Part shown: positions 1-64,000 of the stretch, in pieces
Position numbering within the stretch: position 1 is the stretch's first letter
Layout of the letters: every line of letters begins with the position of its first letter
The notes under the pieces: generated by a model
The model's input: only the letters and a program-made list of their open reading frames with translations
Database searches by the model: none
Told to the model about the DNA's origin: nothing
Program-made: the position numbers and the translations under genes
Source: Sphyrna mokarran
Taxonomy: Eukaryota
Direction: 5' to 3'
DNA: 64,000 nt
Assembly (NCBI GenBank): GCA_024679065.1
Contig: JAGIQG010000001.1
Location: forward strand, 42,222,001 to 42,286,000

Positions 1-454
1 AGGTATTCTCATCCTCCAGAAGGGTTCATTTGGCTGGCGCTCAGGAAAACGTTTCCCACTGGGAGACACATGGACAATTAGCTTTACTGCCTGTGTGGAC
101 AATATTATTTTAATCAGGCGGCAAGTCAGCAGAAATTACTGCCACTGCTGATTTTACCATTAAAAAAAGGTACAGTGATAAGCAATGCTAAAGCAGCCAA
201 AAGTTCCAAAACATTCTCTCTTGCAAAGTGATTTGTGTTCAGAATTACGTAAAATTGTACATTCTTGCCCTTCTCCAAAACAGTGAAGGTGCAAAGATGG
301 CTGAATCCAACAGTTACATTTTCATTCACATATCAGAACAAACCAGTTGCTACTGCCAAGGGAATATCATTCTTACAGCATTGACAGCAATTACTCCCAC
401 TCCCACTATACCATATTATTCCATGAATGTAATATGGGTAATATTATTCTATGG

Positions 455-571
455 AACACACCAGAATGATAGGGAGTAGAATAGCTTGATCTTGGGTTCG
501 GATATAGCTCGGCACAACATAAAAGGCAAAGGGCCTGTACTGTGCTGTACTGTTCTATGTTGTATGTTCTA
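455..571 (+). mobile_element. CR1/HER1 LINE 3' terminal fragment
   Basis: ctcggcacaacat...aagggcctgtactgtgctgtactgttctatgttgtatgttcta matches the tail of the HER1-like LINE at 16180-16232, including the (gttctat)n end. Confidence 0.8.
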
Positions 572-687
572 TTATATCTAGCGGATAAAACTTTTAACTC
601 CTCAACTCCCTCATTCTTCTTAAAGTCAGTGGTCTTTTAAAATCCAAGTTTGGATTTTAAATTTGAAAAGCTTGACTTAATTTGCTT

Positions 688-800
688 AATAGAATCATAG
701 AAAAACTACAACACAAACAGGCCCTACGGCCCACAAGTTGTGCCAATCGTATCTCTACCTACTAGGCTTACCTTTCACCTTCAATCCTATTAAGTCCCGT
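688..800 (-). mobile_element. CR1/HER1 LINE 3' terminal fragment
   Basis: atagaatcatagaa...caggccctacggcccacaagttgtgcc is the reverse complement of a CR1 3' UTR end. Confidence 0.7.
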
Positions 801-1506
801 AAATCACTTTCACTCTTAAACATTCATGATGTCCTGCACCATACTTCTTGGCCCATACATCATGGTTGAATGTCTCTCAATTCAAGGATGGTACAGGATT
901 GCTGTAGGATTTTATGTTACCCAACAGGCCAATTCTCGACCTGCAGATCTTTTGAGCACATGGGCCATGAGGTAATGGGATCCAGAGTGCAGGATTTACT
1001 TCCTTTTTCTTTCTATCACTGCTACATATCTGCCTTAATATTAAGAACTCGTGATTAAAAAGTTTGATGCAGCTTGATGGACACATTGTCACCATTTTGA
1101 ATGATTGGTAGCAAGCTCCTTTCAATTATTAATTGGCTAACCGGGGGTTAATAAAACATATTTAACCCTGGTATTAAAGTCCCCCAGAAGGTTGATTTTT
1201 CCTTTTCATAGGAAAGCAGTGAGGACTTCATTAAGATTAGAATAGAACTTTTCCTTAACATTTCATTGGAGGACAGGACATAAACCTTATTAGTTACAGC
1301 TGAGTGCTGGGTGAAATGTCAAGAATTTTATTCATACAATTGGGGAATTTTGGTAGTGCATCTAAGTTCCTGGTCCAGATGGCAAAACCAACTCTATAGA
1401 TACAAGAATCACGAGAGCTTTCATTTCCAGTAAAAGGTGCATCTCCCTGCTTATTTGTTCAGTTATTCCTCTCCAGGGAAGTAGTCGCTCTGAGGGCAAT
1501 GCTGTT

Positions 1507-2708
1507 GGGGCAATTCTCCCAAAATTTGCGTAAATTCCACTGGTTTTTAATCAGCTGGAATTTAAAAAGAATCTCTTACATTCTCTGCACTGCAGAGTGC
1601 ACCAGCATAAAATTCAGTGGGCAGGGGTCCCACTAGAGAGGCTAGCAGCAAAGTGCTGAGTGGAGTGCTGCACATGTGCCAATTTTTCAGTGCATGTGAA
1701 GTGCCCCTATTTGCCAGTTTCTTGATTACTGACCAGACCCATGATACCCACATCGCCGGCTGTGTGACCTCCTCTACAGCTGATCTCTTATTTGTGTCCA
1801 GGCCAGCCTCAACCCCGCCCCTCCCGGCAGGCCCAATCCATCTCTACTGCAGTGCTGACACCCCCACCCCTCCTGGAGCCCTATTCCCCCCCTGATAGGT
1901 TGCACCCTCCCATCAGGATGGCCAGCCCCGAATCGCCAGCCATAGTCACTCTCGGACTGCAGGATGGCAGTGGGACCACCCACCCTCTCCAATCACCGCC
2001 AGAGGCCCAATCCCCATTCAACCCCACCTCCTTGGTAATGCCCCATGCCCAGTGGGTAGTGCAAATGTATCCCTTGGGCAATGCCAGGGGGCTAAGGCTG
2101 GCACTGCCAAGGTGCCAGTGCCAAGGTGCACATCCCCAGCACCCAGTCCTCTGGAGAGGCCTTGATTACTTCTTCACTCCAGCCGAGTTGGGTCACCAGC
2201 TCCCTGCAAGTGGGAGGTGATTGTAAACCCTGCTGGAGTGAACTATTCCTGGTGGGGAGGAGAGGTTAGCAGACTTGGAGGCTTTAGTCCCAAGCCCATT
2301 AATGATATTTAAAAAGCATTTAAATGAAAGGCTGCATAGATTAGGCAGGTCAACACCAGAAATTGACGATTTGTGGTGTGGAGTTGACGGCACCAGATAT
2401 CCGGCGCTTGGAGACAGGCAGAGGCCTGTACGTATTGGGCAAATTGGCTGCTGCCAGAGTCTCCCAGCCCGCAGTGAGACAGGAGACTCACTCCCGTTAA
2501 TTTGGAGTCTTGACACTTGACGTGTTATAAATGCAAGCCTTCATTCTGGAAAGTCATTTGAGATTATACATGAATGTTCTAAGATTTCAAGTTACAAAAT
2601 TTAAAGTTGTATTTCATTGGCATGGAGATGGTGATCCTGTTGAAATCTTCCCCAGCCAGGAGAAAGTGAGACAGTCTTTTTTTAGGGCACCTTTTTTAAA
2701 TCCTCCCC
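1507..2708 (+). mobile_element. Non-autonomous GC-rich DNA transposon, probably PIF/Harbinger type
   Basis: Starts ggggcaattctcccaaaa, the exact reverse complement of the terminus at 32491-32508. Has a C-rich interior with ggcactgcc/ggcaatgcc motifs and an internal inverted repeat at 2173-2242, and ends aaatcctcccc. The Pro-rich ORFs here are compositional artefacts. Confidence 0.6.
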
Positions 2709-3561
2709 ATTTGGAGTGAGCACCGGATATTGTGAAGATCTGCTCAGTCACAGATGTTGATGCCCAAAGGCACTGCTATCCCAACTCAGGTACCCAATAA
2801 CCTTGCATGTAGCTGCTGCCTGGGTGCAAATTCTTGTTCTGCACACAGCCTTGTCCCCGTCATCATCTCTCCATCACCTGAAGACTTGGCAAATGGATCT
2901 TGGGGGCAGTGTCATTTTCCACACTATCTTGATGGGTTATGATCAGATCTTGGTGACATGTCAAGGCATGATGGCAAGGACCACCTTGTGCTGAAGCTGC
3001 TGATATGCACAGTCTTCCTTCGCCTGTTGTGCTACTGAGGGCTTTTTGGATCAGACTTTGTCTGACACCTCTCCTCAACCTTGCTGCTATAACAATAACC
3101 AACAACAAGAAGAACCTGATGGCATTACTTGAAAGATTATTGGAAGCATGACCCTCCCCACCCTGTTAAGATGGTGACCACAGAATAGCTTGACCCATAT
3201 ATAGCAACGCTGAAGATCATCCTCCAAAGAAAAGGCAAGTTTTCCCTTTTACTTTAACAGAATGACCTGGATCAAGAAATTATATTGAGAAAAATCATTC
3301 ACTTTGAAAATACCGATATTGCTTCATCAGTATTTCTTCTCAAACCGAATGTCAAGCATTCAGCCAATGGAAATTTCAAGTGCTTGGTCATGGTTTGACC
3401 AAACTTATTTACTTTGGATCTGAGGTTAGCCTTCACCAATAGTTCACAAAGTTTACACAGTGAATATCTGAAGCACATGAATGAGAAATGTCCCAGATTT
3501 GGCATTACAATGTAAGCTCTGGAGGGAAATAATAAATGGTGCCAGTGTGCATGGCTCAAGG

Positions 3562-3792
3562 AGAATATAAGAACATAAGAACTTGGAGTAGGAGTAGGCC
3601 ATCTGGTCCCTTGAGCCTGTTCTGCCACTCAATAAGATCATTGCTGATCTTTTTTGCAGAGTCAGCTCCACTTATCCGCCCACTCACCATAAGCCTTAAT
3701 TCCTTTACTGTCCAAAAATTTATCTATCCTTGCCTTAAAAACATTCAATGAGATACCTCATCTGCTTCACTGGGCAGGGAATTCCACAGACT
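3562..3792 (-). mobile_element. CR1 LINE 3' end
   Basis: (aagaacat)n tail followed by ggagtaggccat...gggaattccacaga; closely similar to 30803-31030 (same subfamily). Confidence 0.85.
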
Positions 3793-3944
3793 GTTAACCA
3801 GGCTTCCAAACTATCATTCGGCGATGTCTGTATGCGTAGATTTTGGATAAGATCAGACTGGGCAGTCATAATTTATCTGTTTTTTTGCTCACTGTCGAAG
3901 ATTTCACAGAAATACTGATTATTTGTGGGAAGGTGCTCAGGGTT

Positions 3945-3960
3945 TAGCGCCCCCTCTGGA
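3945..3960 (-). promoter_or_regulatory. Possible CTCF site
   Basis: Minus strand reads tccagagggggcgcta. The AGGGGGCGCTA half matches the CTCF core, the 5' half is imperfect, and a CpG is retained in non-repeat DNA. Confidence 0.3.
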
Positions 3961-4949
3961 ACAATATGTCCAACCTTGAAGAAGCAAAGAAGGAAATGGA
4001 AACTAAGTAAGAAAAGATAAAAGTTTTAGATGGGGCCTTTGTATAGAATAATCAGATTTAATACACTATGTTCTGATGAGGGCTGCAACCCACAAATTTA
4101 AATCGACCCCTTTCAAATGATAACTAACCTGCTATTTTAAAGTTTTAAACTTTTGTTCCATCATGACAATTTTCCTTTTCATCAGCACTTTGTCTAGTCC
4201 TAAGTGAAGATTCCTTTTTGTCGGAAGAAGTTGTTAAAGATGAAACACCCTTGCTGGAATGACATGTCGCTTCCCCTGAGTGTAAGTTTTAAATAATGAA
4301 GCTTTTCTGTATTTACCTACATCCAAGATCTGGCCACCTGGGAATACAATTACTTAATGTAGAGTCCGTGGGGAACTTGAGTTTCAAGGATCATAATTAA
4401 TTGTGAAAAAAAGAAATGATAGAATAATAAGATTTTTATCCAAAGGTGGGTTTCTGGCACAGATAATTAGCTACTTTACCCTAGCCTAATCACTATTCGA
4501 GCCTGTGCGACATAAAGGAATGTCTGTGAGCCATTAGGAAATCAGCTCATGTAGGCCAGTGCAAAGCAAGAGACTGCAGCTTTTAACGATTTGGGATTCT
4601 ATATTATTTCAATTCTTTGGTTCAGGGAATCTGAATGGTCCTAGTAGTTCATATTGTAACAGTAGAATGCACAACCAAAAAGGAGTTTCAATTGGTGTCA
4701 AACACAATTTGTGGCTGTGATTCCATTGCGTTCAAAGAGTCTTTTCAGTACATTAAACGATTGGCTAATATACTCTATATGAGCCTGCTCAGTCATCTCA
4801 TTTCATACAGCCGTGTTGAAATGATCTAATTGTAGTTCTATTAAAAGTAATAGGAAACTTAAGATAGGGAGACGGAGATAATGATAAAACAAAAAAGGAG
4901 GGTGCATGGTCCATATCAGGTGAATTTTTCTAGTGAGAATCAGGTTCAA

Positions 4950-5120
4950 AATTCTGTATGTTTGGTGGATTGGCTACGCTAAATTGCTCCTTAATGTTAG
5001 GGGGACTAGCAGGGTAAATATCTGGGGCTACAGGTATAGGGCCTGGGTGGGATTGTTATCGGTGCAAGCTTGAAGGCCTAATGGTTGCCATCTGCACTGT
5101 AAAGATTTGATGATTCTAAA
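4950..5120 (+). mobile_element. HE1-type V-SINE, 3' half (HER1-like tail)
   Basis: gtggattggctacgctaaattgc...gcctgggtgggattg...ctgcactgtaaagatt, similar to the full copies at 45011 and 61305. Confidence 0.8.
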
Positions 5121-5124
5121 TACA

Positions 5125-6870
5125 ATAGGTTGAAGGGGGAATTAAAGGGAAAATCAGACTGGCAAAGAGAGAAAAAAAGAATGGAGAGGCAGTAAACATA
5201 AAAGGGAACCAAAAGATGTTAATAGTGCCAATATGTTAATAGTGAGCAGGTTTTAAGAGTGGGTATTATTAAGGTCAAAGAGAATGATATATGCTTAGAG
5301 GTGCAGTGCAAGGCTAGAGTATTGAATGAATTATATGCATCATTGTTTATTAAGGAAGAGGAATCTGACAAAATATCGGTAGAAGCGGGAGCAATGGGTT
5401 GTGTGAAAACTGAAAGGGAGGTGGTACTGGATAGACTGGCTATGCTTTGGATAGATAAGCCACCTGACCTGCATGGCTTGCATCCTTGGCTGCTAAAGGA
5501 AATGGGATTGGCGACAGATACAGGGCAGGTGTCTGGATTAGACACAAACGTGACAACCTTATACAAGAGAGCATGTAAGGACAGTCCATGCAACTATAGA
5601 TTGTTTCGATTAACATCATTGATGGGTAAAGTTTTTGGAATCCATAATCAAACTACGCTGCACTCTACAGGCACCCAGAGAGGTTTGAGTTAATTAAGCA
5701 ATGGCAGACTGATATTTTTGATGAGGTAATCAAGAAAGTAGATGAAGGGAATGTTGCTGATGGATTTTAAGAAAGTATTTCGCAAAATACCCTTGCAAAA
5801 AGCAGGTTAACCAAAACTGAGGCTTACAGAAACATTGAAACTAGGAGCAGGAGTAGGCCATTCGACATGCCCTGCCATTCAATACGATCATGGATAATCC
5901 TCTATCTCAAAGCCATATTCACGCTTCCCCTTCAAACTCCTTGATGCCGTTAAAATCTAAAAAAAAATCTATTCTTTTTTGAATATATTCAGTGACTTGT
6001 TCTCCACAGCCTTCTGTGGTAGAGAATTCCGTAGATTCATGACCCTTTGAGTGAAGTAATTTTCCTCATCTCAGTCCTAAATGGTCTATTCAATATCCTG
6101 AGACTTTATCCCTTGGTTCTAGATTCCTCAATCAGGGAAGACATGTGCTCTGCATCTAGTCTGCCCATCTCTGCTAGAATTTTATGTGTTTCAATCTGAT
6201 CTCCTCTCACAGAATAGGAAGTCTAGTTTGCAGCTAGATAACTAATAGACTGATGAACAGTGAAAGCACTGAGTTATGGTAAATGATTGATTTTCAGACT
6301 AGAAGATGGTAGACAGTGGTATTTGTGAATGGTCAGTATTGGGGACACTGCTTTTTTTTTGCCACATATGAATGACTTGGATTTTGGAATACGGAGGAAA
6401 ATTTCAAAGTTTGCCAATAGAACATAGAACATAGTACAATAGTACAAAACTTGAGAAGAGCAGCAAACAATGAAGATGATATGAATCTCCTGTGACAAGA
6501 CACAAATGGGCTGGCAATTGGCAAACAGAATTCAACACAGGGAAGTGGGAGGTATGAAAGAGTTTTGCAAAAGAGAGAGGGAGATGTAATGTTGGGTGGG
6601 AATTTCCAGACCTCACTCACCCTGAAACTGGAAAATCCCGCCTGAAGGCAAGAGACTTTAAGAGTCAACCCTTAGGAGTGAATTTAGGAACTACTTCTAC
6701 AAAAAAGGGTGGTGGAATTTTGGAACATTCTTTTGTAGATAACAGTTGATGCTAGGTCAACACTTAATTTTAAATCTGACATTAAAATGTGTTTGTTAGC
6801 CAGAGATATTCAGGATTAAGGTTAGGAGTCAAGTCATAAACTCATTGAATGACCTATTCCTATGTTCCTA
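5125..6870 (+). mobile_element. Decayed CR1 LINE ORF2 and 3' UTR, interrupted by nested insertions
   Basis: Translation ARVLNELYASLFIKEE...DKPPDLHGLHPWLLKE...DSPCNYRLFRLTSLMGKVF resembles CR1 LNxYFxSVF..KSPGPDGxHPxxLKE..PGNYRPxSLTSxxGK. Later ttttcaaagtttgccaat marks the FADD region, and the end is a cctattcctatgttcctat tail. Confidence 0.8.
5826..6210 (-). mobile_element. CR1 3' end nested in the older CR1
   Basis: ggagcaggagtaggccattc...gatcatgg...ttctgtggtagagaattcc is a reverse-orientation CR1 tail. Confidence 0.8.
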
Positions 6871-6913
6871 TAATCCCTAGTATGGCCTAGTACTCCGTAT
6901 ATTCATTACTCAC

Positions 6914-7029
6914 AACTGAACTTCAGCAGAGCGCTCGAGGACTCCAACTGCTCATAGAATAGTGCCACAGCACGAATGAACACTTTCTGGAAGAAGTTAG
7001 TGATAAAAGCAAAATCCATTGAATGTAGC
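6914..7029 (-). CDS. Candidate internal exon (116 nt) of an unidentified gene
   Basis: Minus strand shows about 40 nt without AG and two CTAAC branch-like motifs before cgcag|, then a |gtgagt donor. Only one frame is open (LHSMDFAFITNFFQKVFIRAVALFYEQLESSSALLKFS) and CpGs are retained. The protein is not recognised. Confidence 0.25.
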
Positions 7030-7669
7030 CTGCGGTTAGGTGCAGTGTTAGACCAACAGAAAAGAAGCTTTACACTGCATCTAATCCATGTTATATAATG
7101 TGCTCCACTATATTTGAGTACTGAACACTGGTTCCACAGAACAAAAATGGTGAAAATAAAATTATCTTTTTTTAGCAATGGAATGCCATGTGATGAGTAC
7201 AACATATTTAACCGACTATCCTAAAAATTAATCATTGCGTGCCGAAGCAACAACACGACTATATTTCTTTTTTGAATGGGTAAAGGGCTAAGCAATGTAA
7301 AGGAGCCAGATGCTTGAATACACCATCACCAAGGATACTGTGTGCAAAATGTTCATTGACAACAAAAGGATGGAGTGCTGCTTGAGGGGATTGTTTTGTT
7401 GAATTCCAATTTACAATCACGTTGTAATTCTTCTTTTGTTTCGCTCATATTTTCCTGATCAAACGTACCCAGAACAGTGCCTTCAGGAGGCTGTCACTTA
7501 TAAGCAGGAAGATTTGTACATGTGCAGGCAAAACATGTGAGTGTCATGGTGAGCTCTATATACTGCAAAAGGAAAGAGCAGGAGGCTATTTTCCTGCACA
7601 ATCTATGGTTGTAGTTCTTAAGATACTCAGTGATTCATTGCGGTTTGTGGAAGCACACTTTCTTGACAA

Positions 7670-8570
7670 AGTAAGCGTGGTTAGTGATGTGCTCCGGGGA
7701 TCTGTGCCGTGACCTCTTTTATTTAAACATGAAATGATTTGGACAGTGGAATATAGGGACACATTGCTGAAAGACTACAAGGGAACTTGGGCAGATTGAG
7801 AATATACTGCAAATTCAATTCAATGTGAATAGAAAGAAAAACATACAGATAGATTTGAAATAGCACATTATAGGAAAACAACAAAAAGAAAAATAGAATT
7901 ATGTCTTAAATAGCAATTTTTGGAATAGAATGACCAGGAGGATTCTAGAGCTACTAATGAATACATAGCTCTCCAAAATAGATACCAGTAGATGACAAAA
8001 TACATAAAAAGTACAAATGTAATTTTGGATTTGTGTTCATAGGGGCACTGAATACAAAAACAAGAAAGTGATGAATCTGTGCATTGGCAGGACAGTAGTT
8101 GGAGTATATCATCCAATTTTCAATATCTTATTAGAACAAGGAAAATGGAGCCACAGGATATATTTGCAAAGATCAGACCAGGTGGGAGCATATATTTGTG
8201 AGATAGTTAAAGAATGACTAGTATTGACTAAAGCAGACATGTCAAGGGAGGAATCTATTAAAATATTCAGAACAATAACAGTGAAAGATTATTTCCAATG
8301 GATGGGAATCAATAACAAAAGTGTAACCTCGGATTAGTACACGAAATCTAACGAGAAAGGCCTACAGGATTTATTTTGTACAAGAGCTTGTTAGACAATG
8401 GAATGAATTAGTATAAGTGAAATCAAATCAATCACAACATTTAAGAGGGAATTAGACAAACAACTGAAAGATTAAAAATGCTCTAAGAGACAGTAGAGGA
8501 AGTTTAGGAAAGGGATTGGAGGAATTGGCTTTAATGGGGATGTAGAACATGGCTCATTCTGCAATTGGAC
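7670..8570 (+). mobile_element. Very old CR1 LINE RT and 3' remnant
   Basis: gtgctccggggatctgtgccgtgacctcttttattt resembles [11 protein letters not shown]; downstream features include caatgtgaat, ggaatgaatt and tttaagagggaattagac, as in CR1 3' regions. Confidence 0.6.
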
Positions 8571-8710
8571 CTCGACAGATTTATAAGTATCAAAGCAAAA
8601 GTGGTAAATTCGGGCACAACTCCATTTACATTAATTTCATGACAATGTTCTCAGGTGTCCAAGCTTTGGAATTCCATTCCAAATCCTCTCTCCCTGTCTC
8701 CTTTTTCTCG

Positions 8711-8833
8711 ATGTAGAGATGCTGGTGTTGGACTGGGGTAAACTCAGTAAAGTTTTACAACACCAATTTTAAATCCAACCAATTTATTTGATAGTAAATT
8801 CGCGAGCTTTCGACTCTATAGCCTTCGTCAGGC
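8711..8833 (-). mobile_element. Penelope-like element terminal-repeat fragment with hammerhead core
   Basis: gagatgctggtgttggactggggtaaa...caacacc...tccaac...tttatttg matches the repeat at 51884. Minus strand contains CTGACGA-a-ggct atag agtc-GAAA. Confidence 0.6.
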
Positions 8834-9009
8834 AAATGCTTACAGCCACTGACTTAATCAATGCTTTTAATCACCTGTCCTAATATCTCTTAATGTGGCT
8901 CAAACATTCCTTGATCATATTCCTTGTACTGAAGCACTTTGGGTCATCCTATTACGTTAGAGGCAATGTATATGTACACTTTGTTGCTGTATTGCAAACA
9001 AAACAAATT

Positions 9010-9136
9010 GAGCAGAATTTTACTGGCGCATCTGTCTGAGTTTCAAATGATCCCGCCCAAGGTTAACGGAAAATGCCATTCTCTGAGGCTCACCTGCCCC
9101 CGGAAGTGGGGCGGCCAGGCCAGAAAAATTCCAGCC
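9010..9136. mobile_element. Short MITE (Harbinger-like TIRs)
   Basis: Termini gagcagaatttt / aaaattccagcc. Interior gatcccgcccaaggttaacgg is shared with 23893-24019. Confidence 0.6.
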
Positions 9137-9259
9137 ACTGATCCTGTTGAAAAAACTGGCAGCCTTGAGAGTTCACATGATTTAGAAGAGTTTAGATCTT
9201 ACAGTTTAGAAACAGGTGCTATTGGACTGCATTTACTTTTTTTTCCATGTTGACACAAC

Positions 9260-9960
9260 TAAAGCAGAAGCACTTCTGCTGAAGAAGGGGCATGAGAGAC
9301 TGTGCTGAACCCTATAAACAACACTCTCCCTTATTCCAGGATAAGTACTTCAGAATCCTCATCACCGTATGGAATGTAATGCAGCTAAAAGCTATTGTCA
9401 AAGAACTCACTTGTCTGGAGCCACGTAAATCAGCGTGATTGGATTAAATAAAACATTCATCGAAATGCGGACCAAACAATGGAGAAAAAGTAATGTGCAG
9501 GAAACACCATCCTGGCATTAAATTGGGCAAATGAATTCCTTACTTCAGAAGGACACAAATCAGGTTAATTTTGCACATCCTTTTATTACAATATAATTTA
9601 TATTGCTAGCAGGTCGCTCGAGCTAAAACAAACTGACAATTTAATAAATGGTTGATGTCCTTCATGATCGATAGTGACCTAAGCTCATCTGACATCAATA
9701 AATTTGCGTCCAGGAAACCAAATATTCAACTGGGAATATGCTGCCGGTCTGAATGCCATTCATTTGGCAGATAAAGTGAAGAATATCAATCGCACAACGC
9801 AAACACAATGTTCTATAATAACTTGAGCCACTGAATGTGAAAATACTCAATCTGTCAAAAGCTATAAATGACATGGTCAGGAAAATATAGATGCTAAAGA
9901 GCCAGATTGGGCTTTGTACAATCCACTTAAATAGCAAACGTCCAAATAATCAGTAACACC
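9260..9960. promoter_or_regulatory. Repeat-free island, candidate conserved non-coding enhancer
   Basis: No repeat signature and several CpGs retained. Pbx/Hox-like gtaaatca near 9425, Meis-like ctgtca at 9852, many TAAT/ATAAA cores. Confidence 0.35.
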
Positions 9961-10184
9961 ACACCTTCTTGATTCATGCAGGAAGTTTCTGCTCAACTAA
10001 CAGTGAGTTTAATCATCCTTAGCGCCATGCCAATTCTCAAAGCTATAAACTGAGGGAAGCTTTCACTGGCATTGACTCAAACACTAGGTAAAGTGTCTCA
10101 AATTACATTGGGTTTTCATCGAGAAGCTGAAACTCATGCACAACTCTTTTCCTGAGCTTGGTTAGTTGTTTGTTTTTAGTTATT

Positions 10185-10488
10185 TAAAGTTAAAGTTTAT
10201 ATATTAGTCACAAGTAGACTTATATTAAGACTGCAATGAAGTTACAATAAAAATTCCATAATCACCACACTCCGGTACCTGCTTAGGGAGAATTTAGCAT
10301 GGCCAATCCATGTATACCTGCGCATCTTCGGACTGTGGCAGCAAGTGGGAGCACCCACTATGGAAAACTATGCAGACATGGAGAGAATATGGAAACTCCA
10401 CACAGACAGTGATCCAAACTATGAATTAAATATGGGTCCCTGGTGCTGTGAGGCAGCAATGGTAACCACTGTGTCAGTGAGCTGCCCC
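10185..10488 (-). mobile_element. V-SINE, tail type B
   Basis: Reverse of the tRNA-like head (cacagtggttaccattgctgcctcacagcacc), V domain, and ...cttcattgcagt...cttgtgactaat...aaacttt tail. Confidence 0.85.
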
Positions 10489-10759
10489 AAGATGAGGCTT
10501 GTTAAGACCAGGAGCTGGAAAAATTTGAAGCATGATAAAGCAGATGGGAGGTTGCTGATTCATTTTTGGTTACCAAGCCTCCACCAGGCTAGTTTTCTCA
10601 TCTTAATGTATGGCAGATGTGTTCCTGCAGTTATGAAAACAATTCTCATCAGGATGTTATGATGTCTCAAATAAAACTTTCTTCTCAAGAGTCAAGCCAG
10701 GTGTCGTAATATAGTGTTAACCATTAAAATGTTGGCATTATTTCATTGGTTCTCAACTA

Positions 10760-11085
10760 AAACTCCTATTTATTGATGACAGCTCAGCCTTCAACACCAT
10801 TATTCCTACAAAACTCATTTCCAAACTCTGTGGCCTGGGACTTGCTCCTCCCTCTGCAACTGCATCCTGAATTTCCTAACTCACAGAGCACAATTAGTAA
10901 GGATAGACAACAACACCTTCTCCACGAACATTCTCAATATTAGTGCTCCATAAGACTGTGTCCTCAGCCCCCTACTATACTCTTTATATACCTATGATTG
11001 CAGCCAAATTCCCCTCCAAACTGATTTTCAAATTTGCCGATGACACCACCGTAGTGGGTCAGATATCAAACAATGAGGAGACATT
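10760..11085 (+). mobile_element. Rex1/Babar-type LINE reverse transcriptase fragment
   Basis: Reads LLFIDDSSAFNTIIPTKLISKL...CVLSPLLYSLYTYDC...FKFADDTTVVGQISNNEE, with frameshifts and a stop. Confidence 0.85.
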
Positions 11086-11254
11086 CTGTGAGGAGAATGA
11101 GACTGAAGACAGATGTTAACAAGGTTTTTGTTAGGACAAGGTGGTATATTGTGCCTAATTTTAAGCACCACATTAGGACATAGAAATGATTCAATGTGGA
11201 GTCACTGAGATGCTATCATTGAGAAGCTAAAACTTCGATCAGTGTCCAGATCAA

Positions 11255-11410
11255 AAATGTGCAGGATGGATGGATTGAAGATACTAAATTGCCCCTTAGT
11301 GTCAGGGAGATTTGCAGGGTAAATACATGCTGTTGTGAGGATAGAGCTTGTGTGGGACTGTGGTTAGTGCGAACTCAATGGACTGAATGGCCTACTTCTG
11401 CGCTGTAAAA
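11255..11410 (+). mobile_element. HE1-type V-SINE, 3' half
   Basis: aaattgccccttagtgtc...aatggcctacttctgcgctgta. Confidence 0.75.
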
Positions 11411-11419
11411 ACAAAAAAA

Positions 11420-12510
11420 GATACTCTACCTTGTCATCTTGTTGCCTACTTATTTAACCTTTTGATACCTCTTTGCAGCCACTCTGTTTCCTCCTCACAG
11501 CTCATCTTTTCACCTTGTTATCATTAGCTAATCTAGAAGCATCACTCTCTGGGCCTTATTTTACCATTTTGATTCTAAGTGCTGGGCAGACTTGAAACTG
11601 GGAGTGTTTCAGATTCGACTTTTTGACCCGTTCTCAAGCGCCCCAATACACACTCCACCTGAAAAAAAAATTCAGTCATTCCGAATCGCGTTGCAGAAGC
11701 CTGTGACTGCAATCCCGATTGCTGCCATTTTTGGACCTTGGTAAAGGGTGAACCAGTGTGGAAGTGGCGTGTATTGCAATACTTGCCTCACGCATCACGT
11801 TACCAAGTTTTTTGTACCCAAAAACAGGCGCAATACAATGGTAAATTTGGGCCCTCTGTCACTAAATCTTTAATATAGATTGTAAACACCATGGAGCTAG
11901 CACCGATCCTTGCGGCATTCCATTGACTGCTTGCCAACTTGAAAATGTCCCATTTATGCCCATTTTCTGCTTTCTATTCATTAACCTTTTCTGCATATAT
12001 GTAAGTATATTGTCCATAATTCTATGAGCTCTTAGCTTGCCCATTAACATTTTGTGAAGTATCTTATAGGATACCTTTTAGAAATTTAAGTATACAACAT
12101 CTACTCTTTGTCTACCCTGCTAGGTACATTCTCAAAAAAAACTCTGATAAATTTGTCAAAATTGATTTCCCTTAAGTAAAACCATGTTGACTTGTTATAA
12201 TTACACTATGCTTTTCTAGGTGATTTATGAAGACTTTCTTAATAATAGATTCCTTTATTTTCCCAACAACTGATGTTAGACTAATTGGCCTGTATTTTCC
12301 CATTTTCTCCCTCCCACCTTTCTTGAAAAGCAGTGTAACATTTGCCAACTTTCAATCCAACAAGACCATTCCCAAATTTAAGGAATTTTGGAAAATCTTA
12401 GTCAGCACATTCCTGTCACTGTAGCTTTCTCTTTTAGAAAGGTGCAGGCCACTAGGATCCAGGGTTTTGTTGAATTTTAGTCCCTTCAGTTTCTTTAACA
12501 CTTTTTCTTC
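11420..12510 (-). mobile_element. Decayed CR1 LINE RT region
   Basis: Minus ORFs: RKQKMGINGTFSSWQAVNGMPQGSVLAP and EEKVLKKLKGLKFNKTLDPSGLHL..LTKIFQNSLNLG. Confidence 0.85.
11551..11854. mobile_element. MITE with 18-bp TIRs and 3-bp TSD, nested in CR1
   Basis: TIRs gggccttattttaccatt / aatggtaaatttgggccc, flanked by TCT at 11548-11550 and 11855-11857. G-initiated TIRs plus a 3-bp TSD fit PIF/Harbinger. Confidence 0.75.
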
Positions 12511-12524
12511 TTCCAGAGTATCTT

Positions 12525-12830
12525 CAAACTTGTAAGCTCTACTACCCTCAAGGAGAAAGGCAGCAGGCACACAGGAACACTGATAATTGCAAGTTCCTGT
12601 GCAAGCCACATGTCATTCTGACTTGGAACTGTATTGCAGTTTGTGAACTTTCTGTCAATGGATCAAATTCTAGAACCGCGCCCCCCACCCATGAACTGCA
12701 CATTGAATGTACTCATAATCAATATGACAAGAAGAATTCAATTCAATTCAATTCAAGAAGAATTTCCCAAGGGAATTAAGTAGAGGGGTAGATATCCTAT
12801 CATACCAGCAATGCTCACACCTGATAAAAA
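12525..12830 (+). mobile_element. L2/CR1-group LINE 3' end (decayed)
   Basis: aaggcagcaggcacacaggaacac...gcaagttc...ctgacttggaact...ccagcaatgctcacac is the same family as 21680-21865 and 59760-60095. Confidence 0.65.
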
Positions 12831-13444
12831 AGGCATGTTTCACATACACACAGTTTTTTGATGCTGAAATCTATTTGTAGGAACCTAGATACCGAGCGTG
12901 ACCAACTATCAGGTGATGGAAATCAACATAGCTTAGTGATATCTTGGAGGTCTACATGCACATGCAGTTTCCAGTTTGAGCCAATGATTAGGATAAGAAG
13001 TGAGATATCTTTCCCACCATCTCCTGGATACTTGTACTTCTGCAAATCCCAATTCTGTTATTATTAGAACGGGATGGCTCAATTGAGTTGTGAATGGGAT
13101 TGAAACAGGATGCACTGGATGGCTTATTTCCCATTTACACAACAGGCAGGTTCTAGATAATATTTGGTATTAATCTTGCATCTTTTAAGTATTGTTGCTG
13201 CATCACAAAGCAAAGCCACATTCGGATCCCGATTATATTAAATTAAAGGTGTACAACACTACTTTAAGTGATTAGAATGTGGCAGTGGTTTTATTTTTAT
13301 GATGACAGCTTCAATTCAAATTCTATTTCTACAAGCAGCTTAGAAGTTCTATCTCTGTGCCAAGTCTACCATTCCAACTGAAAACGCTGGGGGAAAGGAT
13401 TTATGTGACATCCTTACATACATTGAAGGTTGAGCTCAGCGATA

Positions 13445-13765
13445 AAACAAAAACAACTGTGAATACTGGAAATATAAAATACAAGCTAAAAATGCTGACG
13501 GTGCACAACTGGTTATACAGCAGCTGAAAGGCAAGGATAGGTTATAGTTCCATAATTGTTTGAAACACTCAGCAAATCAAGCAAAATCTGTGGAAGGAAA
13601 TACACTTAACATTTCAGGTCAGTGACCTCTCATCGTGTTTTCTGACAAAAAGTCATTGACCTTCGATGGTAATGCTGTTTTTCTCCAGAAATGCTGCCTG
13701 GTTTGCTGAATATTTCCAGAACTTTTAGTTTTTATCTTACTTTTCAAGCATTTGCAGCATTTTTT
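13445..13765. mobile_element. Palindromic Penelope-like-derived non-autonomous repeat
   Basis: ctcagca...tctgtgga...ttaacatttcaggtcagtgac mirrored by gtcattgacc...ctccaga...tgctgaatatttccag. A degenerate ctgac...gtca/tgac core sits at the centre. Confidence 0.6.
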
Positions 13766-13812
13766 AAAATTTTCTCATAGTTTGCTCACTTTTCTGGTCT
13801 GATTGCCTTTTC

Positions 13813-14680
13813 ATGGGACCACAGAATCACATGCAGCACTGGAAGCAGCCACTTGACCCATCAAGCCCAGGCAGGGGTCGCACAGTGGTTAGCACTGCTT
13901 CCTCAAAGCGCCAGGGCCCTGGGTCTGATTCCCGGCTTGGGTCGCTGTTTGTATGGAGTTTGCACATTCTTCCTATGTTTGCGTGGGTTTCCTCTGGGTG
14001 CTCTAGTTTCCTCCCATAGTCTGAAAGTTGTGTTGGTTAGGTGTATTGATTTGAAAAGGCGACGGAGTGTAGCGGCTAGTAAAATTTCACAGTAACTTCA
14101 TTGCAGCGTTAATGTAAGCCTTACTTGTGACTAATAAATAGACTTTAATTTACTTTAAATCAGTCCCACTCTCCCATTCAGTTCCTACAAATTTATTTTC
14201 AAGTGCCCATCCAAATTCCTTTTGAAATCATTGATTTCTTCCTTACCACCATCCTCATGCGTAGTGAATTGCAGGTAATCACCACCACTGGCTGTTTTAA
14301 AAAAGTTCTTCTATGCATTTCCCTGCATATCTTGCCAAAATATTAAATCTGTGTCCCCTAGTCCTTCTACTTCAGCTTAATGGGAAGATATTTTCCTTTG
14401 ATACCTTGCCTAAGCATGTCATAATATCATACATGACTGTTAAATCTCCCTTCAATCTCTTTTGTTCCAAGGAGGACAACCATAGCCTTTCCCAACCAAC
14501 CTTGTAACTACCCTCTACCTGCCTTCCCACATTCCTGGAACTATTCTGGTAAATCTTCACAGTACCCTAGCTAAAAGTTTTCTGCATCGCTACGCAATAT
14601 TCTATTTGGGGCTCAGTTGGAATCTTACAAAGGTTCAGCACAACTTTCCTGTTTGTGAAGCCCCATATGCCATATGATTT
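13813..14680 (-). mobile_element. CR1 LINE 3' portion
   Basis: Minus ORF RLWLSSLEQKRLKGDLTVMYDIM..KENIFPL is the CR1 ORF2 C-terminus; split by the SINE at 13870. Confidence 0.8.
13870..14157 (+). mobile_element. V-SINE, tail type B (short variant)
   Basis: gcacagtggttagcactgc head, gggtttcctctgggtgctctagtttcctccca V domain, cagtaacttcattgcagcgttaatgtaagcc tail. Confidence 0.9.
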
Positions 14681-14764
14681 GAAACAAAGAGCAGAAGTAG
14701 GCCATTCAGCCCCTCAAACCTGGTCCATCATTTAATAAGATCATGGCTAATCTGATGATAACCT
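14681..14764 (-). mobile_element. CR1 3' end, left piece of the host element
   Basis: agcagaagtaggccattcagcccctc...gatcatggctaatctgatgataacct continues seamlessly at 16239 (caaatctgc). Confidence 0.8.
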
Positions 14765-16232
14765 GATCTTCAGGTCGTCGTTGGTTACGGGCGTGGTTCC
14801 GGAGGACTGGAGGATAGCGAATGTGGTCCCATTGTTCAAGAAGGGGAAGAGAGACCTTCCAGGGAATTATAGGCCACTGAGTCTTACTTCTGTTGTGGGC
14901 AAAGTATTGGAGAGAATTATTAGGGATAGGATTTATAGTTATTTAGAGAGAAATGAATTGATTGGGGATAGTCAGCATGGTTTTGTGAAGGGTAGGTCGT
15001 GCCTTACTAACCTCATTGAGTTTTTTGAAAAAAGTGACCAAAGAAGTGGATGGGGGTAAGGCGGTTGATGTGGTATATATGAACTTTAGTAAGGCGTTTG
15101 ATAAGGTGACCCATGGAAGACTTCTGCAGAAAATGCAGATGTATGGGATAGAGGGTGATTTAGCTAATTGGATTAGGAATTGGCTAGCAGATAGAAGACA
15201 GAGGGTGGTCGTTGATGGGAGATATTCATCGTGGAGTTCGGTGACAAGTGGTATACCTCAGAGGTCTGTTTTGGGGCCCTTGCTGTTTGTAATTTTTATA
15301 AATGATCTGGATGAGGGTATTGAGGGATGGATTAGTAAATTTGCAGATGACACTAAAGTCGGTGGAGTGGTAGATAGTGAAGAGGGGTGTTATAGTTTGC
15401 AGAGAGACTTGACAAGTTGCAGAGCTGGGCCGAGAGGTGGCAAATGGAGTTTAATGTGGAAAAGTGTGAGGTAATGCACTTTGGCAGGAATAATAACTGT
15501 GTAGAGTATAGGGCAAATGGTAGGATTCTTAGCAGTCTAGATGAACAGAGGGATCTTGGTGTGTATGTGCATAGATCCCTGAAAATAGGCAGTCAAGTCG
15601 AGAAGGTTGTTAAGAAGGCATATGGAGTCTTAGCTTTTATTGGTAGGGGGATTGAATTTCGGAGCCGCACCGTCATGTTGCAACTGTACAAAACTCTAGT
15701 GCGGCCGCACTTGGAGTATTGTGTGCAGTTCTGGTCCCCGCATTATAAGAAAGATGTGGAGGCATTGGAGAGGGTACAGAGGAGGTTTACCAGTATGTTG
15801 CCTGGTATGGAGGGCAGGTCTTATGAAGAGAGGCTGAGGGATTTGAGGTTGTTTTCGTTAGAAAGGAGGCGGCTTAAGAGGGGACCTTATTGAAACATAT
15901 AAGATGATTAGAGGTTTAGATAGGGTGGACAGTGATAGCCTTTTTCCTAGGATGGAGAAAGCTAGCACGAAGGGACACAGCTTTAAATTAAGGGGTGATA
16001 GTTATAGGACGGATATCAGAGGTAGGTTCTTTACCCAAAGGGTGGTTCGGGAGTGGACTGCCCTGCCTGCAGCAGTTGTATATGCGCCAAGTTTGGTGGC
16101 GTTTAAGAGGTTAGTTGATAAGTATATGGAAGAGAAGGGAATAGTTTAGTTTGGAGGGGCATTGCTTTTTATATTGGTTGGCGCAACATCGAAGGCCGAA
16201 GGGCCTGTTCTGTGCTGTAATGTTCTATGTTC
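14765..16232 (+). mobile_element. 5'-truncated young HER1/CR1 LINE (RT domain, C-terminus and 3' UTR), three frameshifts
   Basis: [80 protein letters not shown] across four ORFs. Has a (tgttcta)n tail and TSD TAACCT at 14759-14764 and 16233-16238. Confidence 0.97.
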
Positions 16233-16900
16233 TAACCTCAAATCTGCGCTCAACATAACTCTAATAACCTATCACCCCCAAGCTTATGAATATTCTATCC
16301 CCCTCTGCCTTAAAAATGTTCAAACATTCTATTTCCACAGACTTCTCAAGAAGGGAGCTTATGTACTCTTGACTCTCAGAGAGGAAAAAAAAATGATCTC
16401 ATCTCCAATTTAGATGGGTGACCACTTGTTTTTAAACAGGGACCACAATTCTAGATTCTCCCACAAGAGGAAGCATCTTCTCCATGTCCAACCTGTCCAG
16501 ATTCCTCAGAACCTTACATGTTTCAATCAAGTCATCGCCTACTCTTCAGGGAATACAAATCTAGCCTGTCAAACCTATCCTCACAAGCCAATCTGACCAT
16601 TCCAGGTATTAGTCCAGTGAATCTTCTCTGAACTGCTTTCAATACATTTACATTCTACCTTAAATAAGATGACCAATATTGCACACAGTAGTTCAGACGT
16701 GGTCTCACTTGTACTCTGTATAAGAAACATAACATCTCCACTTTTGTATTCAATTCCCCTAAGTGAATAAGTGACAACATTTATTAGCTTTCCAAATTAC
16801 TTCCTGTAATTGCAAAATAGCTGTTGGAATTTCATACACTCAGTTACCCAGATCGCTCTGCATCTCAGAGCTCTGCAATCTCTGTGTAATTTTGCTTTGC
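16233..16900 (-). mobile_element. CR1 3' portion, right piece of the host element
   Basis: ctagattctcccacaagaggaagcatc...gaccaatattgcacacagta is reverse CR1 YCVQFW and 3' sequence. Confidence 0.8.
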
Positions 16901-16954
16901 TAATCATTCTTTCAATTAGCTTGATTTTCACTCCCAAGGCAAGTATTTTTGCTC

Positions 16955-17960
16955 TAGGCCAGAAGTGGGCCTGGATGCAGATCAGAGGAGGCTAGCCACA
17001 GAGTCTGTGGTGTATAGAGGCAGGATTTATTTGTTTTTGGAGATTTTGTCTCAATTGTTTTGTTAAATGTTAGACCCATTAGCCCTCTCTTCTCACACCC
17101 CTCACTCCTCCCATGCACTCCTCATTCTTCAAGTATGCCAGTCATACCAATTCATGTCCCCATATTGCCCCACAGCCAACTTGTGCCAACAAATGTCAAC
17201 TATTTTCACTCATTTCCATGGTTTCTAATACCTCCTATGCCAACTGATTGCCAATGTTTACCCAGAACTTGCTTACCCACCACCCTTTGCCCTTATACCC
17301 TTCATACCAACTGAACAAGTAGGTACCACAACAGATTTCAATAGGCAAAATTAAAGTTCTAAATATCTACTACCGATTTCACTATATAAAACAGTCCTAT
17401 TCATGATAACCTATTTAATACGTTTAAATCCCTTTAGGTACTTAATCTCTTAATAGACAAGCATTCATGTTCTTAACACACAAACACAACTTAGTCCTTG
17501 TTTGAGTAATCAAACAAGATGTGATAATGATAGGTTGTGGAAAACAACTAAGAAGTAATACTACTATAACGATAGCATCAAGAGTATTGAACTGCTAGAC
17601 AATTTTTCTTTTAATTTAATAGATTCAGGCAGGCAGTTCCTTTCACTTTTTGAAGGGCAGGGTATTTAGATAAGTTGACAGTTCTATATATCTTATACAC
17701 CCTTCATAAATACATGTTTCTACCATAAAGCCCCACTCACTGCAGGTTATGGCCAATCATCCTGTGTCTTGAGGTTAAATGGTCCAGTTAATTCATAATT
17801 AGTGCCAGTGTGGTCCACAATCCCTCCTCCCACACCCCTCCCATGCTGTTCCTGCTACCAGCGAACATTTGCAGGGACTGGTGTGGGACTTTAGGATTTG
17901 GTCCTGTTCACCAATTTTAATTGTCTACAGAGGCGCTACAGCTCTGCAAAAATCCAGCCC
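16955..17960. mobile_element. Decayed non-autonomous Harbinger-like element
   Basis: C/A-rich (cccatgcc, catgcc) block like 44430-44720 and 51250-51350; terminal aaaaatccagccc resembles the MITE TIRs. Confidence 0.4.
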
Positions 17961-18119
17961 TATGTGCCCAAAAGGGAATGTGGGGATGGTTGTTTTGGGA
18001 GTGCAGTTCCTATTAAAAGGGATTTATTAAAAATAATTATTTTCTGAATTGATTCTCATAATTTCTATCCCAACTGATCAGAGTAGATTCAATATATATA
18101 TTTGTGTTCTTCATGGTAT

Positions 18120-18365
18120 TGACAGAATGCCTGGAAGGAGGCCAAGCTGATCAGGCATCACACATACCCCAACTGCAGAATGCACAGAGAGTCCTTTCTG
18201 ATGGTAGACCCAGGGAAATCAGTTATCAAGGGATGCACCTCGTAAGAGAAGCCATTGATGAGTTGTGGCACATGCTGCAACAAGACTTCAGGCTACCAAT
18301 GGCTGTCAAAGTCACAACCCTGCTGACGATTTATCTTCTGCAATTATTTGAACTGTCACTGGACC
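18120..18365 (+). pseudogene. Relic of a PIF/Harbinger (HARBI1-like) transposase N-terminus
   Basis: MHLVREAIDELWHMLQQDF-RLPMAVKVTTLLTIY resembles the Harbinger transposase motif LRLSRxxVxExCxLLxxDL..LPVAVKVTxALNFY. Confidence 0.5.
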
Positions 18366-19431
18366 AATAAGTAACTATGAGCAAACCTGTGTGTAGATAC
18401 TACTGGGCTAAATATAAAATCGGGAAAAGTAACTGTAACCCAACCATTGCTTTGTATCCCAGCAATCTTTTATTTTGAGGATAAAGTTAAGTCTTACTAT
18501 CATACCATTAAGATGCTGTTGATGACAATTGTTCAGTAGTGTAACTATGCAAGTTCTGGAGCTGGTAAATGGAATAAAAGTCACTCTTTTGATTTTGAAA
18601 TGATTAAGATCGAACTTATATTTTATATTCAATGCAAAGTCAGAAAGATAATCATGCAGTGAAATTTATCAAACTTCAGTGCAAAGTTGTGAATATAGGC
18701 TAAGGAAAGGAGTAAAAGTACAGTATAAAGCTATGCAAATATACATTGTGACAATGAGAAATGAGTTGTTAGTTAAAAGAACATAATGCAAACAGCCAGT
18801 GTAAGTACATGCTTAATGATACTCATATCTAAAACAATAGATAACATTGTTGTTTTTTTCTAATTTTTAAGTTATAAATAATGCAATCTGAATAGTTTAT
18901 TGTCAATAAATGCACATTTTATTTCTCTTGTATGACAATTAGTTGTGATTTTTCATGAAAAATTAGCTTAATTACTTTTTTTTACATTTCTGGACTAATT
19001 AACGTTGATGGAAAGTGCCTCAACTAGATTCATTGGAGACATGCCATTAAGAAAACTCTCGCATGTAACCTTGAATTATGATGTTTGACTAAAAGGCCTA
19101 AAAAATGTCAAATTAATTAAACTGTATTCAGTGTTTGACTGTAGTCCTGTAGCTGTGCTTTTTTAATGATATTTCTTGGCTTTGACTATCACTCACCACC
19201 ACTCAAAGCTTGGCCACAGAGGTTTCCAAAACACAGTCAATGCAACTGCATGGTTGACAGATGGACACATGGCATGAGTGTCAGAGTAACTTTAAAATAG
19301 GTCAACCATTTAAAACAAAACTATTGAAAAGAAGAATGATTGAGGAACAACCAAGCAAGTTGAATGAGAAGCCACTCTGAATGAAATTCTCTGACGTTGC
19401 AATGAAGTCAATCACCCTACTTTATTGATGG

Positions 19432-19565
19432 AAACAAAATACTACAGATGCTAGACATCTGAAATAAAAATAGAAAACTCTGGAAAAAAATCAGTGAGTC
19501 TGGCAGTTTCTGTGGTGAGAGAATCAGAGTTAATGCTTTGAGTCCAATATGACTTCTTCAGAACC
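19432..19565. mobile_element. Penelope-like-derived repeat half
   Basis: aaacaaaatactacagatgct...gaaataaaaatagaaa...tctgtggtgagagaatcagagttaat...tgacttcttcagaac. Confidence 0.65.
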
Positions 19566-19989
19566 CACTACTTCTTTGCCTTTTTTTATCCTGCTATTTT
19601 ATATTTTCGTATTTTTTCCTGTCACGTAAAGGCTTTCAAAGTTATATGTCAAGTTCATCTCTTCATCTCTCTCTCTATATATATAATGCAATGATATATA
19701 TTATATATATATATAATTGCAGATTTGTGTAATTGGTATGAGATTTAAAGAAATAATTAAGGTGCTTGGCCAAAACTGGGATGTATTTTTCCAAGAAAGT
19801 AGAATTAGAATTAGATAAATCAGCAGTTGGTTGTCTTTTGCTTTAATTTAGAAAAAAAGCTAAAGTTGAATGGACAATGGAAGAAGGCAGTCTTTTGACT
19901 GACTCCAGCTATAATAATTTACTTCCATGGATGGTTCATTGTGAATAGATGGGTTGGATCAGTGAAATCAGAGAGTTAGAGTTACAATG

Positions 19990-20465
19990 CACTGGAGGGG
20001 GTGCAGAGGAAGTTTACACAATGCTGCCTTCGATGGAACATTTAGTTATGAAGAGAAGTTGGATAGGCTTGTTTTCATTGGAGCAGAGAACGCTGAGAGG
20101 TGACTTGATTGAGGTGTTCAAGATTATGAAGGACATGGACAGGATGGATAGAGAACAACTGATCTCCTTAGTTGAAGAATCAGCTACGAGAGGATACTAG
20201 TTAAAAGTGAGGGAGTGGAAGGTTGAGGGGGGATATGAGGAAATGCTTGTTTACCCAGAGGGTGGTGACAGTCTGGAATGCACTACCTGCTAGTGTGGTG
20301 GAGGTGGAACACCTTACACTCTTGGTGAGTACATGACAAACCATAACACCTAAGCCTATGGGCCAAGTGCTGGCATTGGATTAATTGAGCAGGTCAGGAC
20401 ATTTTACGTTTCGGTGTGTAGACTTGATAGGCTGAAGGATTTCTTTTGCACTGTAATATTCTGTG
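19990..20465 (+). mobile_element. CR1/HER1 LINE 3' end
   Basis: IGLFSLEQRTLRGDLIEVFKIMKDMDRMDREQL, then tttacccagagggtggtg and the HE1-shared tail. Confidence 0.9.
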
Positions 20466-20469
20466 ACAC

Positions 20470-20900
20470 TTTTTAAGCATACTGATTTATTGTGCTTTGT
20501 TTAATTACTGCCAATATGAGAGACATGGCAAATTCCAAGGGTAAGCATTCATGACATCCCTAGCTCACCAACAGGAAATGGCCTATTTTAGACCATTAGA
20601 GATATCCTGTTGCATGTCCGGCTTGTTTAAGTAATTATTCCTGTAATTTGCATCATGAACAACTAGTGAAATGCACCAGTAATTGAAAAATCCATGAACA
20701 AATTAAATTTTTAATTATATCACACTGATGTGGCAAGTTATAAACTCCTTCACAAGAGTACTTTTATGAATGTAGTGATTAGGAACGTGAATAACAGGAT
20801 AATAACGGCTGACATTATTTTATATGAACACAATTCCCAAGGCTAGTATTCAACGAGTTGCTAAGGAAATGCTGGACTACCCAGTGTTATTCTGGAGGTG
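20470..20900. promoter_or_regulatory. Repeat-free island, candidate regulatory element
   Basis: Octamer atttgcat near 20646, multiple TAATT cores, RFX-like gttgctaaggaaat near 20857. Confidence 0.3.
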
Positions 20901-21084
20901 AATTCTTAGTATTGGCATTCAAATCCTCACCTCATTTTGACTGTTTTTGACAATGTTGCTAGTATAGAGTAGTCCTACCCTGTTATAAAAATATAGAGTA
21001 TAAAAATTGAAGGCTGCAATGAGAAATTGTTTAGTGAGAGGTAGAACTGGAAGAAGTCTTCTAAACAAATGCAATTAATATATC

Positions 21085-21400
21085 ATAAGAACATAAGAAA
21101 TAGGAGCAGGATAAGGCCATAATGTTTCAATGTGATCACTTTGTATTCATCTAAACTCCAGTGGGTATATACCCAATTTATTCAGCTCCTTATCCTCTCA
21201 CCCCAAAGACAACCTTGTGAATCTTTACTACTATGCCTCCAATGCAAGCATATCCTTCTTAAAATATGATGAGTGGAATTACACACAGTATTTCAGGTCT
21301 GATCTCAAAAGAAGCCCTGTACAATTGTAGTAAGACTTCCTTTTCATCTACATCAAACCCCTTGCAATATGGATCAACATGCCATTTGCCCTCCAATGAC
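21085..21400 (-). mobile_element. CR1 3' fragments
   Basis: cataagaacataagaaataggagcagg tail; minus ORF EKEVLLQLYRASFEIRPE resembles EVLLQLYRALVRPHLE. Confidence 0.75.
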
Positions 21401-21439
21401 TCAGTTAATGCCACCTGGCATTGACCTAGATATTGGAAA

Positions 21440-21865
21440 AGGCAATGACTCATCCAGACCCAACAACCCTGCAAATTTCTCCTTACTGAGGTCTGGAGGC
21501 TTGTGCCAAAGTTGGCAGAGCTGCCTTGCAGAGTAGAAATTTTTTTTAAAGTTCATTTATTAGTGTCACAAATACACTTCCATTAACACTGTAATGAATT
21601 AACTGTGAAAATTCCCTAGTCACCACACTCTGGCACCTGTTCGGTTACACCGAGGGAGAATTTAGCATGGCCATGCAGACAAAAGCAAATACTGCAGATG
21701 AATGGGAACATCAGCATCTGCAAGTTCTCCTCCAAGTCACTCAGCAACCCAAATATATGGAAATATATTGTCATTCCTTCACTGTTGCAAGTTAAAACCA
21801 TTGAACTTCCTCCCAAACAGCTATCTGGGTGTTGCTACAGCACATGAATTGCAGCGGTTCAAGAA
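21440..21865 (+). mobile_element. L2/CR1-group LINE pieces with a nested V-SINE tail (21545-21675, minus strand)
   Basis: cttgtgccaaagttggcagagctg and atgggaacatcagcatctgcaagttctcctccaagtcac...gcagcggttcaagaagg; the SINE type-B tail lies between them. Confidence 0.65.
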
Positions 21866-23055
21866 GGATCAGTGCTGGGATCACTGCTGTTCACAATTTA
21901 CAGTAGTGATTTGGACATAGGAATCAAAATTTGTAAATGACACCAAATTCAAACTGTGGGGGGTGAGGGGTATCGGTAGCATCAATTTTGAGAAGGGTTT
22001 AAACAAAGTACAGAGTGCATCAATAAGTTAAAGTTTATTTATTTATTAGTCACAAGCAAGGCTTACATTAACACTGCAATGAAGTTACTGTGAAATTCCC
22101 CTCGTCACCACACTCCAGCACCTGTTCAGGTTAATGCACCTAACCAGCACATTTTCCAAACTGTGAGAGGAAACTAGAGCACCCAGAGAAAACACAAAGA
22201 TATGAGGAGAATGTGCAAATATCACACAAACAGTGACTCAAGCCAAGAATTGAACCCAGATCTCTGGCTCTGTGAGGCAGCAGTGCTAACCACTGTGCCA
22301 CTGTGCTGCCCAATAAATTTGCAGATGGAGAAAATAATTGCCAAATAAACTTCAGCACAGATAAATGTGAAAATGTGAGCTACTACATTTTGTTAGGGAG
22401 AATAGGTATATGTATATATAAATTGCAAAAATTTGTGCCACAGATTAGCAACTCCATCAAAAAACAAACAAATCAAGCATTTGGTTTTATTTCTAGAAGG
22501 ATAAAACAGAAAAGACTAATGCTGTATCAAACCTTGGTTAGACCACACCTAGGGCATTGCACATAGTTCGAGTCAGCATTTCATGAAAAAGGCAGCAATG
22601 CACTGGAAAAGACTTACAGGGAGGAAACTCGAAATGCATGGATATGCTTTCCAGAAAAGGACTTACAGGCTGGATCACTTCTCCCTTGATAAAAGAAGGC
22701 TAAGGAGTAACTTAATTGAGGTCTTTAAAATTATGAAACACATTGATTGAGTGGTTATAGAGAGAATGATTCCTCTTGTGGGGAAGAGCATAACTAGAGG
22801 CCATCAGTATAAGATAGTCACCAAGATGTCCAATCGGGATTTCATCGAGTGGTGAGAAGGTGGAACATGCTGCCACAGGGACTGAACAGTATTGATGAAC
22901 TTCACTGAAAATTGACAAGTATATGATGAAGAAGAAACTGATTGTTGCAGTGGTAGATTTAAATGAGAAAAAAATGGGAGAAGACTCATATGAAGCATAA
23001 ACACAAACAAGGACTGGTTGGGTCGAATGGCCTATTTCTGTGCTCTATATTTTAT
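21866..23055 (+). mobile_element. CR1 LINE RT C-terminus and 3' UTR (decayed)
   Basis: ggatcagtgctggga (GSVLG), MLYQTLVRPHLGHC, and a gggtcgaatggcctatttctgtgct tail. Confidence 0.8.
22027..22310 (-). mobile_element. Full-length V-SINE, tail type B short variant, with TSD
   Basis: Complete head to tail; CAATAA duplicated at 22021-22026 and 22311-22316 within the CR1 host. Confidence 0.92.
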
Positions 23056-23892
23056 ATAACCGCAGGAGGCACTTGTCAAACAACGAGGATCCCAAATCAT
23101 GTTTGGGAAATATGAGGAGAAAACAAATCAAATTGCATATCCTTACTCAATTAATATTCCATTATCTCTAATAAAATTGTGTTTTCTTTCATGTGACTAT
23201 CCTTTGTTGCAAATTTGAAATGTACAATGGTAATGGGACTAGATTTTAGTGTTACAATACATGTTATTATTCATTAAATTTGCTTTGGTTTTGTAAAGAG
23301 TATTTTTCAACATTAGAGAATGTCAAGGTTTCTAGCATTAAATGCACACTTGTAATTTTATAACACTGCACTTTAAGCATTGAGTTCAACATCTGTTTTC
23401 TCTCTGTGTTATTGGAATCAGCTCTGCATTCCCCTTCAGATTTCAGTACCACCAATGTCAACAGATAGTCTAAAATATTGATGCTACGTATGTTAGACAA
23501 ACTGAAAATTGAATGCTTCTTGGTAGTTGCTATGATTTTGAACATAGAGCAGCAGGAATGACAACAGTAGTGAGGGAAGCACCTTTGTACAGACGGGCAG
23601 GCCCAGAGAGGAAAGCTGCAGCAGCCTCAAGTAAGACTGACAATGTCTGAGAAAGTGCAGGTAGGAGGCAATTGGACATAAATATGGCCAAAGATAATCT
23701 CAGCCTCGATCTCATAAGAATCAGCCATTTTGTCTGTTTGATCATTTTCTACCTTATGCTAATAACATACACAGGATTAGACAAAGGACTCAAGGATAGT
23801 CAGCATGCAAGTAACATTCTTCCTCTTTGCCCACTTGTGTTGTTCCAAAGCCTGTGCTGTTCCTTCTACATCATGCTAAGAATAAACACAAG

Positions 23893-24019
23893 TTACCGGC
23901 ATTTTACTGCCTCGCCTGCCTGAGGCTCTAAGATCCCAAACGAGGCCAACGGCGAATGCTGTTCTGCAAACCTCGCCCGCCCCGATTCTGGGGTGGGTAT
24001 GCCGGCAAAATTCCAACCA
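23893..24019. mobile_element. Short MITE
   Basis: ccggcattttac...gcaaaattccaacc termini; same interior as 9010-9136. Confidence 0.6.
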
Positions 24020-24099
24020 AACTCCCCCACTTAGAAATTTTCTGTTATCCGTGGCTGTAAAAAGGTTCATGCATTTCACGACACCGGGAAAAACAGATG

Positions 24100-25000
24100 C
24101 ACAAATGTGTCGTGTCTGGAATGGAGGTCCTGTTGGTGTTTAGTGTTCTTCAGAGCAGCAATCGTGTTAATGTTGCTGTGAACCAATTTGCTCTCTGCTG
24201 CGGCTTTGCAATGATGGTGCGGCCGAGACCTTCCGACTAGGTCCAGGCAACAAGTGAATTTGAAATATTTCTAACAGCCAGTCCCACTGAGAGCACTTTC
24301 CCATCGGCAAACGCTGCAAGATGGATGTGTCACCATGCCTTCCTTCTGTCTAATTATGTTAAAATGCTGACTTTTGTTTCAGACCAGTTGGTACTGATGC
24401 ATTAAACAAGACATGCCATTAATTTCTTCATCATCATAACCTAAGCCGGGCGCGCGCTTAAAATATTCATTCGACAATGAAAATGGACATTAAAATTTTA
24501 ATAATGTCAAACTCATTTGAACCAAGCTCCAGGGGGAATATTATGATACAATTAGGATAAATATAGTGATTGATCTCCGATCAGAGTTCACCTGGCCATC
24601 AGCTCACGGGCTGCTTTTGGGAGTTTGCAACTCATGTACAGGAGTGGAGTTCCGACATTTGCCCTTTGGTATTTACTTTAAACTTTATGAGTTCTGGCCA
24701 TTATTCTCCGAAGACGTGACCCTTCAGCTAGCCTGAAGTGATAGATCATCCGGGCAGCGAGGACAGAGGAAGAAAAGCAACTCGCCTTGGGCTGCACTTG
24801 CATGGCTTTTGATTGAAAGAGATTTTAATTGGACAATAACTGAGGTCATATGTAAAAATAATTACCAGCTTCAAATTGCCATTTACTCTGATATATTTGG
24901 GTTATTTTAATATTTTAATGGAAAAGTTAATGGTTAGCAAATACAACCCCTGTGCAGTATGACATTTTAATATCTTGTTAAAATATTAGCCTATTTTCTG
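24100..25000. promoter_or_regulatory. Repeat-free island, candidate conserved non-coding element cluster
   Basis: Retained CpGs (gccgggcgcgcgc near 24446), dense TAAT/ATTA cores, tgattga motifs; no repeat or coding signal. Confidence 0.4.
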
Positions 25001-25177
25001 TAAAGCAACAAGGGATTTGTTTAACATCCAGGAAAAAAGACGAAAATGCTCTTTGTACCCTGGATGAGCTTAACACTTTGGGCGCCAGGCTTTTCGACTG
25101 GCATCTTGCAAATACAATTTTCATTGTATCCTTCGCATGATTTTTCAGATGCACTGGACAAAATGTTAGCAAAAAAT

Positions 25178-26118
25178 GGCAGAGTCTTGTTTCCAGCTAG
25201 AAAACTGGAATGTTCTTCCTGTGAGAAACATGCTGGTTTTCTCTGTTACAATATACTGCGTATAAAAATTCATGCCATTATGTAGGGGGCCAACCCTCAA
25301 CACATCGGCAAAACCCAGCTGCATAGAGATCGGGGCACTATCTTTAAAGGGTGCCCAGATCATAACAGGGATAAACTTCCCCACCACCCCTATCTACCAT
25401 TTAGGCCTCCCCTCGATACCCCTGATTGAAGTCAGCACTTCTGTACTTGCAACACCCACCAACAATTGGCCTCTTCCTCAGATTATGAAGCCCATTTTCC
25501 TGATCATCAGCCCCTTCTCCCCACTTGCCTCCCCCGATCATTGGTTCCATCCCACCACCCCCGGCTCACAGTTGGAGCTGGCATACAGACTCTCCCTAGT
25601 ATCCCCCCCATCACCTGCTCATCCAGCTGCTCCCAGCCTACAACCAAATCTGAAAGAATTCCCCAATCTCCCTTCCATGATGCTGTCCTCAGGGCCAATC
25701 CATTGGCATGTGTTGACACTGCCAGGGTAGCACAGGCATGGTGTCAACCTGGCAATGTTAACCTTTGCCAAAGGATAGTACCAAGGATAGTGCTAGGTCA
25801 CCAGCTATTCATGTTCACTCCCTTATATTCTCCTTTATAACCCCAGAGAGACCCCACAACATGTTCACATCAAGGAGACATCACCCGGTGTCTGCTGAAT
25901 ATCCGGTGAAGGGGAAGTCCCCCCACAGCGTGGTCACTAATGACATGCTAGTGTATTAAAATAAGCTTCTGCGGTCCCACAGCATGTTTCACGCCACTCT
26001 GCCAGAGAGGGTCGGGAAGATCGGAATCCAGAAATTCGCCAGTGTGAATTGCGCTTTTCTGATTTTGAGTGCATGCCGCCATTCCCCCAGACAAAGAATG
26101 CGAGCTAAAAATCGCCCC
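25178..26118 (+). mobile_element. Non-autonomous GC-rich Harbinger-like element
   Basis: C-rich interior and cactgccagggtagcac/ggcaatg motifs as in 1507-2708; ends aaaaatcgcccc. Confidence 0.55.
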
Positions 26119-27285
26119 CACTGTCTCCATTCTCCTGTTCATGGGGAAGGTGGGGAGGGGAGTGAGCCTACAGTTTAGAACAACAATTAATCTGTTTCCT
26201 GTTTGACCTGAGGTGCATTATACCTTGTTATGGTTAAAAAGCAATCATTTATTGGGATCATTGCCATTCAATTGTTTATTGTATAGTAGCTCCTGTAATG
26301 CAAGAAATGATGCATATGTAGTAAAAGAATTACTTGATGATTCAGTAGCAACAGAAAGTAGGAGGGTAAGTCTCAGATCACAAGGACCTGCATTTGAATC
26401 ATTGTCGGGACCGGGTCTCACCTGCAGGTTTCATGAAGAAGGAAGCTAGATTTACTCGTTTTAGATTCTTTGTATGTAGGAGCAAGTTTGCTGTGCTACA
26501 GTATGACAGCTGATTGCATTCATGCCTGCCAAAGGATTGTCACCAGGTTAAACAGATATACCTTCCTGAATTACCAAATTCGGCTGGGGACAAAGGAAGT
26601 AAATTTGGGCTCATCGCTGACTGACCTACTAACACAGAAAGGATAACAGTACAGTATCCAAATGTAAATGGCAAATGAACCATGTGTCTCTTCAATACAA
26701 CAGTCAAATACTGTTCCCAGTCTCCTGGTTAAACTTGGGAAAGGTGGATCCCATTCATAGATCAGCTGCATTTCATTTTGCGTTGGTGTGATGTGATTTC
26801 AGCATTGCATCAGTGTAAGAAGACATGGTATAAATTCAGCACAAAGATGCCCAAATTAAATTTAGCAAGAGATACAATATCATATCATCAGGGAACTCGA
26901 GCACACTTTATTATTAACCTTACAACATCAGCCAAGAACACACTACTGAATGTTCAATAACATAAAAAATGTCACTAGCCACTGAGCAGTGGTCTACAAA
27001 TCCAGATAAAGATGTAGTTACTCCTGTTTTTCAGAAAGACACAGTAATGTGTGACTGATGGCATGCTAACAGTGTTGTCAGCAAATATTGGCTTCAAACA
27101 ACTTGCAAATAGTTTAACTGCATCTGCAGCAAACCAGCACAATACTTTCTCATGCATAATCATGGACTAATCCAATGGAGTCCACAGTCATCAAATTCCC
27201 TTTTAGGGCACAGTACTTGAAAGAGGAAGAGGATAACTGCACCATATATAATTCAGATTTACCAGGTTAAAGTAGTCCTGGTAGT

Positions 27286-27420
27286 AAGTTTAAGTTTATT
27301 TATTAGTGTCACAGGTAGACCTACATTAACAATGCAATAAATTCCCCCAGATGTCACACTCCGGCATGTGTTCGGGTACACAGAGGAAGAATTTAGCATG
27401 GCCAATGCACTTAACCACAA
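27286..27420 (-). mobile_element. V-SINE type B, 3' fragment
   Basis: aagtttatttattagtgtcaca...acattaac...cacactccggc...aatttagcatggccaatgcac. Confidence 0.85.
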
Positions 27421-28206
27421 TAATTATATCATAATTATATCTATTACTAGAAAAAATATATATTCTATATGTAATCAGAATTTGTTCCAGAAAGCCCACA
27501 GGATGTTTTTTAACCAGCATAATGGTATTGACTATTTTAATCACAGTCGTTGGGTATTGACTGTTCAACCTTATTCACAAGTGTCGATTAAGCACTACTA
27601 GTAATTATTTTCATATGGTGCAAAAATATGACCCTTGTGCCAGTAACAATTACTCAGCTTAATGTCAGCGTTAAAGGTCAAACAAAATATGTTTTAACAG
27701 CCTGATTCTTTTTCAAAAACTGTTTAGAATTTTTTGTATTTTGCAAGTACAGCAAGTTCAAATGTAGATATACCTACAACTAACCTTTAAAACTGGCTGT
27801 CCTTCAGAACTACTTGATATTTAAAGAAAACAAAACATAAGGGAAGGATGCAATGGCAAGGATTACAATGTTGTCAGAGCGAATACAAGAATAAATGTTT
27901 TCAATTCTTCTGTTAGATCCAGATTTCAACTTCTGTCTCTCATTGCCATCTTTCTCTATTTTACAAAGGTCATCGATTGTCTAAAATTCCCCCTGTTGTT
28001 CGCTTGAACTCCAAATGTTTCACTCTTATATGCTTTCCCTTCTCATGGCATCATAGCTTTGTTGAAATCAAGATTTGTCACACTGAATTCCTGTTTAAAC
28101 TCTTTCCTTTCCAGAATGTGCAGTTTCTTACCTCATTCTGTCCTCTCTTTTCATTCTCAGACCACAAGTATTTAAAACCATGGCTTGGTTTTAATGCATC
28201 TTAGTG

Positions 28207-28720
28207 TCATAGAGATTTACAGCATGAAAACAGACCCTTCAGTCCAGTTATTATCAATAAGCTAGTCCCAAGTGCCTAGGTTTGGACCATATCCTTCTAC
28301 ATCCATGTAACTGTCTAAATGCTTTTTAAAAGACAAAATTGTATCTGCCTCAACATCTACCTCTGGCAGTTTGTCCCAGACACACACCACCCTCTGTGTA
28401 AAAACATTTCCTCTCTGGATCCTTTTGTATCTCTCCCTTCTCACTTTAAACCTATGCCCTCTAGCTTTAAACCTGTGGGAGAGGATGTTAAGTAACTAGT
28501 TAATCGGTGTCCCTCATTATTTTATAGACCTCTATAAGATCACCCCTAAGTCTCCTACACTCCAGGGGAAAAAGTCCAAGTCTATCGAACCTCTCCTTAT
28601 AATTCAAACCAAGTCCTAATAAATCTTCTCTGCACTCCTAATTTAATAATATCCTTGCTATAATTGGGTGACCAGAACTGTACACAGTTCTGTGTATCTA
28701 ATGTTTTCAGCTATTCTCTG
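28207..28720 (-). mobile_element. HER1/CR1 LINE 3' end
   Basis: Minus ORF RGNVFTQRVVCVWDKLPEVDVEADTILSFKKHLDSYM. Confidence 0.9.
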
Positions 28721-29526
28721 CAAACTTGTTCTGCACCTAGTTTTCTCCACAATAAAATATTTTATGAATATAAGACAATGAACATATAGGCACACATTAA
28801 CCAGAGATACATTTTAAAACATTAAAATGGAGAGTAAAATACACTCAGCTGAAAACAAAAAGATTTGATTGTTAGAACCCTGTCATTAGGTTTTACATCT
28901 GATGCAAATAAAATGTTTCTTAACAGCATATTTATTTTCCTCTTAACTTTTTCGCAGCTGAAATCAATTAAATAAATTCCAACCCTTGACTGGAAAAAAA
29001 ATGCTCAAAATGGATTATATTATTTTGATGCCACATAGCAGAAATTCTCAGCTCAGTGGTAGTATTATCTTCAATACCGGCACATCAAAAGGATGGCAAG
29101 GCACTAAGAAAGGTCCTCTTTTCATGTGCCATTGCTGAAGATAATACCCTTACAGAGGCACAGGATCCTGTTGCAGGCTATGAAACATTAACACCACATA
29201 CACAGTCTTCTCAGTTAATGTCTAATGCCTGTTTGGAGCAATGATACTCTCAGTCAGCGAGTAGTCTGGGTTAAGTGAGGAAGACAAGGGGATAACATGC
29301 AAACTCCACATAGAATTTATCCAATGCCAGAACCAAAGCTGGATTCTTGGCACTGTGAGGGAGTAGGGCTAAACATTGTGTTGTCATGCTGCCCTCCGAA
29401 GAATGTATTCTCTCTTTCCCTCCAACTCAACCTTTTAAGAATAATTATAAATTGATCACCTTAATTCTTCCTGGTTAGCCGTCATGATAATAATTTGATA
29501 ACATATAATTTTTTAAGCATGTTTTA

Positions 29527-29905
29527 TGGGGAGATGATGGTACCTAGTGGTATTATTGCTAGACTATTAATCCAAAAACTCAGCTAATAATATGGGACCT
29601 GGATTCGAATCCCACCATGGCAGACAGTGGAATTTGAACTCAATAAAAAATATCTGGAATGAAGAATCTACATATGACAATGAAACCGTTATCGATTGTG
29701 GAAAACCCATCTGTTTCACTAATTTCTTTTAGGGAAGAAGGAAATCTGCTATCCTTATCTGGTCTGACTTCCATGTGATTCTAGAACCATAGCGATGTGG
29801 TTGACTCTCAACTGCCTTCTGAAAAAGGATAACTGGATAACTAGAGATGAGCAATAAATGCTAGCCAGCCAGTGATGCCTATGTCTCAAAAATGAATAAT
29901 GAAAA
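29527..29905 (+). mobile_element. tRNA-derived SINE with L2/CR1-group tail
   Basis: A/B-box-like tagtgg and ggattcgaatcc; tail gcaataaatgctagccagccagtgatgcc is shared with the LINE end at 30465-30530. Confidence 0.85.
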
Positions 29906-30269
29906 CACCTAACCTCTTTCCAATTTAAATATAAGAATATTTTTCATTACATTGAACATTTTGGAATGGTTGATGTTCTTGGTTTCATTATTTACTTTCA
30001 TTGAGACTCTTTGTGCTTCTTTTTCTACTGTATACATGTTACATTCAAGGTTTTATGAAGGTTCTAATTTTTTTCCTGAACTCCTTATGCTTTTTCTCTT
30101 CCCAGTGTCCTCACATTTTTGAAACCAAAATTCTTTGCACCCTATTCAACTTGAACTCACTTGATTTTAAGGATCTCAAGGCTAAACTTATGTTACAATG
30201 ACTATTAAAAGCCAAGCTGACTATCACCTGTCCCTGTAATAAACTTGATTCACTCATTGAACTCTCAAC

Positions 30270-30450
30270 TTTAAAGTTAGACAAGTCTCACTTCTAGTAC
30301 TTTACTGTGGTATTGATGAGACAGCACTGTCTTTCAGGTGAAAGTTAAACCAAAGGTCTTTCTGTCTGTTCAAATCGGTTTTAATATCTCAGGTTCATAC
30401 TTTCTGAAGGGATTGTTCTGATTTCCTACCAGATCTTTGATGGAATGTTG
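30270..30450 (+). mobile_element. Decayed Deu-domain (SacSINE1-like) SINE
   Basis: actgtctttcaggtgaaagttaaaccaaaggtc resembles the Deu core gctgtctttcggatgagacgttaaaccgaggcc. Confidence 0.45.
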
Positions 30451-30461
30451 AACATATATTT

Positions 30462-31345
30462 TTTTAATTCATTTGTGGACATGGGCATTGCTGGCTGGCC
30501 AGCGTTTATTGCCCATCCCTAGTTGCCCTTGAGAAGGTGGTGGTGAGTCTCCTTCTTGAATCTCTGCAGTCCAAATGCTATGGGTTGATCCATAATGTGA
30601 TAAGTTTCCAAATCAGGATGGTGAGTGGTTTGGAGAGGAACTTGCAGGTAGTGGTGTTCCCATATATTTACTGCCTTTGTCCTCTAGATTAAGTGGTTGT
30701 GGTATTGGAAGGCACTGACTAAGAATCTTTGATGAATTGCTGCAGTGCATCTTGTGGATAATACACACTGCTGCTACTGAGCGTTGGTCATGGAGGGAGA
30801 AAATAAGAACATAAGAACTAGGAGAAGGAGTAGTCCATCTGGCGTCTTGAGCCTGCTCCGCCATTCAATAGAATCATGGCTGATCTTTTTGTGTTGTCAG
30901 CTCCACTTACTTGCCTGCTTACCATAACCCTTAATTCCTTTACTGTTCAAAAATTTATCTATCCTTGCCTTAAAAACATTCAGTGAGGTAGCCTCAACTG
31001 TTGAGTAGGGAATTCCATTCACAACCTTTAGAGTTGATGTTTGTACTTATGGTGCCGATCAAGTGAGTTGTGTTGCCTTGGAAGGTATCAAGCTTCTTGA
31101 GTGTTGTTGAAGTTGTACCCATTCAGACAAGTGGGGAGTATTCCATCACACTCCTGATTTGTGCCTTGTAGATGGTTTTGGGAAGTGAGGGGGTGAGTTT
31201 CTCACCGCAGTATTTTTGACCTGCTCTTGTAGCTACTGTGTGGGTGATGAGTCCTGTTGAGTTTCTAGTTAATGGTAAACCCAACGATGTTGACAGTGGG
31301 GGATTCAGTGATGGTAACACCACTGAATGTCAAGGGGTGGTTGAC
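30462..31345 (-). mobile_element. L2/CR1-group LINE 3' portion
   Basis: Minus ORF TIYKAQIRSVMEYSPLV; 3' end tttattgcccatccctagttgcccttgagaaggtggtgg. Confidence 0.85.
30803..31030 (-). mobile_element. CR1 3' end nested in the LINE above
   Basis: ataagaacataagaactaggag...; near copy of 3562-3792. Confidence 0.85.
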
Positions 31346-31589
31346 AATATTGTGGTTGACTGTCAACTGCCATCGGGCGACCTGGGATGGGCAATATATG
31401 CTGGTCAGCCAGTGACATCCAAGTTCCACAAATTAATAAAAAATCCCAGTGACAGCTTTTCGACAGATTCTAAAAGTGTGATTCTGCAGCCAAATGTTTA
31501 GAATTTAGTTGTTCTCTGGACCTTCTTGTATACATGTGGTCATGTGTCGGGTGCATGTTTATAGGATGGTGGAAGATTTAATGCACTTA

Positions 31590-32509
31590 AAATTTAGAAC
31601 AGGCAAATCAAATTGGCAAATGAGGAATTCGAGCATACGCCAGAAATACAAATGTGTCTTCCAGAGCCAGAAAACAATCGCAGTCAAAATCGTGCTGGAA
31701 ACTGATGGGAAGGGAGGTAAGTAATTTGAATTTTTTGTTAATGCATTTTAAATATATTTTGCATGTGATTATCAGGCCTCGCACAGAAGTTGCCAGGCCC
31801 GAAAGCATCTCCGCCAGGAGTATTTCATTCCGGTGAAGTTGACAGCGGCTCTCCATGATTCGGGGAATAAGTGGGAGACTCCACCGGAATGAAAGGGGGT
31901 AATCAGGGCCACCCAGGGGGTAGTTCCAGGGGGTGGAGTCTTTTGTGGGTGGACCCAAGGGGCAATTAGAGGAGGTGAAATGTCCAGATGCCATTCTGCA
32001 TTAGAATCGGTTTGGTTTGCAGAAAGACTAGCGATTGGGCGGGCTGAGGGTAGATAGTCTGCTGGGGGCACGGGGGAATGGGGGACAGGGAGGCAATGAG
32101 GGGAACGGGGAGAGGAGGGAGGCTGTCTCACTGTTGGGTGGTTTGACCCTAGGTTGGGTCTACCGGACGGATGGTCCACTGGGGTGAGGACGTGGGGAGA
32201 TTGCCACTGCTAGACAGGAGGATGGGCTCGATGTCGGCACAATCCCGGGATGTGGGAGGTCAGGGCTGTCCCAGGAATTGTTGTTGGCCAGCAAAGGGTG
32301 AGACTCACAAATCGAGACACTGCACAAAGTTCCAGAACTGTCAGATTCTGGCGCAAATATAACCCCCTCCCGGATTTTTAATGAGATTCATGATTGTGAC
32401 CTGCATTGCACATAGTGCGGAGATTCAGTTCTGAAGCTGCACAGAAAAGGTAATCATGATCTAGAACAGTTTTGCCACCACTTCAGCACTTTTGGGAGAA
32501 TTGCCCCCC
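31590..32509 (-). mobile_element. Non-autonomous GC-rich Harbinger-like element related to 1507-2708
   Basis: Terminus ttttgggagaattgcccc is the reverse complement of 1507-1524; G-rich interior; homologous internal inverted repeat at 31823-31894. Confidence 0.6.
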
Positions 32510-32627
32510 AAAATTCTCAAAATCTTAATTAAGTCTAAGAAGGCATCTTAACCCTTTAGTTGTCTCTGACTGGGATTTCATTGAATGGTGCCAAAAAGTG
32601 ACAGGACATTGGTAGAAAAAAGACTTA

Positions 32628-32757
32628 GGCCAGAATTCCCCATCTGTTCACGTCCCACTGCTAGAAAGGATGGGGAATTTGGCGCTTAACCCAATCTTTC
32701 TTCAGTGCAGCAGGACGGGAGAATTCTGGTGGTGTGAATGGCCATAGAATCCCACCC
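32628..32757. mobile_element. Short MITE
   Basis: ggccagaattc / agaatcccaccc termini flanked by TTA on both sides; interior related to 54925-55055 in reverse. Confidence 0.65.
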
Positions 32758-33327
32758 TTAATGTGTGAGCTCAGGTCTGCAAATAAATAATGCAGCAATC
32801 CACCACCCAAACTGATGAAATGAAATTTATGGTATATGAGGTGGTCAGAAGGAAGATTGCTTTCTGGATCATTCAACAGGGCTGCCTCAAAGGTCATCAT
32901 TATAGCATGCCTGTAAGGAAGTGGAGCCAGTTTTTTTTATGGCACATCTGACTTGTATATGTTAATGCTGTCTCCGCACAAAACTTATCCCAAAAGTTGT
33001 CACAGCTCTCCACTGTCTGTTGGGTGCAAATAGCTTTCCATAGTCAGGATCTCAATGTGGCTTTGAGATTTTGGTGGTATTATTACCAATCAGTATAAGA
33101 TGATTGTTGAACACTTCAAACATGCCTTCCTTCATGAAGGAACAATGGCATCATTCAGATTGGCATTCTTCCTTGAGAATGCTGATTAGTCAGTGTTATA
33201 TATTTAAATGGTTGCATGATTGCTGTAAGAGCTGATTACATGATTTGAAGGTGATGTTATTTGGGTGTTGCACAGGCGGCTGCTTTTAGTTTCAGTTTGT
33301 ACTCTAGAGGGAACATCTCTTTCGAAA

Positions 33328-33633
33328 GGGTGGCATGGTGGCACAGTGATTAGCATCGTTGTCTCACGGTGTCAGAGACCTGTGTTCAATTCCCGGTTTG
33401 GGTCATTGTCTGTGCAGAGTCTGCACATTCTCCCCATGTTTGTGTGGGTTTCCTTTGGGTGCCCGTTTCCTCATCAAGTCTCAGCAATGTGCTCGTTGGG
33501 TGTATTGGCTATGCTAAGTTCTCCCTCAGTGCATCCGAACAGGTGCTGGCATGTGGTGACTAGAGGATTTTCACAGTAACTTCACTGCAGTGTTCGTGTA
33601 AGCCTACTTGTGACACTATTAAATTAATAAAAC
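33328..33633 (+). mobile_element. Full-length V-SINE, tail type B (long variant)
   Basis: gggtggcatggtggcacagtg head through gtaagcctacttgtgacactattaaattaataaaact. Confidence 0.9.
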
Positions 33634-34004
33634 TCGTTGTTGTTAGTTTGATTCTACATTGTAAATAATTTATTTTCTTTTTGTTTAAAACCCATAACCC
33701 CCACCATAGTTACAACTTTGCAGTCAGCCTACTTCATTTTTATCTCTTAACCAGACTGAAGCTGTAATGTTTCCCCATTTCTAAATCAAAAATTGAGAAG
33801 TCCAGGTACAAACTGAAATAATGCAGAAAATGAAATTGGTTGGTGCATGAATCAGAACACTATGAACTATCTGGGTTTTCTGCTGTGAGGTGACCATGGT
33901 AATGGAATGGATCAAGTGCATCAAGTGGATCATGGTAATGGAGTGGAAATGGAAAATGGGCAGTTCTGATAGACTGATAAATGGGAAAGTTAGGGTATCC
34001 GTAA

Positions 34005-34225
34005 CTGCGTCAGGAACCTAGATTCAATTCCCAGCTTTGGTCACTCTCAGTATGGAATTTGCATGTTCTCCCCATGTCTGTGTGTGTTTCCTCCCACAGT
34101 CTGAAAGATGTGCTGATTGATGCATTGACCCAAACAGGTGCCAGAGTGTGGCAGCTAGGGGATTTTCACAGTAACTTCACTGCAGTGTTAATGTAAGTCT
34201 TTCTCGTGACTAATAAATAAACTTC
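34005..34225 (+). mobile_element. V-SINE type B short variant, 5'-truncated
   Basis: ttcaattccc...tgcattgacccaaacagg...cagtaacttcactgcagtgttaatgtaag. Confidence 0.85.
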
Positions 34226-35065
34226 AATATAATATACTTTCTAGATTTTGGAACCAGTTTGATTATAATCATTTTCAGTCTCTTCTAACTTTAAATAAGC
34301 CATAACATTATATTTATGATCCACATATTGCAGAGCCTGTTATCTCACAGAAGGGTTACACAGTCCTTCTATTTCCCAAAGAAAAAAAAAACTCGTTCAT
34401 TTTTAAGACAAATGCTTGACAGAAAAACATTGTGTATGCTACATTTAGTTTGCTAATGACTAAAACAACAAGATCAACAATTATCGATCTAGAAGTTTAT
34501 GAATTATTTCAATAATTAGGAAAACATTCATATTAACCACAAACTTCGCTCATGCATTGTTGCACTCTGCAAGCAATTAGAGGTCTAGGTTTGCATGCCT
34601 TGTAGCACAGCCCTCAGTTATAATGTGCCATACAATTCAATAATTTACAGCACTGATCAATAAGGAGCCAAAATACAGCTCCCAGAGGAATAAATGATGA
34701 CCACTTATTTAAATATAAACAAGATCATACATCAAGTAAACTCTGAACTAACTGGAATACAGTGCTAACATTTCATAGATTGGGTTGTAAACTTCAGATC
34801 TGAACAACCACTATGATAGTCTCAGTGAAAATCTTTAAAAAAAACTGACCAGATTTCAGAAGGAAGTAAAAATGTTTGATACAAAGACAGAAGTATGATC
34901 TGGTCTTTAACATTTTTCCACCCTGCAATGGTAGCAAGGAATCATATTAATGTCATTGTCCATACAGGGAGGTCCAGAATCCCAATAACTCCTTGGGTTA
35001 TTATTACGCACAGATATTTTTTACTCCTGATAATTGATCCTATTAGTTCAAGTATCAACCATCTG

Positions 35066-35260
35066 TAAAACAGCATCTTCCTACTGCCATCAAACTTTTG
35101 AATGGACCTACCTCATATTAAGTTGATCCTTCTCTACACCCTAACTACGACTGTAATAATACATTCTGCATCCTCTCCTTTCCATCTCTATGTATGGTAT
35201 TCTTTGTATAGCTTGCAAGAAACAATACTTTTCACATGTGACAATAAATTAATCAATCAG
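35066..35260 (+). mobile_element. Rex1/Babar LINE 3' end
   Basis: Homologous to 40380-40590 (attaagttgatc...gaaacaatacttttcac...tgtgacaataaa). Confidence 0.8.
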
Positions 35261-36249
35261 CATAGTGGTGAGACAAATGAATCAGTAGTTGTCATGTTCA
35301 TTTTATCCATTTTTTGATTGTGGGGACTGTACTGGCATGGTTACAATTCATTGGAACCTTCCACTGTCCCTCATAATGACTGCCAATGCATCATAAATCT
35401 TGTCACTAATTTATTTCCACAATGTCTTGAGATCTCACACTTCCTTTGGGAATGGAAGGAAATTCAGAAAGGAAGTCAATATTGTAGACACTTTTGGGTG
35501 ACCTGCCAGCATTCCTGTGAAGAGATTGGCATCACTCGGGAAGACCAAATGGATGAGAAATAAAATGCAGGAATAAAATTAACTCTGTCCCCTTCATCTC
35601 CAACATGGGTCATGCACAATTGCTTTTTGTATTATTATGTTAATCACGCCTTAACAGTTACATTTGTACTGTTGCTAAATATGTGTCTGCGTCCCCATAA
35701 AAAATAAAAATGATATAAGCTTAAGGTGCCTTTGCTTCTGCTTTGTTATTTACCTGGGCAAAGTTTCTACTTGTAGCAGTTCTTTCACTGACATAAACTA
35801 TTGAGAAATAAAATCTTTCACAATAATATTAACCAATATTGCACTTACATTGCAGTCTCATGTTTCAAAATCATAGACTTTGGAGAAGAAAGTCAGTTTA
35901 ATTCAGAGCAATGTTTATGCTTTCTCAATGTTAAATTTAAAAAATGCATTTGATTATTTAATAACTCATTCTAGAGAGGTCTCCTGCAGTGGCAGGGTGA
36001 ATCCACATGTTTATGTCATTTGCTAAAACAAAGACCCTATTTTTCTGTAGTTGGATATGGAACTAAAATATATTTTTGTCAAGGTGAAAATATACGTTTT
36101 TAATTAAATAAAAGGGCACTGAATTGATAATTAGGTGTTGTTGACATTGTGTGCATTGGCATTTTAAAGAAGATGAACAGTCAAGATGATAAAGTAAATT
36201 TAACTTGGAGGTGTTGGAAATACATGAGACCAGGAGCTAAGTATATAGT

Positions 36250-36591
36250 TTTTTTTTAATTTATTCATTTGTGGGCTAGCACTTATTGCCCATCCCTAGT
36301 TCCTCAAGGCTGTTAAGAGTCAATCACATTGCTGTGACTCTGGTCACATCTAGGCCTTGCCAGGTAAGGACGGCAGATTTCCTTCCGTAAGGACATTAGT
36401 GAACCAGATGGGTTTTCTGACAATCACCAATGGTTTCGTGTCATCAGTAGATTCTTAATTTCAGATTTTTGAAAATCTAATTGAAATTCCACCATCTATT
36501 GTGGCAGGATTTGAACACAGGTTTCTCAGAACTTTAGCTGAGCTACTGGATTAGTAGTGTAGTGATAATATTGCTAAGTCATCACCTCTCC
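36250..36591 (-). mobile_element. tRNA-derived SINE (same family as 29527)
   Basis: ttattgcccatccctag...ggacattagtgaaccagatggg...gaaattccaccatc. Confidence 0.85.
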
Positions 36592-36791
36592 TAAACAGAA
36601 GAGCAAACATTCCTTCAGTATCATAAAGGCAAGTAACCTGTTAGACGTAAGGTGAAAATGATAGATTCAAATCTAATAGAGGAGCAGCAAAGATAATATA
36701 TCCCCTGATTAATTACTGATCGAAGTAAGAAATAGATGAATCATGTGCCAATCCTAAACAAGCAACAAAGTAAAATCAGCAACTTTGATAT

Positions 36792-37118
36792 GGGGGAGAT
36801 GATGGTGTGATAACAATGTCACTGAATTAGTAACCTAGAGATTAAATTCAATGAATAAATCTGGTACTGAAAGCTAGTCTCAGTAATGGTTAACATGAAA
36901 CTATTGTTTGTTGTTATTGATTGTTGTTAAAAAAAAATCTAGTCCACTAATGCCCTTTAGGGAAGGAAATCAGCCATTCTTATCTGATCCATCATAGATG
37001 TGACTCCTGAACTGCAATGGCCTCGAAAGAAACTCAGTTCGAAGGAAATCAGATATGGGCAACAAGTGGTAGACTTGCCAGTGATGCTCATATCCAATAA
37101 AGAAATAAAGAAAAAATA
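36792..37118 (+). mobile_element. tRNA-derived SINE (same family as 29527)
   Basis: cactaatgccctttagggaaggaaatc...gatatgggcaac...gccagtgatgctc. Confidence 0.75.
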
Positions 37119-37169
37119 AATGCGATTGAAGTCCAAACCAAATAAAAATATAACAAATCAGGAGAGATA

Positions 37170-37980
37170 GAGGTATTTATCCCAGTGTGGAACTAAATTC
37201 GTGACAAGATTTGTGATGCATTGACAGTCAGTAGGGGGGACAGTGGGGAAGTTCCAGTAAATTGTAACCATGCCAGTTTAGTCCCCATAATTAAAAAACA
37301 TGGCAAAATGGATACACACAACTACTGATTCATTTGTCTCACCACCATCCTGTGTAAAACAATGGAATCAATTGTCAGGAGTGAACTTGGGAAATAACAA
37401 TGTATAATAATAACCCAGTGAGGAGAGGGAGAAAATCGCATTTTTGAGGACATAAACATCCCAGGTGGACTCAGGAACCCCTCCCTACATGACAGTGTTC
37501 CACGACCTCCAAATGGCATTTATCAAGTCTGACATGAGATGCCATTTAGTTAATCTCAGTGCTCTAGGGATTCAGGATAAACCTTGGGAAAAGACTAAAA
37601 AAAAATCTGGCTGAAGGGCAGAGAGCAACACGTCTCATTAGAGCAGTTATATCAGGGTAGAGGAAGGTACGGAATAGAATATCTTGCGGCTTGTGCTGGG
37701 ACCACTGCTGTTTCTAATTTACATCAGAAAAATGGTCAAATTTTCTGAATTATGGAAGCAAAACAAGGGTGATAGATTCAAACTCGTAAGAGGAAATGTA
37801 TAACTGGTATTAGTAAAATCTTCATACAGAGAGTGATTGACACTTGAAGCAGACATCAAAATAGAATCGTGGATACAACCATGAAAGAAGCAGTTGGATG
37901 CTGCATTTGGAGATGAATTCAAGGTGGATAATATGGGCTGAATAATTTTCTTCATCTATTTTGATTTTATGCCCTGTGAT
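37170..37980 (+). mobile_element. Very old CR1 RT remnant
   Basis: gttccag...tgccagtttagtccccataattaaaaaa (VP..W..A..VPI.KK) and tgtgctgggaccactgctgtttctaatttacatc (VLGPLLFLIYI). Confidence 0.55.
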
Positions 37981-38377
37981 ATCTTGGAAACTCAGCTGGT
38001 TCAAAGGTACTTACACCCCAAAAATAATGGTGATATGGTAACTGTATGAAATCAGCTCCTTATAAAACAAGGGCAATATGTATTTTAATATTCAAGAGCA
38101 AAATTAAAATAAAAATTCTGGTGGATAAACTGTAAAATCACTTAATATTACGATGAATCCAGCACATAGTTGATGAAGCAATTGTACTGTTCATTTATTC
38201 AAATATTAAACGTCATTTCTCAGAACTGTACTGAAGGTACCATCATAACTTATATTTAAAAAATTATGTCTGCACCCAAGTTCTGTCAAAGCATTACATA
38301 TAATAAATTTCATTTTGAAAGAAAACTGTCTTTTCACAATTTAATTACCGTTTTCTAACAACAGAGGTGCTATGGTT

Positions 38378-38684
38378 TTTAAGTTTAAGTTTTAGTTTAT
38401 TTCTTAGTGTTACAAGTGGGCTTAAATAAGACTGCAATGAAGTTGCTTTAAAAATATCCTAGTCACCACACACCGATACTTATTCAAGTACACTGAGGGA
38501 GAATTTGGCATGGCAAATGCACCTAACCAGTACGTCTTCCAGACTATGGAGCACCTGGAGAGAACCCACACAAACATGGGGAGAACCCACATGCAGACTC
38601 TGCAGCCAGTGACTTAAGCTGGGAATCAAACCCAGGTCTCTGGCGCTATAAAGCAGCAGTGCTAATCACTGCAGCACCGCTGCC
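38378..38684 (-). mobile_element. Full-length V-SINE, tail type B
   Basis: Reverse head (agcagtgctaatcactg), V domain and type B tail. Confidence 0.88.
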
Positions 38685-39480
38685 ACTCTATCCACACCAT
38701 CATCAAGAGGACAGTACAGTGGAATGTATTTCTTTTATGAATTTGTAATATGAACATAAAAATAAGGGCAGGATATGGGAGAAGGGAAAGAAATGCATCT
38801 CTTTTGGGAAAAACATACACAGAATCAGTGAAAAAAAAACTCAAAACCCATAACTGAAGATTTCTATCATGAATGAAAGGTTGCTGTTAACATATCATTA
38901 CAATTAGATATTCTGTTTGCTTAAGGGAACAAGCGGCTCTTTTATTTGCAAGGGAATGCTGTGCGAGTCTAGGGGCCACTACATGATAATTTACTGCAAT
39001 GAATTATGGAGTTTATTTTTGCTTCTTTGTCAATCCATTAGGAGAGAAAGGAAATGAAATCAGCAAAAAATGAAAAGGACAGTGAGCAATTTAATTTATT
39101 TGATCCTCTCAGAGGAGTTGCAAAGTTTGTGTTGCCTTTTTCACAGAAAAGGCAGGTTAAATATCTGCACAGGAATATCAGCGAGGTTTCTGAGAATAAA
39201 GAAAAAGAAATGATTGAAAGATGAGTGCAACATGGTTCTGAGCTGTTGGAAACAAGGGAATGTAATATTAGAGAAGACAAGTGGTGAAAGATAATTAAAG
39301 GTTACGCTCTGGAATTTGTTTTTATTTAGTGGTGGTGATGGGGGGAGGAGAGAGGGGGTTCAGGCAAGGGAAACCTTTACAGAATTTTTCTTGGGGTGGG
39401 TAGGGGAAAGACTTGTGTTTTTCACAAACACCAAACATCCCACAGCATTTTATAGCCAATTACATATAGTCACTATATAT

Positions 39481-39770
39481 TGGCACAGTGTATTGGCACT
39501 GCTGCTTCACAGTGCCAGGGACCTAGGCTTGATTCCTAGCTTGATTGAAGGATCATTGTCTGTGTGGAGTTTTCAAATTCTCCTAGTGTGTGTGGATTTC
39601 TTCCTGATGCTCTGGTTTCCTCTCACTGTCTGAAAGACCTGCTGGTTTGGTGCACTGGACATACTAAATTCTCCTTGCCGGAGAATGACAACTAGGTGAT
39701 TTTCATAGAAACTTCATTGCAATGTTAATGTAAGCCTATTTGTGATGCTAATAAATAAACTTTAAACTTC
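39481..39770 (+). mobile_element. V-SINE, tail type B
   Basis: tggcacagtg...cacagtgccagggacc...aatgtaagcctatttgtgatgctaataaataaactttaaact. Confidence 0.88.
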
Positions 39771-39774
39771 AATT

Positions 39775-40097
39775 TGGAAAACACAGCAGCCAGTTTACAC
39801 ACAAACAGCAATGTGGTAAAGACCAGATAATCTCTTTTTTTGATGTTGATTAAAGGATAAGTATCAATCAGGACATCAGGAATAATAATTGCCCTGCTTT
39901 TCTTTGAAATTATGCCAGGGGATTTTTTTACATCCACTAAAGCAACCAGGTGGGATACATGCCCCATATGAAAACAATGTCTCTGACAGTGTAACACTCC
40001 CTCAGTACCACACGAGTATCAACGTGACTTTTGTGCTCAAATCCTGGAGGGGGAATTGAACCCAGATTCAGAAGCAAGAGCGCTACTGAGCCATGGC
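39775..40097 (-). mobile_element. Deu-domain SINE (SacSINE1-like)
   Basis: gacagtgtaacactccctcagtac is the reverse of the Deu core; tRNA-like head ttgaaccca...ctgagccatggct. Confidence 0.7.
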
Positions 40098-40137
40098 TAA
40101 TACTCAGAGTTGTAGGAAGATGCCCATAATCTTTTTC

Positions 40138-40590
40138 GTTGTATTACAGCTTGGTATGTCTCCTGCTCTGCCAAGACCACAAGGAACTACAAAAGGTCCT
40201 GAATGTAGCCCAGTCCATCACGCAAACCAGCCTCCCATCCGTTAACTCTATCTACATATTCCGCTGCCCTGGCAAAGCAGCCAGTATAATTAAGGACCAA
40301 ATACACCCCGGACATTCTCTCTTCCACCTTCTTCTGTCAGGAAAAAGATATAAAATCTGAGGTCAAATATTAACCGACTCAAGAATAGCTTCTTCCCTGT
40401 TGCTGTCTGACTTTTGAGTGGACTTACCTTGCATTAAGTTGATCTTTCTCTACATTCTAGCTATGATTGTAACACTACATTCTGCACTCTCTTGTTTCCT
40501 TCTCCATGAATGGTATGCTTTATCTGTATTGTGCTCAAGAAACAATACTTTTCACTGTTAATACATGTGACAATAATAAATCAAATCAAA
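40138..40590 (+). mobile_element. Rex1/Babar LINE 3' end
   Basis: CITAWY..QDHKELQKVLNVAQSITQTSLP..IIKDQIHPGHSLFHLLLSGKRY..RLKNSFFP; (aaatc)n tail. Confidence 0.9.
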
Positions 40591-40611
40591 TATTAAAATA
40601 GATCAAGAGGC

Positions 40612-41351
40612 TAGTTGTTTGTATTCTTGTTAAATTGACAGATTAATGGATCTAAAATATCATAATTTGGAGTTTAATAAGAATGCATTAAACACTTACA
40701 TGATTTTCTTTACACAGCATAACTTCAAGTCCAAATCATTACTATTCATTAGTCAGCATGACTTTGCCAGAAATATGTCATGTCTAACAAATTTGATTTA
40801 ATTTTTTGAGGAGGTAACCAGATGTATAGATGAGAGCAACATAGTTGAAGTAGTCTATGTGGATTTCAGCAAAGCCTTTGAGAAGGTTCAACATGGGAGA
40901 CTTATAAAGAAGGCAAATATACACGAGATACAGGGTAATTTGATAAAGTGGATTTAAAATTGACAGCTGGAGGTGAGGGTGATGACAGAAGGTGCTTCAC
41001 TGACTGAAAGCAGTGTCCAGTGACATACCATAGGGATCTGTGTTAGCCCCCCACCAAATATTTACTATTTATATAAATGACTGTGTGGTAAATAGGATTA
41101 GTAAGTATGCAGATGACATAAAGATTTCCCTCATCTACACATCTGGTTACTTCCTCAAACAATTCAATCAAATTTGCTGGACGTGACATACATCTGACAA
41201 AATTATGTTGACTAATGAACAATAATGATTTGGACTTGGAGTTATACCATATAAAGAAAATCATGTAAGTATTTAATTCAATTTGTTAAACTCCAAATTA
41301 TGTTATCTTAGATCCATTAATCTATCAATTTTACAGGAATACAAAGAACTA
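40612..41351. repeat. Long inverted repeat: arms about 40612-40835 and 41128-41351
   Basis: The right arm is the reverse complement of the left over about 225 bp (e.g. attaatggatcta/tagatccattaat, cataatttggagttta/taaactccaaattatg, gtaaccagatgt/acatctggttac). Confidence 0.95.
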
Positions 41352-41860
41352 TCCGGATGGTTAGTCATTCAGTGAGGCTGAATGACTTGGGCTACAGAAA
41401 GATATAGATGGAATGGTCAAATAGGCAGATAAGTGGCAGATAAAAATTAACCCTGAAAAGTGTGAGGTGATGCACTTTGGAAGGAGTAATTAGACAAGGA
41501 AGTAATCAATGAAGTGCATGACTCCAGGTAGTTCTGAGGAACAAAAGAACGTTGGCATGTTTGGCTAAGGTTTTTGAAAGTGGAAGGGCATGTTAGAATG
41601 GTGGTGAAAAAGGCATATGGAGCACTTGTCTTTATCAATCAAAGCGTAGATTACAAAAGCCAGAAGTCATGTTCGAGTTACACAAAACTCTGGTGAAGAC
41701 ACAGCTAGAGCACTTGTGTGCAGTTCTGGTCATCATATTATAGGATATGGGCCAGGTGCTGGTAAGTGGGATTAGATGATGGGTATTAGATTAGGTAAAT
41801 TAGGTGTTTCACATAGCAGTACAGATTTGATTGGCCAAAGTGCCTCTTTGGCATTGTATT
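40748..41860 (+). mobile_element. Decayed CR1 LINE RT to 3' end, interrupted at the YADD motif
   Basis: SQH.F....SCLTNL..FFEEVT...DE..VVYVDFSKAF, gcagatgacataaagatt, ccctgaaaagtgtgaggtgatgcactttgg, cagttctggtc. Confidence 0.85.
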
Positions 41861-41875
41861 TGATTATTCATTACC

Positions 41876-41990
41876 TTCTTTCATGGGATATGAATATCGC
41901 TGGCTAGGCCAATATTTATTGCCTATCCCTAAATGCCCTTGGAAAGATCGTGGTGAGCTGCCTTCTTGAAATGCTGCAGTCCAGTGGTGC
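41876..41990 (-). mobile_element. L2/CR1-group LINE extreme 3' end
   Basis: tttattgcctatccctaaatgcccttggaaagatcgtggtgagctgccttcttgaa. Confidence 0.75.
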
Positions 41991-43925
41991 TCTCAAATCA
42001 CTCTCATCCATTTTACTTTTCACAATATGCTCTGTTGTCTTCAAAATTAATTTAGTACAAATTCCATTACTGGTGTCACATGATTCAAACATGGCTGAAA
42101 TTGTCCTTTATGTGATGCCATTTTGGATGATTACCACATCATTAAGGGAAGGGTATTACAAGGTGGTTTGATAATTATGTAAACTTGTCAGGGAAATACA
42201 TTAGAATCTTAACTTAGACTTCCTTATATAAAGGAGCTAGTTTTTTCTGAGCAAAGCATTCTCTTCAGAAAAGAAAGCAGAACATTAAGATTAACAATGA
42301 GACATTATCTCCTTAATTATATATTTTGTACTAAAGAGGACAAGGTTACAAAGTTAATCATAAATATGGCCAATGCAATTCCCTGAAAGAACATTAATGC
42401 CTCTTTTATCCAATGAAGTGTTATTGTCCTAGCTGCAAATTACAGTGGATTTATGAAAGTCATGGTAAATCTATGTGAGATAAATTAATCTGTATTGACT
42501 ACGCTCTGCAGGTCAGTCTAGGAGATTGGAGATCATCAGAGTAAAATATGAAAATACACAGCATATTACCATGCCAAATCTCCAGATAAGAATTTTCAAT
42601 AAACTAAATGCTTTATTGCATTACAGTTGGAGTAGCCCTTGCTTGCTGACCTAGATAGTTTTCAGATTCACACTGTAATGTATTTAAGCCATGGCTTATT
42701 ACAAATGTTAATGCTATTGCTAAAACTTGTAATTTGAAATAGCCAAAGATAAGAATAATCATTAAAAAATTTAAACTTTAGGTAAAACCTTACTATCAAT
42801 AATTCACAGACGTTGTTGTCAATTTATTTCTCCATATTAGAGGTTTCAGTATATTTTGGTCTGAACTCTACGACTGACTTAGCAATACTGCAGGGAAGAC
42901 CAAGCAAAAAGAAAAGAATAATGAGGTTCCACTACAGAAGCTTTAATTGTTCTTTTAAATCCTATAACATAGATTAAAAATTCTATAGGATTCATCATTC
43001 ATCCATGGAAAAAGTTGCAAAACCAGAAAATGGTTTTATTCTCTCAGTATTCATTCTACATTTCATGAGAAGTGTTTGGTGGGAATCAAATATTGTAAAT
43101 TCAGAACCTCCCCAGGACTATGTGAAAAATTGTTTACCTTTACTTCTCAGTAGAGCTGAGAATTACTGCATGATGTATAATACATTTCAGGGAAACTTAG
43201 ATCCTTTTACGAGGTGAGGGTATCAAGAAATGGCAGGACGATTCCACTTTATTAGATTTTCAATTCAAGTCAACAAGAAAATTGGGCAGAGTTTAGATTG
43301 GACTGTAAATTCCCTATCGTCCATCCTGTGCAGATATCGAGATAAATTTATACCCTGACATATCTGATCTTGTTTTCGCCAGATGTTTACAAAAACAATT
43401 CTTTATTAGGTGAACCTGGATAGGGATCGGAGTAGAATCCCAACTGAGTTAGGTCACAGATCAGCCATAATCTGATTGAAGAGCAGAACAGATTTGAGAG
43501 CTAAATGGCCAACTTCTGTTCCTATTTTCCTATGATTTTGTTTCTTTGTTCTCTAATTTCCAAGAAAAGCAATTTCAATCTAAGTACTTGGGTGAGATTA
43601 AAAATTTTGTAAGTGGAGATGGTTGGTGGGGACAATCATAAAATCGCGGATAGATGTTTCAATCTCTAAGGTAAACATGGTGCGTAAAGCTCCCTAATGG
43701 GAGTGTAATGTCAGAAAATTATCATTTCAGGACAGATCCATACAGACTGGGAAGTCCTATTTTTCACTATCATGTTGCATTGTGTCAACTGATCTCAACT
43801 GGTGATATGGTAAAAACATTCTAATTTGCTGAAGTAAATTTTGCCAAAGAAAATTAACATCAGTCTGACTTGGTTCAGATCGTGTGTGCCTTTATGTGCC
43901 CTTCTCTGATTAGAACTTTCCACAC

Positions 43926-44018
43926 ACGTGATGAAGGAACAGTATTTCTGGAAGCTTGTGGGTTTATTATCAAATATACTGGTTGGGCTTTAACCTAGTC
44001 TTGTGAGACTTCTTACTC
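43926..44018 (+). mobile_element. Penelope-like terminal-repeat fragment
   Basis: tgatgaaggaacagtatttctggaagcttgtg...ctttaacctag...tgtgagacttcttact is homologous to 51995-52080. Confidence 0.6.
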
Positions 44019-44119
44019 GGTTCAGATCACCATCATGCTGGGAAGTCTATAGGGATTATTTTGTTAAAGGGTGAAAACAGTCACTAACTAGGAAACATGC
44101 TAATAAGGCACTCCCATTT

Positions 44120-44950
44120 GAATTAAAACAAAAAAAATGTTGGAAATACTCAGCAGACCTGGCAGCATCTATGAAGAGAGAAACACAGGTCAAGATTTTT
44201 GCTTCTTGACCAGGTATAAGGAGAAGGGAAAGCTCCCAGCTCTGTGAAAGTGACCGCTCACAATTTCAAATTTCATCTGATGGGTAGCACAGTCTGAATT
44301 AGAAATTGGGTCCACCAACCCCAGAATGAGTGAACTGTGTGCTGGTATGATCAGCTGGCTGGAAGTTTTGCTGATGTACTCCACCATCTTGATGAATTAA
44401 TTAATTAATTAAACAAAAAAACAGTCCTCCATCCCTAACCCTTCATTTCTCTCAACTCTCCATGTACCCTCCATGCTCCTTCCACGACAATCTATGCCAC
44501 CACATACCCACACCACCATACCCCCATATCAAATCATGCACCTCTAACTACCACCAAGGTGCCTTATATCCATGAATGCTCTTGCTTCCAACCCCATTGA
44601 CCCTCATACCCTCTCCTCCCCCTCACCTCACATGCCCATGGTCCTTTATAGCTACCATTACAATATAGTGCCAACTCATGCCAACCCACTATCCTTTGCT
44701 TTAACCCCTTCATGCCAACTCACTGACTGTCCTTTGCAGTTTTTTTGGCAGTTTTCACTGTTCTTTGATAGTTTGGCATTTCTTTGACAGTTCTTTGACA
44801 ATTCCAATGAATTTATGCTCTGCTTTTGCACAACTATGATCACTTTAAAAATTCCAAAAGGTGCTTTATTTCTCCCGAAAGTGATCTGGGACCATTTCCA
44901 AAGGGGCATTTTTCCGCATGAGGGGTAATCTGACAATCCAACGAAATACA
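44120..44950. mobile_element. Penelope-derived fragment (44120-44190) followed by a decayed Harbinger-like element
   Basis: ggaaatactcagcagacctggcagcatct...gagagaaaca, then ggtcaagatttt and a C/A-rich block. Confidence 0.45.
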
Positions 44951-45010
44951 CCAAATTCATTTGCTTAAGTCAGTAAGTCAACATGCCGACCACTCAGTGT
45001 TAACCACTGA

Positions 45011-45310
45011 AGCACAGTGGTTAGCACTGCTGTCTCACAGCGCCAGGGCCCCAAGTTCAATTCCAACCTTGGGTGACTGGCTGTGTAGAGTTTGTATGTC
45101 CTTCCCATGTCTGTGTTGGAATTCCTCCAGGTGCTCCAGTTTCCTCCCAAGATATGCATGTCAGGTGGACTGGCCATGCTAAATTGCCCCTTAGTGCCAT
45201 GGGGACTAGCAGAGTAAATATGTGAGTTTACGGGATAGAGCCTGGTTAGGATTGTTGGTGCAAACTTGATGGGCCAAATGGCCTCATTCTGCACTGTAGG
45301 GATTCTATGA
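45011..45310 (+). mobile_element. HE1 V-SINE (HER1-derived tail)
   Basis: gcacagtggttagcactgc head to gatgggccaaatggcctcattctgcactgtagggattctatga. Confidence 0.92.
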
Positions 45311-45566
45311 AGTGCTAATCACTCAAAGCCACCTTCACTCAAATATTTTAGGGATGATCCCTGACTCGTGTGACTGTTCAAAATGGGAGGAGGGTCGCAC
45401 GAAAAGACAACTAACCCAGGGAGACTTTGTCAGGAACATGCTGAGACAATATCAATATGGTGGAGACAGTGCAAAAAACCCCCAAACAACTCATCTAACT
45501 GGCACCACCTGCCTCACAGAATAGCAGAGTGTGTAGTTTGTGCAACAGATTGGTTAGCCATCTCAT

Positions 45567-45812
45567 GGGGGTGGCATAGTAGTTAGCATTGCTGCCTTAC
45601 AGTGCCAGGGACCCGATTAAATTGAGTCACTGTCTGTGTGGGGTTTGCACATTCTCCCTGTGTTTGCATGGGTTTCCTCCCATAATCTAAAAATCATGTT
45701 GGTTAGGTGCATTGACCCAAACAGGTGCCAGAGTCTGGCAACTAGGGGAATTTCACATTATTTCATTGCAGTAATAATGTAAGCCTATTTGTGACTCATA
45801 AATAAACTTTAA
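45567..45812 (+). mobile_element. V-SINE type B short variant
   Basis: gtggcatagtagttagcattgctgcc...tgcattgacccaaacagg...aatgtaagcctatttgtgactcataaataaacttt. Confidence 0.88.
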
Positions 45813-45951
45813 TTAAATACATTTTTACTTTAACCCATCAAAGTGGAGTGGAAGCAAGTTACTCTGCATTCAATGGACTCGCTAAGAAAAAAGACAGACT
45901 ACTGAGTATTAACTAATTTAAATTTATAGCTTGTTTTTATATTTATGTTTA

Positions 45952-46674
45952 TTTTATTTTGCAAGTTATTTCAGCTGGGAATGCACTGTATTAAGCTTGA
46001 ATGGTACAGTATTTCAACTTATACATTGCTTTTTACTGGATGAGAAATGTCTGAAGGGACCTAATTCTGGTTTTAATATAGGTTTGTATGGGAATCTATA
46101 TTAGATTCCAATGGGAATCTATGATTCACTTAAAGTCATGATTTTTATGAACACAACTACAGATTTAAGTGAGATCTCACTGTAATTGTTGATTACCGTC
46201 ATGTGAATTTGTTAAAAGCACTAAAAAGATAGCAGTCATGATTTAGCAGTCATGCCTCATTCGGCAGCAATTCTCATGTATATATGGATTCCACACAAGC
46301 ATTGCCACTGAAGGTGCGGACAGTGTTGCTTTGCACAAAATAGCATTGGCCAGGAAGGCTCAGGAACTGACATATGCATAAGTCCTTGATGCCAGCACTG
46401 GAGATCTTTGCAGAGAATGCTAAAAAGAGGAGAGAGGATAAGTAACTTTGGTAGGGTGGATGTGGGGGGAATGTTTTTTAATCAATTCATGGGATGTGGG
46501 CATCACTGGCTGGGCCAACATTTATTGTCCATCCCTGAGGGCACTTAACAGTCAGCCTCATTGTTGTAGATCTGGAGTCACATGCAGTCAGGTAAAAAGC
46601 AACGTATAAATTGAAATGCTGTACCAAAAATGCTTAATGCTGTGCATTCCCAGCTGAAATAACTTGCAAATAAA
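45952..46674. repeat. Inverted repeat: arms about 45952-46036 and 46592-46674
   Basis: ttgcaagttatttcagctgggaatgcac (left) is the exact reverse complement of gtgcattcccagctgaaataacttgcaa (right); similarity extends about 85 bp. Confidence 0.95.
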
Positions 46675-46782
46675 TGAAGTCAGACTGGGTAAAGATGATG
46701 GGATTTCCTTCCCTGAATTCCATTAATGAACTCAGATGTGTTTTTACAACAGTCCACAATGGTTTCATGGTTATTGTTAGAA
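46473..46782 (-). mobile_element. tRNA-derived SINE (29527 family) interrupted by an inverted insert
   Basis: catttattgtccatccct...ctggagtcacatg [insert] cagactgggtaaagatg...atttccttccct. Confidence 0.8.
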
Positions 46783-47692
46783 TATGATTAAGCTCTCCCA
46801 CAATCCTGGTTATTCCAACATGGAGTCTATAAAGTGAACACTGCTTGCCCTTTTAAGAATTTATGGAATAAATGTTGATATCAAGTATTGGTGAAGTCAA
46901 GATAAATTGTCCCAGAAACTCTCCTGGTGTATTTCAAAAGTTCTCCAACTGCTAACTCCAAATAAATAGTCAAAGATGATATATTTTTAAGTAGTGCTCA
47001 AGATCCTTGACAATGAGTTATTTATACCAATAAGCTGGTCAGTATTAGGTGAGGGTACTGTAGTTCAGGCACTACTTGTCAAATTGCAACTTAAACAGAA
47101 ATCAGCTCCTTAACGATCTTCCCAGAGATAATTTCTGGCACAAGCTCCAACTCCTTTTCCGGTATGCTACTTTGTGTTAAACATTGTAAAGTGGGTAGTA
47201 ACTCATGTCTCCAAATTGGCTGCCACCTGAGATCTTAAGGGCCTAAACAAGCCGCAAAAAGTTACTGTCCTTTCACCCTCAATCTATCCATGTTTAAAGA
47301 CACAAGTTGATGAGAGAGCCAAGTTCAGTGGTGCTGCTATTGATGATTCAATAGACTACCAGCAGCTCATGCTTACATTGTGAAGAATTTTGAGTAATGT
47401 ACTGAAGTGTAATCAAATCAAGATCGAGAATATGGGGGATATGATGAGAAGAGACCAAAAACAGAGTCAAATATTTGTGTTTGAAATAAGTGCCTCGAGA
47501 AAAATGGAGAAATTTGGGGAAGGGAATGACTGCAGGCACAGACATTGATGGTGAGGCAAAGGGATGCAGAGATATTGGGGAGGACAGTTGTAGACTGGTG
47601 AAGATACAGAGATGAGTTATTTAAAACTAGAATGAGAAAGCTCACATGGAAAGAGTGCTGCTTGTGCTATGAAATATACTCCAGGAAGAATC

Positions 47693-48066
47693 CATAGAAT
47701 CCCTATAGTGTGGAAGGAGGCCATTTAGTCTATTGAGTTTTCACCAATTCTCCCAAAGAGCATCTTATCCAGGCCCACCCTCCCACCTATCCTCCTAACT
47801 CCACATATTTACCATGGCTAATGCATCTAATCTACATATCTTTGGACACTAAGGGAAAATTTAGCATGGACTTTCCACCTAATATGCACATCTTTGGACT
47901 GTGGGAGGAAACTGAAGCACCTGGAGGAAACCATGCAGACATGGGGAACGCAGACAGAAGGAGAACATGCAAATTCCACAAAGACAGAGGCCCAAGATCA
48001 GAATTGAACCCAGGTCCCTGGCACTGTGAGACAGCAATGCTAACCAGCAGTCTGCCACCACTGCCT
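47693..48066 (-). mobile_element. Full-length HE1 V-SINE
   Basis: catagaatccctatagtg...ggacactaaggg...gaattgaacccaggtccctggcactgtgag; small internal duplication of gcagaca..ggagaac. Confidence 0.92.
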
Positions 48067-49449
48067 TCAGGACAAAATTACAGGAATATTGCAGTACAAA
48101 AATGCAACATGATCCACATTGTCAGATTCTCAACTCACTTCATTTTTCATGCTAACTTTTCAATCAAATAGAAAATTGGTATTTATGAAACAACGAGGGA
48201 CTTCTAAATGAGTAAACTACTCTAATATTCCTTTCTCCCTATCATCTTTGAAATAATCATCAAGATCAGTTTTATTCCCCCCTTTTACATTATTACTGAT
48301 TTACTAATTAATGACATAGTCATTTCATAAAGGTCAGCAAAAAAAGATAAAACTTTCAGGTCTTCAGAGCTCAACAGAATAGCCCTTGGTCACTGTCATG
48401 AACATATAACTCCCTTCTGTTGTTGTCACTATAGGTAAATCAAAGGAGAGTTTCAAAGCGATTTGAGGAATCTGAAAGAATCCAAAAATCCCATCATTGG
48501 ACTTACAAGGAATTACTTCAGCCAGGAAACATTCTTGTTAACAATGTGCTGCTTCCCTTTGTAACACAGTACAAACTTATGTTTCATCGAACCAGAGTTT
48601 CGGTGTTGCACACATGCACCTGTACCCAGGAGTTCATGTGAATATTCATGCATCTTGAAGCTGTGTTGCCCAGAGGATTCAGAGTTCATTAACCTTCGGG
48701 CTACTAGCAGTCTGAATATTTATTGGAAATCACTACAGTATAGTACATATGCACTCTGGGCAAGATCAAGGAAGCTATGATCACCAATATTTTTTGCTTC
48801 CTTTTAAGGCAGCAAGGAAAAATGAAACATCCCTTTGGGTAAAAGGTGAGGACTGACAACCTGATTTCCAATAACTTTCAAGGTGGATGGAATGGTTTGG
48901 CATCTCCCAAAATGGAGCAAAGTTTAAACTTTTTACAAACTACTATTTCCCCTAAATCTCTCAAATTGCAACCATGTTTGGTAAATGGCAATAGTTTATG
49001 GCCTATTCAATGTATTATTTCCCTCATTTGTGACAGATTGAGGGGGTTGTAAACACAATGTTGAGTGACACTGATTTTCCTTCACTCCCGTACCTCTTGG
49101 AGGTATCATCATCAGCATCTGCTGATTAGTGGTCTGTAATTCTTGACAGGGTTTATGTGTTCGCTGTTTTGATACCCAATTGCCATTTTGTAGAAATGCC
49201 AACAGCACCACAGAGCCTAATCCTATTTGCAGCCAAGAACTGCACCGATGCAGTTTCAAGTAGGAATCAATGAGTTATGGTTAGAAATACAGTTGATATT
49301 TATTTTTCCATTCTCTATCAAAGATATTCAGGAAATCTTCAGAACATCCTATAGTTCCTCAGACCCCATTAAGCACTTTTGTAGTACAGTATTGTTGTTT
49401 TGTAGACAAATGTATCAACTAATCTTCACACAGCAAGGTCCCAGGCTAA

Positions 49450-50130
49450 TTCACATACAAATATACAAGTTAGGAGCAGAAATTAGCCATTCAGCTCCTG
49501 GGGTTGGTCCAATATTCAACAACATTGCAGTTGGTCAGATTGTAATTCTCGATAACTTTACATCCCCTTGTTTATCAAGAATCTAACTACCTCTGCCTTA
49601 AGAATATTCAAAAACTTTGCTCCCTCTGCCTTTTGAGGAAGAGATTCAAGACTCACGAGGAAGTTCCAAGGACCATGACCCTCTGGAGAAAAAAATTCTC
49701 CTCACCTTTGGGAAGGTGATGGCCTCGTGATATTATCATTAGACTATTAATTCAAAAACTCAGCAAATGTTCTACGGACCTGGGTTCGAATCCTGCCACA
49801 GATGGTAGAATTCAAATTCAATAAAAATATATCTGGAATTAAGAGTCTATTGATGACCATGAAACCACTATCGATTGTCAGAAAAACCCATCTAGTTCAC
49901 TAATGCCCTTTAGGGAAGGTAACCTGCTGTCCTTACCTGGTCTGGTCTACATGTGACTCCAGAACTGCAGTAATGTGATTGACTCTCAACTGCCCTTCAA
50001 AGGCAATTAGGGATGGGCAATAAATGCTGGCCAGCTAGTGCCGCCCATGTCCCACGAATAAAAAAAAAATGACTACTTATTTTTAAATAGTGACCCCTGG
50101 TTAAAGATTCTCTCACAAGAGGAATCATCC
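49450..50130 (-). mobile_element. CR1 3' end split by a SINE
   Basis: ttaggagcagaaattagccattcagc...ctctgccttaagaatattc...tttttaaatagtgacccctggttaaagattctctcacaagagg. Confidence 0.8.
49709..50069 (+). mobile_element. Full-length tRNA-derived SINE (29527 family)
   Basis: B box gggttcgaatcc near 49782; tail ggcaattagggatgggcaataaatgctggcc...gaataaaaaaaaa. Confidence 0.9.
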
Positions 50131-50139
50131 TGTCCTGCT

Positions 50140-50325
50140 TGTTCTGGTAGTGGTAAATATGGAATGAACGCTCACCCTGTGCATTAGGAGAACTTTTGAC
50201 TTTTTTCTTGGAAAATGTGCCATGGAATCCCAAACTGGCAAACTGATTATTAATGTTGAATCTGCAACATAATACTTACAACAATGCAGCACGTCTTCAG
50301 TGTTGCACTGAAATGTTAGTCTAAA
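50140..50325 (-). mobile_element. Deu-domain SINE remnant
   Basis: gtgccatggaatc...caatgcagcacgtcttcagtgttgcactgaaatgttagtcta. Confidence 0.55.
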
Positions 50326-50894
50326 TGGTGACACCAAACTGGGAGCAGTGGTCAATACTGAGAAGAATTACAAGAAGACATTGATAAATTTGCAGAATCA
50401 GCATCAATTAATTTGAACACAGCTAAGTGTGAGCTACTACATTTTGGTATAAGAAATAAAGAAATTGCATGTTACTTTAAAAATAAGAATCTAAATTTGG
50501 TGGTGGATTGGGGAGGGGGTGTTGGGGGGGAGGCAGTGGGGGTGTAGTAAATGGGCCTATGAATACACATTGACCACCAAAAGTAGTCATGCATTTTAAT
50601 AAGGTCACAAAAAAGAAAACCAAGCACTAAGATTCATTTCCAGGGGGATAGAATTGAACATTCAATTGAAAAAGGAAACTTGATTAGACCACACTCTGGA
50701 TACTGTGTTACAATTTTATAAAAAGGATACCAAAGCATTGGAGGAGATGCAAAAAAAGTTTCCAAGGTGGTGCCAGAAATACAATGTTATATACTTCCCA
50801 GAAAAGGATGAAGAGGCTGGGGCTCTTTGCTCTTGAAGTATGACCTAGTCTTTAAAATTATGAAGGAGTTTGATCGAGTTAAGACAAAGGGCAG

Positions 50895-51030
50895 GATAAA
50901 AGCAAATTACTGTGGATCTGGAATCTGAAACCAAAAGAAAAAAATGCTGGAAAATCTCAACAGTTCTGGCAGTATCTGTAAGGAAAGAAAAGAGCTGACG
51001 TATTGAGTCCAAATGATCCTTTGTCAAAGA
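50895..51030. mobile_element. Penelope-like-derived repeat half
   Basis: aaaagcaaattactgtggat.tggaatctgaaaccaaaag...aatgctggaaaatctca...gagtcc...tttgtcaaag. Confidence 0.7.
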
Positions 51031-52359
51031 GGACAGGATTTTCATGGTAGTGACAAGAAGGTAAAGTCAGAAAACATTTTAATTAGGCAGACCCATCTGT
51101 TTTATAAAAGCCACTGCCCGCTATATTTTTGTACCGGGAAGGCAGGAAGGAACTAATTTAAGCCTTTCAGATTGCAGGCAAGCTGAAATGTCTGCCCCCT
51201 TTTTCTGAAATATTGGCCCAATTGAAATGATAAATTTGAGATCCTCAAGTCCTCACCCTTCAGCCTGCCAACCAATGCTTCATGCCCTTTCACACCCCTC
51301 ATTGCCCCATATCTACCATGCCCATGCATCTTCCATACCCAATTTCCAAGCATCTACTATGTACAGGGGCAATAAGACATTGGCCAGTCTGATAAGTCTT
51401 TGAGAAAATCCTGAAACAATAAACATAAGCTTTGACAAGATGCTATGAAAGAAAAGACTCAGTTTACAGTCTCTTGAAACTATCAATCATGCACAGCCAT
51501 TCACGATATCAATGTCGCATACTTTTATCAACTTCAGGCTCTTACTCCTGTGTAAATAAACACATATACAGTGCAAAAATTATTCAAAGAAACAGCATAT
51601 AATTTCAAGTTAATAAAGATGTCAAGCAAACAAAGCTTTCCAACTCCTCTGCACTTTATAAACATTGATCGCAGAGATCTAAATGCACTAACCATTCTTG
51701 GAATTCAGTCAGATATTCATAACGAGACCATCTGGCAACTTCATCAACAAAAACAGGCTAAAGCAATGCCTCAATCTGTTGCTTCCTTGAAGAGTATGTG
51801 CATAGGAGAAAGAGGTCTAATGTGCCCCTTCTGAACTTTTTATAAGGACTGGCTGTGATTGACTCATTCTTTACGAGAAGTGAAGTGGAGATGCCGTCAT
51901 TGGACTATAGTGAGCACAGTACGAAATCTCAAACACCAAGTTAAAGTCCAATAGGCTTATTTGGTATTATGAGCTTTTGGAGTGCTGCGAAATCACATGA
52001 TGAAGAATTAGTATTCTGAAAGCTCTTGATACCAAATAAATCTGTTGGACTTTAACATCATGCTGTGAGACTTATTTTTGTGAAAAAGATATGAGGGTTA
52101 CTGTACTTCAATTAGATTGCTAAATGGTTGTTTTGATTTGGTTAACAACATCTCTTAGAGACTTATAGAAGGGGCCCAGCTCCACTGAAACTGCCCATCC
52201 CCACAATTGAGCTTGCACAGGTGGGAGTGCTACATGCAGGATCACTGTCCATACTAGAATAAAATGCCAGAAATAAGTATTGAAGCTGGAATCTTGAAAT
52301 TTGGCCTCTCCCATAATTTTTAGAGCATGAATATGCTCAATGCAGTGAAAATCTAGGTC
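51031..52359. mobile_element. Decayed Harbinger-like non-autonomous element
   Basis: Imperfect TIRs ggacaggattttcat / gtgaaaatctaggtc coincide with the CR1 breakpoints; C/A-rich interior. Confidence 0.5.
51883..52082. mobile_element. Palindromic Penelope-like terminal-repeat element
   Basis: gttaaagtccaataggcttatttggtattatgagcttt pairs with aaagctcttgataccaaataaatctgttggactttaac; central atgatga-agaat tagt attct-gaaa is a hammerhead-like core. Confidence 0.75.
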
Positions 52360-52824
52360 AGAGAATCATTTTACTTGTATGGAGAAGCATAATAAGAGGC
52401 CAACAATTTAAGATAGCCACCAAGAGATCAAATCAGGAAAAATCTTTTTTACCCAGAAGGTGGCGAAATGTGGAATTTGCTACCATATGGAGTGGTTGAG
52501 GCAAATAATATAGATGCATTCAAGCATACAAGAAAGAAGTGAATACTGAAAGATTTGAGCAGAAAGAATTGGAAGTGGCTTAAGTGGGACATTAGTATTG
52601 GCAGGACTAGTTGGGACAAGTGGTCCATTTTCTGCTATATATTCGGGTGTGCCAGCTGAAATGATGCCTTGAACTGCTGGAGAATTAGATGAAAGGGATT
52701 CTGGAGAAATCAAATGATTCAGCAGAAATTCAGAATGAAATCTATTAAGTACATGGGATATCTATTGTGGTTCAGAACCAAATTAGAGTGTTTTTAGTCA
52801 TGAAGCTATCAAGTCTTTTATGGG

Positions 52825-52945
52825 TTTTTTTATTTGTTCATAGGATATGGACAACACCGGCATGGTTAACATGTACTGACCATCCCTCAGTGCGCTCGAG
52901 AAGCTGTTAGTGAGTTGCCTTCTTGAATAGCTGTAACCTTGATGG
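52825..52945 (-). mobile_element. L2/CR1-group LINE 3' end
   Basis: ccatccctcagtgcgctcgagaag...gtgagttgccttcttgaa. Confidence 0.65.
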
Positions 52946-53149
52946 TGAAGCTGGGTAACTATTACCAATGGATCTGCCAAATTGCAGTTTTGCATGATGG
53001 TTGGTGGTGAATATAAGCCACAGAGTGAGGAATCTAAATGACTGACAAAAGCAAGTACGCCAACACAACACTGATGGTTCAAAGCACAAATTTGAAAACA
53101 ATGTTTAAAAAAAATCTCATCAGGCCTCAAAGAGCTGCTCCAAATTACC

Positions 53150-54330
53150 ATTAGAAAAACAGGAAATTCTCTTTGCTAACAGCTCATTCCAGGCAGTCTC
53201 ATTCACACTGCTATAAATGACTGACAGTAAAATTGGCCATTGAAAAATTTCATGGGATTTTCAGATAACCGATTTGTCCCATTTTTACCTCAGACCTTGA
53301 AATGATACTCATCCCTCGCGATGCCACATCTGGTTCTTTGCGGTTATGGCTGCTACTAAACAAATGCTACAAGCCCAATTCTCAATTGTGTGAAAGTTGT
53401 AAATAGCCTTTTGGCATTGTAGCAGTTTTGAAAAGCAAGTCCCATATTCACAAATGGATAATTTAAGCCGTAAAAACTCATGACTGTAATCAAACATGTT
53501 TTTTTTGTCGAAGCCTCGATGTGACAAATTATTACCAGCAGAAGCGCTTAAGCTGAGGAGTTAGTGTACAGAAGCGATGCTCAAGTGATCTCTTTGTCAC
53601 CTTAATTAAAAATGGTGATGGCAGCAAAATGTTCCAAGAGGGAGGACTGACATCAGACCTGCTTTCGTAATGTTACCTTGTGGTGAAGACTTGTCTGATT
53701 ACTATTGTTCCTGAATAAACAGAAGGCCACACTGTTGCCTAGCAACTGACCAAGTACTTGCCTAGTGAAGTTAAGTGACAAAGGCAAAAGGATGATGTGT
53801 GTAATTTCTTTGAACCAATGTGGACCACGCACATTCCTGTCACTCTCATCTAATTGGTGGTTTTACAAAATGTGCACAAGCATAAAGAAACTATTTCACT
53901 TCCTCATCTATTATGAAAGACACTGATTAAATCCGGAGCTGAGTGCGTCTGTCCAAGCTTAATAAGTATATTTAACCCCTCTGAATACAGGTGCCCTTTG
54001 ACATAACTTTTCTGGCTAAAATTCCCCGCAAACCTATTGCACCAGCAGTGCATGCCACGATAAAATGAAAAGGAATCTTATCATCTGTGAATGAAAAATA
54101 TCGATAAAACCACAGGCTGATTTGAAGAAATAGATGTGTGTACATGCATAGATTTAAAAAAAATGTTTGGCTGGTATTGATTTGACGTAATGGCTGCCGT
54201 CTGGTTTGGTGTGATAATGATGGCATGATATAATTTTCTTTTAAAGAGGTCAACTATAAAATTACCAGGCTTAGACCGCTCCTCCAGATCCAAAAAAAAA
54301 TCAGTGAAAGAGAAAAACCATAAACCAAAT
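53150..54330. promoter_or_regulatory. Repeat-free island, candidate enhancer cluster with an RFX X-box
   Basis: GTTGCCTAGCAAC at 53734-53746, Meis tgacag at 53222, cgtaaaa/gataaaa Hox-Cdx-like cores, retained CpGs. Confidence 0.4.
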
Positions 54331-54439
54331 TAAATCATCTTAAAATAGGAGCAGTTGTTAAAGAACTTACCACAGTAAGAAAACAAAGTCATATTCTCTC
54401 ACATCACAAGGATATGTGTTTTATCTGCATGCATTCAAG

Positions 54440-54622
54440 AACTGGCTAGATATATTCAAGAGGTGGGTAGATTTAGCACTTGGGTGAATGGGATTAAAGA
54501 TCATGGGGAGAAAGCAGGATTAAGCTATTGAGTTGGACGATCAGCCATGATTGTGATGAATGGCAGAGCAAGCTGGAAGGGCCAAATGGCCTCCCTCTGC
54601 TCCTATCTTCTATGCTGCTATG
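54440..54622 (+). mobile_element. CR1 3' UTR
   Basis: gatcagccatgattgtgatgaatggcagagca...gggccaaatggcctc...gctcctat. Confidence 0.8.
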
Positions 54623-54924
54623 ATTGTGTTATTCCTCCATGTCACTACGGATAAAAACTGTAAATCTTTGAGTACAAGTACTCTGTTGTAGAATACGCAC
54701 TTTCTGGGACTCAGTTGAAATTGTTGGCATAAGCTGCTTGTACAGCTGCTTTCACAAGGCCGATAGTGCAGCAGAAATGCTTAAAATAGCGACTAAGCTG
54801 AGGTTAATGGCAATAGATCTATTTAGAATGTGTTAGCGATGACTACATCTTCTTTATGAGAAGATTTAGTCATCGCTATAATTCGAAGAACTTCCCACAA
54901 AGAAGCTGAACGTAAATAGATACC

Positions 54925-55055
54925 AGCCAGAATGTTATCATTGTTCACACTGATGGGATTTTCCCATCCCGCTGCAGTGAACAGAGATTTGGCTGGGCAC
55001 CCAATTCTCCAACCTCACTGCTCGCTGGTAGGAATGGCCATTAAGGTTGTATCCC
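54925..55055. mobile_element. Short MITE
   Basis: cccatcccgctgcagtgaa...ccaattctcc is the reverse of the interior of 32628-32757. Confidence 0.55.
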
Positions 55056-55577
55056 CTGTCTTTTTTTCCTCCCAAGTGCTGTTGGAAAGCTTGGCAGTGA
55101 GTGGCAGAAATTAGGAGCTAGGAGTCAGTAGTAAGAAAGTTGATTATATCTGGCAAAGGTACATTCAGGTCTTTCGCACATCCAGGGAATTGAGGGAAAA
55201 TACATTTTCAGTTGTGTAACATGCTATATTCGATGATGGGGTGGGGGATTCTCTGGCCTTCCTGCGGCATATTTCCCATCGTGAGAGATAATGCACCACT
55301 TGTTGCTGGTGGGATCTACTGGTCGCAGCACTGTCAGTGAGTTTTCCCACTTTAACAGAGCTGTACAAAATAAAAATAACAATTCTAAATGCTTTCTATT
55401 ACAAAATATGATCAGAATTCATCTACACTTGCTACACTGCACAAAGATGATATTGCTTCTAAAGACACCAAACTAATTTTCATTGGTACTGAAATAATCA
55501 CATTTAATTATAATCTCTTGTGACAAATGGAAACAAATTACATCTTTACATTTGAAATGTAAAAAAAGGTACTGGGT

Positions 55578-56532
55578 TGTAATGAAATTTCTGAGGTGTG
55601 TCACACATGAGTGTATGAAGTGACTAAGAGGCTATGATCCTTTGTTTTTGAAAATAACTTTCAACTGACTGCAAATTTTGCAATTTAAACTGAGATGTGG
55701 CAAACTAGTTACAAGTACAAGGCGAAGGCAAGAAATCAAAAATCCCACTTAAGGAGAATGTGGAGAGAGAGAGAGAGACATTCCCTGTATTCCTGATACC
55801 CATCAAAACTCATAGCCGTATAGAGAAGAGAGATTATATATAAAGCACTGGATAATGAAACAATGGCCACCAGAGGCAGATACCCAAAACCTCTTGGAAA
55901 TACACAATGGTTAAAGTATTTCAAAGAAATGCTATCCAGCTACTAAATAGAGATTGCAAGTGACACACATGGTGTCCAGAAAGTCTCCAACAGAGAAACA
56001 AGCTGTGAGCTATATGTTCTCACCCTCTCTTTTAGTATAAACATGTCACCTCGTTTGAGAAGACAACTCTACCAGGAAACATACCAGCTAACTGAGATCT
56101 CATAATAATTGCAGTATTTTCCACTGCATCCAAAAAGCCAGCTAATCTAAATTGGATGCAATCTATAAATCCAAGACAATCAAAGGACACTTAACCATAT
56201 ATATTCTTAAACCTTTGAGTTTATTGGACACCCCTTATTTCTGAACTGAGCGTGTGTGTTTGTGTGGCCCCTAATGATTGCATGAGGGTAGAATGCTTAC
56301 ATTACAGTTTTATTATTTTTTCAGATTTAGTAATTTATAAATTTGCTCTTTCACTCAAGGAAACCTTGTTCGATTGATTCCCTGTTGTTCACAGCTTAAA
56401 TAGTGAAATGAATTCTGATTTGGGAAAAGTACATCCTCAGTAGAAAGGTTTCAAATAGAAACCTTTGTTGTGGCCAACTGAGGAAGTTGAATAGAGGGGA
56501 GCCTGTTCATCCCTTATCATCTGGTGATCGCA
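55578..56532 (+). mobile_element. Probable solo LTR
   Basis: About 950 bp TG...CA unit with TATA-like, (tg)n and T-rich segments, ending gagggggagcctgttcatccc...ctggtgatcgca like recalled shark LTR ends. No clean TSD. Confidence 0.4.
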
Positions 56533-56649
56533 GAGATGAATGAACAAGGTTTTAACATAAACTGAATTGGGAATGTGCAGTATGTTTTCAAATCTTGTAA
56601 AAAAAAAATCGACGCTGGCACCCCAAGTAAATCTGACAGGCTCGCACTA

Positions 56650-56862
56650 ATCACTTCTCAGCTTTTTGGCCAAGATTAAGCATCGGATCAAGCCAAGAAG
56701 GGGTGCAATGCCTCATCTTGTCAGCATGGATCTCATTTGTCTCCCTTGTGGGGACCTTGAATTGAATTCAATTGGGTTTTGAATTTGGTTTTTGAAGCAA
56801 GCAAATAATGGATTTGGCCTTGCTGGGTTCACTCCGAGCATTGGTTTTGTAATTTTAAAAAA
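56650..56862 (+). pseudogene. U2 snRNA-derived element (remodelled; candidate SINEU-like retroposon)
   Basis: atcacttctcagctttttggccaagattaag matches U2 nt 1-31 (ATCGCTTCTCGGCCTTTTGGCTAAGATCAAG) at 26/31, all mismatches transitions. Downstream are colinear remnants of stem IIa/IIb, an Sm-site-like ggtttttgaag, and cactcc..gcat. Confidence 0.75.
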
Positions 56863-56892
56863 CTGCACAAAATAAGAAGCCAGCAACAGTAC

Positions 56893-57040
56893 CATAGAAA
56901 CTAACAGCAGGAATAGGCTATTCGGCCCTTCGAGTCTGTTCCTCCAAGCATTTTGATCATGGTTGATCATCAAATTCAACATCCTGATCCCATCTTTCCT
57001 TCATATCCCTTTATCCCTTTAGCCCCAAGAGCTATATCCA
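56893..57040 (-). mobile_element. CR1 3' end
   Basis: catagaaact..gcaggaataggctattcggcccttcgagtctg...ccctttagccccaagagctatatc. Confidence 0.85.
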
Positions 57041-58249
57041 ATATAGAAACATACAACCTTGTCTGACTTCATTAGGTCCTTTGCTGCCAAGGAATCATCT
57101 AGAGAGATGAATGAGCATCTCAGAAACAAAAGCAAAAACCATGAGGAATAAAAGTTAGAAAATAGAGTTCATGATTTAGATTTGGTCAATTGTATTTGTG
57201 CCAGAAGAAAATGGGCGTACCCATCTAATCCTGCTTTCCAACTGTTGGTCTGACATGCACCAGGGAGATCTCAGATCACCTGCTGGCACCGTAACCAGGT
57301 GCATGCCCAGCTGTATCTTCTGTAAAGATCAGATGTACATTGTGGCACTTCAAATGCATGTAGAAGTACTTTTTAACTAGACTGATGGCTTTGGAAAATG
57401 AATTTCAGACCCCACAATTCTCCAGGTGAAAATGATTCTCCAAAACTCCCCTTTAATCCTCTGCCAATTATTTTAAATCAATGAATCCTTGTCACTGACC
57501 TCTCTGTTCAGAGAAATCAGTCATTTCAGGCTGACATAATCTCATTGAAACCTTCGTTTCAAAGAGAACCAACCCAACTTATCAAACCAAGGCTAAAATT
57601 CTCTATTTCTGGTTACATCTTTGTAAATCTCCTTTGTATCTCCTCAATATGCAATCACAGGCATCCCATAATGGGTTGAACATACACAGTACCCGAGCTG
57701 GAACTTTTAGGCACGACATCCCTGCTCTTATCACTTATTCTTCGGAATGTATCCCACATGCTTTCTTAAACATCTTGGCAACGATCTTCCAAGCTCATTC
57801 GTGGTGTATGCAAATCCCATTATGGCCACTAACTCTCGCGAGATGGCCATTATGGAATTTGTGCCAGGAAGATCTCAGAATCCGATTTTCCCCACCAACC
57901 ACCAGTGACATAATCAGGTTCATGCCTGTTGTATCTTCTGGGCACATCAGAGGTTTCTTCCCCTTCCCCATCCCCCACCATTGATGGAAATTACTACTGC
58001 TCTCAAGCAGTTGAAATGACTATGCCAGGGCTGTGGAGGCCAGTGTAGCTGCCAGGTGGTGAGGGGCATGGCAGAGCAGTGCCAACTTTTAAAACTGGTG
58101 TCCCAATCTCTGTGGAGCCGGGCTTTGCTGGCAGCTTTAATCTCCACTCCTCACAATGACAGTGCAAACATCCTCCTGCTTTAAGTTGGTAAACTGTCAC
58201 AAGATCTGGACAGAAAACATGCCTGTCTGTCTGAGGAGAAATATTCCAT

Positions 58250-58360
58250 GACGGAGCTTGTCAAATGTCCATATCAACTACATCAAGCAGTCTGCCTTCA
58301 ATGACACTTCTTGCCATCTCTTCAAAATATTCATTCACTGGCAATTCCATCATCTCCTTC
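58250..58360 (-). mobile_element. Very old CR1 RT remnant
   Basis: Minus reading FEEMARSVIEGRLLDVVDMD resembles FEEVTxxIDEGxAVDVVYMD. Confidence 0.55.
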
Positions 58361-59351
58361 ACTACAAATATAGCAATGTAAGGAGGATATTAAACATACC
58401 GTTTAATGTGAACTATTATGAAGTCTTTCCTGCTATCACAGGCAATGCTAATTTATTCTCTAATGTCCACCAGAGATATCAGTCTCATTTTCTTTTGAAT
58501 TCCCCTTCTGCTGAAGTCACCATTTCCCAGTTGAGTACAGTTCTATATGCATTAGTAGCCTTACCCAAATGGCTATCTTTAAATATGAGCCTGGAATATT
58601 TGAACATTTAACAAGCCTATCACAAGGATCAAGCATGTGTCTGTATATAATAGTTCATCCCTAGACAATGCACCAAGCACGAAAGCAACTGGAGCAGAAC
58701 CAAACCTAAAGGCTCCACAATCTTGCTTCACCACTGTAACAATGGTTGAGTTTGATTTCTGTTAAACTTTACAATTACATATCTCCCCTGTCAGAATCCC
58801 CAGAATCAGACTATTCATCTGAATGTAGTAGTAACCTGCATCAGCGAAGCTAAGGTGCTCACTTATGGCAGTGTTGCCTAAAGGAAGTGCCAGCAATTTT
58901 GGCTGGAAAATAACAAATCGATTGCAAATAGGCAACTATTCCTCAATTAGCTTCTGCAAAAAAATCAAAGCCTTTCTCATTTCCCATCCATTTACAGTAC
59001 TTTGGTCAGTAAAGTTATCCAGTACATTGGAGGTAACAGTGGTGGGAGTGGAAATTTGTTTACCTTGTAATTCCACCAGTCCCAGCTCTAATCTGCTAAG
59101 TACCTTTTAAAGGCTAGACAAAGAACTGCCCACTTCAGCTTTTTCCTCTTCCTGTATGAAAGACTGAACATAACAGATCCCAATTCTGTCACAGTCACCC
59201 CTACAGCAACGACAGGGTTTGAAAGCAAAAATAATTTTTCTCAAGAATGCAAGCAACATCAGAAAGTAATTTCTTGGTGTTACAAGAAATATTTTTCACA
59301 ATTATTTATTTATGCTGAGTTCACAATTTCCTCTTGATGGTTGCTGAATGA

Positions 59352-59757
59352 ACACAGAATCACACAATGCAGAAGATGCCCTTTGGCCTATTGAGTCTGC
59401 ATCAACACATGAAAAGCGCCTGATCTACCTACCTAATCCCATTTATCAGCATTTGGCCCACAGCCTGGAATGTTATGACGTGTCAAGTGCTCATCCAGGT
59501 ACTTTTTAAAGCATCTGAGACAACTTGCCTCCATCATCCTCCCACTCTAGATTGTTACCACCCTCTGGGTAAAAACATTATTCCTCATATCCTCCCCAAA
59601 GCTCCTGCCCTCATCTTGAACTTGTCCTCCTCACGGCTGACCCTTTAGCCAAAGGGAATAGCTTCTCATTATTAACTTTGCCCATGCCCCTCATAATCTT
59701 ATACACTTCGATTAGGCTGCCCTTCAGTCTTCTCTGCTGTAAAGAAGACAACAGCAG
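59352..59757 (-). mobile_element. CR1/HER1 3' end
   Basis: cacagaatcacacaatgcagaag...ccaccctctgggtaaaa...catgcccctcataatcttatacac. Confidence 0.85.
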
Positions 59758-59759
59758 CG

Positions 59760-60095
59760 GTTACAAGCTACAAAATGCACAACAGCAACTTGACAACCAG
59801 CCTCAATGGCACTTCCAAACTCACGACTTCTGTGTCGACAGGAGCAAGACACAAGATGTATGGGAAGACACTGCAAATACCACTTTAAGTCGCAAATCAT
59901 TCTGATTTCTAAATATATATCATTGTTTCTTCATTGTCGCTAAGTCCTGAAGCTCCTTCACTAAAAACAGTGTTGGTGTACCTATAGCTCATGGATTGCA
60001 GTGGTTCAAGAAGGTGACTTAGTTAAGGGCAATTAGAGCATGTGATAAATGTTGGCTTTTTCAATAACGCCCACACCTTATGAACAAATAAAAAA
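59760..60095 (+). mobile_element. L2/CR1-group LINE 3' end
   Basis: caaaatgcacaacagcaact...gcacttccaaac...ggattgcagtggttcaagaagg...agggcaattag. Confidence 0.8.
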
Positions 60096-60171
60096 ATTCT
60101 TACTCATAACATTCTGCCCAAAGATGAAAGTATTATCACCAAGCTAAACATCTGAAATGTAGCAATGATAG

Positions 60172-60528
60172 GATTTTTTTTTAATCATTCATTGGACATG
60201 GGCATCACTGGCTGATCAACATTTATTGCTCATCCTTAGTTGCCCAAATGCATTTGACAGTCAACCACAATGCTGTGGCTCTGGAGTTACATAGAGGCCA
60301 GGTAGGGTAAGGTCAGTAGATTTCCCTCCCTAAAGGACATTAGTGAATCAGATGGGTTTTTCCGACAAGCGACAATGGTTGCATCATCAGCAGCAGATTT
60401 TTAATTCCAGGTTTTTTTTTATTGAATTCAAATTCCACCATGGCTGCATTTAAAACCAGATTCTCAGAACATTGGCTGGGTTTCTGGATTAATGGTCTAG
60501 CGCTAAAACACTAAGCCACCACCTCCCC
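60172..60528 (-). mobile_element. tRNA-derived SINE (29527 family)
   Basis: catttattgctcatcc...ggacattagtgaatcagatggg...ctggattaatggtctag...cacctcccc. Confidence 0.88.
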
Positions 60529-60734
60529 TAGTAAGTACAATGTACCTATTATCTATGAACGAAGGCAAACGACTGCAGAGAGAGCAGCCACAATATATAG
60601 ACCAATATGGCTCAGAAGACTGTCTAGGCTGGGACTGAATAAAAATGTAATAGCAATAGGAAACCTTATAAAATGTGGAATAGATAGTTTCCTCTGCAGT
60701 CAACATAAAACTCAGCATCAAGTAGAGGCTATCT

Positions 60735-61100
60735 CATGACAGCTAGGGAGGAACTTGGAAAGGAAGGGGTAAATTCAATTTCCTTGGTCCATGTTGGGAC
60801 AGGGTCTGAGGTCCTGCTGGAAGAGTATCGGGAGTTAGACTCTAAGTTAAAAAGCAGGATCTTGAGGGTGAATAAACATCATTTCTTGATTATTGTTTGA
60901 GCTAAATGCAAATGATAATAAGAGCAGACAGATCTGCAGAATGAACGTGTAGCCGAAAGGCTGTTTTGGGAAAGAGGGGTTCCTTTTCATAGGGAACTAC
61001 TACCAGTGCTGTGAAAGGCAGAAGTCGTATCGGTGGACTAAAATCCACTCGAGCCAGGATTGGACCCACACTCTAGCAAAAGGAATAATTAGAGAGGTGG
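60735..61100 (+). pseudogene. CR1 ORF1p SGNH-esterase domain relic
   Basis: Frameshifted reading ..LVHVGT..EVLLEEYRELDSKLKSR..RQICRMNV..GKEGFLF..YRW..IH....THTLA matches the CR1 ORF1 esterase blocks (VHxGTND, DGLHLN). Confidence 0.7.
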
Positions 61101-61304
61101 CAAAGGTGGGGTGGTGGGGATCTTTAAGAAATATAAGCACTTTAAATGTAAAGAAAATAGGGCACATGAAAATAGGAAGGAAATAAGTAAGGAGGCCATT
61201 GATGGCAAGAGACTAAAAGGTTGTCTAAAAAAGATGGTTAAACAGAAGGAGAATGGAAATCCTTTTAAAAATTTGTTAAAATGTCAGGACACAGTGCTCA
61301 TACA

Positions 61305-61644
61305 GTGGCACGGTAGCACAATGGTTAGCACTGCTGCTTCACAGCTCCAGGGTCCTGGATTCAATTCCTGACTCGGGTCGCTGTCTATGTGGAATTTTTA
61401 TATTCACCTTGCATCTGTGTGGTTTTCCTCCTAGTACTCCAGTTTCCTCCCACAGTCCAAAGATGTGCAGGTTATGTTGATTGACCATGCTAAGAAATTG
61501 CCCCTTAGTGTCCAGGGATGTGTTGGTTAGAGGGATTAGTGGATATAATATATTGGAAAATGGGGGTAGGGCCTGGGTGGGATTTGTTCGGTGCAGACTC
61601 GATGGGCCAAAAGGCTTCTTTCTGCACTGTAGGGATCTATGATT
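61305..61644 (+). mobile_element. Full-length HE1 V-SINE
   Basis: ggcacggtagcacaatggttagcactgc head to ggtgcagactcgatgggcc...tctgcactgtagggatctatga. Confidence 0.93.
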
Positions 61645-62726
61645 GAAACAGGAGGGCTGGAAGCAAACATATAGTTACAGAAAAATCAAGCATTGCAGGG
61701 GATGCGACATATTTTAAAAATGTATATCCTATGCATTTTACTGCACAGTATAAGCAAATAGCACACTTTATTGAGGTACGTATCAGGCCTGAATTTCCTG
61801 AAAATGTGCGCCATAGTTACGATGCACCTGGTCATACATAGGTTAACTTTGTTAGCTGTTGGACTAATTGTCTTGGTTCACCACCTCCCACCCCAATTAA
61901 AATCAATGATAAGATGGAGTTTGTTGAACTAACAGCATTGTGGTCACCATAGCCTCTTAGACCAGTACACAATGACACCAAATGGGTCACAACCAGCAAC
62001 ATTCAATCTCTCAGCGGACTGCCTGAGGCTAACATTTTCACTGACTTCTTTTTAGAACTTTATTGAAATCTTGAATTGCAATTTAAATAACGGAGTAAGT
62101 GTTTTGACAACCAGACATGTTCTGATTTTCCCCTGACTGATATTATTTTTATATTAATATTTATTGTGCTTGTGCGTTAAGCATTGATTGCAACTGGAAA
62201 TGAAAAATGGCTAGAGATCGCATTCAGTTCAGGAGACAATCCTATGCATACAGGTCCCTTCTTAACCCCGCTTTCTATATTTGTACTGTTCCAGTGTAAA
62301 CTCATCAATCAAATTTAACCTGACGTGGATATTCTATCGACATCCACACTATATCCGGTTGGAACCATTAATCCTAAGGGCGTCACTGTTAAATAACCTG
62401 TTGTTCCACTCTGTGTCAGGCTGCAGTATCTTGTATGTTTATTAGACATTAGCTGCATCTCTTATCATGCTCATCACTGAAGTGTGGAGAATAACAATGG
62501 TCTAACACAACACGGGGGGATGGAGTTTAACAAAGTTCTAATTCACTGCCAGAATGAGAATTTCAGCAAAGTCAGGCACATTAATGAATGAATCCGTGAT
62601 CCCCTGGTCTGCATTGTAATTGACTTGAACAATGGAGATTTAAGAGGCACTTTAGTTGGCCCTTGGTAAGAAGATGAAAAATAGCTATGATCCACATTCC
62701 AGGTGCCATCAACTACCTCCTTCCTG

Positions 62727-62806
62727 TTACACACAGACAGTAATCCAAGGCCAGAATCAAGCCCAAGTCTCTGGAACTGTGAGACAGCAATGCTAATCAC
62801 TGTGCT
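62727..62806 (-). mobile_element. V-SINE head fragment
   Basis: cacacagacagtaatccaaggccagaatc...ctgtgagacagcaatgctaatcactgtgc. Confidence 0.75.
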
Positions 62807-62811
62807 AACCT

Positions 62812-63005
62812 TTCTGGAACGTGCTACCTGAAAGAATGGTGGAAGCAGATTCAGTAGTGACTGTCAAAACAAAATTAGATGCACACTTGAAAAGGAAAGA
62901 GTTTCAGAGCCTTGCGGAAAGAGCAAGGGAGAAGGACTTACTTCTGAGCGCTTCCAAAGAGCTGGCACAGGCACAATGGATGAATGGCCTTCCATACTAT
63001 ACAGT
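62812..63005 (+). mobile_element. CR1 3' end
   Basis: WNVLPERMVEADSVVTVKTKLDAHL, then gagctggcacaggcacaatggatgaatggcct. Confidence 0.8.
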
Positions 63006-64000
63006 AGGACTTTTCTCCAGCTGTATGGTGCGATCTTTAGATTATTTGTCCAAACCTCCATAATAATAGTTCAATACCAAGGCCAGTTTACTGCCATACC
63101 TGAGTTAGCAACTTCAGTAGAAGAGGGGAGAAAATAGGAAAGAAAATAGAATGCCTCATGGAAATGACATTGTCACGTTATGGTTTACCACTTAGTTTAT
63201 TCAGTTTATCTTACTTAAAAATAAAGTTATCACATCTTATAGCTGGCCAAGATGTATGTTTCTATTCAATACAGCTGGGTTCTGAAAATCCAGCTACATT
63301 AATATTCAGTGGATGCTACATTGGGACAGAAATAATTAACAGTGATTGCACACATTATCAGAGAAAGGCTCAATTATATTTAAAAACATGATTGAAGTTT
63401 AAAAGGGCTAAAACACATTAGTGCTGTAGGTTTTGTAGATGTTCCATCAAAAATGCAATGTGAACTCAAAGGCTGGAAAATGAAATTCAGGTCACTCACG
63501 TAGAAGGTTAACCAGTAAATGTTATATCGATTAACTCCTTCAGAGAGCAACTGGATGAATACCAAGCCAAGTACAGAATTAATGGTAACAAGGGTAAGCT
63601 TTGACATGGATGTTCATATATTGCATGAAAGAATGTGGTCCCAGCTTCCTCCCACCATAGTGGAGTGTAGAGTGTCACACGAAGTAGATATTCTGGAGTT
63701 TTGTGATTAGCTTTGGGCATCGGGGAGACATTACACAGACTTTAACCTTTTTGAAAATTTTAACTGTGATTATTTATGTCCCTCTAGAAATTAAGTTGAA
63801 GTACAATTACATTTTGTATTCTATAGGGTCAGGTGGAAGGTTAGAGCTTGATAGGCTTTCTATGTTTCAACATAATGAACAGTAATGTTGACACGGGTAG
63901 TCTTCTCTGAACTTATTAGGTTAAAGAAAGCCTGTAAAATAATCAACAAGAATTTAAAACATCATGTACTCTCTGTGTTTCAGGGATGCAAAATACATGT

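Follow-up and report, generated by a model that had tools for sequence, protein, structure and literature searches.

A decayed copy of a dispersed, remodelled U2 snRNA repeat, probably a SINEU-like retroposon, in DNA of a likely elasmobranch

SINEU was defined by Kojima in 2015 and, as far as the available text of that paper goes, was found only in crocodilians and in no host outside them (PMC4494074). In the same sections, SINEU-3 was called a family, and not a sum of retrocopies, on account of an internal deletion shared by its copies. Partial duplications and 5' additions were described, mobilisation by Tx1 was proposed while transcription was left open, and target-site duplications (TSDs) were said to be hard to detect in old SINEU families (PMC4494074). 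U2 retropseudogenes are portrayed there as either tailless or full-length with poly(A) (PMC4494074). Keno, of the Tx1 clade, and Utopia are LINEs that target U2 itself, with insertion at nt 38/39 according to the accessible part of PMC4640811.

We analysed a stretch of 64 kb (the window) whose positions 56650-56875, as judged by alignment, are a decayed U2 derivative with a body that is U2-derived yet remote. The host is likely an elasmobranch, to go by the protein matches of a reverse transcriptase (RT) fragment of the window: the best named match is from Chiloscyllium punctatum (81%), Callorhinchus reaches 55–56%, and birds and turtles mostly 46–59%. Comparators came from a motif scan of genome contigs, which yielded 87 loci in animal host DNA within metagenome-assembled genomes (MAGs); 85 of the 87 had a full-length stretch, and 33 distinct U2 sequences were among them. 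L069, L079 and L015 served as reference U2 genes, labelled “vertebrate-like” from their own sequence. As a side observation, tandem U2 gene arrays occur on animal host contigs in many GTDB MAGs (set L004-L090; for example CAWUFA030000004.1, spacing ~1,378 bp). One U2-like gene, L017, passes straight from ~nt 60 to the Sm region and seems to lack stem IIb.

The original prediction had matched the head, 56650-56680, to U2 nt 1-31 at 26/31, and this figure was confirmed against all three reference genes. The five differences are all transitions, two of them at CpG, and the runner-up match to U2 nt 1-31 anywhere in the window reached only 20/31. Likeness to U2 past nt 31 had been claimed as well. 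Aligned to U2 from nt 32 to its end, 56704-56880 scored 38 (L069), 35 (L015) and 33 (L079), and 0/300 dinucleotide shuffles of the body reached the score in each case. When all 33 distinct U2 sequences were compared, the body beat 300/300 shuffles for five, the three reference genes among them, which upholds the claim, and most of the more distant sequences were not significant. A profile of 12 U2 sequences found 56650-56846 at E 5.2e-6, and at E 0.33 once the head and insert were masked. Identity to real U2 genes was 64–65% over 162 aligned columns and ~60% outside the head. Apart from two inserts, colinear likeness spans 56650-56854 and ends at about U2 nt 163, covering ~165 nt of U2. The Rfam U2 model (RF00004), which had been proposed as a check, aligned across its whole length, to the U2 end at 56873, but its 27.8 bits fell short of the gathering score, 46, with E 0.011 in 5.5 kb and 0.12 in the window; 56690-56890 alone gave no Rfam U2 match. 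Rfam matches to snoR66, U6, 23S-methyl, CRISPR-DR21, asR3 and miRNA models were all far under gathering and were set aside.

Table 1. Parts of the U2-derived element, in window coordinates.
Feature	Position	Strand	Remarks
Head, U2 nt 1-31	56650..56680	+	26/31; stem I weakened, -4.1 vs -8.2 kcal/mol
First insert, 23 nt, between U2 nt 31 and 32	56681..56703	+	from alignments
U2 nt 32-67	56704..56738	+	branch-point region mutated (gcaatg), stem IIa unfolded
Stem IIb-like hairpin, 6 bp and 5-nt loop	56739..56755	+	11/17 to L015
Second insert, 18 nt, before the Sm site	56767..56784	+	from alignments
Position of the U2 Sm site	56785..56797	+	A ahead of the U run is G here
U2 stem III region and 5' part of stem IV, decayed	56798..56854	+	19/23 to L069 at 56819-56841
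A-rich end	56855..56878	+	A6 at 56857-56862, then ctgcac and more A
Family body	56690..56858	+	common to many copies in three organisms

Pairwise, profile and MAFFT alignments agreed on both inserts (Table 1). That the first one exists had been predicted correctly, but it occupies 56681-56703 and does not start with gatcaagc. Nor is it inserted at the branch-point region, as had been thought: the break falls between nt 31 and 32, and the branch-point region is still present in mutated form, U2 32-52 being colinear at 56704-56724 (14/21). An alternative alignment, in which the head reaches U2 nt 36, fits as well. The first insert resembles two decayed extra copies of U2 nt 20-31 (8/12 and 7/12, likeness equalled at 0.4% and 1.7% of window positions, respectively) and thus looks like a duplication of that segment; its 3' part, from ~56690, is common to the family of copies described below. 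The second insert, absent from the original prediction, is likely a duplication of the Sm-site region, and the family majority letter at 56776 turns it into an Sm-type site (56775-56782). It also creates a 13-bp hairpin at 56759-56791 (-8.6 kcal/mol), which would take in both Sm-like runs; with the family letter at 56765 the pairing persists as G-U, and the sequence is of low complexity. At the 3' end, 56855-56870 matched U2 at only 7/15, and the A-rich end is either a short tail or a decayed U2 3' end. An A-rich end without stem IV had been described; the A-richness stands, but with U2 likeness running to ~nt 163, stem IV is decayed rather than plainly absent.

Working parts of U2 are damaged in this copy. 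The branch-point region has three transitions within nt 33-38, stem IIa has no fold (0 kcal/mol vs -5.3 in U2), and stem IV reaches -3.4 vs -13.5 kcal/mol. An Sm site consists of an A, a U run and a G; here both U runs have G in front, with A the majority letter at 56776 in the family. As predicted, both the 6-bp, 5-nt hairpin (56739-56755) and the Sm-like run (56787-56797) exist, and stem IIb folds at -8.0 kcal/mol. The C-G pair of this stem, which had been taken for a compensatory change, occurs already in the ordinary U2 gene L015, relative to which this copy shows one C>T change that leaves a U-G pair. The uneven divergence, read earlier as something that pseudogene decay would not produce, proved a weak sign: head and body differ (25/30 vs 78/132 identical, p=0.012), with p=0.10–0.11 when only U2-invariant columns are used. 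Because the C-G pair exists in a real U2 and the divergence is not significant on invariant columns, the argument for selection fails.

These data bear on the idea that a working variant U2 snRNA gene, non-spliceosomal in role, sits at this locus, which we consider highly improbable. Such a gene would fit an element that begins exactly at U2 nt 1 and extends near the U2 end, that can still form stem IIb, and whose head is better kept than its body across all columns. It does not fit a copy in which the branch-point region, stem IIa and Sm site are broken and stems I and IV are weak, in which whole-element folding is no better than that of shuffles (z -0.15), and which lies 13–19% off its own family, as a decaying copy would. 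Upstream, the -60 region is an A/T run, and the -90 region showed no likeness by eye to those of eight real, non-shark U2 genes.

Copies of the body were abundant in other sequence data. We aligned contigs at 80% likeness from four public runs, X1–X4, drawn from three studies and covering three organisms; a single sample underlies X3 and X4, and X1 probably stems from the window's own source (organism A). The three organisms bearing the repeat are likely sharks. Summed contig depth over 56674-56837 was 6,154–30,723 in X1, vs 13.6–22 on the flanks, 142–494 in X2, 4,334–28,337 in X3 and 5,359–35,085 in X4. Relative to single-copy depth this is 277–2,259 (X1), 35–189 (X2), 453–4,198 (X3) and 570–5,085 (X4) times, where summed depth is not copy number and the tallest bin, 56756-56796, is possibly inflated by low-complexity matches (17–19-nt matches occur at 12734-12757). 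Real U2 genes are ~60% alike over the body and therefore cannot supply a pile at 80%.

The copies share the remodelled sequence. At the nine places listed between 56699 and 56806 (from 40 of 171 majority-letter rows, contigs being counted up to 128), one majority letter was carried by at least 98–126 contigs in X1, 20–48 in X2, 70–117 in X3 and 77–123 in X4. Both inserts are represented among these places, by 56699 and 56776, and at 56699 the letter was seen in at least 98, 20, 98 and 94 contigs of X1, X2, X3 and X4. Contig pieces span both inserts. Of the 32 pieces listed, out of 25,728, nineteen fall on the body, with 13–19% difference from this copy, from which a decay of ~8–9% per copy would follow. 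Two long contigs of single-copy depth depart from the aligned stretch, X1 record 5 for 2.5 kb downstream and X3 record 19 for 3.2 kb upstream, and no second copy was found in the 64-kb window by blastn or nhmmer. Because these two contigs have long unlike flanks and the window holds one copy, a small sample, we take the copies to be dispersed and not one array. The repeat is thus multi-copy and dispersed, and both inserts are common to its copies; many dispersed copies with a shared insert had been named in the original prediction as the mark of a SINE. Pattern scans for family members gave 0 matches, or two chance matches of 20–21 nt, in viral contigs; 0, or three chance matches, in metagenome contigs; 0 in genome contigs; and none in plasmids. 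A U2 motif scan of viral contigs also gave 0.

Over the body, the pile of contigs from three organisms, with both inserts, removes the single-copy state that had been named as the counter-case. It leaves hardly credible both a lone U2 pseudogene of the ordinary sort and a U2 gene bearing the scar of a single Keno or Utopia insertion, even though one copy per 64 kb, an Rfam score under threshold and transition-rich decay are what a lone pseudogene would show. A chance pile from an unrelated repeat is very unlikely, given pieces of 110–160 nt at 81–87% identity. As for a scar, colinearity of U2 32-52 and an insert resembling U2 20-31 do not suit insertion at 38/39. Birth of the family from a Keno or Utopia insertion, suggested earlier, loses its footing on the same ground, the break being at 31/32 or at most 36 (target site from the part of PMC4640811 available). 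This copy resembles the targets of those LINEs in having a break in U2 near the branch-point region; in contrast, Keno and Utopia are kilobase coding elements (PMC4640811, same part), and here there are 23 U2-like nucleotides and no ORF nearby.

From the start and end points of the pieces, the family-shared stretch seen is ~56690-56858. None of the 19 body pieces listed starts upstream of 56690; 13 end at 56804-56817 and six at 56843-56858. Four of the 19 end at 56858, two of these being probably one contig in X3 and X4. At 56867 no other copies aligned in X1–X3, and the 3' part of the element may differ among members. The head bin stood at 2–18 times flank depth across runs, vs 35–5,085 times on the body (11–18 times for bin 56633-56673 in X1), a comparison in which short pieces behind an indel may escape alignment. 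The head junction is real in organism A, since X1 record 1 crosses it, covering 56100-56725 with one difference. No single X1 contig runs across 56725-57013, and at 56551-56632 cover is absent from organisms B and C.

Possibly, then, the U2 1-31 head was added to this copy alone. Its divergence outside CpG is 3/28, which fits a copy decay of 8.5% (p=0.73) and therefore suits a fresh piece of U2 acquired via template switching. One substitution common to the head and the duplicated unit hints, on the other hand, that the head belongs to the master. Among the 12 majority letters listed, three are U2-like where this copy is not, four are the reverse, three are neither and two lie in inserts; given this split, it is not clear that the master stands nearer to U2 than this copy does.

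In six of the 12 joint rows listed, contigs return from 56724-56733 to 56693-56712, so that some members would carry an extra family-like unit of ~54 nt before the junction, where this copy has U2 1-31. Such head-to-tail units in some members, together with the lack of a TSD or a long poly(A) seen at this locus, are what one might expect of a U2 pseudogene multiplied at the DNA level, whether as the cargo of a non-autonomous DNA transposon or through satellite or segmental duplication. We regard this as rather improbable: depth has no peak on the 54-nt unit, single-copy flanks run up to the element, other copies have long unique flanks, and no convincing terminal inverted repeat was found, the longest bracketing arms being 13 nt at 85%.

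Single-copy DNA at 56551-56632 and 57084-57300 bounds the element, which at this locus is ~210–230 nt long and non-coding. No TSD was found around it, the best match being an overlap of A runs. A 14/15 direct repeat (56532-56546/57103-57117) was rejected as a TSD, having an estimated ~10% likelihood by chance in 1.3 kb and no tail before its second copy. The two copies of this repeat are 571 nt apart, enclose both the element and the LINE tail described below, and are probably due to chance.

A minority possibility is that a larger element, for instance a Tx1/Keno-type LINE with a U2 head, has the body as its U2-derived 5' leader or as some other part, and that only a fragment of this element is present here. 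Crocodilian Tx1 families have U1 or U2 heads according to the available sections of PMC4494074, and Tx1-like repeats are recorded from the whale shark in those of PMC8455134. Most of the body pieces listed (13/19) stop at 56804-56817, and one contig runs on for 2.5 kb. However, single-copy DNA and an unrelated CR1 tail bound the element here, and no RT or endonuclease Pfam match was found in 23/24 ORFs of 54700-59400. The 5' end of LINE copies is usually lost, and lone 5' pieces should be rare. Moreover, the U2 likeness of ~165 nt reaches near the U2 end and is not that of a short head, and 6/19 of the pieces listed share the stretch to the A run.

We therefore return to the reading proposed in the original prediction, a U2-derived retroposon family in sharks, which the multi-copy, dispersed body with both inserts supports. 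In our judgement the element is probably a decayed copy of a multi-copy, dispersed, remodelled-U2 repeat that spread as a SINEU-like retroposon in elasmobranchs. The route was likely non-autonomous, with copying by a LINE. A U2 copy would have drifted as a master element, ~25–30% from U2, and would have acquired duplications locally, one at nt 20-31 and one at the Sm site; a LINE, probably of Tx1 or L1 type, would have reverse-transcribed the RNA of this master in trans, and the copies would then have decayed by ~8–9% each. The cleaner U2 1-31 head was perhaps added by template switching to real U2 RNA. Because U2 is without an internal promoter, we propose that masters were read from putative outside promoters. 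Points against the retroposon reading are a tail of only A6 (56857-56862), the negative result for a TSD, the low cover of the head and the many pieces that end at 56804-56817.

As for known retroposons, the shared inserts match the shared internal change by which Kojima recognised a family, and we count the shark element as one on that basis (PMC4494074, sections available). Like SINEU and SINEU-3 as described there, it is short, almost wholly U2 and multi-copy, and like SINEU it has internal oligo-T runs, partial duplications and possible 5' snRNA additions (PMC4494074). In contrast, SINEU-3 has a deletion of ~50 bp after nt 32, is left with 32 bp and 83 bp of U2, and closes 3' with sequence that is not U2 (PMC4494074); the shark element is colinear with U2 to ~nt 163 and has two insertions and no U1 part. 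SINEU is further reported in those sections to have poly(A), a TSD, Mariner-N4 targeting and a Tx1-Mar partner (PMC4494074). The shark copy has A6, and no TSD was found around it. Identity with SINEU-3 was rejected, as U2 32-163 is colinear with two insertions and the host is elasmobranch-like, not crocodilian. With U2 retropseudogenes, the element has in common its start at U2 nt 1, transition-rich decay and an A-rich end; those pseudogenes are independent copies of true U2, and the many copies here share a remodelled sequence ~35–40% from U2.

Cartilaginous fishes have other dispersed short repeats, such as SacSINE1 and the CmiSINEs, which differ from this U2-built element in their tRNA-related heads and L2-type tails (PMC5499810, available text). 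The term snRNA has 0 occurrences in that text of PMC5499810, and no snRNA-derived SINE of cartilaginous fishes is mentioned in it or in the accessible portions of PMC5381603, PMC5786205, PMC4758252, PMC5753468, PMC8455134, PMC12946260 and PMC10787021. In the literature searched, we found no U2-derived SINE reported from cartilaginous fishes. The family may already be in the Repbase, Dfam or RepeatModeler libraries, named or unnamed; the whale shark repeat table, in the part of PMC8455134 available, counts 3,192 “small RNA” elements and 1.46 million unclassified ones and names no families. On present evidence, this kind of U2-derived SINE is one that we otherwise found described only from crocodilians, and the shark element behaves like SINEU and is not SINEU-3.

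Among SINE classes, SINEU alone has a head that lacks an internal promoter. We speculate, as a bolder version that we hold to be doubtful, that SINEU was born a second time, independently, in sharks, with thousands of copies derived from a U2 master that was read from an outside snRNA promoter and kept an Sm-type site, and with heads acquired by template switching. The remodelled U2 master might persist as an expressed variant snRNA. If true, such an expressed master would answer how promoterless snRNA-derived SINEs get transcribed. An elasmobranch family of different build would show that U2 turned mobile at least twice. Transcription and the LINE partner could then be tested in a second lineage, one that evolves slowly. 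An old family present in several species could also give presence/absence markers for shark phylogeny.

Several neighbouring repeats are distinct from the element. Directly behind it lies a separate and far more abundant repeat (56893-57045; summed depth up to 530,000). A 13-nt direct repeat at 85% (56894/57043) frames it, and related copies in the window adjoin CR1-type RT remnants, so that it is probably the 3' tail of a minus-strand LINE. On the other side, a lower-copy repeat at 56141-56550 (summed depth ~20–1,480), with many deletion joints in three organisms, stops ~100 nt ahead of the U2 head, and its end presumably resembles the end of an LTR. Between this lower-copy repeat and the head, 56599-56649 consists of an A10 run and a single-copy 41-nt leader, with three CpG in 50 nt vs 0.48 expected from the window average. 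Elsewhere in the window, copies of an abundant SINE-like family occur at 13876-14157, 33337-33605, 45008-45303 and 61312-61636; we take this family to resemble the elasmobranch V-SINE HE1. HE1 is a chondrichthyan SINE and, like the U2-derived element, a dispersed short repeat. Finally, 58835-59107 (+) gave a weak Pfam match to FAD_binding_8 (E 0.0039, 17.7 bits, cut-off 22), perhaps an exon or a chance match.
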